This document shows positions 1-34,190 of a stretch of 34,190 nt of DNA, one piece after another. The position numbers and the translations under genes were made by a program. This DNA comes from a virus (taxonomy: Duplodnaviria > Caudoviricetes), in IMG/VR virus record IMGVR_UViG_3300011337_000727, positions 1-34,190 of that record. The stretch is one strand, 5' to 3'. Positions within the stretch are counted from its first letter, which is position 1. Every line of letters begins with the position of its first letter. The notes beneath the pieces are model-generated. The model had not been told where the DNA came from. It did no database searches and worked only from the letters and a program-made list of their open reading frames with translations.

Positions 1-130
1 GTCAATCGGCCAATGGCCTATGTGTTTTATGTGATTGCTAAATTCGGCGTTTTGGTGAGAAATACTATAAATGCCTTTTTGTTTTGTGTTGTGGCGGTTT
101 TTTATAATTATCTAAACCAGTGTTTTTGTG

Positions 131-189
131 TTTTTCCAAAATTTGGAAAAATAGCCGGGATTTTCCCGGAAGAATCGCGGACTTCCGCG
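131..189. repeat. Three consecutive palindromes
   Basis: TTTTTCCAAA-A-TTTGGAAAAA (131-151), CCGGGA-TTT-TCCCGG (155-169), CGCGGA-CT-TCCGCG (176-189). Confidence 0.8.
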
Positions 190-230
190 CTTGTATTATG
201 CTTTTTCTTGGAAACATCGGCACCATTTTC

Positions 231-386
231 GTTCCAACCGTTCCAACCGTTCCAACCGCCTTATATATATATACTTTAAAATAAAATAAATATTTATATA
301 TGAGTGAGTTACGCACAGATTGAGTCAGCATGAAGGTGGAAAATACGGTTGGAATGGCGTTCCAACCCGTTCCAACCGTTCCAACC
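231..386. repeat. GTTCCAACC iteron-like cluster 1 around an AT-rich tract (candidate origin element)
   Basis: Copies at 231, 240, 249, 359, 369 and 378; inverted GGTTGGAA at 347; almost pure A/T at 261-301. Confidence 0.8.
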
Positions 387-403
387 GGAGCAAAAAAATA
401 CTT

Positions 404-438
404 GTCCTAAAATGAATTCCGAAATCGGCTGATATTCG
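404..438 (+). promoter_or_regulatory. Putative late promoter (GTCCTAA-N20-GATATTCG)
   Basis: Same motif and spacing recur at 17936, 27930 and 32024, each before a structural operon. Confidence 0.6.
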
Positions 439-449
439 TATCGTTGAAA

Positions 450-767
450 ATGGCAGAACTTAGAATCGGGCAGATATTGACAATGATTCACACCACATTG
501 GGCGAGTTTGAAATCGAATTCATACGGAAGGATGGCACCGAGCGAGTTACTAAACCAAGGGTTCGAATCGGTGTTCCGCCATCTGAGTCTAAAATGAAGA
601 AATTAAGGGGTGAACCAGTAGTGGCAAACAAATCCTGGGGCCATCAAATCAACCGATCACATAATTTGCTTCTTTTCGACATCCAAAAAAATCGTCCGTT
701 TGAAATTAAAATCGCCTTACTGATGGCATTCAATAAAATTTTAGTTCGTTGGCACAATGAAAAATGA
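450..767 (+). CDS. Hypothetical phage protein upstream of portal
   Basis: ORF with ATG at 450 (track starts at TTG 444); overlaps the portal start. Confidence 0.75.
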   Translation: MAELRIGQILTMIHTTLGEFEIEFIRKDGTERVTKPRVRIGVPPSESKMKKLRGEPVVANKSWGHQINRSHNLLLFDIQKNRPFEIKIALLMAFNKILVRWHNEK

Positions 768-2037
768 TAATCACCTGGTGGCATTCTTAAAGAAAAGCCG
801 ATCGGTTATGACTCTGACAAACACGAAAAATGTTTTGCGGACAAAAAACCAAGGAAACTTGGATGGATTCAAATATGAAAAATTTGGAGCCGATGACAAA
901 CTTCCGGATGAAATCCTGACCGCAGTTTGGGAAAACGATTTCATGCCGCAGTTACTTCATACCGAAGCTGCGTTTCTGCATGGTTCCGGATTGGGAGTTT
1001 TTAGGAAAAGGATTGTTCCTGGAACAGATCAGATGCCAGCCAAAGAAATCATTGAACCGGTGTTTGATCCGGCAGTCGATGAATGGATGAAAAAGATTCA
1101 CATTTCGGATTACTGGCTTAAAGCTTGCATTCAGTTTGTGACCGGTGCCAATGTTTACACCGGGTTCAATTTAAACATTGCCGGTCAGCCAGTAGAAATG
1201 AACATTTATGATTGGTCAACCGTTCGGGCTGAACAAGTGGATGAAACCACCGGCCAGATAAATCAGTATTTACTTTTCGGTGAGCGAATCATTGATGACA
1301 ACAAAATCAAAGTTCAGGCATTGCCGAGGTATTACACCGGCATCCAGAACTATTCGCCACAATTTATTTATCACGGCAAAATGCCGACCAGTGGACAGGC
1401 AGTTTACGGACTTCCGATTTGGTTTGGCGCTTTGGAAACGATTAAGGTTTTGAACCGGATTCCAAAATTCCACGGATCTGGAATTGATAACGGTTACAAT
1501 GTAAAATATCATGTGAAGGTGCCAAGCCTGTATCTGGACCAGTTTGGGACACAGGAAGAAAAAGATAAAGCCTGGATTAATTTACAGGATGCGATGGATG
1601 AACAATTGTGCGGAGTGAACAATGTGAACAAAACGGTGATGACAAAATTTTTCATCGATCCGGTGTCGAACAAGCCGCTGCCGGGTTTTGAAATTCTGGC
1701 GCTCCAGCAAGTGAAAACAGATGAACAATATTTATCGCTCTCAAAAGATTTCAGGATTAATGCGGCAAGTTCAGTTGGAATTCATCCCGGTCTTGCAAAT
1801 GTGGATACCGGCGGAAAGCTGGGCGGTAGTGCTTCAGAAATGCGAGTGGCTGCACAACTTCATATATCATTGAGGACTCCGATTCCAAGAACAATTCTTT
1901 TGCAGCCAATTAAAATCGCAATGAAGCTGATGAACTTTGCCCCCGATCTTTTCATCGCTCCAAAAGATTTTGAACTGACAACCCTAGACAATAATCCAAC
2001 AGGCAATCAAACTGTAATGTCCAATGTTACTTTCTAA
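757..2037 (+). CDS. Portal protein
   Basis: 426 aa; follows terL on the circle; portal-like motifs (YGLPIWFGA, NG-YHVKVP, GIHPGL, GSASEMRVA). Confidence 0.8.
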   Translation: MKNDNHLVAFLKKSRSVMTLTNTKNVLRTKNQGNLDGFKYEKFGADDKLPDEILTAVWENDFMPQLLHTEAAFLHGSGLGVFRKRIVPGTDQMPAKEIIEPVFDPAVDEWMKKIHISDYWLKACIQFVTGANVYTGFNLNIAGQPVEMNIYDWSTVRAEQVDETTGQINQYLLFGERIIDDNKIKVQALPRYYTGIQNYSPQFIYHGKMPTSGQAVYGLPIWFGALETIKVLNRIPKFHGSGIDNGYNVKYHVKVPSLYLDQFGTQEEKDKAWINLQDAMDEQLCGVNNVNKTVMTKFFIDPVSNKPLPGFEILALQQVKTDEQYLSLSKDFRINAASSVGIHPGLANVDTGGKLGGSASEMRVAAQLHISLRTPIPRTILLQPIKIAMKLMNFAPDLFIAPKDFELTTLDNNPTGNQTVMSNVTF

Positions 2038-3013
2038 CATCGAAGAAATTAAAGGGTATTATTCCCGGCTGAATATTAATTCAGATTTCACTTCATTCAC
2101 TTCATTCATTCAGGATGCCACGATTAAATATCTGACTCCGCTGATTGGACAGGAAACCATCGATGTGATGGAACTGTGGTATGCTGACTGGGATGGCACC
2201 ACAACCGATCCGGTTGATGAAGCCAATGCCAAACTGCTTTCGCACATTCAAAGGTGCCTGGTGTATTACATGATGCTGGATGCGGCACCAACACTGGCGC
2301 TGGATTTAGGCGATAATGGTCTGACAGAAAAAACGACTGATGGAACTACACCAGTTCGATTGTTTGTTTATGATAAGCTTGTCGAGTACCTGAGCCAATC
2401 AGCGGACACATTTGCGGAAAACCTACTTTTATTTTTAGAAGTAAACGCCGATGATTATCTTTTTTGGGATGAAAGCGAAAGCCGCCAGAACCAAAGAAAA
2501 TTGTTTTTGGATGGCGGTAAAAGATTGGGTGAATTTATTCCAATGACCGAACCAAGGCGCTTTTATCTGGGCATGATTCCAAGCGTAAACAAAGTTGAAA
2601 GCTTACTGATTCACGAAATTCTGGGCACTGCTTTTTTTGATGAACTAAAAACCGAAATGGCTGCCGGAACTCTGACTCCGGAAAATGCTTTACTGGTTAC
2701 GAAGATTCGCCCAGTTGTTGCATACAATGCAATGGTTGATTGTCTTCCAAATATGTCGGTGGCAGTCGGTGCAACCGGAATCAGGATATTGAATCAATAT
2801 GACAGTCAACGGAACCGTTCAGCTGAGGACACCCAGAACGGAATCGTTATGCAGTATCGTGGCAATGCCACAACTTACGAGGCACTCCTCCGAAAATTCT
2901 TAAACGATAATTATTCGGACTATCCGCTTTATGAGGTTCCTGTTTTGCCGACTGATCCAGGGGCCAGTTTTCAAATTGCAGATAATACTTTTAAAAGATC
3001 ATTCCGTTTTTAA
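2024..3013 (+). CDS. Head-tail adaptor-like protein (DUF6712-like)
   Basis: 329 aa directly after portal; internally duplicated helical unit (YLTPLIGQE / IHEILGTAFF). Confidence 0.6.
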   Translation: MLLSNIEEIKGYYSRLNINSDFTSFTSFIQDATIKYLTPLIGQETIDVMELWYADWDGTTTDPVDEANAKLLSHIQRCLVYYMMLDAAPTLALDLGDNGLTEKTTDGTTPVRLFVYDKLVEYLSQSADTFAENLLLFLEVNADDYLFWDESESRQNQRKLFLDGGKRLGEFIPMTEPRRFYLGMIPSVNKVESLLIHEILGTAFFDELKTEMAAGTLTPENALLVTKIRPVVAYNAMVDCLPNMSVAVGATGIRILNQYDSQRNRSAEDTQNGIVMQYRGNATTYEALLRKFLNDNYSDYPLYEVPVLPTDPGASFQIADNTFKRSFRF

Positions 3014-3264
3014 TGATGTCGCCTGAAATTGTTGCCACCATTATTGCCGTTGGTGCGGCACTAATTGCATCCGTGATTGGAATTTATAGTCAGTTAAATT
3101 CTAAGGTTTCAGTAATCGATGAGAAAATTGCCCAGCTGGAAGAGCAGGGAAGAATCGATGCCGCCGAACGCAAAGAACAAACTAAGGTTCTGCACAATCT
3201 GGCACTATCCATTCAGCGCCTATCCGGATTTTTGGAAGCCAATCAGAATTTACCACGATTATGA
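3013..3264 (+). CDS. Small membrane protein, holin-like
   Basis: N-terminal TM helix plus coiled coil; first gene of the lysis cluster. Confidence 0.55.
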   Translation: MMSPEIVATIIAVGAALIASVIGIYSQLNSKVSVIDEKIAQLEEQGRIDAAERKEQTKVLHNLALSIQRLSGFLEANQNLPRL

Positions 3265-3881
3265 AATTGATTTCCATTCCGGTTGTTTCGTTTATTCTTC
3301 TGTTGGCAATGGGAGTTTATTTGATTTATCGGGAGCGGAAATTTGGACAAGTGGTTTCCGAAAATGGGAACCTGATGAAATTACTTTCGACCAAAAATCA
3401 GGAAGTGATAAAGGGCGATTCGGGCGAAACCTTAATTCGCCAGGCAAAAGTGGAAGTCAGCCGCCAGACATTCAATCAGATTATGGGCGAAAAGATTGAT
3501 CAGCTGGAAACCCGGCTGAATACTCGATTCAACCGGATTGAAACCATTACACAAGTTTCCGTGAAAACAATTACGAAACAGAAAATGCACGGCAAAGACA
3601 CGGTGATGGTTTGGCACTTTGATTCCACCGCTGCGCCAAAGATGGACACGGTTCTGGTGTTTAGGTTTACGGACAAATTCGGAACCAGCCAAATCACGGT
3701 GAAGGGAAAAGAGGCAATCAAAATTGACAGTACTTTAAATTCGTTTTACATTATAGAAGATAGAGAAAAATGGAAGTTGAAACACCTATTCAGAAGAAGA
3801 GAAAAAAGATTCAATCTAGTGATCATGAATCCGAATTCACGATTGGACACGCTTCGGAATCTCAGCGTTATGCCCAGGTAA
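3261..3881 (+). CDS. Membrane-anchored lysis-cluster protein (spanin-like)
   Basis: N-terminal TM anchor, coiled coil and beta-rich C-terminus; sits upstream of the endolysin. Confidence 0.5.
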   Translation: MKLISIPVVSFILLLAMGVYLIYRERKFGQVVSENGNLMKLLSTKNQEVIKGDSGETLIRQAKVEVSRQTFNQIMGEKIDQLETRLNTRFNRIETITQVSVKTITKQKMHGKDTVMVWHFDSTAAPKMDTVLVFRFTDKFGTSQITVKGKEAIKIDSTLNSFYIIEDREKWKLKHLFRRREKRFNLVIMNPNSRLDTLRNLSVMPR

Positions 3882-4210
3882 ACCGGTGGTGGAGAATTTG
3901 GAATGAAATGATTTTATCGCCGCTGGCGATGTTGGTTTTCTTTGCTGGATATTATTTTGTTTACCAACATTTTGGCCCAGAAGCTGGACTGGTGCCGCCC
4001 GGATACTTTACCAATATTCTAGCCGGGGCGATGATTATGTACATCGCTGGGATCATGGCGACAATGGCGACAAAATTTAATTTCCCGAAATTCTACCACA
4101 TCATTTTTGTTAACAATTATTCGCCGAAAGAAACAGAAACTATCACCGGACTATGCATTTACTTTCTCTATTATGGATTTTCAATCTGGGCATTAACGGC
4201 ACTTCTGTAA
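3770..4210 (+). CDS. Three-TM membrane protein, putative holin (start uncertain)
   Basis: Three hydrophobic segments; overlaps the endolysin start. Confidence 0.55.
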   Translation: MEVETPIQKKRKKIQSSDHESEFTIGHASESQRYAQVNRWWRIWNEMILSPLAMLVFFAGYYFVYQHFGPEAGLVPPGYFTNILAGAMIMYIAGIMATMATKFNFPKFYHIIFVNNYSPKETETITGLCIYFLYYGFSIWALTALL

Positions 4211-4671
4211 ATGCCTGGCAAGCCGATGCCCAATGTTTATTGGATCAGGCGAGAAGCCTGTTAAATGTTCGGGAGGTTGGCGGAAACAACCGAGGTCCAG
4301 AGGTTGACAAAATCATTTTGTTTTCTGGGGGTAAGCCGGGTCAAGCCTGGTGTGGTTATTTCCAAAAGTTCATCCACATCAAGTGTGGCAGAAAATCAGG
4401 GAACGGCTATTCACCTAGCTGGTTCATTCCATCCCGGCTTGTAAAATCTAATCAAATCCCTGGGGATGTTTTTTCCATTTACAATTCTGGCCTAAAACGA
4501 ATCGCCCACATTGGCATGGTAGAAATGGTTTTGCCAAATGGTAAATTCATCGTGACCATCGAAGGCAATACCGGAACCTTTGGCAGCCGTGATGGCGGCG
4601 GTGTTTATCGTCTTACTCGACCAACAAAATCAATATATAATTTCGCACGATGGTGGAACCTGAAAATGTAA
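4153..4671 (+). CDS. CHAP-domain endolysin with signal-peptide-like N-terminus
   Basis: REVGGNNRGPEV, AWCG (catalytic Cys), HIGMV (His) and TIEGNT motifs. Confidence 0.85.
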   Translation: MHLLSLLWIFNLGINGTSVNAWQADAQCLLDQARSLLNVREVGGNNRGPEVDKIILFSGGKPGQAWCGYFQKFIHIKCGRKSGNGYSPSWFIPSRLVKSNQIPGDVFSIYNSGLKRIAHIGMVEMVLPNGKFIVTIEGNTGTFGSRDGGGVYRLTRPTKSIYNFARWWNLKM

Positions 4672-4895
4672 ACAATGGCCCAGTGATTTTTGGGGTTTTT
4701 GTTTTAGACATGATTTTTATTTACTGCACTGGAATGGCTTTTTGGTCCACTTTATTTTGGGCAGTGGATGGAAGATGTGAAATTAATTCGCCAAAGGTTA
4801 TCGATTCAGCGCACATGGTTGTATTGCCGATTATGCTGGGATATGCGTTTCTTTACCTGATTGATAAAATGGCAAAGCGAAGTGGTAAAGATTGA
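4650..4895 (+). CDS. Small two-TM membrane protein
   Basis: Two hydrophobic segments and a basic C-terminus; coupled to neighbours. Confidence 0.6.
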   Translation: MVEPENVNNGPVIFGVFVLDMIFIYCTGMAFWSTLFWAVDGRCEINSPKVIDSAHMVVLPIMLGYAFLYLIDKMAKRSGKD

Positions 4896-5646
4896 AATCG
4901 GAAAAACAAAAATTCTATTTCCTGAAAAATGGGAAGAACTAACGCCTGAAGATTTCAGCCGGGTTGGTCATGTATTGCTTAATCAATGGACACCGGCATT
5001 GCAGTACATGATTATTCGATTGCTTACTCCGAAGGTTCATCCATCGGTTTGGGTGAATCTGGATGATGATGAATTGCTGGCTTTACTGCCACTCACAGAT
5101 TTTATGAAAGAGCCGGTGAAGCTGAAATCTATGAAGCTTTTTCGGATTGGATTTCGGTCGTATTATTTGCCAGATCGGAATAATATCTTGCTAGCGGATT
5201 GGGCATTTAGTGAACAATTAGTGAAAGCATTTTTGACAACTGGAAACGAAGTATTTCTGAACCAACTGGTGGCATCAATTTGCCGCCCGAAAAAATGGTG
5301 GATTCAGATGTTTCCATTTTGGAAAAAATTCAATCTTAAATGGAATGGCGACATCCGTGAAAAATTTCATTCAGCAATTGCAGAAGACCGGTCGCCAAAA
5401 ATTGCAGCGGTTCCTTTGCACATCAAATTGATGGTTGTCTGGTGGGTGGTGCAGCTGCGCTGGGAGGTGCAACGAACCAACCAGGTACTTTTCTCTGAAT
5501 CAGGGAAATCAGGTGGCGACTGGGTTGAAGCTGCAATGGAAATTTCGGAAAGAGGTTTGTTTGGCAATTTTGAGCAAACCATGCAAACACCATTTTCGAT
5601 GGTGATAAAATACTTGAATCTTCAAAACAATAAGGCAAAGCAGTAA
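4882..5646 (+). CDS. Hypothetical protein, possible tail assembly chaperone
   Basis: PEKWEELT N-terminal motif and GLFGNFEQT C-terminal motif; GTG 4882 preferred over TTG 4861. Confidence 0.55.
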   Translation: MVKIEIGKTKILFPEKWEELTPEDFSRVGHVLLNQWTPALQYMIIRLLTPKVHPSVWVNLDDDELLALLPLTDFMKEPVKLKSMKLFRIGFRSYYLPDRNNILLADWAFSEQLVKAFLTTGNEVFLNQLVASICRPKKWWIQMFPFWKKFNLKWNGDIREKFHSAIAEDRSPKIAAVPLHIKLMVVWWVVQLRWEVQRTNQVLFSESGKSGGDWVEAAMEISERGLFGNFEQTMQTPFSMVIKYLNLQNNKAKQ

Positions 5647-6116
5647 TGAATAATTTTCTGGCACTTAAAGTATATTTTCAAAGCATGGCCGATAGCCATG
5701 TTTTGTTGCAAGGAAATTTTGTCCACGGTGGAATTTCTAAACTCCGGGCGGATGTGCTTTCAAAAAAGAAGTATCCGCTGATGTGGTTTGAAACGCCCAT
5801 GATTGAAATTTACAACACCGGTTCCGCAATCATGGCAAACAAGAAATCAGCCGTGGTAATCCTGGGGAAAATGAACGCCAACAACGACACCGATGACCAG
5901 CAGGACGATACACTGGATGTGCTGGAGGGCATAGCTTTGGACATAATTTCAAAGCTTCGTAAAGATGCGGTAGATGGACTGCACAAAATTAATATTTCAG
6001 AATGCGACCTCGATCCGATTGATCCACTACTGGTGGATAATTGCATCGGATGGCGGTTTGAATTCACCATCACAAACGCAATAAATATTTGTTACAACCC
6101 TGAAAACTGGATTTAA
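5646..6116 (+). CDS. Putative tail terminator/completion protein
   Basis: 156 aa, acidic; YPLMWFE..GWRFEFTI pattern; tail-module context. Confidence 0.55.
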   Translation: MNNFLALKVYFQSMADSHVLLQGNFVHGGISKLRADVLSKKKYPLMWFETPMIEIYNTGSAIMANKKSAVVILGKMNANNDTDDQQDDTLDVLEGIALDIISKLRKDAVDGLHKINISECDLDPIDPLLVDNCIGWRFEFTITNAINICYNPENWI

Positions 6117-6118
6117 AT

Positions 6119-7522
6119 ATGGCAGTATTATTAAATGAAGTTGTAATCAACTCAGATGGCAGTTTTAATTTTATTCCTGAATGGGAAGAAAATCCAATCA
6201 CCAATATGCCTGGATGCGATCCTGAGTTCATTGGGTCTTATCATTTTTTTACCGTTGGCTCTGTAACTGTTACGACTACAACATTTGACACATCAACCGG
6301 TCAGGTGGTTGGAACAGTTGATTTAAGTACCCTTGATGAAGAATCATTTTTATTTGGATATGGCTTTGAAGATTGTTTATCAATACCATCCTATCCAACT
6401 GTAAATGTCCCATTCACATATGTGGCAGCCAAATGTTTCTATTCAAAAAATCCAATCAATGTAACCGTTGAAACATTTAGTCCATACAATACAACGGAAA
6501 TTCAAGTTTATGCCGAATCATTTAATGGAGAAGGCAATTACTACATTTTAGGAACCTTTAGATTTATTTCTGATGCAACCAAATTTGTGAATCAGGACAT
6601 CAGTTCAATTCTTGATGCCTATTGTTTAAAGATTCTTAAAACATCTATTCCCAATAATGACAATGCAATTGAAATTCTTTTGCCGCATTCAATTCGATTT
6701 GTTACCAGGTCAAGATATTACGATTCCGGTAGTTGGTCGTCTTGGGTAGATTCTCAAATTAGTTATGTTTTGTTTGGCGGTCGTGGTTATGAGGAGGTGA
6801 CTTCCGGAAATTTGGAATTGACATCTCAATTTCTTTTAACAAATGGCAATAATTTTCAAAGCCTGGCAATCGATTCTGCCGTTTACTTATTAATTGAAAA
6901 AGCTGGAACATATAATTATACAATTGATTTTGTTTTGTTTGATGGCACAATGAACGGAAATGTGGCCGACACAATAACTACAACCAATGGATGGTCAGTT
7001 GTAAAATTACCAATCAATCCTGTGGCTGATACTTACAAGTCAACTATTACGATTGACATTGATGGCACGGTTTTAACAACCGATTTCATTTCCGATTTAT
7101 ATCCACATGAACAAATTGAAGAGTTTGTTTTCTTATCACTTCGTAATGGATGGCGGACACTTACTTGCACATCGAACCTGACTTCGATTTTGGAAGTTTC
7201 TCAAAACACTTATGAGAAGCAGCAACAATTTGAATATTATGAGGCCGATAATATTGCAACTACCGAGGTTTGGCGGTCAGTTGGAAATAAGCGATTTAAA
7301 GTTGCCACCGGATTTATGCCGGAACAAATGATTGATCAGCTTTTACAGGACTTCGCTTTATCTCCGAAAAAATTCAAATGGGATTCTGATTTGGAAAAAT
7401 TTATTCCGGTTGTGGTTTCGACAAAATCGGTTGAATATTTAAATTCCACCAGGCAGGGATTGCGTTCTTTCTCCTTTGAATATCGCCCAGCTTTTGAAAA
7501 CAATATGCCATCCAGATTATGA
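6119..7522 (+). CDS. Tail structural protein (distal-tail-like)
   Basis: 467 aa, beta-rich; C-terminal FLSLRNGW..ATGF..FSFEY pattern; precedes the hub-like gene. Confidence 0.55.
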   Translation: MAVLLNEVVINSDGSFNFIPEWEENPITNMPGCDPEFIGSYHFFTVGSVTVTTTTFDTSTGQVVGTVDLSTLDEESFLFGYGFEDCLSIPSYPTVNVPFTYVAAKCFYSKNPINVTVETFSPYNTTEIQVYAESFNGEGNYYILGTFRFISDATKFVNQDISSILDAYCLKILKTSIPNNDNAIEILLPHSIRFVTRSRYYDSGSWSSWVDSQISYVLFGGRGYEEVTSGNLELTSQFLLTNGNNFQSLAIDSAVYLLIEKAGTYNYTIDFVLFDGTMNGNVADTITTTNGWSVVKLPINPVADTYKSTITIDIDGTVLTTDFISDLYPHEQIEEFVFLSLRNGWRTLTCTSNLTSILEVSQNTYEKQQQFEYYEADNIATTEVWRSVGNKRFKVATGFMPEQMIDQLLQDFALSPKKFKWDSDLEKFIPVVVSTKSVEYLNSTRQGLRSFSFEYRPAFENNMPSRL

Positions 7523-10005
7523 ACCTGACAATTATCGGCGAGAACGGATTTGAATTGGATATGAATCCCGGAACGGTGGTTCAGGTAAACTTCTTTAATC
7601 CAATATTCAGCACAGAGGTTTTGCGAGGGAGTTATACCTACACCTTTTCACTTCCGATGTCGCCGACAAACAAATTGTTTTTCGGATTTTCCGATCACAT
7701 CAATTCCCTGGCAACATACCAGAAGGAATACACCGGATTGAAATTTAAATCCGGAGTGATTGAAATGCCATGCACACTTTCGCTCGATTCCATCACCAGT
7801 GATGGATTCAATGTTTCGCTTTATCTGGCATCTGGTGCCGTGGCTGACAAGCTGCGAAATAAGATAATGCCAGATGTGCCAACGGAAACTGTGGATGTAA
7901 AAACAGAAATTCAATTTGTAAGCTACCGGATTACATTGTTGGCTCCTCCAGTAATGAATGCTTATCTTTTTGCAACGGTGCGATATGAAACGGCTGGCCC
8001 GACTTACGATGATTATGTTTACGGCATTGAATACACTGGCCAGACCGCCGCAGAATTGATGATTGCGATTGCGGCGCAAATCAGTGTTTATAGACCAATT
8101 CAAAACTATTCGGCTGGTACCAATTACATGGAATATGATTTGGCACTTGATCCGGCAACGGATGAAATTTATGCAAGTGACCAGGATAATAATTTGGGGA
8201 ATACATTTCCAGGCGCGACTTGGAATTACCTATGCGACAAAGCTGATTGGCCAACCAAAAGAGCCGAATACAATTCAGCGCTGGATAATCGGAATTGGTG
8301 GAAGTATGATTTGTTCAATGCCAACAAAGCATTTAAGGCATTTTCCAATGGTGAAAGTATAACGCTCTACGACAACTACGGAGAAACATACACACTGAAT
8401 TTTAATTCGTTCAATCAATTCCTGGATCAGAATAACGATGTCGGATATTGGTCTTTTTTGGGTGGCATTAATTACACTTATCCAACGGCTGACATTTTCA
8501 ATGATTATTTGCCGATTTATCTGACCAGAAAAGTAAACAACGCGGTGCCTGGTGAAAATTTTGTGGCTTACCCAATCTTGAATCCGACTTTTTCACCAAA
8601 TCCGGAATACTGTGGTGTAGTAAACTATTGGAAAAACAACGCATTTTTTGGAAACGATTACGATTTTGGTTGGCTGCAAAAACACGCACATTCCATTTCG
8701 GTAAATGCGCTTTACGCAATCCAGAAAATGCACGATTATTTAGAGTCTGAATTCGACAAAGACTCCGATATGCCAAACATATCGAACAATAATTTTATCA
8801 TTGATCTATATCTGTTTTCCAATTATTCAGCTGATCGGTTTACAAAATTCAAGCCATCTGGAACCTCTCCCTGGTTGGAATCAGATTTGGGCGCAAACAT
8901 TTTAAATGTCAGCCAGTTTTTGCCGCCGATTAGTTTGGGCGATTTTATTAACGGCTTCCGGAATTACTTTTTTCTGGGAGTCTTTTTTGATTTCTTCAGC
9001 AACCGGGTAAAATATCGCAAGCTTTCCGATGTCCTTACCGACTTTGAAAACGCCTATGAATTGACAGACATTGCCGGAAATTTTCAAGAAATTATTTACG
9101 AAGATCCAAAAGGATTTTTTCTTAATTACACCAACGATCCAGCTGATGAATTGATTTCGGTTTTTACGAACGACATTTATAATCTGGAATTAAATTTGGT
9201 TTCGGCGGTCGCAACATTTGCATCGCTTCCGGCATCACCAAACGAAAACGATTTGGCATTGGTGATTGATGAAGATCAGTATTATTTGGCGGTAAGGATA
9301 TTTGATGCCACAATTGAATGGCAGTATTTCTCCAAAAATCTTTATGGGCTGGAACTCCCAGATGCTGACGACAATGTCCTGACAATTTACCAGCCGAAGG
9401 CATCTACCACATTGATGTACACCGGCCACGATTGGCTAGAAGGAGCCGAATATTTTCCGCCATTTTTTATTCAGTCCATCAATAACACTTACCGGGTTGG
9501 CGATTTTGTTTTAAATCAAAACGGCGATTATTTTGAATGTTTGGTGGAGCATGAAAATATTCCATTGACGAATGGAACATATTGGGCAGCCAGAAATTAT
9601 GATTTTGTAAAAATGCCGATGACCAGCATCAGCCGGAATTCAAAGACATTTAAAGAGAAAACGAAATGCACTCTGCGATTCCTGTATTACGCTGGCTTGG
9701 TGACCAATCCAGCTGGAGGAACAGATATTGTTCCTTTCGCCACCAACGATGCCGGGGCTCTGGGGTCGCTTAAGTGGGAAGGCGATTACGGATTGTATAA
9801 TGTCTGGGGCAAAGATTGGATAAATTTTGTCCAAAAACGCAAGCGCACGGTAATCCAAATTCCGATGAACGAAACACTACTTCAGGAACTCCGGCCAGAT
9901 AGGTTAATTAAAATTCACAATCAGTATTACCTTTATTCTGAAATGAAAACCAGCTTTCCGATGGAAAATAATTTGGCAACCATTACACTTTATTCGATCA
10001 GCTGA
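7519..10005 (+). CDS. Tail tip/baseplate hub-like protein with CBM-like inserts
   Basis: 828 aa; N-terminal NPIF..GSYTYTFSLP..N motif typical of tail-tip proteins; precedes the fibre gene. Confidence 0.6.
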   Translation: MNLTIIGENGFELDMNPGTVVQVNFFNPIFSTEVLRGSYTYTFSLPMSPTNKLFFGFSDHINSLATYQKEYTGLKFKSGVIEMPCTLSLDSITSDGFNVSLYLASGAVADKLRNKIMPDVPTETVDVKTEIQFVSYRITLLAPPVMNAYLFATVRYETAGPTYDDYVYGIEYTGQTAAELMIAIAAQISVYRPIQNYSAGTNYMEYDLALDPATDEIYASDQDNNLGNTFPGATWNYLCDKADWPTKRAEYNSALDNRNWWKYDLFNANKAFKAFSNGESITLYDNYGETYTLNFNSFNQFLDQNNDVGYWSFLGGINYTYPTADIFNDYLPIYLTRKVNNAVPGENFVAYPILNPTFSPNPEYCGVVNYWKNNAFFGNDYDFGWLQKHAHSISVNALYAIQKMHDYLESEFDKDSDMPNISNNNFIIDLYLFSNYSADRFTKFKPSGTSPWLESDLGANILNVSQFLPPISLGDFINGFRNYFFLGVFFDFFSNRVKYRKLSDVLTDFENAYELTDIAGNFQEIIYEDPKGFFLNYTNDPADELISVFTNDIYNLELNLVSAVATFASLPASPNENDLALVIDEDQYYLAVRIFDATIEWQYFSKNLYGLELPDADDNVLTIYQPKASTTLMYTGHDWLEGAEYFPPFFIQSINNTYRVGDFVLNQNGDYFECLVEHENIPLTNGTYWAARNYDFVKMPMTSISRNSKTFKEKTKCTLRFLYYAGLVTNPAGGTDIVPFATNDAGALGSLKWEGDYGLYNVWGKDWINFVQKRKRTVIQIPMNETLLQELRPDRLIKIHNQYYLYSEMKTSFPMENNLATITLYSIS

Positions 10006-12533
10006 TGCCATCACCAAAAAGAATTCGACTTCGTGATCTGAGGAAATCTCCCGGATTCGTAACGCACGAACAACTTGCCAGCGTAATTGATGCGGTGGTT
10101 TTGATTGATGAACAGACAGGCGGCGGCGGCGGTGGTTCTTCTTGGTTTGATGGTGCCGGTACACCATCTTCTGGATTGGGTGTAAATGGTGATTACTATT
10201 TAAACACAACCAACGGCGATGTATATGAGAAAGCTGGAGGAACTTGGACGCTTGTTGGTAATATAAAAGGGCCAGCCGGAACCAATGGCACAAACGGTGT
10301 TGGTGTTCCAGTAGCTGGAACCGCCGGCCAGATCTTGGCGAAAATTGATGCGACCAATTACAACACGGAATGGATTGACAATTTTACCAGCCAGGTTAAA
10401 CATGAAGTTAAAGCCGGTGTGGCATTGACCAAAGGTCAGGCGGTTTATGTTAGTGGTTCAACCGGCGGAAGCGGAACCAATATGATTGTTCTAAAATCTG
10501 ATAATACCACGGAATCCCAATCAAGTAAAACCATGGGATTGATTGCTCAGGATTTAGCCGTTAATGGATTTGGTTATGTAATTACAGAAGGATTATTGGC
10601 TGGGCTTGATACTAGCGCAGCCGGTGCAGCTGGCGATCCAGTATGGCTTGGAACAAATGGTAATCTACTTTATGGAATTGCCAATAAACCAAGCGCGCCA
10701 GCGCACATGGTTTTTATTGGTATTGTTACAAGAAAGCAATCTGTAAATGGCGAAATATTTGTCAATGTTCAAAATGGATTTGAACTTCAGGAATTGCACA
10801 ATGTGGCAATTACTAGTGTTGCAAATGCCCAGCTGCTGATGTATGAATCTGCCACATTTCTTTGGAAGAATAAAACGCTGGCGCAGATTATAACCGAAGC
10901 ACTTGGAAATGGAACTCCCGGGCAATTACTTCAGACAGATGGATCAGGTGTATTCAGTTGGCAGAATATTCCGGATGCATCGGATGTGATGAAAGGATTG
11001 GTGAGCATATCTAATCAGACATTTGCTGGAATAAAGAGTTTTTCCAATGGGACAAGCGCTGGAGAAATTAGATTATTTGAACCATCGGGCAGCGGAGTGC
11101 ATTGGGTTGCTTTAAAATCCCAGGCAATGGCAGCCGATTATTCCATCACCTTACCAGCAGCTGCACCAACTGGCGCACAATATTTGCAATCGACTGGAGT
11201 GGGCGGAGTTTTACAATGGACATCGGGAACAACTACTGGTGTGAGTAGTATTGGAACTATAAACTCGGCAACTAAAAACCCAAATGGAGCAGTAATATCA
11301 GGTTCAAATATTATTATGCAAACGGCTGATGCCACCAATGTTGGATTAGTTAGTATTGGAACACAGATTTTTGCAGGTGCAAAGACATTTAATCTTCCAG
11401 GTTCATCAGGATCGGCTATTACTTTAAGCGGGGTTGGCGATGCCGTTAATGCTCAACTAACTTTTAGTTCAGCAACTTCATGGATAAATTTTAATGCAAA
11501 TGCTGGTAACAATCCAACATTTACAAATAGAAGTACAGGAACAAGAATTGTTTTATTCCCATATGTATCTCCTAATTCATTGGATTGGGCAATTGGATGG
11601 ACCACAGGTCCAGGATCATTATGGTTAAGCAGTCCAGCTTTCATTGATTTTTATGCAAATAGTGGAGGAGGGGTTACTACTCCAATTTCAGCAGGTAGAT
11701 TTCAATATGATGGGATAGTTAGGGGGTTGAATTTAACTGCTTCAACAGATGCAAATTTTACAATTCCTCAACTAGTAATAAGTGGAGGTAGTTGTCAATT
11801 TATTTCTTTTCCTAATTCTTCTGGAGCTGGGGCTCCGAGATTCACAACCAGAAGCGCAGGAACAAGAATTGTTTTATATCCATATGTATCTGCCAGTAGT
11901 TTAGATTGGGCAATTGGATGGACATCAGGTCCAGGCGCATTATGGTTAAGCAGTCCATCACATATTGAATTTTATGCTAATAGTGGAGGAGGGGTTACTA
12001 CTCCAATTTCATCAGGCAGATTCCAATATGATTTGAACGTTAGGGGATTGAATTTAAATGCTTCAACAGATGCAACCGCTTCAATTCCTCAACTATTGAT
12101 AAGTGGAGCAATTGCAAGTTGGATGAGTTTTGGAACTGTTGGTGGTGGGAATCCTACTTTAACCGATAGAAGTGTTGGAACAAGAATTGTTTTGCGTCCA
12201 TTTGTAGGTGCCAGTACCTTAGATTGGGCAATTGGATTTACTCCAGGTCCAGGCGCATTATGGTTTACTTCCCCAGCAGGGATTCAATTCTATACAAACA
12301 GTTCAATCACTGCGAGAGCAACAATTGATTCAAGTGGTTTAACTTTAGTAGCTGCAAGTGCATATAGAATAGGAACTTCTCAAGTAGTCGGAGCAAGAAT
12401 AAACGGATGGGGTGCGCCAACTGCAACACAATTGAGGAGCGCATTAACTAATTCGTCAACTGCCACAGATGTTTTGCAAACACTTTCAGCTTTAATTGTA
12501 GATTTAAGAACTCACGGATTAATAAATAACTAA
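10005..12533 (+). CDS. Tail fibre / receptor-binding protein
   Basis: 842 aa, Gly/Ser/Thr-rich; GTPSSGLGVNGDYYLNTTNGDVY motif; short collagen-like stretch; C-terminal DLRTHGLI. Confidence 0.85.
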   Translation: MPSPKRIRLRDLRKSPGFVTHEQLASVIDAVVLIDEQTGGGGGGSSWFDGAGTPSSGLGVNGDYYLNTTNGDVYEKAGGTWTLVGNIKGPAGTNGTNGVGVPVAGTAGQILAKIDATNYNTEWIDNFTSQVKHEVKAGVALTKGQAVYVSGSTGGSGTNMIVLKSDNTTESQSSKTMGLIAQDLAVNGFGYVITEGLLAGLDTSAAGAAGDPVWLGTNGNLLYGIANKPSAPAHMVFIGIVTRKQSVNGEIFVNVQNGFELQELHNVAITSVANAQLLMYESATFLWKNKTLAQIITEALGNGTPGQLLQTDGSGVFSWQNIPDASDVMKGLVSISNQTFAGIKSFSNGTSAGEIRLFEPSGSGVHWVALKSQAMAADYSITLPAAAPTGAQYLQSTGVGGVLQWTSGTTTGVSSIGTINSATKNPNGAVISGSNIIMQTADATNVGLVSIGTQIFAGAKTFNLPGSSGSAITLSGVGDAVNAQLTFSSATSWINFNANAGNNPTFTNRSTGTRIVLFPYVSPNSLDWAIGWTTGPGSLWLSSPAFIDFYANSGGGVTTPISAGRFQYDGIVRGLNLTASTDANFTIPQLVISGGSCQFISFPNSSGAGAPRFTTRSAGTRIVLYPYVSASSLDWAIGWTSGPGALWLSSPSHIEFYANSGGGVTTPISSGRFQYDLNVRGLNLNASTDATASIPQLLISGAIASWMSFGTVGGGNPTLTDRSVGTRIVLRPFVGASTLDWAIGFTPGPGALWFTSPAGIQFYTNSSITARATIDSSGLTLVAASAYRIGTSQVVGARINGWGAPTATQLRSALTNSSTATDVLQTLSALIVDLRTHGLINN
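11510..12300 (+). repeat. Three tandem ~320-bp in-frame repeats in the tail fibre
   Basis: GGAACAAGAATTGTTTT at 11538, 11859 and 12177 (periods 321 and 318 bp); peptide GTRIVL.P....LDWAIG...GPG.LW. Confidence 0.9.
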
Positions 12534-12841
12534 TGAACACTATAATTGTACCAATTTCAAACGAACCAAATTTTGGATTTAAAAGAACTGCATCCATGGC
12601 AGCTTTACAAATCAATGCACTTCCATTTGTAGGCGAGAATATTAATCTTTTGATTCAGGTTGATTATTTTGAAAATGAAACAAATAATCCAATTTCAATT
12701 ATTCCTCCAAAAAATATTAGTTTATTGGCAACTGGAGAAGAATTTGAATATTATATGGGATTGTTTAACGAACCAGTAATCATTCGTGATTTAGTAATTG
12801 CCAAAATTCAGGAAGCAGATCAACAACAAAAATTCGATTAA
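12533..12841 (+). CDS. Fibre-associated protein (chaperone-like)
   Basis: 102 aa; start overlaps the fibre stop. Confidence 0.55.
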   Translation: MNTIIVPISNEPNFGFKRTASMAALQINALPFVGENINLLIQVDYFENETNNPISIIPPKNISLLATGEEFEYYMGLFNEPVIIRDLVIAKIQEADQQQKFD

Positions 12842-12842
12842 A

Positions 12843-13250
12843 ATGATTTCATACAAAAACGCTTTTCAGATTAAAAGTTTCAACGATGGCATAAAATCAA
12901 TCCCTAATGTAGAGGATTATACACCGGTAGTCCAGCTGGGCAAAATGGTAAAAAGACTTCAGCCGATTTTTGAAATGATTAATGAGGAAATCGATGATTT
13001 AAGAATTGAACACTGCCACAAGGATAAAAATAAAATTACAAGGGATGCCCAGGGTAATTATGAGTTTACCGCTGATGGAGAAAGAGCATTCAGAAAAGCA
13101 TATAAAGAACTTTTAAAAAAAGATGTGGCATTTGAATTCACACCATTGAATTATTCTGAACTGTGCGAGGTTTTACCGGCAGACTTTTCAAAGCATAATG
13201 CTTGGGAAGATGTATCCGAAATTTTAGAACCATTTTATTTTAAACCTTAA
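12843..13250 (+). CDS. Hypothetical protein at end of tail module
   Basis: ATG at 12843 within the tracked ORF; helical, charged protein. Confidence 0.7.
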   Translation: MISYKNAFQIKSFNDGIKSIPNVEDYTPVVQLGKMVKRLQPIFEMINEEIDDLRIEHCHKDKNKITRDAQGNYEFTADGERAFRKAYKELLKKDVAFEFTPLNYSELCEVLPADFSKHNAWEDVSEILEPFYFKP

Positions 13251-13304
13251 CAAATTATAATTCAGGAGTTTGCAAAAGATTCCTGAAATTATTTTAATAA
13301 AAAG

Positions 13305-13345
13305 TGTGCAACCTATTGCACATTTAGAAAATGGTGGTACATTTG
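13305..13345 (+). promoter_or_regulatory. Bacteroidota housekeeping-sigma promoter with overlapping palindromic operator
   Basis: TTG (13316)-N19-TACATTTG (13338-13345) fits the -33/-7 consensus; TGTGCAA-CCTA-TTGCACA (13305-13322) overlaps the -33 box. Confidence 0.75.
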
Positions 13346-13381
13346 TATCACTGCAACGGAGCAGAAATAAACAGAAGCAAA

Positions 13382-13579
13382 ATGAAATTAGTAATCACAG
13401 CAGCAAATTTTTCAAACTTTAAAGTTCAAATTTTAAATGCTTGTTCAATTTTTGGTAATGTTAATCACCCAGATACATGGGCAACATCATTAAACTTGTT
13501 TGACTTTGATGAAGCTGGAGAAGATTTGGCATCAAGCTTATTGATTGAAACTTATTATTCACAGCTAAAAGCATTGTAA
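13382..13579 (+). CDS. Small early hypothetical protein
   Basis: ATG 13382 downstream of the promoter with an A-rich leader. Confidence 0.7.
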   Translation: MKLVITAANFSNFKVQILNACSIFGNVNHPDTWATSLNLFDFDEAGEDLASSLLIETYYSQLKAL

Positions 13580-13590
13580 TTTTTAAAATT

Positions 13591-13686
13591 ATGCAACTTC
13601 CTGAAACCCCTTTTAAAGAAAATCTTTACCATCTGTTAAGATTCTTTGCATTTCTGATTGCCGCAATGGCACTAACTTCTTTTTAA
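13591..13686 (+). CDS. 31-aa membrane peptide (not in ORF track)
   Basis: MQLPETPFKENLYHLLRFFAFLIAAMALTSF; AT-rich leader; fills an operon gap. Confidence 0.5.
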   Translation: MQLPETPFKENLYHLLRFFAFLIAAMALTSF

Positions 13687-13705
13687 TTTTAAACAAACAA
13701 AAGCG

Positions 13706-13843
13706 ATGAAAAAATTCATGAAAGTCAAAATGGTAAAAACAGTAATTGGCCGCCAGTTTATTGTTGAATCCTGGTACCAGTTTAATGGCACCAATCATCT
13801 GGTGGATCGTAAAATTGTAAATGACCTGAAATCATGGTTATAA
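13706..13843 (+). CDS. 45-aa hypothetical protein (not in ORF track)
   Basis: MKKFMKVKMVKTVIGRQFIVESWYQ..; overlaps the next start. Confidence 0.55.
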   Translation: MKKFMKVKMVKTVIGRQFIVESWYQFNGTNHLVDRKIVNDLKSWL

Positions 13844-14052
13844 GCCATTTTATAATTGAAAACACAAATGGCATCAGGGAAATGGTGCATTTTTTAAATC
13901 TCAAACAATCCGAAAAATTCAATGTCCCAGCTGCCAACAGTAGGGTAAACGATTGGGTCAATATTCGCCCGGATTTTTCGGGCAAAATCATCAGTATTCG
14001 CCACGATTTTTATGATGAAAATGGAAAACTTATCAGCAAATTAAAATTATGA
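13834..14052 (+). CDS. Hypothetical protein
   Basis: 72 aa; ATGA overlap with the next gene. Confidence 0.6.
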   Translation: MVISHFIIENTNGIREMVHFLNLKQSEKFNVPAANSRVNDWVNIRPDFSGKIISIRHDFYDENGKLISKLKL

Positions 14053-14264
14053 ACGATGAAATCAGAAGCATTTTTACAAGGCTTAAGGCGGAGCGCATTC
14101 GCCAGCGCAAATCTCAAACAGAGATTGCGAAATCAATGGGGATTGATCGGTCAGCAGTTTCGAAAATGGAGACTGGTCGAAATATCAGCCTTAATCGGAC
14201 TTTACAATATGCCCGAATCCTGGGATATAAAATCAAAATTGAAACTGATGGAATTGAAAATTAA
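14049..14264 (+). CDS. XRE-family helix-turn-helix regulator
   Basis: LKAERIRQRKSQTEIAKSMGIDRSAVSKMETG is a classic HTH_3 pattern. Confidence 0.9.
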   Translation: MNDEIRSIFTRLKAERIRQRKSQTEIAKSMGIDRSAVSKMETGRNISLNRTLQYARILGYKIKIETDGIEN

Positions 14265-14559
14265 GTTGGGGCGGAAGTATTGGACAATCAAACCTCCAAT
14301 GGATATATCTGATCCATTTGTTCACCCATGGTTGGTTCAGTTTTATTCCTCCGATCAAGGGGTTGATTTTTTCCGGGATGATGCTGGAAACGGTTTTTTG
14401 ATGTCCAGCGAGAAATCGCCAGGGGAATTCCTTTTTGAATCCGCAGACACGGCATTGAATGCCTATTACCACCGAAAAATCCAGCTTAACGAAGCCAAAA
14501 TTTTTGAACTGCTGGAAGAAAACAAGATTTTTTACACGATGATCAAGTCAATCATATGA
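14248..14559 (+). CDS. Hypothetical protein
   Basis: ATG 14248 preferred, to avoid full overlap with the HTH gene; ATGA-coupled to the next gene. Confidence 0.65.
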   Translation: MELKIKLGRKYWTIKPPMDISDPFVHPWLVQFYSSDQGVDFFRDDAGNGFLMSSEKSPGEFLFESADTALNAYYHRKIQLNEAKIFELLEENKIFYTMIKSII

Positions 14560-14861
14560 ATGATTTTAATAAGTTATGTGCATTTGTGAAATGCACCCTA
14601 ATCACCAGCGAAGTTGTCCACTATTCGGGTAAGCAGATGCGCCATGAAGTGAGGCACCATTTCAACCAGGTAAAAAATGCTTGCACTTTGTTTGAAAAAT
14701 TTATCCACAGGGAACTTGGCCCAATGGCAAAAGATGAGGATGAAATTAATTCTGAAATCTGCAATCTGGTTTGGCAGATTTTCGACATGGAGCCGCAGAC
14801 CAGGGAGAATTTTTTAAAACACATGGATAAATTTGAATATGACGAGCCAAAACAGAAATGA
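14556..14861 (+). CDS. Hypothetical protein
   Basis: 101-aa helical ORF in a coupled operon. Confidence 0.7.
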   Translation: MNDFNKLCAFVKCTLITSEVVHYSGKQMRHEVRHHFNQVKNACTLFEKFIHRELGPMAKDEDEINSEICNLVWQIFDMEPQTRENFLKHMDKFEYDEPKQK

Positions 14862-15144
14862 TATTCTTGACCACCAGCTGGCAGAAATTAAAAAAATAAT
14901 AACGAGCAAAAGCCAAGACTATGCCGGCGAGGATGATGTCCTGAAAGCATTTCGGCAAGTGGGAGAATTACTTGAAATGGACATGGAATCGGTTTGCCAT
15001 GTTTTCATTGGGACAAAAATTGTTCGTTTGCGGAACTTATCTGAAGCTGGAAGGATTCCAAATCACGAATCCATCCGGGATACCATCCGTGATCTTCAGT
15101 GTTACTCCCTGATTTTGGAGCACATTTACTTGAGCGAAACTTAA
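14833..15144 (+). CDS. Nucleotide-modification-associated domain protein (DUF1599-like, all-alpha)
   Basis: KSQDYAG..K..RL..ESIRDTIRDLQCYSLI pattern. Confidence 0.65.
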   Translation: MNMTSQNRNDILDHQLAEIKKIITSKSQDYAGEDDVLKAFRQVGELLEMDMESVCHVFIGTKIVRLRNLSEAGRIPNHESIRDTIRDLQCYSLILEHIYLSET

Positions 15145-15149
15145 AGAGG

Positions 15150-15395
15150 ATGGGAGCGCCAAAAAATAACCAATATGGATTGAAATATCAGTCCAAAATG
15201 GTCAATTCGGTGACCTTTAAAATGCCGAAGCCGGAATGGGAGTTATTTTTATCCTGGGCAGGGCAAAGGTGCCGGTCAGAATTAATCAGAGAAACAATTT
15301 TAAACAGAATCGAAAATGAAAAAACACTGGAGTCCGGAGGAAGACCGAAAATTGGTCAACATTTACCCACGGATGCACAATATGGAGGTTTCTGA
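15150..15395 (+). CDS. Small DNA-binding protein (ribbon-helix-helix-like)
   Basis: MGAPKNNQYG N-terminus; VTFKMP..RSELIRETI. Confidence 0.5.
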   Translation: MGAPKNNQYGLKYQSKMVNSVTFKMPKPEWELFLSWAGQRCRSELIRETILNRIENEKTLESGGRPKIGQHLPTDAQYGGF

Positions 15396-15543
15396 AGCGA
15401 TGCAGCGATCATATGGAAGCGTTGTCGGTAGGGCGCAAGTTCTTGGCCTAAAAAAGGATCCAGCATATATCCGAAGGGATAACGTAAAAGCATTGGCGAT
15501 GTTGGGGATTAGAAAGTACAAATGTTTAAATTATTACAAATGA
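15316..15543 (+). CDS. Myb/HTH-like small protein whose C-terminus is read from attC-like site 0 (interrupted gene)
   Basis: WSPEEDRKL..YP..RS..SV..RA..LGLKK; residues after RRDN lie within the hairpin's left arm and loop. Confidence 0.65.
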   Translation: MKKHWSPEEDRKLVNIYPRMHNMEVSEAMQRSYGSVVGRAQVLGLKKDPAYIRRDNVKALAMLGIRKYKCLNYYK

Positions 15544-15608
15544 AAGTAGAAAGCACAAAAGATGAAATTAAGAACGAAAGCCCCAATATTGCCAATGCAG
15601 TGTTAGCG
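15477..15608 (-). repeat. attC-like site 0
   Basis: GGATAAC (15477-83); arm GCATTGGCGATGTTGGGG (15490-507) pairs with CCCCAATATTGCCAATGC (15581-98) with 2 G:T; GTTAGCG (15602-08). Confidence 0.8.
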
Positions 15609-15623
15609 GATGTGCTGGGTTAA
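15540..15623 (+). CDS. 27-aa leader peptide starting in the attC0 loop
   Basis: MKVESTKDEIKNESPNIANAVLADVLG; ATGA overlap with the upstream stop; start resembles MTIESTN of attC2. Confidence 0.45.
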   Translation: MKVESTKDEIKNESPNIANAVLADVLG

Positions 15624-15657
15624 ATAACGGATTTTTAAACTTTAAAAAATAAATAAA

Positions 15658-15930
15658 ATGTCAAAACAAAAAGAAGTAAAACTCGATGAGATACAAAATG
15701 AAGAAATGTATTGTTTAGTTGCACCTGACGGCTCTGCTCAAATCACAACATTAGCACCTGATTTCGCAATGTGTATCGGAATGGCTAAATTGATGGCAAG
15801 TAAAGGATTAGGTCAACCTGTTGCAGAAATGTTTAGTCAAGGGTATTCAATTCTGCCTGTAAAAGTTACAATGGTTCAAAACGGCACTGCCGAAGATGGG
15901 TTTCAGTCGGCTCGTAAGCATATCCGCTAA
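15658..15930 (+). CDS. Cassette A hypothetical protein
   Basis: 90 aa; stop TAA lies inside CGCTAAC. Confidence 0.8.
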   Translation: MSKQKEVKLDEIQNEEMYCLVAPDGSAQITTLAPDFAMCIGMAKLMASKGLGQPVAEMFSQGYSILPVKVTMVQNGTAEDGFQSARKHIR

Positions 15931-16055
15931 CGTTATCTCGCTATGAGTAGTGGCGGATTTAGAACTACTCACTTTAAATTTAGAAACAATGTCAAAAAAG
16001 AAAACAAAACTTCAAGAACCGATTAACCCGCCATTACTTATAGCGAGTGTTAGCG
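15925..16055 (-). repeat. attC-like site 1
   Basis: CGCTAAC; 20-bp stem 15937-56 / 16028-47 (2 G:T); GTTAGCG 16049-55. Confidence 0.85.
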
Positions 16056-16189
16056 GTAGTGCTACTACATTAAGCGGAACATCGAATAATGGAACAAACT
16101 CAAGTGTAACAACTAAAATAAGTGGTTTGTTTAGTGATAATTTTAGAACGTATTATGTTGACGAGAGTGGCAAAAAGCATTACCGCTAA
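15989..16189 (+). CDS. Cassette B small protein, N-terminus encoded by attC1
   Basis: ATG in the loop; MSKKKTKLQEPINPPLLIASVSGS..; stop in the next CGCTAAC. Confidence 0.6.
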   Translation: MSKKKTKLQEPINPPLLIASVSGSATTLSGTSNNGTNSSVTTKISGLFSDNFRTYYVDESGKKHYR

Positions 16190-16314
16190 CGGTTTTCCGC
16201 TATGAGTAGTGGCGGATTTAGAACTACTCACTTTAAAATTAGCACAAATGACAATAGAAAGCACAAATGTTCAATTACCACTTCAACCGCCATTACTTAT
16301 AGCGGATGTTAGCG
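16184..16314 (-). repeat. attC-like site 2
   Basis: Near copy of site 1 with compensatory changes (CTCGC/GCGAG vs TCCGC/GCGGA); stem 16196-215 / 16287-306. Confidence 0.85.
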
Positions 16315-16652
16315 GTAGTACTTCTTGGGATGAATGGTTATCTGAAACGGAAACCAAACTCAAAGAATTAGGTTACAGGAGATATGTTCAAAATCATAAA
16401 AACGAGGATTTTTGTTATTGTAAAACTTTTAAAAATGGCGAAAATAAAATTTACCAAATAGGCATATTGTTTTATGATTTTAGGAAGTATGCAGACCGTG
16501 ACCCATACGCAAACAGAATAGGAATAATGTATGAGTGTATGGTTTTAGGTGAAGATAGAATTGATATGCGTGTTAGTAAAAACATTGATTTGGTAGAGTT
16601 TGAAAATATGGCACAAACTTTCTACGGAGCGATGTCGCAGTATTACCGCTAA
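16248..16652 (+). CDS. Cassette C hypothetical protein, N-terminus encoded by attC2
   Basis: ATG in the loop; MTIESTNVQLPLQPPLLIADVSGS..; stop in the next CGCTAAC. Confidence 0.75.
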   Translation: MTIESTNVQLPLQPPLLIADVSGSTSWDEWLSETETKLKELGYRRYVQNHKNEDFCYCKTFKNGENKIYQIGILFYDFRKYADRDPYANRIGIMYECMVLGEDRIDMRVSKNIDLVEFENMAQTFYGAMSQYYR

Positions 16653-16739
16653 CGTTTTCGGGCTTGGCGAAGGTTGGCTTGTAGGATGCTCAAATTTAGC
16701 AGAATGTTTCTGCCCACTTTTGCCAAACCCGTGTTATGC
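16647..16739 (-). repeat. attC-like site 3
   Basis: CGCTAAC; stem 16659-78 / 16712-31 (16 Watson-Crick pairs, 2 G:T, 2 mismatches); GTTATGC 16733-39. Confidence 0.8.
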
Positions 16740-16777
16740 GTTCGGGCGGTATTTGAAAACGAATTAAATTTTAAAAT

Positions 16778-17308
16778 ATGAATAGTAAAATAATCAGCTT
16801 CGCAATTGAAGCACACAACAACACTAACCATTTATACGATGGTAAACCTTATTCGGTGCATTTGTCAATGGTAGCAATGATTGCACAAAAGTATATTGAC
16901 TGCATACCTGAACAAGCACAAAGAGATGTATTATCCGCTTGTTGGTTGCACGATACTATTGAGGATTGCAGAATGACTTACAACGACATTAAGCAAGTAG
17001 CTGGCGAAACGGTTGCAAACATTGTTTATGCCGTAACCAATGAAAAGGGTAAGAACAGAAAAGAAAGAGCAAATGATGCTTATTATGATGGTATCAGAAA
17101 AACAATGTGGGCAAAGTATGTAAAGCTATGTGATAGACTTGCAAACGTGCAATACAGCTACGATAATACGTCAAGAATGTATGGTGTTTATCAAAAAGAG
17201 AATGATGCTTTTTTGCAAGCATTGTTTCCCAATGAAAGCGAAATGCACCACTACCGAGATATTGTAAATGATTTGAAAATGTTGTTGGGTTACACGGTCG
17301 TAGCCTGA
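16778..17308 (+). CDS. Cassette D: HD-domain hydrolase, RelA/SpoT hydrolase (SAH/Mesh1)-like
   Basis: FAIEAH..GKPYSVHL..V, ACWLHDTIEDC, VYAVT, VKLCDRLAN motifs. Confidence 0.85.
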   Translation: MNSKIISFAIEAHNNTNHLYDGKPYSVHLSMVAMIAQKYIDCIPEQAQRDVLSACWLHDTIEDCRMTYNDIKQVAGETVANIVYAVTNEKGKNRKERANDAYYDGIRKTMWAKYVKLCDRLANVQYSYDNTSRMYGVYQKENDAFLQALFPNESEMHHYRDIVNDLKMLLGYTVVA

Positions 17309-17385
17309 CGCATAACTATCCTATTGCCGCAATATTGCTTGATATATCAAAGATTAGATAAGGTGTATAGTTGAACGAGTGAAAC

Positions 17386-17412
17386 GGGGGAGGCGATTGC
17401 TTCCCTCTTTTT
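17386..17412 (+). terminator. Intrinsic terminator after the cassette array
   Basis: GGGGAGGC-GATT-GCTTCCCT followed by CTTTTT. Confidence 0.6.
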
Positions 17413-17417
17413 ACATT

Positions 17418-17681
17418 ATGAAACAATCAAAAGAAAAATACGCAGACCTTTTACTCTCCGACAAATGGATGGAGAAGAGGATTAAAGTATTCAAGCGGGA
17501 TGGGTACAAGTGTCAGCATTGTGGGTTTATTCATTCTGTCTGCCTGTGGTTCATTCTGCCATTCGTGATTGTTCCGTTTCTGATTTTGCTTTATATGGAA
17601 AATAAAACAGTACAAATCCGGAGGCAGATGTTACTTTTTGCGATTCTTGGATTCATATTTGGATTCATTATATTCAAATGA
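17418..17681 (+). pseudogene. HNH-endonuclease N-terminal remnant fused to a two-TM fragment
   Basis: YADLLLSDKWMEKRIKVFKRDGYKCQHCG then an abrupt hydrophobic sequence; no HNH catalytic core. Confidence 0.55.
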
Positions 17682-17884
17682 TAAAGTTTATTCAACCGAC
17701 CGGAAAGGATTTAAAAGTATTGATTCCAATGGTGGTTTCCATACTGGATGAATCTGGAATGTGCCGTGAACAATGGACAGTTGAAAAAGCAATGGTTTTT
17801 CTGCATTCATCAAACAACTGGGAAAACCTAGTGGCTTGTTTGATTTCAAACCAAAAAGCTATATTTGAGCGATTAAAAATGTGA
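17678..17884 (+). CDS. Hypothetical protein
   Basis: 68 aa; ATGA overlap with the upstream ORF; ends before a terminator. Confidence 0.65.
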   Translation: MIKFIQPTGKDLKVLIPMVVSILDESGMCREQWTVEKAMVFLHSSNNWENLVACLISNQKAIFERLKM

Positions 17885-17901
17885 TTTGGTTAAAGTTGAC
17901 G

Positions 17902-17931
17902 AAAAAACGGCGGTCATTGATCGCCGTTTTT
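17902..17931 (+). terminator. Intrinsic (bidirectional-type) terminator
   Basis: AAAAAACGGCGGTC-ATT-GATCGCCGTTTTT. Confidence 0.8.
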
Positions 17932-17935
17932 GTTT

Positions 17936-17970
17936 GTCCTAATTTGAAGCCACCAGATTTCGCAAATTTG
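17936..17970 (+). promoter_or_regulatory. Putative late promoter (GTCCTAA-N20-CAAATTTG)
   Basis: Recurrent motif; ATG follows at 17975. Confidence 0.65.
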
Positions 17971-17974
17971 AATC

Positions 17975-18520
17975 ATGGCGGTCAAGGAACTATCTGCGGA
18001 AATGGTCGAAGAACTTCAGGATGCCGTGGCCGCATGGCTACAAATGGCAATCCTGAGAATGAAAAAAAATGCCGCAGATAAAAAGCTGAATAATACCGGC
18101 GAAAGTATTCAGTCCATCGCTGGCCGAATGGTTACCATGGATGATGGACAAATTGATGTTTTGATTGATTTCAAGAACTCAGCCAGATTTGCCGATTATC
18201 GCAAAAATGTCCAATATTCAAAGCTGCCACCGGTTGATCTTATAACGGATTGGGTATTATCCAAGGGAATTGGGGCATTTAAGTATGTTCCCGGGTATAA
18301 AAACTCCAACAAAAGACTGGTGGACACTGTTGCCGCCAGGCGAATTGCCTGGGGAGTGGCGGTGAAACGATATGAAAAAGGATATGGCCGCCGTAAACCA
18401 TGGTTTGCCAAGTTAATGTATGGGCCATTAATCGCCCAGCTGATTCAGACTTCAATTGATGTAATTGGCACATCATCAACAAAGCTTTTTGAATATAATT
18501 TAGACAAAGAAATTGGATAA
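17975..18520 (+). CDS. Putative neck/tail-completion protein (HK97 gp10-like)
   Basis: Basic, 181 aa; NTGESIQSI, ARFAD.., RRKPWF motifs; directly before the tape measure. Confidence 0.55.
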   Translation: MAVKELSAEMVEELQDAVAAWLQMAILRMKKNAADKKLNNTGESIQSIAGRMVTMDDGQIDVLIDFKNSARFADYRKNVQYSKLPPVDLITDWVLSKGIGAFKYVPGYKNSNKRLVDTVAARRIAWGVAVKRYEKGYGRRKPWFAKLMYGPLIAQLIQTSIDVIGTSSTKLFEYNLDKEIG

Positions 18521-20997
18521 TGGCTGGTAATAAAACTGAAACACAAATTGGTCTAAAGATCAACGGCGAAATCGCTGCCAAAACGATTAAGGAACTAGAA
18601 ACCGAGGTTAAGAATCTTAATCGAGAAATGCGATTACTCCCTGTGGGCAGTCAGGAATTTGCTGATAAGGCAAAGGAACTGGGCACCGCAACCAACCGGC
18701 TGAACGAGGTGAGGGATGCCACTAAACAAGTGCGCCAGCAGATGAAGGAATTAGGTGATGGGGCCAAGAAAGCCAATGCCGATATTCTAGGAATGACCAA
18801 TACTGGGCGAATGATTCAGGACTTTGCAACCACATTTGGATCGGTAAGAACTGCAATCATGGCGAATGTGGCGGCAATGGGTGCATTAAGGATTGCCTTG
18901 GCTGCCACAGGTATCGGCGCAATCGTTTTGGCGCTTACATCGCTTTATACATGGTTTACCAAAACAGATGAAGGAGCCAAAAAACTGGAAGGGATAATGA
19001 CCGGATTGGGGTTGGCATTCAAAATTGTTACCGCAGTGGTGGCGCAGCTTGGTGAAGCTATTTTTAAAGCATTTGAAAACCCAAAACAGGCATTAATTGA
19101 TTTGGGCGATTTGGTCTTGAATAACCTAATCAACCGATTCACGGCTTTCGGAGTTATTTTGGAAGGTATATTATCGGCGGATATGGAGAAAATAGCCAAT
19201 GGAACTATTCAATTAACTACAGGAATCGAGGATGCGACCACCAAAGCGAAAGAATTCAATAAGGAATTGAGCGCTGCCGTATCGGTTGGTAATCAATTGG
19301 CTGAACTAAACGACAAGCTTGACGAGGATTCAGCCAATAATCTGGTGAAATCAGCCCAACTGGAGCAGCAAATTACCCGGTTAATTCTTCAATCTAAGGA
19401 TCGGACTAAATCAGAGCAAGACAGGCTGGCAATATTGGATCGTGCATCTGCCCTGGAAAGGCAGAAACTAGCCGAAGATTTAGCCATTGCAAAGCAAAAG
19501 ACTGAAATCGCCAAACTTGAATTTGACCAATTAGGCGAAAATGATATTGCATCAGATGAAGCTAGGCGAAAATTTAAGGAAGCCCAGGCGGAAGAAATTG
19601 CATTGCGTACTGAATCTATAAATCTTCAGGAGAAAATCACAAATCGCCGGAATCAATTGCTGGATTCAATAGATGAGGCTAGCCAGAAGAGTCGGGATTC
19701 AGAAGCGAAAGCCCAGGAAGAAGCCGATAAAGCAGCGCTAGATTATGCTAGGAAGCTGACAGATTTAAGAATTGCCAACATTAAGGATGAATATGACCGG
19801 AAGGAGGCCGAAATTATGGTCGCATTTGAAAGGGAGTTGGCCACATTACAGGCAAATGGACAATTGACCGCTGAGATTGCCATCGAACTGGAGAACAAAC
19901 AGGATGCAGCATTATTGCAAAACCGACTAGATCGTGAAGCTGCCGAGAAAGAGCGCAAAAAGAAGAAAGCAGAGGACCAAATTAAAGCCGGGGAAGAGGA
20001 AATCGCACTGGAGGAAGAGCGGCAAACCATTGCCGTTGAAAAGCTGGTGGCATCTGAAACCATTAAAGAGGAAAGAATATTTCAAGTGAAACGCCTGGGA
20101 CTTGAAAAGCGATTAAAACTTCTTCAGGATTTAGGACAGGCAGAAAGCACAGAAGCCAAAAAAATCGGTTTGGCAATCGAAAAGCTGGATGTTGAGCAAT
20201 CGAAAAAAAGAATTGATCTGGCAAAAAAGACCGCAGTAAACGAAGAACAGTTATCGGCGGCACGGCTTGATTTATTTAAGGGCACAGTCGGAGGCATTAA
20301 AGCTGCATTGGCTGAGGATGAAGGAAACAGAAGGCGATTCAGCGGTATCATTAAGGCATTGACCGTGGCAGAAATTGCCATTTCCGGAGTAAAGGAAATT
20401 CAGGGAATCTGGGCCAATGCCAACCTGAACGCATTAAACGCTGTGATTCCCGGATGGGGGCCAGCATTTGCCACTATTCAGTCCTCTTTTGCCATCGCCA
20501 GAACTTCATTTGCTGCTGCGAAAGCCGGAGGAATCACATTTGAAAGAGGCGGAATGATTACTCCGAAGGGTGGTTACCTATCAGAAGGCAGCCGACATTC
20601 GGCTGGAGGAATTCACCTTACCGATGGCAGTACAGGAGCGCACCTGGGAGAGGTGGAAAGGGGTGAATTCTTGACAGTATTCAGCCGGACTGCATATCAA
20701 AACAACAAGGGCACAATTGATGCGCTTTTGAATTCAAGTTTATACCGTGGTGGTGCGCCAGTGGAGGGCCGCAAATATGCCGATGGTGGAATGATTGATC
20801 TTAATACCAAAGCTGGCCCAGGCGGAGATTCCGGAGCCGTAAATGTTTCCCTGGCACAAGCACAAATTGCAGAGATGCGCCAGCTTAATGCGGCATTTGC
20901 GGCATTCCCGAAACAACTGTCTGCCGTGGTGGTGTATGAGCAGCAGCAAAGGCAGCTATCAGATGCAGCACGAATCGAAAGCCGAGCCAATAGTTAA
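18520..20997 (+). CDS. Tail tape measure protein
   Basis: 825 aa, Ala-rich coiled coil; ALAATGIGAIVLAL; C-terminal FERGG..HSAGGI..EVERGE..YADGG. Confidence 0.9.
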   Translation: MAGNKTETQIGLKINGEIAAKTIKELETEVKNLNREMRLLPVGSQEFADKAKELGTATNRLNEVRDATKQVRQQMKELGDGAKKANADILGMTNTGRMIQDFATTFGSVRTAIMANVAAMGALRIALAATGIGAIVLALTSLYTWFTKTDEGAKKLEGIMTGLGLAFKIVTAVVAQLGEAIFKAFENPKQALIDLGDLVLNNLINRFTAFGVILEGILSADMEKIANGTIQLTTGIEDATTKAKEFNKELSAAVSVGNQLAELNDKLDEDSANNLVKSAQLEQQITRLILQSKDRTKSEQDRLAILDRASALERQKLAEDLAIAKQKTEIAKLEFDQLGENDIASDEARRKFKEAQAEEIALRTESINLQEKITNRRNQLLDSIDEASQKSRDSEAKAQEEADKAALDYARKLTDLRIANIKDEYDRKEAEIMVAFERELATLQANGQLTAEIAIELENKQDAALLQNRLDREAAEKERKKKKAEDQIKAGEEEIALEEERQTIAVEKLVASETIKEERIFQVKRLGLEKRLKLLQDLGQAESTEAKKIGLAIEKLDVEQSKKRIDLAKKTAVNEEQLSAARLDLFKGTVGGIKAALAEDEGNRRRFSGIIKALTVAEIAISGVKEIQGIWANANLNALNAVIPGWGPAFATIQSSFAIARTSFAAAKAGGITFERGGMITPKGGYLSEGSRHSAGGIHLTDGSTGAHLGEVERGEFLTVFSRTAYQNNKGTIDALLNSSLYRGGAPVEGRKYADGGMIDLNTKAGPGGDSGAVNVSLAQAQIAEMRQLNAAFAAFPKQLSAVVVYEQQQRQLSDAARIESRANS

Positions 20998-21010
20998 TTC
21001 CAGATTTATT

Positions 21011-21097
21011 TTCTGTTTATTTTTTTTATGAAAATGATTTTGAATCTTTTTTGAAACATCAATAAAGTTCATTAAAGTTGCAAAAAAATAAACAGAA
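21011..21097 (+). promoter_or_regulatory. Housekeeping-sigma-type promoter enclosed by a 16-bp inverted repeat
   Basis: TTTG (21050)-N19-TAAAGTTG (21073-80); IR TTCTGTTTATTTTTTT (21011-26) / AAAAAAATAAACAGAA (21082-97). Confidence 0.6.
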
Positions 21098-21101
21098 CAA
21101 A

Positions 21102-21317
21102 ATGGCGATAAGACGAAAAGATCGACCGCAATATTTGGCGGTTTTAAATGAAGTCAAAGGATTGACTTATTTTGGATACACTGATAAAGTGATTTCCGCA
21201 GCGCAGAAAAAAGGAATGCCAGTTACGCAGAGTCAAGTGTACAGGGTTATTTCTGGACAGTTTAAAGACTGGGCATTGTTAAATGAAATTAAAGAAGTTC
21301 TGGCTGAGGAAATATGA
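21102..21317 (+). CDS. Small Cro-like DNA-binding protein
   Basis: VTQSQVYRVISG helix pattern; first gene of the replication operon. Confidence 0.55.
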   Translation: MAIRRKDRPQYLAVLNEVKGLTYFGYTDKVISAAQKKGMPVTQSQVYRVISGQFKDWALLNEIKEVLAEEI

Positions 21318-24181
21318 AAAACATTCAAGTAAGTTTTTTTGAAGGCGGAATCGCCGTTACGAAGCCGACCAGAAATGTTTCTTTGGATCAGGCAGTGGAA
21401 TACATCCGGGAAGGAAAAGGATATGCTACCATCCGCCCAGTGCGAATTGAAACTGATGAAAAGAAAAAGAAGGAACTGAAAAAACGGTGTTCCTATTTTA
21501 CCTTTTCCGGCACTTTTTCCGCAAGAAATGCGGCGAGTTTGGAAAAGCATTCTGGACTGATCACATTAGATTTTGATAATGTCGGTGATGTGGAGGCGGT
21601 CGCACTCCAACTGATGGAAGATCGTTACATCATGGTGATGTTCAGGTCAACCGGTGGCGAGGGATTGAAAGCACTGGCGAAGATTGATCCTGATAAACAT
21701 CTTGAATCATTCAATTCCCTGGCAAAGTATTTTCATCACAAATATGGGCTGGAACTGGATGCATCCGGGAAAGACATTTGTCGTGCCTGTTTTGAATCAA
21801 TCGATGAAAACATATATGTGAACGAGGATTCCAGTGTTTATCTGCCGGACATCGAAATGGACATTGATATGGAAACCGGTGAGGTATTGACCAATGTCAG
21901 GCAGTTTCAACCATATGAAGTGAAATCAGAATTTGACTATGTTCAGGGAATTGTCAATCAGGTCAATCTTTTCAAAATCGATTTAACAACCGGTTACAAC
22001 GAATGGCTGAAAATCGGATTTTCTCTGGCATCACTGGGCGAAGCTGGCAGACATTTATTTCATGAGGTAAGCGGAAATAATCCCGATTACAACGAAAAGG
22101 ATTGCGATCTAAAGTTTGACAATTGTCTGAAAACAACCACATGGCGCGATCCGGCTTATTTCCTGAGCCAAGCGAAAAAAGCTGGATGCGATATGCGGAA
22201 ATTTATTCGTACAGAATCGGTTCAGCCGGTACGGAAATCCGGAAATCAGGGCAGCGCCGAGGAACCAGAAGAAATGGTCAACAATGTGCTGGTGATTCGT
22301 TTCCCGGTGAAGCTGACAAAATCAGAGGAAAAGGAATGCGGTGATTTTGTTCGGAAATATGGGTTTCTAAGCTGGAAGAATATTACCTACATCGGCAAAA
22401 TTCGGGATGGAGAAATGACTTTCGAACCAAAGTCAAATTTCACGATGGCACCGCACTACCTAGTGACTGATGAAGAAGGTAAAACAACCAGGATCATTGA
22501 ATTTGTTAATTCAAAAAAGGAACGCAGAATTGACCATATCACCACCGATGCATTTGTTTCCGTGGATTCATTTGCGAAATATGTGGAGAGGGGAAATTTC
22601 TGGTCACTATTTGATCGCCGTGAGTGGACCAAAGTAAAATCGTGGCTTTATGAGGTAACACCAGCGGCCAAAGAAATCAACACACTGGGCCAACAGGACG
22701 ATGGATTCTTTGCGTTTTCAAATGGAATCCTGGCAGATGGTAAATTTCACGAAATCAACAACCTTGGAATCGTGACTTTGAAAACGAAAAACTATTTCTT
22801 CCCGGCACTTTCGGACATATACCGGAACAACCGGATGACTTACCAATTCGAAAGGGAGTTTGTACATGTAAAACGCAACATCGCATTCAGCAGCTGGGCA
22901 GAATTGTTTTGCAAGGTGTATGGCGAGAATGGCCGCATCGGATTAATGTATTGCTGCATGGCGATGTTTTCGGACATCATATTCAAGACCGATGGATTTT
23001 TCCCAATGCTTTATTTATACGGCAAACCGGAGTCAGGGAAATCAACCATGGCATATTCGATTTTAAGTCTATTGCACAAAACAGAAGGCAAATCGGTCGG
23101 CAGTAACATCAATTCAGTATCAATGGCGGCACTATTTAGGAAGCTTGGACAAGTCCGTAACGGAATGGTTCTGCTGGAGGAATACAACAATGAATTGGAC
23201 ACGAAACAAGTCGAAATTCTAAAACAAATCTGGAACCGGGATGCATACTTAAAAGCCGATTCTTCTCAGTCAAATACCTCAAATAGGACTGTGAGCCATC
23301 AGATTGAATCCAGTGTTGTTATAACTGGTCAGCACTTACCGGTGGCTGATGTGGCACTGTTCACCAGAGTGGTTCTTCTTCAGTTTTTCAAAAACGATGG
23401 CTTTTCCGAAGAATCCATGGAATTGATTTCCGATTTGAAATCGCTGCAAAACGAATCATTGACACAAATTGCCACAAGCATTTTAAAGCACCGCCCAGAG
23501 ATGGAGGAAAATTATGCTGCAAATTATAAGCATTGGAAAAAGCGTTTCGCCAAGCGATTTGTGGGCACCAATGTCAGCCGGATCGGGCAACACTGCGCCA
23601 TCGTAATGGCGATTTATCAAACCTTATCCAGTAAGATGAATTTTCCATTTATCGAAGATGAACTCCGGATCAGTTTGGAAAAAATTGCCGAGGCCCAAAA
23701 TGGCATGATGCAGAATTCAGAGGAATCAAGTCAATTCTGGGAGGCCATGACCTACCTGGTGCATTCAGGAATTTTGGAAGAGAATCGCCAATTTACATTC
23801 CGGGAATTGAATGCCATTGCCGTGCGGAAGGATTCTGCCAAATCAGAAACGATTGTGAATTTTGCACAGACCACCGAGGTGGTGTTTATTCGGTTGAATC
23901 AAATTCAGCCGGTATATGCCAAGGAAATGCGCCAGCGAGGTCAGAAATATATGGACTCCGACACGCTCCGGAGTTATTTAAAAAATTCTCCGGCCTACAT
24001 CGGAGAAAAGAAGTCCATGAAGTTCGGAGAAAGCAATTCATCGGCCATGGTTTTCAATTACACCATTCTTCAAGATGATTTCAGCATCCGGAAAATCAGT
24101 TATATGGCTGACACTAGCGAAACACAACTGGCAGTTCCGGATCATCTTCCACAAGTCGAGTATAATTCAGTCCCCTTTTAA
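21314..24181 (+). CDS. Primase-helicase (BT4734/VirE-N primase domain + PriCT-2 + P-loop helicase)
   Basis: FSGTF..HSGLITLDFD..STGGEGLK..D.SGKDICRACF; YNEWLKIGFSLA (PriCT-2); Walker A GKPESGKST; Walker B LLEEY. Confidence 0.85.
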   Translation: MKNIQVSFFEGGIAVTKPTRNVSLDQAVEYIREGKGYATIRPVRIETDEKKKKELKKRCSYFTFSGTFSARNAASLEKHSGLITLDFDNVGDVEAVALQLMEDRYIMVMFRSTGGEGLKALAKIDPDKHLESFNSLAKYFHHKYGLELDASGKDICRACFESIDENIYVNEDSSVYLPDIEMDIDMETGEVLTNVRQFQPYEVKSEFDYVQGIVNQVNLFKIDLTTGYNEWLKIGFSLASLGEAGRHLFHEVSGNNPDYNEKDCDLKFDNCLKTTTWRDPAYFLSQAKKAGCDMRKFIRTESVQPVRKSGNQGSAEEPEEMVNNVLVIRFPVKLTKSEEKECGDFVRKYGFLSWKNITYIGKIRDGEMTFEPKSNFTMAPHYLVTDEEGKTTRIIEFVNSKKERRIDHITTDAFVSVDSFAKYVERGNFWSLFDRREWTKVKSWLYEVTPAAKEINTLGQQDDGFFAFSNGILADGKFHEINNLGIVTLKTKNYFFPALSDIYRNNRMTYQFEREFVHVKRNIAFSSWAELFCKVYGENGRIGLMYCCMAMFSDIIFKTDGFFPMLYLYGKPESGKSTMAYSILSLLHKTEGKSVGSNINSVSMAALFRKLGQVRNGMVLLEEYNNELDTKQVEILKQIWNRDAYLKADSSQSNTSNRTVSHQIESSVVITGQHLPVADVALFTRVVLLQFFKNDGFSEESMELISDLKSLQNESLTQIATSILKHRPEMEENYAANYKHWKKRFAKRFVGTNVSRIGQHCAIVMAIYQTLSSKMNFPFIEDELRISLEKIAEAQNGMMQNSEESSQFWEAMTYLVHSGILEENRQFTFRELNAIAVRKDSAKSETIVNFAQTTEVVFIRLNQIQPVYAKEMRQRGQKYMDSDTLRSYLKNSPAYIGEKKSMKFGESNSSAMVFNYTILQDDFSIRKISYMADTSETQLAVPDHLPQVEYNSVPF

Positions 24182-24186
24182 TATTT

Positions 24187-24378
24187 ATGGCAGATTTTTC
24201 ACTTTGCAAAAATTACCTATGCCCGATGTCGGAAAACTGTGAGCGGTTCACGACAAAGCCGGATTATTATTATCAATCTTATTCGCAATTTGAGCCGGAC
24301 GACGAGGGCAATTGTGAATACTTTCGAGAAGTAAAAATTTTTAATTCTGAAAATTATGAAGGCGAATCTGATTTTTGA
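24187..24378 (+). CDS. Small Cys-rich protein
   Basis: MADFSLC..CP..ENCERF..QSY..CEYF, a pattern common in small phage proteins. Confidence 0.7.
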   Translation: MADFSLCKNYLCPMSENCERFTTKPDYYYQSYSQFEPDDEGNCEYFREVKIFNSENYEGESDF

Positions 24379-24586
24379 CCTGGACGATTACGATGACAAT
24401 TTCGCGCATCGTAGATGCATGAAGGCATTGGAAATGGCATTGGCAATAAATGAAATTGAAATGGTTCTGAGTACTCAATTGAAAAAAAGCGAGGATGAAA
24501 AAACCATTGATGGATTGATTTTGCAAGGTAAAATTCAAACTATTTTGGATCGCCATGACATTAATGTGAATCTGTTGATTGAATAA
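24356..24586 (+). CDS. Hypothetical protein
   Basis: MKANLIFDL..; coupled operon. Confidence 0.7.
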   Translation: MKANLIFDLDDYDDNFAHRRCMKALEMALAINEIEMVLSTQLKKSEDEKTIDGLILQGKIQTILDRHDINVNLLIE

Positions 24587-24589
24587 TTT

Positions 24590-24916
24590 ATGGTTTACCA
24601 GTTTAATTTGGAAAAGATACCAATTGCAAAATTTGAAACCTTAAAAGAGGCATCGGAATCAATTGGAATCAGCTGGAAAACCATCAGTTCTGCAATCATC
24701 AACGAAAATAAATGCCACGGAAAATGGTTCTTTTCCAAGCATCCGGAATTCAATCCGGATCGAGTTTATTATGAGGAACCATTATCCGTGAAATCATCCA
24801 TCATTCTAACAAAAACAATGTCGGATGATTTAATTACCCTATCTGGGCAGAGAAATAAACAAACCATCATCCGGAACTTAATTGCGGACTGGATTAAAAT
24901 GGAAAAGCAAAAATGA
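24590..24916 (+). CDS. NUMOD1-like DNA-binding protein
   Basis: VYQFNLEKIPIAKFETLKEASESIGISWKTISSAI fits NUMOD1; no nuclease domain. Confidence 0.65.
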   Translation: MVYQFNLEKIPIAKFETLKEASESIGISWKTISSAIINENKCHGKWFFSKHPEFNPDRVYYEEPLSVKSSIILTKTMSDDLITLSGQRNKQTIIRNLIADWIKMEKQK

Positions 24917-25152
24917 AAAGGATTTTGATTTGCCTGGTAATGATGGCTTGCAAAAAACAGGACTGCCAAACCTGTACGCAGACACTGGCGGAAGATTACT
25001 ACCCGGCGAGAAATGACTATCCAAAAACGACTTCCAGTTCATACTATTCATGCGGACCAAATAACTCCTGGATCGGGGAGCAAATCAATGTTCAAAGGTT
25101 TATTTTAAAAGACACCTTGGTCACCAAAATTTTAACCGTGGATTGCAAATGA
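24913..25152 (+). CDS. Putative lipoprotein
   Basis: MKRILICLVMMA-C-KKQDC lipobox-like signal; several Cys. Confidence 0.6.
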   Translation: MKRILICLVMMACKKQDCQTCTQTLAEDYYPARNDYPKTTSSSYYSCGPNNSWIGEQINVQRFILKDTLVTKILTVDCK

Positions 25153-25334
25153 GGTTAATATTTGCTTTTTGTTTGCTTTTTTTATCCAGCTGCTATCGGC
25201 GATTTATTTTTAATCACAGCAATCAAAAATGGGATTTGTATATGGGCCGAGGAAAGCCTTTTAGAAGTAAAAAACATCCGACAAAAGCAAAGCACACACC
25301 GAATCCGTATTACATCAAGATTAAAGAAAAATAA
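25149..25334 (+). CDS. Putative small basic lipoprotein
   Basis: MRLIFAFCLLFLSS-C lipobox. Confidence 0.55.
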   Translation: MRLIFAFCLLFLSSCYRRFIFNHSNQKWDLYMGRGKPFRSKKHPTKAKHTPNPYYIKIKEK

Positions 25335-25342
25335 GTAAAAAC

Positions 25343-25678
25343 ATGGAAACAGAAGAACGCAGTAAAATCAATGTCTATTATTGCCAAAATCGGCACATGA
25401 CATTTACAACGGAGCCAATCATTCCAGAATGGCTGGCACCAATCAAAATCACTTGTCCCAAATGCCACACCCCGGCAGAATCATGTTATTACCCTGAGTC
25501 AATCCAGGATCGAGAAGATTTGATTGAAATAAAATTTTTTAAGCCAGTTGATTTCCGGCAGATTCAAAAAAGTTTGGAAGTCAATCGGCCAAACGAAGTC
25601 TGGACAATGGGCAGAGCCAGGGACATTTTCGACAAACTAATTTTTCAGAAACAGTTTTTTTACATTAAAATAAAATGA
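25343..25678 (+). CDS. Zn-ribbon-like hypothetical protein
   Basis: YYCQNRH..ITCPKC. Confidence 0.6.
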   Translation: METEERSKINVYYCQNRHMTFTTEPIIPEWLAPIKITCPKCHTPAESCYYPESIQDREDLIEIKFFKPVDFRQIQKSLEVNRPNEVWTMGRARDIFDKLIFQKQFFYIKIK

Positions 25679-25956
25679 AGCGAGAAAATATCGGCAAGGC
25701 ATTAGCCATCCAAATCAAATTGCAGAAACTGGAACAGTGGATTTCAGCTTTTGAAAATCCAGATAGACTAGAAATTTTAATCCGTGATCCATATGGACCG
25801 CCTGGCGATCGATTATTAACTATAAAAAAGGATGTCGATTATTCGTCCGTAACTGAAATACCATCTAGTGTAACAAGCGATTTTTTTTTAGTTTGGGTTG
25901 ATTCATATTTAAACAAGGAAAGAGATTTTTTGCTTGATAAAATGGAACAATTATGA
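25675..25956 (+). CDS. Hypothetical protein
   Basis: ATGA overlaps on both sides. Confidence 0.65.
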   Translation: MKRENIGKALAIQIKLQKLEQWISAFENPDRLEILIRDPYGPPGDRLLTIKKDVDYSSVTEIPSSVTSDFFLVWVDSYLNKERDFLLDKMEQL

Positions 25957-26255
25957 GAAAGCTTTCGGAACTTGATTTGAAATTGGTAGAACGAGAAACC
26001 AGAGTTTTTCGGTATCACAAGCGAATTGTTTATGTTTATTATCGGCAGTCCGTTGCGCCGTTTAAAAAGTACGATAAAATGAAATTTTGGGCATACACCC
26101 ACATGGAAGAAATAGAAACCCGGCACCGGTTGAAAGAAATGGGCTGGAATTGTTTTTGCCGCCATTGGAGATCGCCAAAGAAATCGCCGCCTGATAATCA
26201 CATCGAAGTGAGGGAAGGATTAATCCGGCCACCGGTCAAGAATTGTTTTTTGTGA
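25953..26255 (+). CDS. Hypothetical basic protein
   Basis: ATGA overlap; ends before a terminator. Confidence 0.6.
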   Translation: MRKLSELDLKLVERETRVFRYHKRIVYVYYRQSVAPFKKYDKMKFWAYTHMEEIETRHRLKEMGWNCFCRHWRSPKKSPPDNHIEVREGLIRPPVKNCFL

Positions 26256-26274
26256 AAGATTAGAATGAGAATTG

Positions 26275-26305
26275 AAAAACCGCTGGGTATCCTGGCGGTT
26301 TTTTT
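26275..26305 (+). terminator. Intrinsic terminator ending the replication operon
   Basis: AAAAACCGCTGGG-TAT-CCTGGCGGTTTTTTT. Confidence 0.8.
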
Positions 26306-26349
26306 AGCTTTGCAGCATATCGCTTCTGTTTATTTTATAAGTCAAAGGG

Positions 26350-26373
26350 ACCGGCATATTTGCCGGTTTTTTT
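26350..26373 (+). terminator. Terminator-like hairpin
   Basis: ACCGGCA-TATT-TGCCGGT followed by a T tract. Confidence 0.6.
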
Positions 26374-26474
26374 GCATTTTTGAAACAATAAGGCTGACCA
26401 CATCAAATGGTGCATTGGGTTGGCTTTCGATACCCGACCGCCCAGAAGCGAGGGTTTACCTGGACGCAGGTTTC

Positions 26475-26498
26475 TCCGGCAGTAATGCCGGATTTTTT
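26475..26498 (+). terminator. Terminator-like hairpin
   Basis: TCCGGCA-GTAA-TGCCGGA followed by T6. Confidence 0.6.
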
Positions 26499-26652
26499 AT
26501 TTCAGATGGCTACAATTTGAAGCCGACTTAAATTCTGAAATATTGGAATAGTTCAATTTTCAACCATCTGGAAATTCCGGATAATTGGGACAAACCATAT
26601 CGGTAACATCAACAAAATGGTGACTTAAAAGCCTGATTACTGGCAAAAAGCC

Positions 26653-26777
26653 GTTCCAACCAAAGGTGCAAATAAATGCATAAAGTTGGAAAAGTTGGAA
26701 CACCCGTTCCAACCGTTATTTTGTTGAAACTCTTTGCGTTTGGTGGCACTGCTAAGAAAAGTTGGAACGGTTGGAAC
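26653..26777. repeat. GTTCCAAC(C) iteron-like cluster 2
   Basis: Forward copies at 26653 and 26706; inverted GTTGGAA(C) at 26685, 26694, 26761 and 26770. Confidence 0.8.
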
Positions 26778-26956
26778 AAAAACAGGGCATCGAGGGTGAG
26801 CGATGTTGAAAACCAGTTTTTGCAGTTTCCATTTTTACAATAAATTTGTCCAATAAAGACACATATAAAAGGACTTATAAATTATTGTATTTCAGTATAT
26901 TTATGTCCTGTTATGTCCTTGTTTTCTTTAAGCATTTACAAATAAAAATAAACACT

Positions 26957-27436
26957 ATGAAGCTTCACAAATTGCCTTGCAAACCTTATGTCCGCAAGTA
27001 TGTGGCACCAGACCTTTCCAACCACGGCGTTCTGAAAATTAAGAACCGCATAGTTAGAACAATTCGGGATAAAAACGCAGTGACAAAATACTTTGAAAAA
27101 TCCAATGATGCGACCAGCTTCATTATGGTGGAAATGAATTGTTCATCGCTCTACACGCTTTATGCGCTCCATTCTACACTAGCCAGAGAATTCAGGGACA
27201 AGTTATTCAGCGTAATGGCTTACGCCGTTTTTAAAAGCATTCCGGCGAGAGAGGCCGCCAGGGATTTTTTATCGATGTATGGAATCACTCCAGATGAATA
27301 TGATTTGGATTCGGCATATCGCACCTGGCAGAGGCGCAAGGATCGGTATCTGAACCCCACCAGAGTCCGCAACGAAGAACAATCGCTGCCGGTAAATTTG
27401 AATTCGATCCAATTAAGACTGTATGAACTTGAATGA
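26957..27436 (+). CDS. Hypothetical protein, candidate late-gene regulator
   Basis: Likely start MKLHKLPCKPYVRKY; C-terminal helical AARDFL..YGI..DSAYRTWQR; sits between origin-like repeats and head genes. Confidence 0.55.
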   Translation: MKLHKLPCKPYVRKYVAPDLSNHGVLKIKNRIVRTIRDKNAVTKYFEKSNDATSFIMVEMNCSSLYTLYALHSTLAREFRDKLFSVMAYAVFKSIPAREAARDFLSMYGITPDEYDLDSAYRTWQRRKDRYLNPTRVRNEEQSLPVNLNSIQLRLYELE

Positions 27437-27908
27437 TTTAATTGATGGCGCAACAAATATTTCTACCTGTGAAGTTGAGATTTCTGGCATTGATGCGCTT
27501 TACCTAGTACCGGCTGACATGAGCCAGATTTTTGTTTATGAACCTGAAATTATCACGGACATCGTGACCAGCGAAACGGCAGTCAAGATTGATTTTGATT
27601 TTCAGTCGTGTAATTTTAAAAGCCGGATGCGTCAATCTGATGCTGGAATCAATTACGATAATTCAATTTCGTTTCGATATTCAAAGGATGTTACTGAATG
27701 GCTTTTCCAAAATAAGGAGAAGCCATTTTTCTTGGTTTTTCTTAAAGGGGCGCAGTGGTATGTGAGTGGATCGAATGCTTTACCTTATTATTTTAATTAT
27801 GAATATCTGACTGGTAAATCAGCCGGAGAAATTCAGGGATATGATATTGAATTGATTTCAAGCCAACTGCAATCAGTTATTAAATACGAAGCACCATTTG
27901 TTCCATAA
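27423..27908 (+). CDS. Tail-tube-like structural protein
   Basis: Motif order parallels 30359..30907 (GI..L, DF, Y...I, ..G). Confidence 0.45.
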   Translation: MNLNDLIDGATNISTCEVEISGIDALYLVPADMSQIFVYEPEIITDIVTSETAVKIDFDFQSCNFKSRMRQSDAGINYDNSISFRYSKDVTEWLFQNKEKPFFLVFLKGAQWYVSGSNALPYYFNYEYLTGKSAGEIQGYDIELISSQLQSVIKYEAPFVP

Positions 27909-27929
27909 TAGCATTAATTGAGTCGGTAA

Positions 27930-27965
27930 GTCCTAATTAAATCTGTAAGGATTGGAGGAAATTTG
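27930..27965 (+). promoter_or_regulatory. Putative late promoter (GTCCTAA-N21-GAAATTTG)
   Basis: Recurrent motif; ATG follows at 27970. Confidence 0.65.
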
Positions 27966-27969
27966 TAAA

Positions 27970-29355
27970 ATGAATAATCGCCTTATCCGAGTTAATTCAC
28001 AGGGCTGGGCAACCAGGTCAATTGCTGCAATGCACACCGGCATGAATGTCGATGCAGAAAAGGGAATCCTTTTTGATGTGGTATTGTGCCAGGCGATGCA
28101 GCCTAGGGGACAGGCTGGCGAATCATATATCGAAACAATTGATGAAGCTTTTCCGGTAACGATTAAAACACCGGTTGAATTCATTTCCCGATTGGTAAAC
28201 ATTGCCGAAAACAGGCACGGAGAAAATGGACACCAAGTCCGTTTTGGGCATCCGGGAATGTGCGATCAAGTTCTGGGCAGTTATGCTGGAAGAGCGAAGA
28301 ACATCCGCCAGCGTGGTAATCAAGTAATCGCCGACATCCATCTTTCCGCAGCTGCCGAAAATGCACCGGGAAAGGGAAATCTTCGCCAGTATATTTTAGA
28401 TTTGGCAAAGGAGGATTCTGAAGCCATCATGATGTCAATCGTTTTCACTCCTGGTGATCATTACTTTTTTAATGCTGATGGCAGCCGTGAGGTCTGGACT
28501 GGGGAAGACAATCAGGTGAAATTTATGGCTGATTTGGCTGATGTGGATCGGGTGCTTTACGAAACCGTAATGGACTGGCATTTCACAGATTTTGTTGATC
28601 AGGGAGCCAACACCACCGATTTATTCAGGGATAATCGGGGAAATGAATTATTGAGTGCAAAAGCATTTGATTTTCTCGATTCCAATCCGCAAGTCTGGGA
28701 TATTCTATCCAACCAGCCGGAAATTGTTGAACAGTTTGTTTCTAAATACGAAAATTATAGAAATCTAAAAATGATGAAATCAGAAAAAAAGGCTGGCAAT
28801 CTGCTCCAGCGCGCAAAGGCGGCATTGGAAGCCGTTTTCATCGCACAAAAAAGCATTGAAACCACTACCATGGATGGCGTGGCAATTACAATTGAAACTG
28901 ATGCCGATTTTCCGGCAGTTGGCAATGTTGTTTTTATCGCCGGTTCTACCGAAACCGCTCCAGCTGGAGATCACCAATTAACCGGGGATTTGGCTGGCTA
29001 CATAATTACACTTGATGAAGCTGGGGTGATAACTTCAGTTGTTGAGCCAGTAATCGTTGAAGGCGAACCAATGATGGAAGATGTGGTTGTTGTTTCTAAT
29101 TCTGCCGAGTTGGAAGAAACCAACCGTGCGATTGATTCAGTTTTTAATGTGGTAGAAAAGCAACAAGACTTGATTGATAAATTGACCGAAAGCGTAAGGT
29201 CGCTTTCTGATGAAATCAATTCACTTCGTAATGCTCCGCTTGCAGCTAGGGTTTTCGCATCACCGGATGTAAATGTTTCAAATCTTCGTGGAAACGATGA
29301 TTCGCTTTCTCCATGGGAGGCTGAGCGCCGCAGAATCATGGCATCAAAAAAATAA
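27970..29355 (+). CDS. Prohead protease/scaffold protein
   Basis: Directly upstream of the capsid gene; RFGHP, MSIVF, DFVDQGA motifs; acidic coiled-coil C-terminus. Confidence 0.65.
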   Translation: MNNRLIRVNSQGWATRSIAAMHTGMNVDAEKGILFDVVLCQAMQPRGQAGESYIETIDEAFPVTIKTPVEFISRLVNIAENRHGENGHQVRFGHPGMCDQVLGSYAGRAKNIRQRGNQVIADIHLSAAAENAPGKGNLRQYILDLAKEDSEAIMMSIVFTPGDHYFFNADGSREVWTGEDNQVKFMADLADVDRVLYETVMDWHFTDFVDQGANTTDLFRDNRGNELLSAKAFDFLDSNPQVWDILSNQPEIVEQFVSKYENYRNLKMMKSEKKAGNLLQRAKAALEAVFIAQKSIETTTMDGVAITIETDADFPAVGNVVFIAGSTETAPAGDHQLTGDLAGYIITLDEAGVITSVVEPVIVEGEPMMEDVVVVSNSAELEETNRAIDSVFNVVEKQQDLIDKLTESVRSLSDEINSLRNAPLAARVFASPDVNVSNLRGNDDSLSPWEAERRRIMASKK

Positions 29356-29386
29356 GTTTTCAAAATTTTAAACCATAAAATAAAAA

Positions 29387-30337
29387 ATGGCATCAGTTAA
29401 CATTTCCGCATTAAACACCGCACTTGGCGCATACGCTCGCCAAGAGAAGGTGGACATCTTCAACAAGATTCTTCGTGAATCTACCGCCCAGTATTTCACA
29501 ACATTTACTGGATCAATTGACCAACTTCCGTTGGCAAAACTCAACACTGGAAGCATCCTTAAACCTTACGCAGCCGGTGGTGGATTTACTGCCACAGATG
29601 ATGCATTGGTTTTCGGCGCAAGAATTTTGAACGCTCGCAGAATTTCTGCCGATGTTGAAATTGTTCCGCTTGATCTTTACAATTCATGGTTGGGTCAATT
29701 GGCTGGCGCACCACCATCATCTCCATTCGATATTCCATTTGAGCAATTCATCATGGAGGCTATCGCCAAGCAAGCCCAGGACGATCTTGAAGGAGCAGTT
29801 TGGAACGGAACTTATAACGGTTCTGGCACTACTTCCGCAGCTACTATGGATGGCGTTTTGAAATTGGTTAAAGCAGCCGTGACTTCTGGCGAAATTCCAG
29901 CTGGAAATGTTACTGCATTTACTGCAATTACTTCTTCAAACGCTTTGGATGAGGTTCGTAAGGTAAGAAACAAGATTGCTGGTCAGTACCGTAACAAGCC
30001 GATGTACTGCTTTCTCTCTGTTGCCAATTTTGACAACTACATGGACGATTACCAGACTTCAGTTGGTTCAGTTGTTTACAACCGTGATTACACTCAGGTG
30101 TTAATTGAAGGAACACAAACCCAACTTGTGGCAATCCCTGGAATGTCTGGAACTGATTCAAATCGTATCCTTATCACTCCCAAAGATAACTTGGTTTTCG
30201 GATACGACATCGAAGGTGCTGCGTCAAACATCCTTACCCAAGAGTTCAACAGAACTATTAAAGTAATGATGGATTTCCGTGCCGGTGTAAACTTCCGTGA
30301 TGGCGGTGTGATCTGGTGCAACGGTAACGAGGCTTAA
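29387..30337 (+). CDS. Major capsid protein
   Basis: 316 aa; strongly biased codon usage; MDGVLK, RILITPKDNLVFG, DFRAGVNF motifs. Confidence 0.85.
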   Translation: MASVNISALNTALGAYARQEKVDIFNKILRESTAQYFTTFTGSIDQLPLAKLNTGSILKPYAAGGGFTATDDALVFGARILNARRISADVEIVPLDLYNSWLGQLAGAPPSSPFDIPFEQFIMEAIAKQAQDDLEGAVWNGTYNGSGTTSAATMDGVLKLVKAAVTSGEIPAGNVTAFTAITSSNALDEVRKVRNKIAGQYRNKPMYCFLSVANFDNYMDDYQTSVGSVVYNRDYTQVLIEGTQTQLVAIPGMSGTDSNRILITPKDNLVFGYDIEGAASNILTQEFNRTIKVMMDFRAGVNFRDGGVIWCNGNEA

Positions 30338-30358
30338 ACACTAAACCATTAACAGGAT

Positions 30359-30907
30359 ATGTGTGTAACTCTAATTGATATGTCCGCCAGCTGCGAGAGC
30401 GCAGCTGGTGGTATTGCCCGACTTTTCGGCATTCAGGCTGAAGATGTGGTGAGCATTGCCAATGTTGATCCTACAACAAAAAAGGTTCCTCAAAATGGTT
30501 TAGTTTATACCGTGACCGGAGTGATGCACGAATTTGATTTCGTTAAAAACTCCGAGGGTGGTAAGGCTGGAATCGATGAAAACGACATCGGAACTCCTCA
30601 GTCGCCGGCTTACGAAACAATCGTGACAATGGCGGTAAAAGGGAACTCTGCCATTAATCGTGCTTACCTGAATGCAGTACGCCAGGGCTTCCGTGGTGTG
30701 TTGGGTGCAGTAATGAATTCCGGACAAATATTTTTGATTGGAACTCCAAGCACTCCATCGATTCTTCGGAAATACAACCGGAAATTCGGAAACGATCTTG
30801 AGGTGGCCAATGTGCAGGAACTTGAATTTTATTTCAAGTCTGCCACTGGAATGGTTGAATACGCTGGAACTGTCGCCGATTTGACGACAGTTGGATTGAA
30901 CGATTAA
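30359..30907 (+). CDS. Major tail (tube) protein
   Basis: 182 aa after the capsid; CESAAGGIARL N-terminus; followed by a strong terminator. Confidence 0.65.
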   Translation: MCVTLIDMSASCESAAGGIARLFGIQAEDVVSIANVDPTTKKVPQNGLVYTVTGVMHEFDFVKNSEGGKAGIDENDIGTPQSPAYETIVTMAVKGNSAINRAYLNAVRQGFRGVLGAVMNSGQIFLIGTPSTPSILRKYNRKFGNDLEVANVQELEFYFKSATGMVEYAGTVADLTTVGLND

Positions 30908-30926
30908 GAATCGAATAATCAGTCTT

Positions 30927-30956
30927 AAAAGGGGAGCAGAAATGCTCCCTTTTTTT
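30927..30956 (+). terminator. Intrinsic terminator
   Basis: AAAAGGGGAGCA-GAAA-TGCTCCCTTTTTTT. Confidence 0.85.
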
Positions 30957-30961
30957 GTTTT

Positions 30962-31696
30962 ATGAATATTGATGAACAGATTAAAGACTGGATTAATTCA
31001 ATCGAAAAAGATTTTTATTCAGGTCTTTCGCTTTTGCAGAAGGTTTGCCGCAATAGGGTTTTGGTAATGAACCTGGGTAAAAAAGAAACGCCAAATAATC
31101 TTGAAAAGATTCATTACGAACTAGGGAAATATTTAAATATCGATTACAAGCCGATAATTGTTCCAGAAGTAATTGAAGTTAAAACGGAAAAACCAATTGC
31201 CACAAAGCCGATTGAGGAAAGCGACTATGACATCAAATCACTACCTGATCCGGTTCAAAAATTATTTATCCAGAAGCGTGGATTTTATCTGGAGCGAAAC
31301 AAATTGAGCCAGCAAGTTCAGGATGAAACCAAGGGCCAAACAGTTATTCCAAAATCGGTCCAGAAACTTGTTGTTTCAATTCTGGAACTGGATGAAATGA
31401 TTAAGGCGGTTGACTCTAAAGTCGAATATTACTGGCGATATGGCGCATTGCCGGTTGATGATAAAACACCAGTGGATGACCAGCAGAAAAAAATTACCCT
31501 GGAGGACATCCGGAAGAAAATAAAGAATCAAAACACCTATGTGACCAAAGCACGGCAGCGGTTTGAAAAGAACCCAGAGAATCTGCGTTATGCGGAGGAA
31601 TTGCAAAAAAAGCTTTACGAGCTGAAGGAATTACACTACCAGCGTGATGCACTTTCAATTTCGACACCAGCTGACAAACTACCTGATCCGGCATAA
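30962..31696 (+). CDS. Hypothetical coiled-coil phage protein
   Basis: 244-aa ORF between the head and packaging genes. Confidence 0.75.
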   Translation: MNIDEQIKDWINSIEKDFYSGLSLLQKVCRNRVLVMNLGKKETPNNLEKIHYELGKYLNIDYKPIIVPEVIEVKTEKPIATKPIEESDYDIKSLPDPVQKLFIQKRGFYLERNKLSQQVQDETKGQTVIPKSVQKLVVSILELDEMIKAVDSKVEYYWRYGALPVDDKTPVDDQQKKITLEDIRKKIKNQNTYVTKARQRFEKNPENLRYAEELQKKLYELKELHYQRDALSISTPADKLPDPA

Positions 31697-32030
31697 CTTC
31701 GAAGAACTGGATTTGTATTTCGCCAGCCATCCGGCGGAGATGTATGAATTTCTCAGGGTTGGAATTATTTGCGGAATTGAGAAATCGGAGTCGATTTTTT
31801 ACGAAAAAATTGTTGGATATGATAAAAAACGAAAGCGAGCATTTATCTGCGTGAATATGCTGATGCTGGATAATGAAAACCATCTGCATCGGATTATTCG
31901 GGAAGGAATTCAGGAAGCCGATACAATTGTGACCATCAGTCGGGAAGATTCAGTTACGGAATCTTTTGTGCTGGCATCGCAGTATTGCGAGAAAATAGGA
32001 ATCAAGGTTGCATTTGGCAACCAGTCGTAA
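31644..32030 (+). CDS. Hypothetical alpha/beta protein
   Basis: 128 aa; IQEADTIVT..GIKV pattern loosely resembles deoxyribosyltransferase-like folds. Confidence 0.5.
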   Translation: MMHFQFRHQLTNYLIRHNFEELDLYFASHPAEMYEFLRVGIICGIEKSESIFYEKIVGYDKKRKRAFICVNMLMLDNENHLHRIIREGIQEADTIVTISREDSVTESFVLASQYCEKIGIKVAFGNQS

Positions 32031-32058
32031 AATTGAAAGATTGAATCAATTAGATTTA
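32024..32058 (+). promoter_or_regulatory. Putative late promoter variant (GTCGTAA-N20-TAGATTTA)
   Basis: Same spacing as the other three copies; ATG follows at 32063. Confidence 0.55.
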
Positions 32059-32062
32059 CTGA

Positions 32063-32623
32063 ATGGAAGGGGATAAAATCGACAGATACCGTGCAATTGT
32101 TTTAGGCAAACGAGCCGGAACGGAAAAGCAAAAAGAAAGCGTGGCCAGATTTCGCCATGCGTTTACTATGCTTTGCGAAGGTTTCACGCCTATGCAAACT
32201 GCAAAAGATTTGATCACCACATTTGAAGTTGGGGAAACCATGGCTTTGCGAATTGTTCGTGATTCGGTGGCCGTTTTTGGCGATGCAAATCGATTTTCAA
32301 AGCGTGGAATGAAAATGGCCAATTACGAACGGTTGATGAAGCTGGCCCAGAGATGCGAGGAGCGAGGCGAATTTTCAACCGCCAGACTATTGATTAAAGA
32401 TGCCAACGAATTGTTAGGATTGACCAATGATGATGAAGAGCATTTGGAGAATCCAAGCGAGTGGATGCGTCCGGATGGATTTATCATCATGACAGATCCA
32501 AAGGCGCTCGAAAACGCCCACAAAATAATTGAGTTTGAAACCCAGGATGCGGAGGTGATTGATGAAGAAAAAGGAACAATACCAGATAATTTACCTGACT
32601 CCGAAACAAGCGGAGTTTCTTAA
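32063..32623 (+). CDS. Putative terminase small subunit
   Basis: Helical HTH-like protein immediately upstream of and overlapping terL. Confidence 0.65.
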   Translation: MEGDKIDRYRAIVLGKRAGTEKQKESVARFRHAFTMLCEGFTPMQTAKDLITTFEVGETMALRIVRDSVAVFGDANRFSKRGMKMANYERLMKLAQRCEERGEFSTARLLIKDANELLGLTNDDEEHLENPSEWMRPDGFIIMTDPKALENAHKIIEFETQDAEVIDEEKGTIPDNLPDSETSGVS

Positions 32624-34097
32624 TGCCAGGCAGAAACGAAAAGCATTAATTGCCGGGCGGGGATTCGGGAAAACCCATGTGATGGGGCACCATGTTTTCC
32701 GCTTGTTTCGAAATCTTCCAACCGGAAAATCACTTGCGGTTTCCTCAACTTATTACCAGCTTCTGACAAAGACTTGTCCGGAAATGGAATCTGCATGGAA
32801 GGAGTACGGCATTACCGAATGGGATGATCGGAAAAAGACTGGGCAATGGATTTTTGGTCGAAGGCCACCGGCACACTGGGCGAAGCCGTATAAAATGCCA
32901 AAGAACCCGGAATACTGTTATTTCTTCATTAATGGCCATGTAATTGAACTGGGTAGTCTGGAAGTAAAAGATCGTTTCCGTGGTGGTTCTTATGATGCGC
33001 TTTGTGGTGATGAATCCGCACTTTTTAAGGAGGATGTCTGGAATAAAATATTTGTGACATCAGTCAGAGGTCGGACAATTGGCCCAGGATCATACGACCC
33101 AAGAATTCACTATATGCACCAGTCTATTTGCCATTTCACATCGGCTCCTTGGTCACCGGAGGGCCAATGGGTTTTTAAATGGGAAAAGCTGGCAGAGCAG
33201 ATGCCAGACAAATACTTTTTCATGTCTGGCAAAACCACGGACAACATCGCCATCCTGGGCGAAGATTACATCGATAATCTGAAGAATAGTTTATCGCCGC
33301 TGGAATATTACATCGAGGTTTTGAATGGGCGATTAGATCGCCAGCCCGGTGGCGGATACTATCCAAGCTTTAGTGAGGAAAAACATTCGACCATTATCAC
33401 TTACGATTACGACTGGGATTCTGGTGGAAGGATGACTATCAAAAGGGATTCATTCATTCACCGTGATAAGCCGCTTTTATTATCGCTGGATTTCAACATT
33501 ACATTCACTTGCATGATTGTTTGCCAGCAAATCAATCAAACACAGTTTCAGGAATTCCGTGTTTGCGATAATCTGTTTTCCAAACCTGATCCTTTAAATG
33601 ATAAGGATGGCGAATTACTGATTGACACCTTAATCGACCAGTTCTGCCAGAAGTATTCACACCATCCAATCAAGTATGTGGAATTATACGGCGATGCATC
33701 CGGTAACAACCGAAGACTGGGTGCGCCGCCACTATTCGAACAGGCAGTGGCACGATTAAAGCACAATGGATGGCAGGGGAACATTAAAGCATCAAGTAAG
33801 CTGCCAGGGCATGAGATGCGCCACATATTAATCAACAACATATTGCGCCGAAACGAAATTCGGTTTCCAGTGGTAATGATTAACGCCAACAACTGCCGGG
33901 CATTAATCATGTCGGTGATGAATGCGCCAATCAAAAACGATTACACTAAGGACAAGCGCAGCGAAGCCCAGAACATCCAGCAAGAGTTTGCCACACACCT
34001 GAGCGATACATTCGATTACATCCTTGTGAGTCTATATGCCAGGATCATGGCGAGCGGCAACGACTCCATCTGGTCCAGCATTGTAATCGGGAGATAA
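32559..34097 (+). CDS. terL: Terminase large subunit
   Basis: TPKQ motif; Walker A AGRGFGKT; Walker B ALCGDES; RNase H-like LSLDFN, YGDASG, HLSDTFDY. Confidence 0.95.
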   Translation: MMKKKEQYQIIYLTPKQAEFLNARQKRKALIAGRGFGKTHVMGHHVFRLFRNLPTGKSLAVSSTYYQLLTKTCPEMESAWKEYGITEWDDRKKTGQWIFGRRPPAHWAKPYKMPKNPEYCYFFINGHVIELGSLEVKDRFRGGSYDALCGDESALFKEDVWNKIFVTSVRGRTIGPGSYDPRIHYMHQSICHFTSAPWSPEGQWVFKWEKLAEQMPDKYFFMSGKTTDNIAILGEDYIDNLKNSLSPLEYYIEVLNGRLDRQPGGGYYPSFSEEKHSTIITYDYDWDSGGRMTIKRDSFIHRDKPLLLSLDFNITFTCMIVCQQINQTQFQEFRVCDNLFSKPDPLNDKDGELLIDTLIDQFCQKYSHHPIKYVELYGDASGNNRRLGAPPLFEQAVARLKHNGWQGNIKASSKLPGHEMRHILINNILRRNEIRFPVVMINANNCRALIMSVMNAPIKNDYTKDKRSEAQNIQQEFATHLSDTFDYILVSLYARIMASGNDSIWSSIVIGR

Positions 34098-34190
34098 TTG
34101 TTTTTGAAACCGTGAACATCAGTCACGGATTGCCATTTGCAAGTTTTCATATAAGCAGAGAAACGAAATAGGGATTGCCGGTTGTTAAAG

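Follow-up and report, generated by a model that had tools for sequence, protein, structure and literature searches.

Organisation of the locus

The DNA analysed here, called the window throughout, is one virus record of 34,190 bases with a completeness rating of 65%. Its long open reading frames (ORFs) lie on the + strand, with terminase, capsid-like, tape-measure-like and primase genes among them. DNA matches in cultured phages came from Flavobacterium phages in 13 of 14 records, and the relatives of the recombinases linked to arrays of this kind are nearly all from Bacteroidota; from these two observations we infer a host within the Bacteroidota.

Four units, all on the + strand and each composed of a hairpin with a gene behind it, occupy positions 15483 to 17315. 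Unit A (15483-15930) contains hairpin A and a 90-aa gene (15658-15930), and its ends form an 11-bp inverted repeat. The gene is unassigned to any family, its 33 protein relatives all being without a name. A 27-codon ORF (15540-15623) has its start codon in the hairpin A loop and its stop just past the GTTA; elsewhere this leader ORF is fused in frame to genes of other phages that, named by eye, are methyltransferase-like or phosphoesterase-like. Unit B (15931-16189) holds hairpin B and a 66-aa ORF (15989-16189) whose ATG lies in the hairpin loop and whose frame crosses the right arm. In unit C (16190-16652) the start codon of a 134-aa ORF (16248-16652) is likewise inside the loop of hairpin C. 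Unit D (16653-17315) consists of hairpin D and a 176-aa HD-domain phosphohydrolase gene at 16778-17308 (Pfam HD_4; phrog_990). These unit coordinates, given in the initial annotation, were reproduced on recomputation, and its observation that stop codons lie within CGCTAAC holds for ORFs A-C, which end at the TAA of that motif. Searches for close cassette homologues of genes A and B found none, gene B having only a 55% homologue without a hairpin; the boundaries of units A and B therefore rest on the rule for the family.

To the left of the array a backbone HNH endonuclease gene (15316-15543, + strand) is truncated after its first 52 codons, with a frame that continues into hairpin A. The gene is intact (205 aa) in the relatives L014 and L015, and homology to them stops at 15470. 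The last unit is followed by a terminal non-hairpin element (17313-17347), by a stem with a T run (17386-17413, + strand) that resembles a terminator by consensus match only, and by the start of a second HNH-like gene (17418-17525, + strand), which is still foreign; homology to the backbone returns at 17526. The window thus has approximately 2 kb where two backbone relatives hold approximately 750-820 bp of their own. Since the stretch that replaced the backbone DNA includes the terminal element, the terminator-like stem and the HNH-like gene start as well as the units, the array probably came as a block. The two backbone relatives were rejected as empty sites because of the DNA of their own that they carry there, and a pattern scan for closer relatives of the window found none. 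Further downstream, a stem of 13 bp flanked on both sides by T or A runs (17903-17931) may be a two-way terminator. Matches to sigma-70 promoters are at chance level (17 versus 16.9), and a Bacteroidota promoter pattern has no match at the terminal site. As the genes point towards that site, a Pc-like promoter located there could not read them.

Contigs from public sequencing runs span 15000-15968 and 16709-17900 with zero differences from the window, one of the runs being possibly the source of the record, and this indicates that both junctions of the array are real. Joints that skip a unit do not occur in the contigs of four public runs, which can reveal presence only. The samples used for the comparisons below were gathered through the window genes and one recombinase alignment, and the relatives are not independent.

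The four hairpins

The hairpins share a common plan, TAAC, 5 nt, stem ... stem, 1 nt, GTTA. In three of them the left spacer measures 5 nt and the right one 1 nt; in hairpin A they measure 6 and 3 nt. The window has only four such sites, and 12 triplet-shuffled versions of it have none. Hairpin A (15480-15605, + strand), with an 18-bp stem between TAAC and GTTA, opens the array, which bears out the earlier description of an array that begins with a full hairpin. Hairpins B (15928-16052) and C (16187-16311) are also on the + strand, and hairpin D (16650-16736, + strand) is 87 nt long with arms that match a site of Pelobium manganitolerans. An Rfam search returned nothing relevant. The stems are continuous, having no single extrahelical bases, and the + strand carries four surplus bases in its AAC arm.

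All stem wobbles had been described in the initial annotation as G:T on the + strand. Eight G:T pairs of the inner stems are indeed on that strand, as is the single G:T in each extended outer arm of A-C, but the stem of hairpin D also contains a C:A pair and hairpin B has an A:C pair near its loop. The per-strand folding check proposed there favours the + strand in three of the four sites: core free energies (+/-, kcal/mol) are -15.0/-10.4 for A, -15.3/-14.9 for B, -18.1/-15.7 for C and -15.0/-15.5 for D, so that site D folds about equally on both strands and slightly better on the minus. The premise that the recombinogenic attC strand is the better-folding one does not stand as a universal rule. 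In the available text of Loot 2017 (PMC5371416), bottom strands are more stable in mobile integrons, while the chromosomal average is the opposite, owing to Vibrio, and across 1,744 chromosomal attC sites the top strands are on average the better-folding ones. Given these data and the equality at site D, folding energy was rejected as a sufficient argument for polarity.

The two ends of a unit are complementary to each other for 11 bp beyond the core; units A-C have 10 Watson-Crick pairs plus a single G:T there, and unit D has 7 plus 1. A circularised unit would for this reason fold better than the site in the array; in computation this is so for the circle of any unit, and the + strand is the better in all four.

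Linkage of hairpins and genes

Gene C was found at nine loci. Four viral records have it with the whole upstream hairpin and with new neighbours on both sides, three records of one context (L009-L011) retain the right arm of hairpin C only, and the two remaining loci are 42% relatives outside any cassette. The hairpin downstream of gene C in the window accompanies it at none of the nine, although L006 has one of the same arm family, and the close homologues change neighbours at TAAC. At the four loci with the HD gene, homology ends at the TAAC corresponding to 17316 in three, all with different downstream DNA. Upstream of this gene, two loci (L001, L002) have a hairpin whose arms are similar and whose loop is longer, one has a collapsed site and one has no hairpin; in L003 (2950-2965) the upstream site has shrunk to a few bases around GTTA and the closing TAAC is retained. 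A comparison of homologues had been proposed with the original reading of the array, and it came out in that reading's favour, the upstream hairpin being retained and the downstream hairpin occurring with no homologue.

The same picture emerged from a wider set of 252 distinct viral sites, from which four loci (duplicates or chance matches), scores under 13 and near-symmetric spacers had been dropped. Among 150 hairpin pairs at least 80% alike, the downstream flank alone is common in 27 (6 groups), the upstream flank alone in none and neither flank in 123. Pairs of like gene bodies retain the upstream hairpin in 13 of 13 cases, drawn from three gene families. The Y before AAC pairs with the GTTR of its own body (7 C-G, 0 C-A) as against that of the same hairpin (2 C-G, 4 C-A), and this covariation sets the unit boundary to the right of Y, within AAC, where the initial annotation had placed it on the + strand. 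The exact cut, between AA and C, is adopted by analogy with IntI (Nivina 2016, PMC5027507, as far as the accessible text describes it).

Translation starts inside the hairpin in 71 of 157 units. In 160 well-bounded phage units, the gene is sense in 151, antisense in three and ambiguous in six. The one clear antisense case is a 149-aa ORF in the L068 unit that adjoins the terminal site and lies approximately 720 to 98 bp ahead of the recombinase match; the hairpin of this unit is 80% identical over the loop to a Flavobacterium site, and it is read as a host-type cassette in a phage array.

Hairpins can also be found in front of genes other than those of the window. Hairpin A precedes other genes at 11 loci, with homology ending at GTTAG in 10 of them, and hairpin D matches the hairpin of another gene (L024) up to GTTA. 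Together with the right arm left alone in L009-L011, this indicates that hairpin and gene are not permanently bound. The second breakpoint, at GTTA, is either a trace of cassette birth or a sign of occasional use of the other strand. Across 20 hand-picked sites, compensatory change is seen in 19 of 25 stem pairs; the stems covary strongly, whilst in primary sequence only AAC/GTT and a few further bases are constant.

The terminal element and the linked recombinases

The bare CATAAC reported at the end of the array does lack a hairpin, the last TAAC being without a fold (z 0.48), but it proves to be the start of a conserved element of 35 bp (17313-17347, + strand), which is a likely attI-like docking site. 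A fifth hairpin at 17313-17376 was rejected, folding being no better than in shuffled sequences. From the last CATAAC onward the element is conserved in 12 of the 13 viral loci that match an 18-base exact pattern, the thirteenth being a chance match inside a gene, and it stands behind different gene ends in eight distinct contexts. None of the 12 records that share it has a recombinase (PF00589). The likeness to the terminal sites of recombinase-bearing relatives is partial: the window has the majority base at 6 of 10 positions after TAAC in 28 recombinase-adjacent terminal sites.

In L027-L039 the terminal element (approximately 65-135 bp from TAAC) is present at different intergenic places of one recombinase-free related backbone. 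A 10-bp remnant of a cassette end precedes it, cassettes accompany it in some cases and not in others, and it apparently moves as one block. L031 and L033 share a 40-bp left flank and the terminal element, without and with one hairpin-plus-gene unit, respectively. They were rejected as an empty and filled pair and are suggestive only, for this left flank is a repeat with two copies in L033, and the places are not orthologous. Tandem TACC-N4-GGTA palindromes (L031:3323; L033:3227 and 4733) occur once or twice between genes, and a pair of them stands twice directly before a cassette site; they are possibly operators.

No tyrosine recombinase was detected in the 65% complete window record (no PF00589 match at E<=1). 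Such an enzyme is present in 3 of 38 records that share parts of the array, and in L006, where it has 267 aa, and L001 it is on the same strand, just behind the array. A survey of the best 80 of 202 viral recombinase loci gave 221 hairpins upstream of the recombinase in 415 kb versus 15 downstream in 538 kb, and the long spacer comes first in 214 of the 221. At 30 of the 59 hairpin-bearing loci among these 80, the last unit ends at a non-hairpin TAAC at most 110 bp from the recombinase match. A 960-bp hairpin-first unit, 99.9% identical in the two, lies beside the terminal site in L106 and at an internal position in L107, whilst L092 and L094 agree fully from the terminal TAAC onward and diverge just before it. 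Both observations fit entry of units at the terminal end, a direction that they suggest rather than prove.

Other arrangements were also encountered. Upstream of the recombinase in L090 and L091, two stretches of approximately 450-470 bp are doubled in one array; the copies are 88-92% alike, one of them adjoins the terminal site, and they are duplicated cassettes. L083 (5088-4068 bp before the recombinase), L082, L089 and L110 have a second array, in opposite orientation or away from the recombinase. In the cultured Flavobacterium phage mumin9-1 (MN812224, locus L208), each of three hairpins of the window family (490-613, 2619-2734 and 3513-3630) either precedes an annotated DNA methyltransferase gene or sits at its start.

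By profile and by structure the linked recombinases are most like XerA, all scores being below curated cut-offs. The integron integrase model TIGR02249 gives 124-163 bits in two stretches on the enzymes of the relatives, against a cut-off of 265, and the IntI insertion is absent (query 175-212 versus 177-262 of the 2A3V chain, approximately 48 residues shorter). In a quick unrooted tree of 58 selected rows, phage-type and host-type enzymes are separate.

Mirrored arrays in Bacteroidota genomes

The best 80 of 578 confirmed recombinase loci in genomes include 29 with hairpins downstream of a longer recombinase (approximately 345 aa), amounting to 69 sites with spacers reversed; the other 51 have no downstream hairpins, and in many of these the contig ends there. 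The bacterial order is recombinase, attI-like site ending in GTT, gene and hairpin, that is, canonical cassettes. The attI-like site was found at 16 of 64 genome loci, and its reverse complement resembles the terminal sites of the phages. Genes run opposite to the long-spacer-first strand at 60 of 69 bacterial sites versus 43 of 247 phage sites. Compared with the nearest bacterial arrays, in which the sites are mirrored, the window ORFs are thus antisense to canonical cassettes, as had been proposed.

Of the 44 arm positions of hairpin D, 43 agree with the non-coding strand of the Pelobium manganitolerans site and no more than 20 with its coding strand; for hairpins A-C the figures are 27-36 and 19-21. 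Across 250 phage hairpins there are 530 G:T and 121 C:A pairs. The arms formed by the ends of the units contain 82 G:T and 2 C:A in phages, whereas on the gene strand of the bacterial arrays they contain 24 C:A and 1 G:T. In these alignments the wobble bias follows the site and not the gene. Matches inspected as candidates for cassette genes shared by phage and bacterial arrays were rejected, being hairpins or methyltransferase genes of ambiguous context.

Relation to known systems

In integron theory, the choice of attC strand keeps cassette genes facing away from attI, and the newest cassette is the best expressed. The arrays described here share with classical integrons the hairpins with an AAC/GTT core, the paired stem, the boundary within AAC and the G:T bias on one strand. 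Their relatives add a non-hairpin docking site beside a tyrosine recombinase (the 30 of 59 loci given above) and units that shuffle, whilst the window alone offers an attI-like site of partial likeness and no enzyme in the record. On the minus strand the order in phages becomes recombinase, docking site and array, as in classical integrons. The differences are equally marked. Phage genes are antisense to the polarity of the site (the 151 of 160 units) and often start inside the hairpin; the spacers are of 5 and 1 nt, single extrahelical bases are absent and the surplus is on the AAC arm; the ends of a unit are complementary for 10-11 bp beyond the core; and the recombinase has no IntI insertion, which is described as essential for integron function (PMC8138268, accessible text). 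The definition of a cassette as a gene followed by attC holds in the Bacteroidota genome arrays and fails in the phage units. Among profiles and structures, the linked enzyme is closest to XerC, XerD and XerA, but its scores fall under their curated cut-offs and its sites are long hairpins in arrays, unlike dif. In its working the array thus resembles a row of integron cassettes whose genes are inverted, yet it departs from classical integrons in three defining tests.

Clusters of at least two attC-like sites with no nearby integrase are known as CALINs, and the window, with four hairpins and no PF00589 match in a 65% complete record, is such a cluster. Qi et al. 2023 (PMC9892861) describe CALINs in phages, including the Polaribacter phage P12002L, and ascribe the 'divergent' attC directions of that phage to mosaicism; the available text of the paper contains no systematic inversion, docking site or cognate recombinase. 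One of its sites, P12002L_attC1, resembles the window hairpin family by eye, although it was not called by the detector used here. The published 'bottom strand' of this site is the gene-sense strand, and it lies ahead of a methyltransferase gene. A further point of comparison is the inverted integron-integrase group of Treponema (Cury 2016, PMC4889954, main text), which resembles the Bacteroidota genome arrays in having recombinase and cassettes on one strand. That group possesses a true IntI whose gene is inverted, whilst in phages of the window type it is the cassette genes that are inverted; the word Bacteroidetes has 0 occurrences in the main text of that paper. A literature search covering mainly openly accessible papers and the text of bioRxiv preprints found no description of a system such as that reported here.

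A model for the array and its alternatives

In the model that we favour, each unit begins with the C of a TAAC and closes with the AA of the TAAC that follows, and its gene lies on the strand opposite to that used in Bacteroidota genome arrays. A Xer-like tyrosine recombinase would excise and insert units by cutting the folded + (coding) strand within AAC. The excised unit would be a circle in which the hairpin is lengthened by the complementary ends of the unit itself, and the point of entry for new units would be the terminal site, at 17316. The sense orientation may be retained because phage transcription, which runs in one direction and which the initial annotation takes to be early, reads the genes. 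The array would have arrived as a block and may now be frozen, or be served in trans by an enzyme of host or phage; it is a small, probably orphaned example of its kind. Comparison of related loci shows the unit boundaries, the linkage of hairpin and gene, the mirror relation to host arrays and the presence of the terminal site beside the recombinase in relatives. The main proposal of the initial annotation, a hairpin with the gene that follows it, a boundary in AAC, docking at 17316 and antisense ORFs, is upheld by the homologues and by the opposite gene strand in the Bacteroidota genome arrays; its polarity is supported by these comparisons and not by the folding rule. We hold the reversed polarity, hairpin then gene, to be highly probable on the basis of these alignments. 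That the folded + strand is the recombination substrate seems likely, the indirect signs being wobble bias and covariation of the stems, and the model as a whole, with four hairpin-first units, a + strand cut in AAC by a Xer-like recombinase and entry at 17316, is judged likely too, with good confidence.

The same polarity could also arise if a Xer-like enzyme recombined double-stranded or cruciform DNA, the G:T bias then reflecting mRNA folding or stability. The XerA-like character of the recombinases, their scores below the integron-integrase cut-off and their lack of the insertion agree with this, as does the bulge, which is on the wrong arm for IntI: extrahelical bases recognized by IntI are on the arm opposite the recombined AAC (PMC5027507, accessible text). 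The P12002L site assigned to the family by eye is moreover the only one of six that IntI1 did not recombine (PMC9892861, available text). Folding of mRNA cannot, however, explain a bias that in bacteria belongs to the non-coding strand, and strong covariation of stems without conservation of primary sequence, where only AAC/GTT plus a few bases are constant, speaks against this reading. This explanation is therefore regarded as unlikely.

A second alternative abandons a single polarity. Both strands would be used, crossovers at AAC moving units and crossovers between G and TT moving hairpins nearly as often. The equal folding of site D on both strands, the homology of hairpins A and D that stops at GTTA before other genes, and the 123 of 150 hairpin pairs with neither flank in common can all be accommodated in this way. 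A pool of hairpins common to cassette births would explain the 123 equally well, however, and frequent exchange between G and TT predicts pairs that share the upstream flank alone, of which there were 0 in 150; with upstream hairpins retained in 13 of 13 body pairs, we consider use of both strands improbable.

Canonical polarity on the + strand, in which a gene would move with its downstream hairpin and the crossover would be between G and TT, is very improbable: stop codons in CGCTAAC and complementary unit ends are compatible with it, and the IntI extra-base rule, applied to the surplus on the AAC arm, would mark the minus strand (PMC5027507, accessible text), but no homologue retains the downstream hairpin, this polarity would leave genes B and C without start codons, and a half site first with a hairpin last is predicted where the opposite order is observed.

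Implications for phages and their hosts

The favoured model, with hairpin-first units on the + strand, presents one family of sites in two orientations, canonical in bacteria and inverted in phages, together with an enzyme that lacks the insertion regarded as indispensable to the recombination of hairpins. A more speculative extension, to which we give only tentative credence, is that Bacteroidota and their phages possess an integron-like system of their own with insertion-free recombinases, and that phage cassettes are built back to front, a ready-made hairpin being joined to a new gene between G and TT. The hairpin would bring ribosome entry and the first codons, and the stop codon of the gene would supply the TAA of the closing site. 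If so, the second breakpoint would be a mark left by the birth of a cassette, and phage cassettes in host arrays, like host cassettes in phage arrays, would be silent owing to their opposite gene orientation. Should a strand assay agree, the repertoire of tyrosine recombinases would be wider, a route of gene exchange between Bacteroidota and their phages would come into view, and the making of cassettes would acquire a testable handle.

Follow-up and report, generated by a model that had tools for sequence, protein, structure and literature searches.

Introduction

Integrons hold arrays of one-gene cassettes whose recombination sites, attC, fold into imperfect hairpins with RYYYAAC and GTTRRRY cores. 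According to the sections of PMC5027507 drawn on here, the two ends of a cassette are complementary, exchange takes place at the AAC triplet, stop codons often fall in the core, one strand is richer in G-T pairs and purines, each arm has a spacer of 5-6 nt, two or three bases are extrahelical and the site lies 3′ of its gene. Integrase-free arrays (CALINs) rich in DNA methylases have been described in Bacteroidota phages, including Polaribacter phage P12002L (Qi et al., 2023; PMC9892861); in the parts of that article used here, the site P12002L_attC1 shows no recombination with IntI1 and P12002L_attC2 is given as recombining. Short ORFs within attI and attC (ORF-11, ORF-17; Jacquier et al., 2009) are described as aiding cassette translation in the cited portion of PMC8876359.

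Here we describe four hairpins in a phage contig which, with a probability that we put at about 0.8 from sequence comparison, would be integron-like cassette recombination sites, each travelling with the gene that follows it; at the long sites, the translation start of this gene would lie in the A-rich loop and the arm would be read into its N-terminus.

A four-cassette array in a Bacteroidota-type phage

The window, that is the whole stretch of DNA analysed, is a single contig of 34,190 bases with terminase, portal, capsid, tape-measure-like and BT4734-type primase genes. The cultured phages matching it best are Flavobacterium phages in 13 of 14 records, from which we infer a Bacteroidota host. 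The window is thus a phage of Bacteroidota type; it carries an integron-like array of four cassettes and lacks a recombinase: scans with Pfam and PHROGs detected no tyrosine recombinase among its 51 ORFs, and none of these 51 is an IntI integrase gene. The features of the array region are as follows.

15316 to 15470, + strand: 5′ part of an HNH gene (205 aa, intact in three relatives), severed by the incoming block
15471 to 17525, no strand: whole foreign block with the array, substituting for about 750 bp of relatives, junctions off the cores
15480 to 15605, + strand: attC0, long hairpin site of 126 nt at the head of cassette A; two other genomes match from TAAC 15480 at 95-97%
15540 to 15623, + strand: peptide of 27 aa from the attC0 loop ATG, likely leftover; context 2.3 bits (typical); frame shuts 34 nt before gene A
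15658 to 15930, + strand: gene A, 90 aa, own start; no Pfam or PHROG match; stop is the TAA of the next core
15928 to 16052, + strand: attC1, long hairpin site of 125 nt at the head of cassette B
15989 to 16189, + strand: gene B, 66 aa, likely start at the attC1 loop ATG (2.9 bits); no in-frame ATG elsewhere; 13 homologs
16187 to 16311, + strand: attC2, long hairpin site of 125 nt at the head of cassette C, 81% like the attC1 region
16248 to 16652, + strand: gene C, 134 aa, likely start at the attC2 loop ATG; no further start codon until residue 74 and no further Met until 94
16650 to 16736, + strand: attC3, short hairpin site of 87 nt at the head of cassette D
16704 to 16781, + strand: attC3 open frame of 25 aa, or 31 aa when read from 16686, that overlaps the HD start; likely incidental
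16778 to 17308, + strand: gene D, HD-domain protein (PF13328), own start
17310 to 17316, + strand: terminal core GCATAAC, end of cassette D, no hairpin behind

Each of the four hairpins runs from TAAC to GTTA, and a fifth TAAC at 17313-17316 has no hairpin behind it; the array opens with a full hairpin and closes on a bare core. Genes B and C, like gene A, take their stop from the TAA of the next core. The 5′ flank of cassettes A to D, at GTT, agrees with the reverse complement of the cassette's own 3′ flank at 14, 14, 14 and 11 of 15 nt, and this complementarity is not seen with the other flank of the same hairpin. An Rfam scan of 15300-17500 returned just two weak chance matches, no Rfam family fitting the region, and a promoter scan gave 6 sites in the array region against 7.4 expected, with nothing above shuffles. 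What we take to be the Bacteroidota promoter motif is absent from the array.

A comparative set of hairpin sites and its relation to attC

Three pattern scans of viral contigs yielded at least 245 loci, and by our estimate about 830 stored viral stretches fit one site pattern. Because the patterns select sites resembling those of the window, the set is a non-random sample. Among the matches listed, the site finder located 590 sites, 521 of them distinct; run on 60 real loci it returned 185 sites, and after these loci had been shuffled (407 kb) just 1. Site lengths fall into two clusters, near 87-90 and 119-129 nt. Between adjacent sites there were 296 stretches, and the 232 with complementary ends (at least 5 of 6) were kept as cassettes, the other 64 being dropped; such complementarity is found for only 7% of the two flanks of one site. 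The payload proteins form 186 clusters, and 217 of the 232 cassettes share with the window the strand of their longest frame.

The array resembles integron cassettes in its one-gene units, its imperfect hairpins with attC-type cores, the complementary cassette ends, the putative exchange at AAC and the stops in the core. A strand asymmetry may also be present: the gene-sense strand gives the better fold in 207 of 250 sites, a count to be read with the finder's own bias to that strand, and under the same bias G-T pairs number 600 against 229 A-C pairs and loops are 45% A. Taken as core-to-core DNA, attC3 folds slightly better on the opposite strand. Unlike in attC, the site lies 5′ of its gene, which points away from it and often starts within it. 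The spacer after AAC exceeds its right-arm partner by 3-4 nt in 477 of the 521 sites (4 nt in 391 and 3 in 86; 2 in 28 and 5 in 16) in place of the regular 5-6 nt per arm, and 207 of 239 inner stems sampled have no bulged base, in contrast to the two or three extrahelical bases of attC; in the window, the predicted inner stems have none in attC0 to attC2 and one in attC3, at pair 14. The hairpins thus possess the attC core and complementary ends and lack the extrahelical bases, the central spacer and the position 3′ of the gene. A CALIN has two or more attC sites and no integrase nearby; the window has four sites and no integrase, and its sites depart from attC in these three features. With regard to an attI and Pc heading an array, the bare core of the window lies downstream of the genes. 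Measured against the attC features in the cited sections of PMC5027507, such inverted, start-bearing sites would be a variant on integron-type cassettes that appears to work like an array while failing three attC features.

The phage CALINs of Qi et al. are alike in being integrase-free Bacteroidota phage arrays rich in DNA methylases, as far as the consulted parts of PMC9892861 go, and P12002L_attC1, the only member of the present hairpin family with a published test, is a short site placed before a methylase gene. Inverted polarity and starts within sites are not described in those parts, the main text giving 0 matches for 'start codon' and 'upstream'. No inverted, start-bearing sites were found in print in the literature searched, most subscription papers lying outside its scope.

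Probable starts of genes B and C in the loops of attC1 and attC2

Start contexts were scored with a matrix trained on 60 non-hairpin starts, which is small and rates some clear window genes low (primase -4.0). Its A peaks stand at -3, -6, -12 and -13, and A at the same four positions has been reported as a positive initiation determinant in F. johnsoniae (PMC6847099, in the part consulted).

The initial annotation had proposed that each loop contains a translation start reading through the right arm. The ATGs at 15989 and 16248 were verified, in coordinates and frame, to open frames through the right arm into gene B (..PPLLIASVSGS..) and gene C (..PPLLIADVSGS..), and these loop ATGs are likely the real starts of the two genes. 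Their contexts score 2.9 bits for attC1 and 1.6 bits for attC2, and their predicted unpaired probability is 0.64-0.65, against 0.00 in the arm. Neither gene has an in-frame ATG near the GTT core; gene B has no alternative ATG at all, and gene C has its first GTG or TTG at residue 74 and no ATG before residue 94. The arm is read with GTT as a codon (V-S-G) in attC1 and attC2 and one base on (V-L) in attC0 and attC3, and this reading in two frames accounts for the two N-terminal motifs noted at the outset.

For cassette C, 36 of 46 metagenome loci were examined, the other 10 being partial matches; the 36 comprise 30 distinct contexts with a core, 4 without a core and 2 duplicates that were collapsed. 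An in-frame upstream ATG is present in 29 of the 30 contexts with a core, the 30th being interrupted by the contig end, and where cassette C is joined at the core to three other hairpin families the in-frame ATG is found at -51, -54 and -72. Among 11 divergent C loci inspected, six have no left arm and keep the ATG and the arm peptide; in one of the loci without a left arm (L418), synonymous third-position changes in the arm codons destroy the core. Many C homologs are listed at 147 aa, as ORF callers often move the start out to a GTG of the left arm.

Low-complexity cassette B had been put forward as a possible example of captured or de novo DNA. A search covering 36-116 aa found 13 homologs, 45-77% identical, in which the frame is open and aromatic residues are conserved; one of them stands under a different arm peptide. 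B is therefore not freshly captured noncoding DNA, and a recent de novo origin was rejected, an ancient one being left standing.

Loop ATGs of attC0 and attC3 and the leader-peptide explanation

The attC0 ATG at 15540 does open a 27-aa peptide that ends with TAA at 15621-15623, 34 nt before the ATG of gene A at 15658. Gene A has the strongest start context tested (7.4 bits), 56 nt past the core, and all 33 of its homologs start at their own Met; no cassette A locus was confirmed in viral contigs. Use of the attC0 loop start for gene A is not borne out by these data, and the 27-aa peptide is likely a leftover. In relatives, an attC0-type ATG (-62) stands at the start of a metallophosphoesterase (L171) and of a C5 methylase (L197).

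At attC3, the ATGs at 16686 and 16704 give peptides of 31 and 25 aa ending ..FAKPVLCVRAVFENELNFKI, whose TGA (16779-81) overlaps the HD gene ATG at 16778, as initially annotated. Their contexts are very poor (-10.9 bits) and marginal (0.5 bits), respectively, and the HD gene's own start, 45 nt past the core, scores 3.3 bits. Of five HD relatives, three sit on a different long site, one on a broken site and one on none, so that attC3 occurs in 0 of 5. The overlap with the HD start is absent in four of the five; the remaining one (L383/L384) has the -1 overlap, from a poor-context ATG of -8.7 bits. In the attC3 family, all 11 members have an ATG at -29, with peptides of 11-25 aa, and only the window shows an overlap with the next start (in 4 of the 11 no next gene start was found). 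These results speak against the translational coupling suggested for attC3, and the overlapping frame is likely incidental.

It could still be argued that all four loop ATGs are functional, the leader peptides of attC0 and attC3 opening the hairpin and the ribosome reinitiating at the next gene. ORF-11 and ORF-17 offer a precedent, since there too translation of a recombination site affects the downstream gene, although in the cited portion of PMC8876359 they are separate leaders in the site of the upstream cassette or platform, whereas here the gene would begin within its own site and have the arm as its N-terminus. At long sites, 6 of 11 strong-context leaders have their stop within -10 to +1 of the next ATG, compared with 23 of 112 control frames (Fisher p 0.02); the attC3-type ATG is constant in its family, and the attC0 ATG scores 2.3 bits. 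At short sites, however, such coupling is seen for 1 of 9 strong leaders against 30 of 177 control frames, the attC0 leader ends too early, the attC3 overlap is confined to the window within its family, the five HD relatives do without attC3, and A and D each possess a strong start after the core. We consider this explanation unlikely. Cassettes with their own start, such as A and D, likely keep loop ATGs as leftovers or by chance, judging from the sequences. Of the idea that every loop start is used, what stands is that all four loops have an ATG and that those of attC1 and attC2 are likely starts; attC0, attC3 and the short sites, at which no fusion was found (see below), do not follow it.

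Comparative evidence for initiation in the loops

The loop ATGs could also be chance occurrences in AT-rich loops; non-ATG codons past the core would then be the true starts, and N-termini read from the arm would be artefacts of ORF calling. At long sites (at least 110 nt), 92 of 145 cassettes have a main frame that runs open from an ATG in the hairpin; at short sites, 1 of 87 does. With one cassette per cluster, fusion was observed at long sites in 59 of 110 cassettes, against 26.0±3.6 expected from 2000 permutations of hairpins among payloads (maximum 39), and at short sites in 0 of 76 against 3.7 expected, so fusion is not automatic. A payload ATG within 90 nt is absent in 32 of the 59 fused cassettes against 16 of 127 unfused ones. 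Among 56 fused proteins scanned, 27 have a Pfam match from the first five positions of the profile; the interval from core to domain start holds no ATG in 14 of these and no ATG, GTG or TTG in 7, and a payload ATG is available after the core in 13 of the 27, a test that covered ATG, GTG and TTG.

Contexts point the same way. The 68 fused loop ATGs have a median of 1.9 bits against -2.8 for 234 internal Met codons, 72% of them exceeding the 90th percentile of the latter; the 57 ATGs whose frames stop inside the hairpin score -3.8 bits, and 31 of 52 fused loop ATGs rank in the top fifth of the positions of their own loop. The open-frame test used 101 site families under 70% identity, 26 of them without a loop ATG: strong-context ATG frames are open to the core in 41 of 45, against 27 of 90 other frames (p 5e-12), and weak-context loop ATGs are open to the core too in 19 of 30 families. 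The predicted unpaired probability at the loop start is 0.67 over 58 fused cassettes.

It had been predicted that unrelated phage proteins would share arm-derived N-termini mapping onto such hairpins, and these were found, among them the attC1/attC2 family (14 sites, 122-125 nt), in which the ATG stands at -60 in 13 sites and at -54 in 1, always in the GTT frame, in front of many unrelated payloads. Cultured Flavobacterium phages carry hairpin-fused methylase genes, among them gp006 and gp013 of phage mumin. Site families occur in both frames, matched to payloads. A lipoprotein signal in the arm read in the V-L frame was dropped as a general rule, the lipobox pattern occurring in 1 of 58 fused proteins. 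Among sequencing runs the best share of words was 0.32; contigs from four RNA-labelled runs showed depth heaped on the shared hairpins and loose ends near the cores, with no circular back-joint.

In 75 independent related-site pairs, length differences after the ATG are a multiple of three in only 2 of 18, and substitutions number 136/113/110 at codon positions 1/2/3, with no third-position excess. Purifying selection on the leader peptide was not found in these pairs, and the mostly non-triplet lengths together with the missing third-position excess suggest that the leader amino acids are not selected. Both observations would suit loop ATGs that arose by chance, and near-cognate codons such as ATT, CTG or ATA could serve as starts after the core; the permutation, open-frame, context, domain-start and arm-loss results, as well as the lack of fusions at short sites, make a chance origin quite improbable.

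Each hairpin travels with the gene behind it

For payload pairs at 80% aa identity or more (n=8), upstream sites have a mean identity of 0.85 and downstream sites 0.52, with a background of 0.53; the upstream site is clearly more alike in 6 of 8 and the downstream site in 0 of 8, and in two of the 8 the upstream site has also changed. At 50-80% aa (n=35), the upstream site is more alike in 24 pairs and the downstream one in 2. The upstream sites of cassette C are 88-98% like attC2 in 19 of 26 measurable cases, no downstream site (0 of 24) exceeds 61% identity to attC3, and the sequence before the upstream TAAC varies among loci. Blast matches in other genomes have both ends at TAAC cores, and homology between arrays switches at TAAC. 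By these comparisons, the hairpin travels with the gene after it and the cassette unit is core-hairpin-GTT-gene-core; the phage genes are thus inverted relative to the classical attC polarity. It follows that the loop start would be the cassette's own, not supplied by a neighbour. The initial view of the site as a start module is in this respect kept for the starts at attC1 and attC2 and altered as to ownership, which it had missed.

That the hairpin belongs, as in classical integrons, to the preceding gene and lends its start to any cassette landing behind it has in its favour the gene-site-gene layout, the previous gene's stop codon within the left core in 50 of the 232 cassettes and the 2 pairs of 35 noted above, but is largely refuted by the co-travel with the downstream gene, by the full hairpin at the beginning of the array and the bare core at its end and by chromosomal sites of the same build (L282) that do lie 3′ of their genes, on the other strand, and we regard it as very improbable.

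Arrival in the phage and possible exchange at the cores

Where the window has 15471-17525, three close relatives (L370, L371, L379) carry an HNH gene that is intact at 205 aa, together with a gene of 73 aa. On the left the block joins at 15470, 10 nt ahead of the first core, and on the right at 17526, about 210 nt beyond the last core. A clean site-specific insertion of the array into this phage was therefore rejected: with junctions off the cores, the array came in as a block.

In two near-identical payload pairs and several C loci, the upstream hairpins differ and switch exactly at the GTT core with the frame kept, and in 20 pairs unrelated payloads stand on sites at least 85% alike. For this second crossover, homologous recombination near the core is an alternative to a site-specific swap.

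Chromosomal arrays and a candidate recombinase

The chromosome of Flavobacterium cellulosilyticum (L282) carries four 118-nt sites of the same build, 3′ of their genes and on the opposite strand. Beside them lies a tyrosine recombinase that, in contrast to the IntI of integrons, scores below the IntI cut-off (197.8 against 265 for TIGR02249) and aligns with the XerA-like 4a8e (archaeal XerA) in one stretch without a large insertion; its match to IntI4 (2a3v) falls into two separate stretches. The same locus has one inverted C5-methylase cassette, whose frame begins inside its own right-truncated site. Among 122 genome loci, only 16 of which have two or more sites, 7 cassettes run in the classical direction, found only in chromosomal L257, L282 and L291, and 13 in the phage direction, the latter in metagenome bins that may be phage contigs. 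A recombinase motif beside the array occurs in L282 only, of the 122 loci. The genome-contig pattern also matched many non-Bacteroidota records, mostly as single chance matches.

Discussion

We propose that crossover would take place at AA|C on the gene-sense strand, in folded single-stranded DNA by analogy with attC bottom strands, and that the recombinase may be a host XerA-like enzyme like that beside the F. cellulosilyticum array. Initiation would be independent of a Shine-Dalgarno sequence, at upstream adenines in the unpaired loop and not in the paired arm; ribosomes would then read through the right arm, giving B and C an arm-encoded N-terminus of 20 residues. Selection would act on having a start and an open matching frame and not on the leader amino acids.

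More tentatively, and with real doubt, these sites could belong to an IntI-independent system common to Bacteroidota phages and their hosts, in which a XerA-like recombinase swaps the hairpin start module at the right and the left core. Any DNA between two inverted cores could then gain ribosome entry, become a mobile expressed gene and later be fixed with the old arm as its N-terminus. This is suggested by a given payload found on different hairpins that switch at GTT with the frame kept, by the 20 unrelated-payload pairs and by descendants without a left arm.

The results address the open questions of how cassettes originate and how captured promoterless, start-poor DNA is expressed. The recombination site appears to double as an initiation region in a very widespread phage system, of about 830 stretches, that standard attC features would miss. 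Recurring odd N-termini of phage proteins would be explained in this way, mis-called starts are predicted, and the data point toward a non-IntI cassette recombinase. The swap of start modules, if true, would be a visible route for the birth of cassettes and genes.

Stop codons of cassettes and products of the fused ones

Among the 232 comparative viral-contig cassettes with complementary ends, stop codons showed two peaks, one at the core TAA (50/232) and the other 16 nt from the cassette end (62/232). DNA methylases, comprising N6/N4 and C5 types and Mom, were the most prominent class in the set of fused proteins, whose frame is open from a hairpin ATG, and cREC receiver domains were found in two proteins of this set. 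When the arm is read one base on from its GTT codon (the V-L frame), as at the comparison loci L001 and L021, it can supply a lipoprotein-like signal peptide with its hydrophobic core, and a Cys follows; such a leader was rare in the pattern search (1/58 fused proteins).

Polaribacter phage P12002L (locus L369) carries very long sites of about 190-220 nt:

L369:31117-31314, very long site
L369:32491-32695, very long site
L369:39830-40050, very long site
L369:40761-40949, very long site

Their loops hold 44-54 codons of annotated P12002L genes, and gp40 is almost entirely contained in one such site.

Other ORFs of the window

17379-17681, chimeric ORF with an HNH-like 5′ part from the incoming foreign block
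17386-17407, terminator-like hairpin within the span of this ORF
14049-14264, HTH gene
14056-14559, 167-aa frame whose 5′ part overlaps the entire HTH gene

The 3′ part of the chimeric ORF, joined at 17526, is what remains of a membrane-protein gene of the relatives. The overlap of the HTH gene is probably a start-calling issue.

Signs of cassette fixation and exchange

Descendants of cassette C at loci L410, L411, L413, L414, L418 and L420 have lost the hairpin and kept the arm-encoded PPLL-type N-terminus, which the descendant proteins P0060, P0067, P0079, P0088 and P0112 likewise retain without it. These hairpin-less descendants are former cassettes, now fixed.

In Flavobacterium cellulosilyticum (L282), the final member of a classical-direction chromosomal array is a C5-methylase cassette in the inverted, phage-type orientation (L282:9416-10561), with a transposase-like gene adjoining it after its truncated site. 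This arrangement is a sign of cassette exchange between phage and host.
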